A stretch of DNA of 21,710 bases from positions 1 through 21,710 of the forward strand of contig CBDDTI010000380.1 in the NCBI GenBank assembly GCA_965233585.1, in the 5' to 3' direction. A model generated the notes under the pieces. That model saw only the letters and a program-made list of their open reading frames with translations, did not search any database and had not been told where the DNA came from. The stretch comes from a bacterium. GTDB taxonomy: Bacteria > SAR324 > NAC60-12. The translations under genes and the position numbers were made by a program. Shown in pieces: positions 1-21,710 of this stretch (the stretch's first letter is position 1; every line of letters starts with the position of its first letter).

Positions 1-190
1 TCTTTTAGGTAGTTTCTTTGCGAAGATGAGATCATTTACACGTTTTGGTTGCAAAGTTTCAATTTGCCGGCAAAATACAGAGCTTATGACCGTTTCCATG
101 GCAATGGTCCGTATGGCAAAATCCCAACCAAGAAAGAACCAATCAGAATGCACGGATTTACCTCAAGACTATCTTGCCATATATAATAAA
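1..190. repeat. End of an interspersed repeat (MITE-like), truncated by window start
   Basis: CCGTATGGCAAAATCCC..AAGAAAGAACCAATCAGAA..GGATTTACCTCAAGACTA.CTTGCCATAT.ATAA resembles a recurrent cnidarian repeat end (recall only, not searched); non-coding. Confidence 0.4.
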
Positions 191-539
191 CAATAATAAT
201 GGTAATGATAATGATAATAAGAAAATTGACTGAGGCATGGCCATTGTCAATAAAAAAAGCAGCAGACTACGTTTGTTCAGGATGTGTAAGAAATAAGAAA
301 GGTATTAAAATGGTTTCAGCTCAAAACAGTATGATATCAGCTCAAGTTGCAAAAAACCTACAAGATCTAATCCAAATAAATTTCTATCGGTAATGTTTGC
401 AACAGAAGAGAACCAAAAATCCATCATGCTGTATTAATAAATTCCTTATTTTACCACAAATTATGTGCTCGTTGGCACTCTATCGACAGGTATAGCTAGT
501 ATAAAACAACTATTTTGTATCTAAATTCCTTCTACTCAT

Positions 540-746
540 ATTCTTGTTTTGGGTCACCTACTCGGATAGTTCCACGAACTATTTAGGTGTCCCGAACTCT
601 GCAAATGAACCCACAATTGACATTATTCTTTCCCTTCCCAATCTCTCGATTATTTTTTTTTTAATTTTTTTTTTTAAAGCACTAATTTGTATTGATTTAT
701 AATTTCTGTGTGAGTTTAAATAAAAATTGACTTGACTTGACTTGAC
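540..746 (+). mobile_element. Probable 3' tail of a LINE remnant ending in AATAAA and (TTGAC)4
   Basis: AATAAA at 719-724 followed by four TTGAC units (727-746), a tail architecture typical of CR1/L2-type LINEs. Left boundary approximate. Confidence 0.4.
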
Positions 747-1020
747 AAATTGACGTCAGTTTTTCTTGCGTCTGTCCTGTTGTTGATCATATATTTCGTC
801 ATAACATTGTCAAATTAAAGTAACTGTGGATCCACCAGCGGATAACCGATTGGAATTCATTGTCAATAACAGGACAGACGCATGAAAAACTAATATCGAT
901 TTGTTTTTTACGATATCAAATTGTCGCATCGCATAAATTATAAATTCATGTGTCTGTCCGCTTATTGACGATAACAATTAGCCAACAAGCGCGCGAGAAT
1001 TTCTGCAGTTATCGTAAAAT
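745..1020. repeat. Palindromic (fold-back) interspersed repeat in anoctamin intron
   Basis: Arm ACAAATTGACGTCAGTTTTTCTTGCGTCTGTCCTGTTGTTGA (745-786) is an imperfect reverse complement of TCAATAACAGGACAGACGCATGAAAAACTAATATCGATTTGT (863-904); a partial third copy lies near 945-975. Confidence 0.7.
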
Positions 1021-1151
1021 TGTTAACTGACTTTCCAGTGTGATCACAAGTAAAAAAAACTGGAGAATTGGCAAGGAAGTTTGGTTGCAGAATTAGTTCA
1101 CGCAGAATTCAGAGACATCCCAAATTCCAAATTAACTACTAATACTAGCTA

Positions 1152-1453
1152 TTATTATTCAACAAATTGTAACACTATCCAAATATGGTCATGATGCTCT
1201 CGATATCTGTCATCCGTAGGTAACAGATATCCGGCGATATACGTAGCTCCGTACGTGGGAAGAAAAAGTGAAGTGAAAAAATGTCGACAGAAAGATTTAA
1301 AAGCGTTACGAGTTTTGTTATCAATTTGTTGAATAATAAAACAATTATCCTGCTCAATCTCGCGGAATATCGTCTGATTTTAGCCGACGAGGCCTACGGT
1401 CTCGTCGGCTAAGTATCAGACGATATTCCGCGCGATTTCGCAGGATAATTGTT
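1152..1453. repeat. Composite palindromic repeat with two sets of inverted arms
   Basis: TTATTATTCAACAAATTG (1152-1169) is the exact reverse complement of 1322-1339. 1340-1453 is a ~114-nt imperfect hairpin (AACAATTATCCTGC...TAGCCGACGAG / CTCGTCGGCTA...GCAGGATAATTGTT). Confidence 0.8.
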
Positions 1454-1493
1454 AATTGTACGTTGTTGTGAGACGGCTGTGATTGTATTTCAG

Positions 1494-1626
1494 ATTTCGA
1501 GGATATTACGAGCGGCCACTGCTAACGTTTGGAAACCAGACCTTTCCAAACCCTAAATCTTGCCAATTCTCTACAGCTTACTGGCACACTCTGGCAGCCA
1601 AACTGTTTTTTGTTGTGGCATTCTTG
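1494..1626 (+). CDS. Anoctamin (TMEM16 family) penultimate coding exon
   Basis: TTTCAG acceptor ending at 1493 and GT donor at 1627. Translates (R)FRGYYERPLLTFGNQTFPNPKSCQFSTAYWHTLAAKLFFVVAFL, matching the anoctamin CRYxxY...YWxxLAxxLxFVxxF motif of the last TM helix. Splices in phase 0 to the next exon. Confidence 0.88.
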
Positions 1627-1727
1627 GTGATTACTTGATTTCATGATTCATTAGATCAGAAATTAATTTATCCTTTGACTTATTTTGTAGATTTTATAGC
1701 AACGAATTCAAGGTAGTAAAGTTTTTA

Positions 1728-1873
1728 TATGAGCCAAGCATCAGGCGGAGGCTTATCCCGGTTTCTATAGCACGGAGCAACCAGGAGTATTTCTACTCCC
1801 CCGTTGGATCGTCGGGGTTACCCCCAGCATTGAAATACTCAATCTGGATTCCAATGCACTAACCATACAGCTA
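1728..1873 (-). mobile_element. Degenerate, internally deleted tRNA-derived SINE in anoctamin intron
   Basis: Minus strand starts with a tRNA A-box-like head (TAGCTGTATGGTTAGTGCATTGGAATCC). Body GCTTATCCCGGTTTCT.TAGCA..GGAGTATTTCTACTCCCCC..GGGGTTACCCCCAGCA resembles a common invertebrate SINE core (recall). Confidence 0.6.
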
Positions 1874-2087
1874 TAATGTAGTGCAGCAATGAGACAATAT
1901 TAGAGGACGCGCATTGCTTAGGGCTTCAGATTTTTTATTGCATCAAGTCATGTGATCATCAAAGTTAAGATTGGAGTGTACACTTAGAATAAATGGAAGT
2001 CACACTCTTTCTTGGCTTCAAACAAAACACAAATATAACTAACATGGATGCATTGTTTTTAATTTGTTATCTTGTCACTTTGAACAG

Positions 2088-2270
2088 CACATTGTGTTCG
2101 GCATGACGGCAATTTTGACCTGGATTATCCCGGATGTTCCAAAAGAAGTTGCAAACCAAGTCAAGAGAGAGAACTTTCTTGCTCGCGAAGCCTTGCGGTC
2201 AGCGGATCAGTACGACTCAGGTTCTCCTGAACCTCCTAAAGACCATCGTGGGGAGAATGATTTGCTATAA
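2088..2270 (+). CDS. Anoctamin (TMEM16 family) terminal coding exon
   Basis: CAG acceptor ending at 2087; HIVFGMTAILTWIIPDVPKEVANQVKRENFLAREAL...DLL* contains the anoctamin C-terminal IPDVP...KRE motif. Paralogue cannot be determined. Confidence 0.92.
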   Translation, partial: HIVFGMTAILTWIIPDVPKEVANQVKRENFLAREALRSADQYDSGSPEPPKDHRGENDLL

Positions 2271-2502
2271 AACACATTGCCATGGCTGGAAGGATTTTGC
2301 ATTGAGTGGTTTTGGACACTAGATGGGTGCATTGTTCGGATTTTGTACTTGCTCACCCTAATAATACAGTCGTAGAATAATATGCTATAAAACGCATTGC
2401 CATGGCTGAAAGTATTTTGCATTGAGTGGTTTTGGGCACTAGATAGGTGTATTGTTTGGATTCTTTTTTACTCTCTCATCCTAATAATACAGTCGTAGAG
2501 TA
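2263..2502 (+). repeat. Two-copy ~120-bp tandem duplication spanning the stop codon and 3' UTR
   Basis: TGCTATAAAAC.CATTGCCATGGCTG...CCTAATAATACAGTCGTAGA starts at both 2263 and 2383, with scattered substitutions. Confidence 0.9.
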
Positions 2503-3969
2503 TTTTGAAGGAGCTCAGCCACTTGATTTTGGATTTATTTTGGCCACGAACAAAATCACCTTTAAAATTGAAGGGAACTTGAAAATAAAAGTCTACCATT
2601 AGAGAAAAAACTCCAAAGAGATAATAACAAACCATAAAGGAACGAGGATGGTTAAGGTTGGAGAAGATTAACGCGGATTTCAAACGACGAACTAGAAAAA
2701 TTTAGGCTAAACTTTTCAAGATGCGCAAAACAGTGACTCAGCTCTTTTAAGTTGTCAATTAATCGTTTAATAAGTATTACGATGCACTTTTGGCCAAGAT
2801 GTAAGAAGCTCTTACCTTCAGTGACCACAAACGTAAATAGGTACACTGAATCAACCAAATTAAATCGCTACAGTAGAAAATTTGATTTACACATTTTATT
2901 TTATACCGCACCCAACGTTCTAAAATGTGACTCAAGCAAATTGAAGGAAAATACTATTTTTGAGCCATGTGGTCGATGTAAAGAGAGTTTTGTAGCAGTA
3001 AGACGGATCATCGTCATATGATAGCATTTTATTCGCGGGTCTGTATGAGTAATAATGTAAATGTATCTAAAATTACCTCTTTCTGATGCTATTAAGAAAC
3101 TAACAGCGAAAGGAAAGATATCTGTAGAAACGGCCAATGTTAATGTATGTTGGAATTTGTGGAGCTGTCCATAATGTGATGATGTTTAGAACAGATTAAA
3201 AAATTATTTTTGAGCCATGTGGTCGATGTAAAGAGAGTTTAGATGTTTAGAACAGATTGAAACAGGCTTTCCACTTTTTTGCGAGGAGGAGAAAATAATT
3301 TATATAGCGTCCCATTGCCGAAGCAAAATATTACTTAACAAGAGAGAAACGTGATTGCAAGCTAAACTATAAGTATTAGCTAGTATTATATTCATTTGGC
3401 TGTATCATTACATGAAGCTTGCTTCTTTTGGCTCCGGCAATTTTGAAAGAGCCCTGTTGGTGAATAATCTTTACACATGTATTAATTTTCAAATTGTAAA
3501 CCTTATTAATCCTTTGATAATTCACAGGATTGATAAATTTTGTAGCTCTTTTGAAGATGATTGCCAGTCCATACTGCGCAGTCTCAGCACTCTAATGTTT
3601 GTGAGCCTCACACGATGAAATGCGAATTGATGTTATTCGTCACGAACCGCTTACCTTATTTTTGAGGCGCATTTTAAATTCTTTTTCCAGCAGTTTCCTT
3701 GAGTTTTACAGCTATGAAGTTTTTTGATGAAGTGATGTCAGAAAGAATTAAGCATGAAGCTTCGCATCGTAATGGCGGTTTACATGAAACTTTGAATTTA
3801 CTTTATGTAAGTAGATGCGAAATGCTACATTTTGTGACATCTTACACGAAACAAAAACAAAAATCGTAAACAAACTCTCGAGAGTGCGCAGAACGGACTG
3901 GAAATCATCTTTAAAGGTAACGAACGGAAGTTTTGTGTTTAACATTAGTGGGTGATAATCTTCTGGCTG

Positions 3970-6900
3970 TTTTTTTTTTTTTTTTTTTTTGTTTTTGTTT
4001 TTTTGTTTTTTTTTATTCTCTTACATGAATTACAATTTACACTAAAACGGCAAAAACATAACAACACATTTACATATCTACACGTTACAATCTACATGCT
4101 GTGAGAAAAACTAAGAATTACGTAGAACTAAGTATTACAATACGCTACTTACATTGATGTCCAGTGATTACATACGCTTCCTACGTCGAATTGTATTTAC
4201 CTATTGTTATTTGACACTGTGTTCTATTTGTTGTTTTATATACTTATTACGGCGTACCTTATATACACATTACGTTACCTAAGGACTTAAGGACGAGATA
4301 CCGGCATTTTGTACTTATGGGAAAGAGAGAGAAAAAAAAAAAAAAAAAAAACGCAGCAAAATAATGGGCACGCTTTAATTGGTGAGAAGGAATTTCCACT
4401 TCTGTTGAAATCCCCTCTCATCATTACACGTGGCTGCAATGTATTTTTCTATTTCGATTTTATCTTGCACCAATGAGATGAAGTCGCTGAAAGCGAATGT
4501 AGTTTTATTTAGCGCGTTGATATAAAGAAAATATTTGCCTAGCATTATGAGGTTGTTGAGGGCCAAGCGGTGCGTACAGGGACGAGTAACGCCAAATAAT
4601 ATCTCTGGTTCGGAGAGAAGTAAATTCGCATCACTTACGGCAGAATACCAGCTTTTGAACTTATTCCAAAAACAAGATGCTTGTGGGCAGCTAATAAACA
4701 AATGATGTATATTTTGACTATCAGAGGGACAGTAAGGACAGGACGGGGAGGCAACCTTTTTCATTTTGTATAAAATACTGTTCGTGGTTAAAATATTGTG
4801 TATAATCTTGTGCTGAAATATTGCTAACTTAACTTCTTTTGTGGCTTTGAACGGTAGAAGGTAGATTTTATTTAAATTCTCTTTTGTAATACCGTACGAT
4901 AGGAGTTTTTTTTCTGAGGTGGGAGGAGGAAGATTTTGAAGAGTTAACAGTTTGCCATATAACATCTTGCACGTTATAGTACAGGTTTGCAGCGGGGGTG
5001 AAATAGGGACACCAGAATTAGTGTAAAGGAGCTTCTTCCAACTTTTAGGGATCGCGGATATGAGAGCATGGTATTGTAAAAAGTTGCAAGTTAACGTATA
5101 TTTATTGCGCAAAGAAAGGAAAGGCAGGAAGCAATTTTCATTCTCGTCAAACAGGTCTGAAATTTGCTTTATTCCTGCTCGGTGCCAAAGAGGCAGATAT
5201 ACCATTTTTTTGTCAATCGTAATGAATTTATTGTTCCATATTGTCTGAGACAATATCTCGGTCTTGCTGCGAGGTGTCATAGACACGATTTCTTGCCAAT
5301 GATGAATAATTTGTTTGTAAAATTCCGGAAGATGGCCATTAAGATCAAGAAGGTTACAATCGTAATTGCATTGAAAGAGGTCACGATTTCCTCAAGAGAG
5401 GAACGATTTTGGAATATACTTGGTCACGATTTCTCAAGAGAGGAACGATTTTGGAATATACTTCCACGGGGCGTCTGAGGCGGAGCACAGCCGTTTTACC
5501 CAAGTTAATTTCAAAGCCTTATCGAAAAGAACAAAATCTTTCATACCAAGACCGCCATCTACTTTTTTCTTAATAAGGGTTGTCCTTTTTATCTTGGCGG
5601 GTTTTTGCTTCCAGATAAAGTCAAACGCTATTTTATTAACCTCTGTTGCAAAGTTTTGGGGGGTCTCCATAACGCTGGAGATGAATACAAGTTTGGAGAG
5701 GGCTAATGTTTTAACGATATTTATTCTACCGTATATAGATAGGTCTCTTTGGGACCAAACACTTAAGGTTTTCTTTAGGGAACCTAATTTGTCAAAGAAG
5801 TTTTTCTTATAAGACAATTCAGTATTGTAAGTAAAATGTACCCCGAGCGCATAAACAGGATCATCGCTAATTTGGAGGTTGCAAACTGCGTCGCTCCTGT
5901 GGCGCATGGAGCCAAGCCATAGCATTTCTGATTTTGCCTGATTTATTTTTAGGCCAGAGCACTTTTCATACAATGAGAGTAACTCAAATAAATTAGAAAC
6001 TGACTCGACATCGGTGAGAATGGCAGTTGTGTCGTCAGCATGCTGCGTTAGCTTGACTTCCTCATTCCCTTGGATATATAAACCCTTGATGTCGTTTGAC
6101 CGTCTTATACTTTGGGCAAGAAGTTCCATAGCAATAACAAAGAGTGTGCCTGAAAGGGGACAACCCTGACGGACACCGCGTTCCAAGTAGAAGAGTTTGG
6201 AGGCGACGCCATTGTTAACGATACAACTACAGATATCTTTGTAGAACACACTGATCCATTGCCGGAGATTTGGTCCAAAGTTGAAAGATTCAAGACATTT
6301 TTGGATGAAGTCCCATTCAATTGAGTCAAAAGCTTTTTCGAAATCTAAGAAAACAGCTATGCCTGGAATATTTTTAATCTTAGTGAAGTCCATTGTGTCT
6401 GCTATTAGTCTGATACTTTCTCCAATGAATCTACCCTTTACATAGCCGGATTGACAAGGATGTATTATGCTTGGCAGGATCTTTTCCAAGCGAAGAGCAA
6501 TAGTCTTGGTCGCAATTTTGTAGTCCACATTAAGTAGCGATATCGGCCTCCAATTTGTTAGATATTCCCCGTTCTTATTCTTTTTTGGGGTTAAAGAGAT
6601 AATACCTTGCCGTTGAGAGATAGAAAGTGACCCGTGTTGTAGACCATAATTAAAACTGTCTACCATGTATTTGTTTACAGCGTTCCAAAAATAGCGATAG
6701 AATTCTGAAGTGAGGCCATCTGTACCTGGTGTTCTATTGCTTTCCATCGTCATAAGCGCTCGTTCACATTCATCAACTGACATAACACCTTCGCAAGTTT
6801 TTGCAGTCTCTTCTGATAACGCGTTTTCCGCATTAAAGAATTCGATAAACTCTGAGCCGTTCGGATTCGTGTTTCTTGATGTATAGATTTGTTTAAAAAA

Positions 6901-7474
6901 GCGCTCTTCCTCTTCAAGAATCTCTTTCGGGTCAGTTAATTTTGCGTCATCATCGATTTTTAAGGATGTTACATGTTTTTTCCTTTGGTTTGCTTTTTCT
7001 AAATTGTAGAAATACTTACTATTTTTCTCGCCAAATTCATACCATCGCGCCCTACTGCGTATAATGGTGCCACGCGTTTTGACGCTTGCTATTTTTGAAA
7101 GCTTGGTTTTTATTCTTTCTAATTCACTCCTTAGGGAATCGCTGTACTCTGTCTGGAGCTTACACTGCAGTTTGATCATCTCTGACAAAAGGGCATACTC
7201 TTCGTCACGCTTGCTTTTTGCTTTTTTTTTCGAAAATTTTATTGTAAATGCTCTGATTTCCATTTTAATCATTTCCCAGAACAATCCTTTGTCTTCGGTT
7301 TCTTGATGCTTTTTGGCGAACTCTGGAATTAAAAAATTCAATAATTCCACATATTTCGTGTCGGACAGCAACGAGTTATTAAATTTCCAGAATCCGGGCC
7401 CACGAGGGGGTTCCTGTTCGGAGAAAGATATAGATAGGACGACAGCAGAATGGTCAGAATAAATATTTGGGATT
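3970..7474 (-). mobile_element. 5'-truncated non-LTR retrotransposon, L1/Tx1 clade
   Basis: Poly(A) tail (plus-strand T-run ~3970-4014) overlapping AATAAA, ~360-nt 3' UTR, and ORF2 with the end of the APE endonuclease (SDH), RT and a CCHC knuckle. Candidate TSD GCTGTTTTT at 3966-3974 and 9408-9416. Confidence 0.95.
4375..7474 (-). pseudogene. LINE ORF2 (endonuclease remnant, reverse transcriptase, Zn knuckle), interrupted by two in-frame TGA
   Basis: Track ORFs 5434..7491 and 4375..5286 share one frame. Motifs: YSDHSAV, GPGFWKFNNSLL, TPGTDGL, NWRPISLLNVDYKI, LDFEKAFD, GVRQGCPLS, QHADD, CPYC..HLFISC. Stops at 5434-5436 and 5392-5394 lie in a 42/43-bp tandem duplication (5379-5463). Confidence 0.93.
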
Positions 7475-7766
7475 AAAGTAATTTGTCCCATAGTAGCAAT
7501 TGAGTGATAACGGTCATTAATGCAAGTGCGGCCGTAACACTACTTGAACAGAGACCTGAAAAAATTTTCAGGCTCTGAGCGGGATTCGAACCCACGACCT
7601 CTGCGATGCCAGTGCAGTGCTCTCCCAGAGCCTGAAAATTTTTTCAGGTCTCTGTTCAAGTAGTGTTACGGCCGCACTTGCATTAATGACCGTTATCACT
7701 CAATTGCTACTATGGGACAAATTACTTTCATCTTTACTGTACTTGGGCCAAGTCTAAACGTCCCCA

Positions 7767-7772
7767 TATAAA
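7767..7772 (+). promoter_or_regulatory. TATA-like box 31-36 nt upstream of each tRNA-like head
   Basis: TATAAA at 7767-7772, repeated in every unit at a spacing compatible with TFIIIB/TBP binding. Function is inferred. Confidence 0.4.
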
Positions 7773-7802
7773 GGGCTAACTCACATACGACCGCTCTCAT
7801 GT

Positions 7803-7876
7803 GGCTTTGATAGCTCAGTTGGGAGAGCACTGCACTGGCATCGCAGAGGTCGTGGGTTCGAATCCCGCTCAGAGCC
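7803..7876 (+). tRNA. tRNA-like sequence with anticodon GGC (probably tRNA-derived ncRNA or pseudo-tRNA); further full copies at 8047, 8291, 8548, 8792, 9036
   Basis: Cloverleaf: GGCTTTGA/TCAGAGCC acceptor (8 bp), GCTC/GAGC D-stem, CTGCA/CGCAG anticodon stem (A-C mismatch), loop CTGGCAT, GTGGG/CCCGC T-stem with TTCGAAT. A box TAGCTCAGTTGG, B box GGTTCGAATCC. Confidence 0.75.
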
Positions 7877-7882
7877 TGAAAA

Positions 7883-7888
7883 TTTTTT
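7883..7888 (+). terminator. RNA polymerase III terminator (T6) after each full tRNA-like head
   Basis: TTTTTT starting 7 nt after the acceptor stem, within the small palindrome CCTGAAAATTTTTTCAGG. Confidence 0.6.
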
Positions 7889-10179
7889 CAGGTCTCTGTT
7901 CAAGTAGTGTTACGGCCGCACTTGCATTAATGACCGTTATCACTCAATTGCTACTATGGGACAAATTACTTTCATCTTTACTGTACTTGGGCCAAGTCTA
8001 AACGTCCCCATATAAAGGGCTAACTCACATACGACCGCTCTCATGTGGCTTTGATAGCTCAGTTGGGAGAGCACTGCACTGGCATCGCAGAGGTCGTGGG
8101 TTCGAATCCCGCTCAGAGCCTGAAAATTTTTTCAGGTCTCTGTTCAAGTAGTGTTACGGCCGCACTTGCATTAATGACCGTTATCACTCAATTGCTACTA
8201 TGGGACAAATTACTTTCATCTTTACTGTACTTGGGCCAAGTCTAAACGTCCCCATATAAAGGGCTAACTCACATACGACCGCTCTCATGTGGCTTTGATA
8301 GCTCAGTTGGGAGAGCACTGCACTGGCATCGCAGAGGTCGTGGGTTCGAATCCCGCTCAGAGCCTGAAAATTTTTTCAGGACAAATTACTTTCATCTTGT
8401 TCAAGTAGTGTTACGGCCGCACTTGCATTAATGACCGTTATCACTCAATTGCTACTATGGGACAAATTACTTTCATCTTTACTGTACTTGGGCCAAGTCT
8501 AAACGTCCCCATATAAAGGGCTAACTCACATACGACCGCTCTCATGTGGCTTTGATAGCTCAGTTGGGAGAGCACTGCACTGGCATCGCAGAGGTCGTGG
8601 GTTCGAATCCCGCTCAGAGCCTGAAAATTTTTTCAGGTCTCTGTTCAAGTAGTGTTACGGCCGCACTTGCATTAATGACCGTTATCACTCAATTGCTACT
8701 ATGGGACAAATTACTTTCATCTTTACTGTACTTGGGCCAAGTCTAAACGTCCCCATATAAAGGGCTAACTCACATACGACCGCTCTCATGTGGCTTTGAT
8801 AGCTCAGTTGGGAGAGCACTGCACTGGCATCGCAGAGGTCGTGGGTTCGAATCCCGCTCAGAGCCTGAAAATTTTTTCAGGTCTCTGTTCAAGTAGTGTT
8901 ACGGCCGCACTTGCATTAATGACCGTTATCACTCAATTGCTACTATGGGACAAATTACTTTCATCTTTACTGTACTTGGGCCAAGTCTAAACGTCCCCAT
9001 ATAAAGGGCTAACTCACATACGACCGCTCTCATGTGGCTTTGATAGCTCAGTTGGGAGAGCACTGCACTGGCATCGCAGAGGTCGTGGGTTCGAATCCCG
9101 CTCAGAGCCTGAAAATTTTTTCAGGTCTCTGTTCAAGTAGTGTTACGGCCGCACTTGCATTAATGACCGTTATCACTCAATTGCTACTATGGGACAAATT
9201 ACTTTCATCTTTACTGTACTTGGGCCAAGTCTAAACGTCCCCATATAAAGGGCTAACTCACATACGACCGCTCTCATGTGGCTTTGATAGCTCAGTTGGG
9301 AGAGCACTGCACTGGCATCGCAGAGGTCGTGGGTTCGAATCCCGACAAATTACTTTCATCTTTACTGTACTTCAAGTCCATTAATGACCGTTATTTGGGA
9401 TTACTTTGCTGTTTTTGTCGCTAGCGTCTTTACGAGTCTGTTAGATGCAGTTAACAAGTTACTTCACGGATTTGAATGGCACCTCAACACGTCAGGAGAG
9501 TAGACCGTCAAAGACTTGTCTTTTGTGTCAAATCACAAAGGAGAATAATTCTTGTTCGAGAGAGTGCAGAGGACTTATTATCGCAATGTAATATAGATAA
9601 ACAGTAAAAAGCTCGAGAAATTGGAATTAAAATGTCTACATTGCCTGTAAAGCTTTTGTAATCATATTGAAAGCGAAGATTAAAGCCAACAGTTTTCTAC
9701 GTTTTGCACGATCTGTTCTGTGTTTGACTGGTCAAAAAGTACAGACGCCCTGCGGTTGGGCCGGAGCATTTGAAAATGCGGTGGTTAGAAAACACATGAT
9801 CCACCCCTTCCATTTGGCACAATAGGTTTAAAATCACATGACCCACTACCCCCTCCCCCTTCACACCCCCGCCAATAAGACATTTGATTGCATAATCCTA
9901 CAAAATCACATTTTGTATATGAAATTATGGTAACATTTACGTTTAAAAAGTGATGTTTTCCTTTACCCTTACAACTTTATGTCACGTCCGTAAACGCCCT
10001 AAACCTTTCGCACTAGTTCTCCAGCCTTGCTACGGGTGGATCAGTGATCCATTTAGAAAAAGGCTGTAGTGAGTTCTGGGAGTCACATGGCCAGTAATCT
10101 ACGAGTCCCAGATCTATAAACATCATAGGAAAAATAGCATGTAGGCACAAGTTGGCACCATTATGCCAACAGAGCCAGA

Positions 10180-10420
10180 GTACCTCGGAGTACTTAACTC
10201 CTAATACTGTAAAACCCGCCCAGGCCACCAGCCACGTAAAACAAAGTCTTGGTTATAACGGGGGATCACTATGCAACAGTTTGTCAAGAAAACTACACAA
10301 AACACACTCACTTGGGCGTTTCAAAAGCGAATTTAGCTGATTCTATAAGAATACTCCATCAGGCCCCAACACGGCAGTCTTGTAAGTAGTTCTGTATTAT
10401 TTTAACTAAGTAGTATGTAG
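10180..10420 (+). mobile_element. Degenerate 3' end of a CR1/L2-type LINE
   Basis: Peptide ...TSHVKQSLGYNGGSLCNSLSRKLHKTHSLGRFKSEFS* resembles the 'K.SF.Y.G..LWNSLP..L....SL..FK' C-terminus of CR1/L2 ORF2, followed by a short UTR-like tail. Boundaries approximate. Confidence 0.55.
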
Positions 10421-10524
10421 CCTACTGTAGTCATACAGTAAAAAACCCGACTGTACATCGCTCACGAGGTGCGCCGAAGTGGTAGTTGGCCCATTGTTTC
10501 GCCCACGTTTCAAAGGACACCCAT

Positions 10525-11040
10525 GGGCCTTTTCACATGGAAGTGGGGGACCTCAGGCAGGTGAGGTCTTAGGTGGGGTACCCCACCAAGGTGGGTTACC
10601 CGGTCAGCCTGTCCGGGTAACCCGCTTCAGTGGGGTGAGTTTTCTCCATGTGAAAACTGCAGAGTGGGGTAACCCGCCTAACCGGGGCAATCAAATCACT
10701 CGAGCGTGGCGAGTTATTTCGACGATCTCACCTCAAAACCGCCAAAACGCTGATGAAATTGACAGTGCTGGCGACAATTTAGGCGTGGTCATCGCATAGT
10801 CAGACTATTCAGCTGAATCAAACTAAAGTTTTGCCTGGAACAACGACATTTAAGCGAAAAGCAGCTTTATTGGAATAAATGATAGTTCTTTGTTTATGTG
10901 CGTGCTTAGCGACCGAGTGACTGCATTTTGGACCTCACCCCGCGCCTCCTTAATTGCATGTGAAAAGAAGTGTTTCTTTACCACGGGTAGGTGAGGTACC
11001 TCACCTCTCCGGGGTCCCCCATTTCCATGTGAACAGGCCC
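10525..11040. mobile_element. MITE with ~43-bp terminal inverted repeats (PIF/Harbinger-like)
   Basis: GGGCCTTTTCACATGGAAGTGGGGGACCTCAGGCAGGTGAGGT (10525-10567) versus the reverse complement of 10998-11040: 37/43 match. Right flank TAA, left flank CAT, so no intact TSD. No transposase ORF. Confidence 0.8.
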
Positions 11041-11323
11041 TAAGAAGTCACAGGAACCTTCACATATAAGGTAGCGTTCTCTTGAAGTCGAACGCAATTA
11101 ACACTTAATCCCTGGTCCGGAGAGAAACAGTTTGTTTTGTTTTCCCGATAATTTGTCTCGATATTTTCCGAGACGAAGTCTTTCTTCTGAACTAAATCAT
11201 TACGAAATATAGCTCAAGGCTTGGTTTGGAAATCTAACAGTAATCTAAGAAGTTAAGTATAATTCATTTCAGTAAACATGTTTCTAGATCTCTCTCGAAG
11301 GCTTTATTAATTAATCGTGTGGT

Positions 11324-13286
11324 TTAACAGCGATGCTTATTGAAATATTGTGTAATACATTGTACTTGTAGTACTTTTACACCATTTTAAAAAAAGGTTA
11401 ATGGGAGTGCAGCCGTCACGCTGTTTGCTTTCTCCTTCTCCTTCACTTTACAGAGTCCTTAAGAACATCCTCGTGTCCGCGCGTCTTTGAGGAGAACAGT
11501 TACATGATCTGATAACATGTGCAACTAAACGCCATGATGGCATGCATTCTCCCTAAGCAAAGCAAAGTAAAATGCGTTGTTTAATTCCTACAAGAGAGAA
11601 AAGTTACGTAGGCAGCCACTGTAGTGCAACAGTGAAACAAAGGTTAAATATCGTAAAATTCCGGCTATAAGCCCTGGGCTTATACAACTTCATAACGGAT
11701 TTTGGGTGGGGTTATAAGGAGAGGACATATATCCGGGGAGGGGGGAAATTATAATCATCGAAAAACAAAAAAAGTTTTGAGGTGAGCTGATCAAACCAGC
11801 TAGCTTCCAGTTGTATTTTATCTTTTGGGGAACATGAAACATCAAGCACAGCTACGAAAACAAATACAGGAAGTACAGAGGTCATTGTATGGTGCTTCCT
11901 CGTAATGGCAGATGCTAGAGGTATGTTTTGTGCACAAATAAGCCTTTTGAAATTGAATAAAGATTAATCTTTTTCAAGAGATGCTCTGCGAGTCGGTTTT
12001 TGAAAACTGTTGCACACTTCAAAACAAATTTTTCAGCGGAATTTGACAAAATGGTGACAAATATATTGTTCCACATTCCACTGGTCATATGACAATACTG
12101 TCAAAAGATGAAAAAGTAAAAGAGGAGTTACATCGGGTGTTGGGGGAGGGGCAGGGGGTTGGCGCTTATAACCGGAATAGGTTTTTGCTTACATATAGAT
12201 GGGAGGGGGGGGGGGGGAAGAATGTGCCAAAGCACTTTAAATTGGGTTTATAAGCTCTAAACTAATTAATAGATTTTGAACAATGCACTTATTATTACAC
12301 GACCAAGCTAGTTCAGAGAGCCAATGACTACAATCAACCAGTTAGACTGCTGCATAACCGATCCTGACGATCACTCGTAAGTTTGAAGATTTTCCTCTAA
12401 TTTTATGGCTCACGATTGTGAAAGAACTTGTTTTCATATAAGTAATTTCTTTTCTTTTTCTTCAAACTCTCATTTCCTTCCGTGTTGCTTAAAATCAGAC
12501 GTCAGTACACGTCCAGAGGGATTCCAATCAGAATTCAAAGCTTGAAGTTTGCGATGCTTTTCCAGTCCGTGATCGTGGTTTTTTAGTCGTGTAACAATTC
12601 TCTAATCCGTTAACAGCGCTGCTTATTGAAATATCGTGTAATATATTGTTCCTGTAGTACTTTTACACCATTTAAAAAAAAGATTAATGGGAGTGCAGCC
12701 GTCACGCTGTTTGCTTTCTCCTTTTCCTTCGCTTTACAAAGTCCTTAAGAACATTCTCGTGTCCGTGTCTCCTTGAGAAGAACTGCTACGTTATCTGATA
12801 ACATGTGCAACTAAACGCCATGATGGCATGCATTCTCCCTAAGCAAAGCAAAATAGATATAATACTAAATTCCTACAAGAGAAAAAATTTAAGTAGTCAA
12901 CCATTGCAGGGGGATTGGAGGGGGTAATGTGCCAAAACACTTTAAGTTGGGTTCTAATCTATGTGAGAGATTTTGAACAATATACTTATTTATTACACGA
13001 CCAAGCTAATTCAGAGGGCCATTGACTACAATCAACCAATCGGATTTCTCCATTGCCGGTCCCGAGGATCACTCTTAAGTTTGAAGATTTTCCATTAGTT
13101 TTTATGGCTCACGTTCGTGAAAGAACTTTCTTTAACATAAGCGATTCGATTTTTTGTTCTTTAAACTCTATCTTCCTTCTGTGTTGCTGAACATCAGGCG
13201 TGAGTATTCGCCCAGTCGGATTCCAATTCGAATTCAACGCTTAAAGTTTGCGATGTTTTTACAGTCCGTTATGGTGGAATTTTTTC
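11324..13286. repeat. Diverged tandem segmental duplication of two ~0.67-kb copies; copy A carries ~0.6 kb extra
   Basis: 11324-11624 matches 12610-12909, and 12221-12584 matches 12926-13286. 11625-12220 is almost entirely absent from copy B. Confidence 0.92.
11650..12217 (+). mobile_element. Partial MITE-like repeat
   Basis: Starts TATCGTAAAATTCCGGCTATAAGCCCTGGGCTTATAC, with internal G-rich GCTTATAACCGG-type motifs. No matching right TIR found. Confidence 0.45.
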
Positions 13287-13449
13287 ATAGCGCTTTCAGT
13301 CATGTAATATTTCTCTCATTAACTCCCAAGAAATATATATATTCTAGATACTTATGGACTACATGCCTACCGATAACTATGACTTTTACTGGGACATTAA
13401 GTATAGCCCCAAATTGATTTTTTTTCAGTAAGGTCAGTATATGTCGTTA

Positions 13450-13863
13450 TTGTTCATCGTCACTGTCAGCATAATCATCATCTTTATATCAGACGTTATT
13501 TCCAACGTATCTTACTATCGTCATCACAATCCTCACTGCCATCGTCACTCTCATAGTCGCCAGCGTTGTCATCATCCTTATTTGCATCATTATCCTAATC
13601 GCCATCGTCATTATACATGTCAGGTTTGTAATCCTCATCATCACCGCTATCATCACCGCCATCATCACTGAAAAGATCATCCTCGCGGTCACAACAGCAT
13701 AAACATCACGGCAGTCGCCGCCGTCGTCGTCGTCGTCGCCCTCTCCCTCGCCCCCGTTACCGTCATAGTCAACGTCATCGTCGTCGTCAGCGTCACCATC
13801 ACTGTCACAATCACCGTCAGCGTCACTATCAGCGTCACCGTCAGCGTCACTGTCAACGTCATG
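13450..13863. repeat. Low-complexity degenerate trinucleotide tract (CAT/CGT/CAC)n
   Basis: Runs of catcat, cgtcgtcgt and cgtcac; explains the spurious His-rich and Met-rich ORFs. Confidence 0.9.
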
Positions 13864-14636
13864 GTTTGAGTGGGCTATAACTCTATCTCAACAGAGCGAA
13901 AATGACACCTGAGTGAATGAATACTACATATCTAGTTTTTAAGAATAATGAATTACAGAATTAATATTCATAGGAGACTAATTGCATGTAAATTTCAATC
14001 TACATAGGTTTTGTTCAGGTTTTAGTTGCCTAAGGAACTCTTTGAGTACAGCTTATGCTGACAGGCTTACTCTGGTTAAATATGTAACAAGTGAATATTA
14101 ACTAACTAATTACCACTGAATAAAATGATAGCGGTGCCAGAAACATATTTTTGGTAGTTCACGTTTTGGTTATACTTTACATTCCTCTCGTATTTAAGTG
14201 GGAAGCTAAGAGTAACTAAATTAAGTGTAGTCATTTGGCATTAAGTTATTAGTTTAACTCTTATATATTAGCTATCAGGATATTAGCCTAAACTCTCAAA
14301 CTGAATCCGAAGGCATGCCTTAAAGATTCGGCATCTGCAAAAACTACCAAGAAACTGTAAAGTTGTCGTTGATGTTATATCATTCTATTACTACAGATAG
14401 CTTACGGTGTTTATGCCAATAGTCCGGTTTTTACGTGATTTCTGGAGCAATCTTCTGTACCAAGACGATGCTTCACTATTCAGAGGAACGTGATTTAAGA
14501 AGAGACTTTACCGAGTAGTGTTTAATTCTAATTCTACTTTTAAATTTCTGGGCAAATCTTCACTATGGGCCAATCTCCAGCATTCACATGGAAACCAGCC
14601 TTAATCTACCAGCACATTCTACATATTGTCGGCGGA

Positions 14637-14830
14637 TTACAACTTTGTGTCATACTCCAAGGCTCCGTCCGGGAAAGATGCCTCCTCTGTGGCTGTCTGC
14701 AACGTGTCACCGCCGGTTTTGTCGTGATCGCTTTCAACGTCAAGGGCATCCTTAGAATGATCTAAAGAATGTTCATCCGGTCCTGGCTGGCACTGTTCTT
14801 CTCTGGATTCCTCTTCAACTTGATCGTTTG
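14637..14830 (-). CDS. Terminal coding exon of an unidentified gene (acidic, probably disordered C-terminus)
   Basis: Pyrimidine-rich stretch then CTAG acceptor (14834-14831), phase 1. Encodes (A)NDQVEEESREEQCQPGPDEHSLDHSKDALDVESDHDKTGGDTLQTATEEASFPDGALEYDTKL*. Confidence 0.6.
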
Positions 14831-14908
14831 CTAGTTTGCACGAAACATAGAACAAAAGTTAAAACTCAATGTCGTTAGCCAGTCGGTTGCATTAGTCAGT
14901 GAATGACA

Positions 14909-14933
14909 AAATCAATCAATCAATCAATCAATC
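14909..14933. repeat. (AATC)n microsatellite
   Basis: About six AATC units. Confidence 0.85.
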
Positions 14934-15276
14934 ATTGGATGGATCGTTTGATTAATCACACAATCGATTTTTAATGGAACGTCACAGAAGGTACTTTCTG
15001 GTTTACGTATGAGTGGTGTCTAGTTCTAGGCTGTTCTATGAAAAAGTGCTGGAAGTTTACTGGGACTATCCATCGCAGCATAAGTACTCTTCATGATGAT
15101 AAGATAGATAAGACGGGGTGGGAATGCAGCATGACGGATGAGTAAGAAAGGACAAATTAGATCTTACAAGACAGACACAAGACTTTATCATTACGATCGA
15201 CATTTTTCCCTGACTAAGTACCAACTTTTCTCTTCGGAGGCCATCACTTCGAAGACATTAAGTTTCAAGTGTACGA

Positions 15277-15438
15277 GGGCCCGTTTCTTGAAACCCCTGA
15301 AACCTTTTCGGGCCCGCAAAGCCATAGCAAAGTCTCGAACCTTACGATTAAAGAGCTGTTTTATTCACTCGCATATTCGTAATAAGCTTTAATATGTTCC
15401 CGTCATACAAGAAGTTTCAGGCGCATTCGCTTCTCCAA
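15277..15438 (+). mobile_element. One end of a MITE-like element
   Basis: GGGCCCGTTTCTTGAAACCCCTGAAACCTTTTCGGGCCCGCAAAGCC resembles a recurrent TIR-element terminus (recall). No partner TIR seen. Confidence 0.45.
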
Positions 15439-15792
15439 TTTTAACTTGGAAAATAATTGTTATTTTTCAAGTTGTAGTGGTGGGACGATTTCACTCCATC
15501 ACTCCATCACTGCACAGACTCACACTCTGCAGCCTTGATCAGAAACATACATAAATTAAAATAAAATTTAAATTTAAATTGATCGGTTAGTTTGCTTAAT
15601 TAAGTATAAAAGCTACAACAAAAAACGACATAAATTGATAGCAGCCTGGTCCTTTCATTGGTGTGCGATTCTAATCCTTCTTTTGCTGCATGCCTCGTTG
15701 TGTTGTGCTTCTGCTGTTGATTTATCAGGAGAAGAGCCCAAACGCCTGAATGCACACTCTTGTTCAGTTTTCAGTCTTAAAGTAAAGCGTAC

Positions 15793-15858
15793 CTTGTTCC
15801 GGACCTTGGACATCAAGAACTTCCATTTCCACCATTTCACCATTTCCTTCTCCTGAGT
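15793..15858 (-). CDS. Internal 66-nt exon of the same unidentified gene
   Basis: TTTGCTTGTTTAG acceptor and CAAG|GTACGC donor; encodes xSGEGNGEMVEMEVLDVQGPEQ. Phase 1/1, joining the 14830 exon in frame (G|CA = Ala). Confidence 0.55.
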
Positions 15859-17541
15859 CTAAACAAGCAAACAAACTTAGCTTCAAAAGTATGCATTGGA
15901 GGTTGTGTTTGACACTGACTCTGGTAAAACTATTTTAGCAGAGTCAGTGTACAGATGTAAGATGTACAGATGCTTGTAATGAAAAACGTGTAGGCAGGCC
16001 TGAGAAACAAACAGTTTATTAACGTTGAACTGTTTCATTATGCAAAAATCACGATAGATCATTTTCACTGTCACGCAGCAAAAACTAAATCGAAAACCAT
16101 GCAGTGGAAAAAGTTAAGAAATTGCGGTGTTAGAAGATAAATAAATAAGAAACTTCTCCAAGTTTTGGGCCTGTGGCTTTCTCCAAACCTCAGAGTAGTC
16201 ATAGAGGGTCAGAATTAAGCCTTGTTGGTGTATATGTATATGTATAGGTATAGGTATAGGTATCGGCCGTCGAGTCAACGACGTCACCTATTGCTAAAAC
16301 ATAGGGAAAAAATGCGTTCCTGCATACTAATGTGGATTTCCTGCATACTAATTCGGTATAGGTTTACTAATAAGCATCGCCCTAAAACAATGAAAACAAT
16401 AAGCTTGTCTGGGCTTGCCCGCTAATAGTGAACCCTGATTGACTCATGAGAAATCTTTTACGTATTCAAAATAAAAGCGCGAATTTTAACGAAAGCGTGA
16501 TTCCTTCATTCAACTTGAACTCACAGGAAACTTGAAAACTTCTCCGATTTTCGAAACCGGGCTCTTTTAACCCCAATTTGTTCGTGAAAATGCCTGTTAA
16601 GTTTTTATCTGACCTCTCCGCTTTGACGATGAGAGTGAATTAATTCTTAGCTAACTGCCCGAGTTTTCCGCTCCGTTAGTCATGCACTGAACTCTACTTT
16701 CAACCCTAGATTTGCATAATGACAAACTCGAACGGAGAAACCCATGGGACCACTCTATCATTGAAATTACGACAATTGAAGTTCGGAGCGCTCAACACGC
16801 GACAATAGATATTTTCGTTTCTTGATTATTACTTTGGAGCAACTTCAGAATACCCGTCCACTCCATTTACATGTGTCGGTGTGCTTTGAAGAACGAGGAA
16901 TATAACAATAGTTGCTATTCTTATTCAATGAGATGCTAATAAGTGGACGGTTATTCTGAAGTTTAGCCATTACTTTTATTAGCGAAATGATTGAAATACA
17001 CAGAGATTTGAAATGAATTTAAAAAAAAATTCATTTATTGACAACGAAAGCTCCAACAACTACGAAGTGTTTAACACAAAGTAAATCAGGAAATTAGGAT
17101 GCAATGAACAATAAGACTGAAGTCCGCTTAACAAAGAAATAAACCCCAATCGAACAACACACTAGATATCGGTTTGAAATACATTTGAAGGACACAGCGC
17201 TATAATGTGGCATTTTTGGCGTTTATGGCTGTCGTTCCGTATTAAATTGACAATAAATTTCATGTCATAAACAGCATTGTTGTTAAGTATTTGTTCATAT
17301 TTTTTACCCGAAACACAATGTTTTCAAATTTGTTTTTAGCGCGCTCCCATTAGCGGACCCCATTTAAAGTTTGTAAATAAATTTCTCGCTTTTTGCAAAT
17401 TGAAAATAAATAGTTGTATATAGCCTTTTACAGATGCTGTACATACGAAAATTGTAAATAAATCATTGGTTGAATTGAACCATGGCTTGTTTCCTGACTC
17501 GACGCTCGAGATCTCCACGCGCTCTCAGGGAAAACACAGGG

Positions 17542-18948
<1,407 letters not shown>

Positions 18949-19055
18949 TTCGCTTTCTCCATTTTCTTCATCATCCCACCATTCGCTTCATGCCCGATCC
19001 CGCACTCGTCAAAAGCAAGATGTGAAATGATCGAACTCAGTAAGGGTTATTGCAT

Positions 19056-19382
19056 TTATAGCAGAAGAAATCCCAAGCTACTTATAACTGGGGGCAACAA
19101 GTCTTAAATAAATCCACCACCCTCTTGCACAAGAATATGCTTTTTCTTCTTGTAGGGAACATGCGGTTCTGCAAGACTAATTAGAGCATCCTTATATGGA
19201 AGCAATTTCTGTCTGTTTTCTTCGGGAAAGGGGATGCATTCCTTGAGCACATTGTATAAAACTTGAACTAATGCGTGAACTTGTTGCGGGGTGGCAGTCC
19301 TTAATAGAAACTCGCATTGATGGGTAGGACTATGCGCTAACAGTTGAAGAAAACCACGGTTGTTCTTTACTACCTGAGACAT
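19056..19382 (-). pseudogene. Small Polinton-type protein with QxGGGF-hydrophobic tail; premature TAA
   Basis: MSQVVKNNRGFLQLL...YNVLKECIPF...LLPYKDALISLA...KKKKHILVQEGGGFI*DLLPPVISSLGFLLL*, with the internal stop at 19104-19106. The longer track ORF only adds minisatellite-derived sequence. Confidence 0.65.
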
Positions 19383-19455
19383 AATTGCAGACTGAACTAG
19401 AGACACAGGTTTACAGTTTTTTAAAGAATTGTGATGGCGGTGGCGGTGGTTTAAA

Positions 19456-19640
19456 ACAATATAATTGAGGAGGAGGAGGAGAGAGAACAATAGAATTGAG
19501 GAGGAGGAGGAGGAGGAGGGAAAACAATAGAATTGAGGAGGAGGAGGAGAGAGAACAATAGAATTGAGGAGGAGGAGGAGGAGGAGGAGAGAAAACAGAA
19601 TTGAGGAGGAGGAGGGAAAACAATAGAATTGTGGTGATTG
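19456..19640. repeat. Compound minisatellite AACAATAGAATT(GAG)n
   Basis: Five units with variable GAG runs plus a GTG variant, lying between divergent ORFs. Confidence 0.92.
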
Positions 19641-19707
19641 AAGCCTATATAAATGTGAAACATCATACATATTTTGTCAGTTTGCACTAAGCTTTGAATG
19701 AGTTGAC

Positions 19708-20334
19708 ATGAGTTGGCCCTGTCCTGTTTGTCAAAAGGATTTTTCTAGAAAAGATAATTTGCAAAGACATATGAACAGTAAACACAGTGATTCCAATTTC
19801 GCTCCAGTCATACCGATGTCTCAAGAGAAGTGTCAGCGGTTTCAATTGGTTCATCCATTTAATGCGACGCACTATTCCGCTGAGCGGTGTCAGCGGTTTC
19901 AGTTTGAACATCCATTTACTTGCATGGTGGCTGGGATGACCGGTTCGGGAAAAACTGTCTGGGTACAATCACTGTTACAACAAGCTCAAACCGTGATTGA
20001 TCAACCACCGGAGAGAATAATCTGGTGTTACTCACAGTGGCAACCCGCCTACACGCAACTATTGATGATGATACCGACAATCGAATTTGTCAAGGGGATC
20101 CCGGAATCTCTGGAAAATGATTCCTATTTAGATGTCAACATACGCAACCTGATTATCATTGACGATCAAATGATTGAAGCCGGGAAAGATAATCGGATCG
20201 TGAACCTGTTTACAAAAGGATCGCATCACCGAAATCTGAGCGTTATTTACATTGTGCAAAATCTGTTCCATCAAGGCAAAGGCAACCGAAGCATCAGCTT
20301 GAACAGTCATTACTTGGTTTCCATCACTTTTTGA
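19708..20334 (+). pseudogene. C2H2 zinc finger fused to A32/FtsK-like DNA packaging ATPase, C-terminally truncated
   Basis: CPVC..FSRKDNLQRHMNSKH finger; HPFTCMVAGMTGSGKT (Walker A), LIIIDD (Walker B), GSHHRNLSVIYIVQNLF and ISLNSHYLV motifs. Breaks at ~20319 into copied sequence. TATATAAAT at 19647-19655 upstream. Confidence 0.85.
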
Positions 20335-20366
20335 AAGGTGTAATCTTTCTTCATCGCTCGCTGGCC

Positions 20367-20738
20367 TTAGTCTTCATCTTGTGGAATCGGTTGCTTCACA
20401 AACAATCGATTAAGCAAGAATTTCCGCTTATCGATGGCTAGTTCTGTCGATTCTAACCAATCAAATCCATCTGTATCTTTGAGATCTTTCTGAGTTTCCA
20501 TCACTTTTTGAAAGGTGTAATCTTTCTTCATCGCTCGCATCCATTGCAGATACTCTAACCGTACTTTTCTCAGTTCTTTTCTGTAGAGAGGAAGGAGAGC
20601 GTTCTGCGCTTTAAGGTGAGCTACATTTTCCGAATCTCCGTTTCTTTGGTACTCGTCGACCAAAGCATTGAGCTGAACCTCGTGGCGTTCCTGAGCTTCA
20701 TCTAATATGCGCGACCAAGGTTTTAAGTGCTCGGTCAC
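20367..20738 (-). CDS. Hypothetical helical protein of the Polinton-like element (frame open upstream to 20936)
   Basis: 123-aa ORF with natural composition (PW..ILDEA...KKDYTFQKVMET...AIDKRKFLLNRLF). No function assignable. Confidence 0.6.
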   Translation of the reverse strand: MTEHLKPWSRILDEAQERHEVQLNALVDEYQRNGDSENVAHLKAQNALLPLYRKELRKVRLEYLQWMRAMKKDYTFQKVMETQKDLKDTDGFDWLESTELAIDKRKFLLNRLFVKQPIPQDED

Positions 20739-21014
20739 TTCTTGGGAAGAATCCGTTTCATGACTAGACTGGGAAGAATCTGTTTCTGGGCTAGATTGAG
20801 AGTCTTCACTGTCTTCGTAATATCCATTACCTCGTTGAAGAAGGCAGTAATTATAACCGTTGCTCCAAGACTTTTTCTTTTCGTTTAAACAGCACGAGCT
20901 TTCACAGCAAACTGAACGGCAAGTGGAGCGCCGTCTTTAAAACAAGCAGTGAAAATGTGAAGCTTATGGGACGCGGTTTAGTGTCACGAGCTACTGATAC
21001 TGCAGGCGGGGTTA

Positions 21015-21467
21015 CTAAGATCTCTTCTCTGTGTTTGGCCCCTCATCGTCTCCATACAAAGTGAGCCACTCAGGAACTGAATCTGCTGTTGTTTTATCAT
21101 GTTTGATGTTATTGGCTGCTTTTCTAACGCCTCTTGGTAGAGATTTCAGTGATTTCTTTAGTCCTTTTGGTAGAGGTTTCAGGGATTTCTTTACTCCTCT
21201 TGGTGTTGATAAATGATGGACTATTGTATCCTTTTCCTCTTCGTGCACTGATAGAGGTGTTTCACTTGTTGTAGGTCTTAATCCCTGGCTGCTCTTTGCT
21301 GGATAGATCATCTCTCTAACCTTAGGTTGTAATTTCGCTTCTTGTAACCACTTCCTTCGATTTATATAATCTAATCCATGTACATCTGTGAGATGATTAG
21401 ACAATCTGACGAGATATTTTGCTCCACAATTCGGAATCGGGCAATCGCGGCACACGCGTTTAGTCAT
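21015..21467 (-). CDS. Hypothetical protein with N-terminal C2H2-like zinc finger and basic repeats
   Basis: CPIPNC...LSNHLTDVH motif; PRGVKKSLKPL/PKGLKKSLKSL/PRGVRK repeats; intact ATG-to-stop frame of 150 aa. Confidence 0.65.
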   Translation of the reverse strand: MTKRVCRDCPIPNCGAKYLVRLSNHLTDVHGLDYINRRKWLQEAKLQPKVREMIYPAKSSQGLRPTTSETPLSVHEEEKDTIVHHLSTPRGVKKSLKPLPKGLKKSLKSLPRGVRKAANNIKHDKTTADSVPEWLTLYGDDEGPNTEKRS

Positions 21468-21530
21468 ATTACAGTTCGAGATCTCGGCAAAAAATAAAAC
21501 AGTTCCAGCGAATTTTAACCTTTTATGCGA

Positions 21531-21645
21531 AGGTCAAAAAGGACACGACACAGGACAAAAAGGCCACAACACAGGCCAAAAAGGACTTTTGAGGGCCTAA
21601 AAGGACAAAACGAGGCCAATCAGGACAAAAGGGCAGAAGGGGCAC
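21531..21645 (+). repeat. Short periodic repeat of AGG(A/T/C)CA motifs (~10- and 21-bp period)
   Basis: AGGTCAAAAAGGACACGACAC AGGACAAAAAGGCCACAACAC AGGCCAAAAAGGAC..., decaying rightwards. Confidence 0.75.
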
Positions 21646-21710
21646 CTTTTTAGCTCTGTGTTTTTCCCTGGGCGCGCGTGGAGTGTCGCGTGGAGCACGC
21701 GCGCGTGGCT

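Follow-up and report, generated by a model that had tools for sequence, protein, structure and literature searches.

Penelope-like elements (PLEs) leave insertions with a recognizable layout. The available text of two reports (PMC8557442, PMC3846280) describes partial tandems, an adjoining inverted and 5′-truncated copy, a tail of 30–40 bp at one end, and target-site duplications (TSDs) of 8–10 bp, and it describes PLEs as able to mobilise unrelated sequence in trans. Animal non-LTR retrozymes are a second relevant system. The accessible parts of PMC7229834 and bioRxiv 10.64898/2026.07.22.740005 describe them as tandem repeats of 170–400 nt that carry type I hammerhead ribozymes, are expressed as circRNAs, occur in cnidarians, and show TSDs of more than 4 bp when TSDs are present. 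They are thought there to be mobilised by PLEs or LINEs via circular or multimeric RNA.

We analysed a 21,710-nt stretch of DNA (hereafter, the window), itself chosen for its odd appearance, in which an array of 244-bp tRNA-like units lies within a LINE. The insertion architecture of the array family matches that of PLEs and animal retrozymes. The literature searched on tRNA-like tandems, rolling-circle reverse transcription of SINEs or tRNAs, non-autonomous Penelope-like elements, and coral SINE arrays did not describe such elements. The coral CMITE arrays were considered and set aside as unrelated: in the text available of PMC2872659, these are piggyBac TTAA MITEs. We think it likely that the locus records two nested, independent retro-insertions, and that the array belongs to a ribozyme-free, tRNA-like family of non-autonomous retroelements.

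The contig is host (coral-like) DNA that was binned into a bacterial genome. The assembly that we searched measures 12 Mb, and roughly 9 Mb of it is animal-host DNA, a point to bear in mind for users of this bacterial genome. Another contig of the same bin, C745, is a bacterial/eukaryote-like chimera.

The outer element of the locus is an L1/Tx1-like non-LTR retrotransposon on the minus strand, and it shares with that group the RVT_1 and zf-RVT domains, a poly(A) tail, 5′ truncation, and a 9-bp TSD. Its left boundary is the 9-mer GCTGTTTTT (3966–3974, plus strand), whose T-run merges into the poly(A) tail (3970–4014, minus strand; read on the plus strand as poly(T) with three G interruptions). 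The 3′ UTR follows (4015–4374, minus strand), then the C-terminal part of ORF2 (4375–5391, minus strand), which is open over 338 codons and matches zf-RVT at about 4666–4851 (1.8e-07). The remainder of ORF2 (5437–7475, minus strand) begins with the endonuclease's final residues (IPNIYSDH), continues through the reverse transcriptase (RT), and is open over 680 codons, with RVT_1 at about 5836–6585 (ORF 5434–7539, minus strand; 2e-35, 122.8 bits). Between the two pieces, inside a 42-bp tandem duplication (5379–5463), lies a private 52-nt patch with in-frame stops (5384–5435, minus strand), at which the contigs of all four public runs compared show 13 other letters. We rejected a frameshift in the LINE because both ORF pieces share one reading frame and the stops are confined to this patch. 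Neither the whole LINE nor its 3′ UTR has a second DNA copy in the 12-Mb assembly.

The original prediction ended the LINE at position 7475, which does not hold: the LINE resumes at 9392, beyond the array, and ends at 9407. The minus-strand frame runs on from the right-hand 12-mer as ...K-V-I-P-N-I-Y-S-D-H, and the final four LINE bases (CTTT, 9404–9407, minus strand) keep the reading frame and, together with TA, encode the K-V that precedes IPNIY. Full-length relatives (74–59% identity) read [K/Q/E]-[V/I]-x-[P/S]-[N/C]-[I/L]-x-SDH at the same place, so that an alignment extended past IPNIYSDH carries the LINE through K-V. Because an in-frame stop stands 14 codons upstream of these residues, and because endonuclease homology was found neither to the right of the array nor elsewhere in the window apart from IPNIYSDH, the 5′ end of the LINE lies at 9407, directly against the second copy of GCTGTTTTT (9408–9416, plus strand). 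Full-length relatives carry Exo_endo_phos (PF03372), RVT_1, and zf-RVT; in contrast to full-length L1/Tx1-like elements, the window LINE has neither endonuclease nor ORF1 and has in-frame stops in its private patch. The missing APE-type endonuclease fits 5′ truncation rather than a different family.

The window contains exactly two copies of GCTGTTTTT. The expectation from shuffles is 0.51 copies over the two strands together; at least two copies, at any position, were present in 8 of 100 shuffles. The left copy adjoins the poly(T) and the right copy adjoins the final LINE-derived bases, and from the shuffle rate we estimate a chance of ∼2e-4 for a copy within ±10 bp of the LINE end. Thus the 9-bp repeat is real, exceeds chance, and can credibly be taken, as originally predicted, for the TSD of a LINE that inserted on the minus strand with poly(A) priming. 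The LINE would have entered by target-primed reverse transcription at the T-run, would have been 5′-truncated in the final endonuclease residues, and would have left the 9-bp duplication around a body that now spans 3975–7475 plus 9392–9407. Its 3′ junction lies in unrelated DNA. A Tx1-like LINE that targets the array was therefore rejected, since the 3′ end lies outside the array and it is the array that interrupts the LINE.

A 12-bp repeat, TATTTGGGATTA, brackets the array. It occurs exactly twice in the window, at 7464–7475 in LINE sequence and at 9392–9403 in its original LINE context (both plus strand), and 0 of 100 shuffles contained any copy; the bracket described in the original prediction is therefore real. 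Since the LINE resumes at 9392 and ends at 9407, the array is inside the LINE, 16 bp from its 5′ end, and it also lies within the LINE's 9-bp TSD (3966–3974 versus 9408–9416), as had been proposed.

The direct arm of the array (7626–9344, plus strand) consists of 7.0 tandem copies with a period of 244 bp (98% matches), and in each unit a T-run hairpin comes after a tRNA-like module. The units are 100% identical save one patched unit (pairwise mean 98.2%). ARAGORN called six tRNAs in the array, and Rfam gave eight tRNA matches, six of them at 61 bits. In the patched unit, a 19-nt piece of the unit, GACAAATTACTTTCATCTT, stands in place of GTCTCT (8380–8398, plus strand), which reads as a template-jump scar with microhomologies of 2–3 nt. 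The direct arm ends in a patchwork (9344–9394, plus strand) of 29 nt of unit, CAAGTCC, and then ATTAATGACCGTTAT; it stops at unit position ∼227, the commonest terminus of the family, and shares 3 nt (TAT) with the 12-bp duplication. The original prediction had the 244-bp unit copied reiteratively, and the units do look so made, being identical save one and accompanied by microhomology jump scars.

To the left of the direct arm we found an inverted arm that the original prediction missed. Positions 7471–7627 are 157 nt of a partial unit in reverse orientation (99% complementary), which makes the array two-armed. This arm overlaps the LINE by 1–5 nt of imperfect microhomology (7471–7475); beyond the left copy of TATTTGGGATTA it occupies 7476–7627 (minus strand), head-to-head with the direct arm. 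Its strand layout was taken from its own alignment and from the Rfam matches. Its outer end falls at unit position ∼15–19 (...GGGACAAATTACTTT), the tail-bearing terminus.

We wondered whether the array could be cargo of the LINE, as originally predicted. At L1 5′ junctions, inversions arise by twin priming, and template switching by the RT produces U6/L1-type chimeras. LINE-1 chimeras with other RNAs are also described in the text available of 10.1101/2025.02.02.635956. Here, tRNA-like repeats, as RNA or as DNA, would have become the new template of the LINE RT or of the repair of its 5′ junction and would have been copied over and over, so that one event delivered LINE and array together. Consistent with this, the array sits within the 9-bp duplication only 16 bp from the LINE 5′ end, a position unlikely for a random later insertion; on the plus strand, antisense LINE sequence is followed by antisense unit sequence (7476–7627), like a continuing first-strand cDNA; microhomology jump scars are present; and both elements look young, the LINE ORF being open over 680 + 338 codons bar one patch and the units identical bar one. 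The locus shares with L1 5′ junction products the priming of cDNA by both target strands (antisense, then sense), joining by microhomology, and RT template jumps. In those products, however, one TSD encloses both LINE and foreign part, the latter being situated past the LINE 5′ end; the window array, by contrast, is flanked by a separate TSD that consists of LINE sequence, and 16 bp of LINE follow on its far side. For a cargo origin, the first-strand cDNA must have reached the CTTT at 9407, a second strand of 16 nt must have been synthesised, and both 3′ ends must then have changed template to element RNA, precisely at the two canonical termini of the family. The same facts follow in one step from a staggered cut of 12 bp.

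The relatives of the array bear on this choice. In the assembly we found 31 clusters belonging to three tRNA-like families. Among these, 24 were mixed-strand, and all 24 were divergent (minus, then plus) and none convergent. A script found exact flanking duplications of 11–16 bp at 12 of the 31 clusters, and this automatic procedure found no duplication of at least 11 bp at 17 of them; inspection by eye added C182 (14 bp), the window (12 bp), and the single copy on C745 (11 bp). As a control, 17 of 3000 mock placements gave a duplication of at least 11 bp. Thus the layout of two arms, termini ∼35 nt apart, and an exact duplication of 11–16 bp recurs at 14 other tRNA-like insertions of the assembly. 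The termini of the Thr-like family are ∼48 nt apart, and its units are 98.6% identical within arrays and 91% identical between arrays.

The same polarity holds in coral metagenomes, from which we retrieved 80 of the 87 loci holding one 24-mer of the unit: 38 loci have the plus arm alone, 30 the minus arm alone, 12 minus then plus, and none plus then minus. All 12 two-armed copies therefore share one divergent polarity. The loci provide 74 distinct outer ends, with 38 at unit position 224–235, 22 at 15–28, 8 at 238–244, and 6 elsewhere. The outer ends of the window array (∼227 and ∼15–19) are one of each of the two main termini. Older metagenome copies retain a duplication of at least 10 bp in 6 of 28 complete insertions. 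A second unit 24-mer had 0 matches in public genome contigs.

Against this background, the 12-bp bracket is as long as a TSD of the array family and lies where one would be expected, and both outer ends of the array fall at canonical termini of the family. If arrays were made at LINE junctions, they would be expected to be enriched there, as the original prediction had it. A LINE 5′ end adjoins the array in 1 of 15 assembly insertions, that of the window alone, and at none of the 14 other sites. LINE or PLE coding matches lie within 3 kb of 3 of the 15 assembly insertions, and the retrieved flanks of the 80 metagenome loci show no such matches. One sister array, C187, sits in the middle of a LINE ORF1 and interrupts it, with a 13-bp duplication readable as LQKK on both sides. 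The window array thus looks like a separate mobile element that landed in the LINE, not LINE cargo. By a rough estimate, a landing 16 bp from the LINE 5′ end has a probability of ∼2e-4 per insertion, or ∼0.02 over the roughly 95 insertions examined, and some coupling to the LINE junction is possible. Overall, coupling of the array to LINE integration is disfavoured, and we regard an origin of the array during that integration as improbable.

An allele with the LINE and no array would read ...AATAAATATTTGGGATTACTTTGCTGTTTTT..., that is, LINE through ...TATTTGGGATTACTTT into GCTGTTTTT. When both flanks were compared with the 12-Mb assembly by BLAST, neither an empty nor a LINE-only allele appeared; the matches were solely unrelated repeat copies, a MITE-like repeat on the left and short matches on the right. 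An exact 24-mer of the LINE 5′ end had 0 matches in public genome contigs and 0 in metagenome contigs, and neither the joint 3974→9417 nor the joint 7475→9404 appeared among the 15 listed of 70 joints in contigs of four public runs. Those contigs gave no usable cover of the array's interior, and none of the public runs listed with matching sequence was recorded as RNA. The order of the two events is read from the geometry alone, since the LINE was found in no array-free form, whether as an allele or as a paralogue.

We also considered a repeat mis-join in a long-read metagenome assembly as the source of the inverted arm, the copy number, or the LINE/array join. Host DNA in a bacterial bin, and the chimeric state of C745, would encourage such a reading, and seven identical units are beyond checking with the short public-run contigs. 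However, mis-joins would not give exact duplications, canonical termini, and constant polarity at dozens of loci, and the 12 two-armed metagenome loci come from independent short-read contigs. Moreover, two public-run contigs agree with the LINE up to exactly 7475 and then depart from the window for a further 381 and 332 letters, as a real junction predicts. An assembly artefact is thus very improbable.

Our preferred reading of the array, as an independent retro-insertion, has the following form. A non-autonomous tRNA-like retroelement with a 244-nt unit would have entered the LINE 16 bp from its 5′ end, with nicks staggered by 12 bp that became the duplication TATTTGGGATTA. Each nicked strand would have primed cDNA on sense-strand element RNA, one starting near unit position 227 and the other ∼35 nt further, at unit position 15–19. 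The two cDNAs would have met head-to-head at 7626/7627, one of them after copying a multimeric or circular template over about seven unit lengths and jumping at microhomologies a few times. While the nesting geometry, the architecture common to the family, the strand polarity, and the canonical termini are observed, we infer that the template was RNA and that the array was born as an array rather than grown later.

Growth in place would instead begin with the independent insertion of a single-unit or short two-armed copy with its 12-bp duplication, from which unequal crossing-over or replication slippage would afterwards have built up the seven units. Copies of that size exist, since the C745 copy is 221 bp and many metagenome loci are shorter than one unit. 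Recent amplification at the DNA level also yields identical units, and T-run lengths differ among the units of the single C182 array. Yet multi-unit arrays with a single flanking duplication occur at many loci and in three families, and the odd unit at 8380–8398 and the patchwork at 9344–9394 resemble template jumps of a polymerase, not products of recombination. In addition, PLE insertions (in the text available of PMC8557442) and non-LTR retrozyme insertions (in that of PMC7229834) are described as multi-copy and head-to-tail at insertion. We therefore judge later growth to be unlikely, though less so than LINE cargo. Identical units can also be obtained by later unequal crossing-over.

The most likely candidate enzyme is a Penelope-like RT with a GIY-YIG endonuclease, which we favour because the layout matches published PLE insertions. 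According to the parts of those reports available (Penelope/Poseidon, Naiad, Chlamys), PLEs share with the array family head-to-tail tandems, a head-to-head inverted and 5′-truncated copy, a tail of ∼30–40 bp at one end, short TSDs of variable length, and frequent 5′ truncation. The inverted copy beside the tandem is seen in the window (7471–7627, minus strand, against 7626–9344, plus strand) and in the divergent arms of all 24 mixed-strand assembly clusters and all 12 two-armed metagenome copies; the one-end tail corresponds to the ∼35 nt that separate the family's termini. In contrast to PLEs, the array family has no ORF, its unit is only 244 nt around a tRNA-like module, and no hammerhead was found; its TSDs measure 11–16 bp against 8–10 bp in the rotifer PLE examples of the text available. 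ORFs of 775–1006 aa that combine an RT with a C-terminal GIY-YIG domain are present on host contigs: there were 44 GIY-YIG matches on small contigs, and three of the four ORFs tested had RVT_1 followed by GIY-YIG, the fourth GIY-YIG only. The non-tRNA parts of the units showed no significant similarity to the 1.5 kb downstream of the 44 matches in the ∼9 Mb of host DNA (best E 0.03), and none to the 3′ UTR of the window LINE.

With retrozymes, the family shares small non-coding tandem units, occurrence in cnidarians, and TSDs of more than 4 bp (in the window, 244 bp × 7 and a 12-bp TSD; in its sisters, 11–16 bp). It differs in that the place of the retrozyme ribozyme is taken by a tRNA-like module and a T-run hairpin. 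Rfam scans for self-cleaving ribozymes, including the hammerhead, returned tRNA alone (Ala-like at E≤10; Thr-like and Arg-like at E≤5). With tRNA-derived SINEs, the array family shares a tRNA-like module (Rfam tRNA, 61 bits), a non-coding and dispersed nature, 5′-truncated copies with defined common 3′ termini, and TSDs of variable length in the LINE range. Unlike in those SINEs, the tRNA-like part does not form the 5′ end but begins ∼87 nt inside the unit, with the T-run hairpin (a run of T6–T13) directly after it. The family also lacks a poly(A) or microsatellite tail, and neither of its termini, ...GACCGT(TAT) and ...ACTTT(CATC), carries an A-rich tail; its copies are commonly multi-unit and two-armed.

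We tentatively propose that stony-coral-like genomes may contain several tRNA-like, ribozyme-free counterparts of retrozymes with units of 244–300 nt, for which a Penelope-like RT and endonuclease might copy multimeric or circular RNA and integrate ready-made tandem arrays with a head-to-head arm. If so, tRNA-like satellites would be seeded by retrotransposition and not by slow DNA-level amplification, and the conserved tRNA-like module and T-run hairpin would replace the hammerhead as the signal for processing or recognition. A circular or multimeric template without a ribozyme would raise the question of what processes that RNA. Three tRNA-like families with TSD-flanked, two-armed, often multi-unit arrays that have fixed termini link the literatures on tRNA-derived SINEs, Penelope-like integration, and retrozymes, and such families offer a testable route for the birth and dispersal of small tandem satellites. 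At this locus, what appears to be a satellite-carrying LINE is more plausibly one mobile element nested in another in the ordinary way, a caution against over-reading repeats at junctions.

The unit itself contains a predicted cloverleaf that scores 61 bits and that ARAGORN reads as Ala-GGC. To our knowledge, GGC is not a usual eukaryotic Ala anticodon, and no G3:U70 pair is visible in the alignment. The copy of the tRNA-like module on C81 has a C at position 33.

We examined the array block and its borders in the window. The tandem array was recovered at 7626-9344 (period 244, 7.0 copies) together with its 12-mer bracket, TATTTGGGATTA, at 7464-7475 and 9392-9403 (2 in the window versus 0 expected). 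The units score as tRNA (Rfam, 61 bits; ARAGORN, Ala-GGC) and are 100% identical save one patched unit, with a pairwise mean of 98.2%. A 157-nt inverted partial unit, missed by the original prediction, lies at 7471-7627 and is 99% complementary to the units after it. Thus, the array block has two arms, the antisense one short and the sense one long, which meet head-to-head at 7626/7627.

The surrounding LINE was analyzed in the same way. On the minus strand, the DNA from the poly(T) (3970-4014, read on the + strand) to 7475 is an ORF2 remnant with profile matches to RVT_1 and zf-RVT, and we judge the 9-mer GCTGTTTTT, present at 3966-3974 and 9408-9416 (2 in the window versus 0.51 expected), to be a credible TSD for this LINE. 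The ORF pieces 7539..5434 and 5391..4375 share one frame; the stops are held by a 52-nt patch (5384-5435) inside a 42-bp tandem duplication (5379-5463), and contigs of all four public runs compared (4/4) have 13 other letters in place of the patch. The duplication is private to the window's LINE copy (net +39 nt, in frame, two stop codons). The proposal that the LINE ends at 7475 was not borne out: its frame resumes beyond the array, in the right 12-mer plus CTTT (9404-9407), which translate on the minus strand as ...K-V-I-P-N-I-Y-S-D-H. Full-length LINE relatives (74-59% identity) read, for example, D-V-K-V-L-P-N-I-F-SDH and E-C-K-I-L-S-N-I-H-SDH at this place. Upstream of K-V, LINE similarity stops, an in-frame stop lies 14 codons up, and no endonuclease homology was found anywhere right of the array in the window. 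Judged from this continuation and from what lies beyond it, the true 5' end of the LINE is at 9407, directly against the right GCTGTTTTT, and on the same sequence reading the array interrupts the LINE 16 bp short of this end.

The array belongs to a mobile family whose copies share a constant insertion layout. The window's assembly holds 31 clusters from three tRNA-like families: Thr-GGT-like (period about 250), Arg-TCT-like (about 298), and Ala-GGC-like (244). Both strands are present in 24 of the 31, and all 24 are divergent (antisense first, then sense; 0 convergent); the other 7 have copies on one strand only. In a scripted search, 12 of the 31 clusters proved to be bounded by exact direct repeats of 11-16 bp; inspection by eye added duplications for contig C182 (14 bp), the window (12 bp), and contig C745, where a lone 221-bp copy is flanked by 11 bp. 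Under mock placement, 17 of 3000 trials reached 11 bp. The outer ends are also fixed. In the Thr-like family one is ...TCTTCACTT and the other, ...AACTTCACAT, lies about 48 nt beyond it; units of this family are 98.6% identical within arrays and differ by ~9% between arrays. For the Ala-like family we sampled 80 of the 87 metagenome loci holding a unit 24-mer: 38 were '+' only, 30 '-' only, 12 '-+', and 0 '+-'. Among 74 distinct outer ends, 38 fell at unit position 224-235 (...ATTAATGACCGT(TAT)), 22 at 15-28 (...GGGACAAATTACTTT(CATC)), 8 at 238-244, and 6 elsewhere. The window array ends at about 227 (right) and about 15-19 (left), carrying one of each canonical terminus of its family, and its 12-bp bracket is within the family's TSD range.

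A loose motif (CTTCAC, TTTCAC, TTATCAC, TTTCATC; drawn from contigs C22, C74, C189, C348, C557, C707, C101, and C569 and the window) lies near the fixed termini in all three families and could be a priming or recognition site. In all three, too, the 3' side of the acceptor stem continues into a stable hairpin enclosing a T-run (window 7866-7905 and, in excerpted loci, L032:1458-1500 and L033:668-712; -11.5 to -18.8 kcal/mol, z -4.4 to -5.6). In the predicted structure this hairpin competes with the tRNA acceptor stem; it may be a functional module that the families share.

How did the array come to lie in the LINE? In our best reading, which we consider probable, it is an independent insertion nested in the LINE: if LINE DNA already in place was cut with a 12-bp stagger, the observed product would follow in one step, as in the other 14 insertions with exact flanking duplications in the assembly. 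The original prediction was right about both repeats, the array, the LINE, and a credible LINE TSD, but its view of the array as cargo, delivered with the LINE in a single event, is not supported. Such an event would require the first-strand cDNA to reach the CTTT at 9407, the second strand to be made for 16 nucleotides, both 3' ends to depart from the LINE, and each to resume on the element RNA exactly at one of the family's two normal termini. In favor of coupling, an array within 16 bp of a recognizable LINE 5' junction should be rare (roughly 2e-4 per insertion, ~0.02 over ~95 insertions), a figure not to be taken at face value because the window was selected for its oddity. The window's assembly contained no second haplotype of the locus, the LINE end did not recur in the genome and metagenome contig collections scanned, and, among the joints listed, no public-run contig bridged or skipped the array.

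As for a link of arrays to LINE 5' ends, only the window's insertion, among the 15 in the assembly, abuts one. Three of the 15 (the window, C182 at 0.9 kb, and C187) have similarity to LINE or Penelope-like element (PLE) coding sequence within 3 kb. On C187, an Arg-TCT-like two-armed array (6903-7617, 13-bp TSD) sits in mid LINE ORF1 and the duplication reads LQKK on both sides; this is unambiguously a later insertion into a LINE body. The break falls in the coiled-coil region of this ORF1, which is L1-like, ~1 kb upstream of the same LINE's ORF2. Flanks of up to 2.5 kb at the metagenome loci gave LINE or PLE coding similarity in 0 of 80; this search used ten L1/Tx1-like ORF2s and eight PLE ORFs as queries, so that other clades could escape it.

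The antisense-then-sense polarity is constant across two-armed copies. Synthesis primed at each target 3'-OH therefore always yields the antisense strand of the element, which points to a single-stranded sense template, i.e., RNA; a double-stranded DNA template would yield all four orientations. The spread in duplication length (11-16 bp) points to staggered nicks followed by target-primed reverse transcription from both, and arms that exceed one unit would need a multimeric or circular template. Template jumps by the polymerase would then account for the patch (8380-8398) and the patchwork (9344-9394), which are joined at 2-3-nt microhomologies. A possible alternative is twin priming carried out by a LINE enzyme of the APE type.

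In two published accounts (PMC8557442; PMC3846280), PLE insertions comprise tandems, partial or multi-copy, beside an inverted copy that is truncated at its 5' end; ~30-40 bp of extra sequence is carried by one end only, the TSDs are short and vary in length, and foreign sequence can be mobilized in trans. The whole layout published there matches that of the tRNA-like arrays, and the host DNA of the assembly carries ORFs with RT then GIY-YIG. By analogy, the array would work like a PLE-type non-autonomous element. Animal non-LTR retrozymes, as described in two further sources (PMC7229834; bioRxiv 10.64898/2026.07.22.740005), are 170-400-nt tandem repeats, cnidarians included, with TSDs >4 bp, thought to be mobilized by PLEs or LINEs via circular RNA. 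The tRNA-like units differ from these in that no hammerhead or other ribozyme was detectable in the units of any of the three families. Nor was similarity to a PLE 3' region found for the units in the window's assembly; thus, we do not file the array as a retrozyme or a proven PLE dependant. The literature searched, with Repbase-type repeat databases and supplementary files outside its scope, held no description of the family, which is modestly novel relative to known kinds.

The window is one of 747 contigs in a 12-Mb assembly filed as a single prokaryotic genome. ORFs of at least 150 aa cover 79-87% of the bases in five large contigs, 25% in the window, and 0% in contig C81. The small contigs carry many LINE fragments, 44 GIY-YIG hits, and 217 tRNA or tRNA-like calls spread over 97 contigs. 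Public runs containing parts of the window include some labelled coral or coral reef metagenome, and the nearest named proteins to its LINE come from a stony coral. Taken together, these results show that the window is animal-host DNA binned with a bacterium, the host most likely being a coral. On the best reading, the finding itself amounts to an ordinary case of one mobile element nested in another, within host DNA that contaminates the bin.

Most of the ~740 small contigs (~9 Mb) look like coral-like animal-host DNA, carrying LINEs, PLEs, and tRNA-like arrays at low ORF density; a contamination of 2.09%, as stated for the genome, thus falls far short of the foreign DNA in the bin. C745, a coding-dense 620-kb bacterial contig, is almost devoid of long ORFs over its last ~36 kb (~584000-620666), where the 221-bp Ala-like copy with its 11-bp duplication lies (L035, 587400-588500); bacterial and host DNA have probably been joined here into a chimera. 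Contig C4 (13 kb) has fourteen tRNA-Lys(CTT) calls, irregularly spaced and in mixed orientation, unlike the regular arrays; these may be a true cluster of tRNA genes or belong to a different element family. In the window, a MITE-like repeat of about 365 bp (3551-3914; inverted ends ~35 bp) lies 55 bp left of the LINE and has copies of 69-85% identity on at least 7 other contigs; at position 3914, public-run contigs show a large peak in depth and numerous loose ends. Other tandem repeats occupy 2254-2499 (120-bp unit, two copies), 13636-13862 (CGTCAT-type, 6/12/24 bp), and 19453-19631 (GAG-rich, 31-68 bp).
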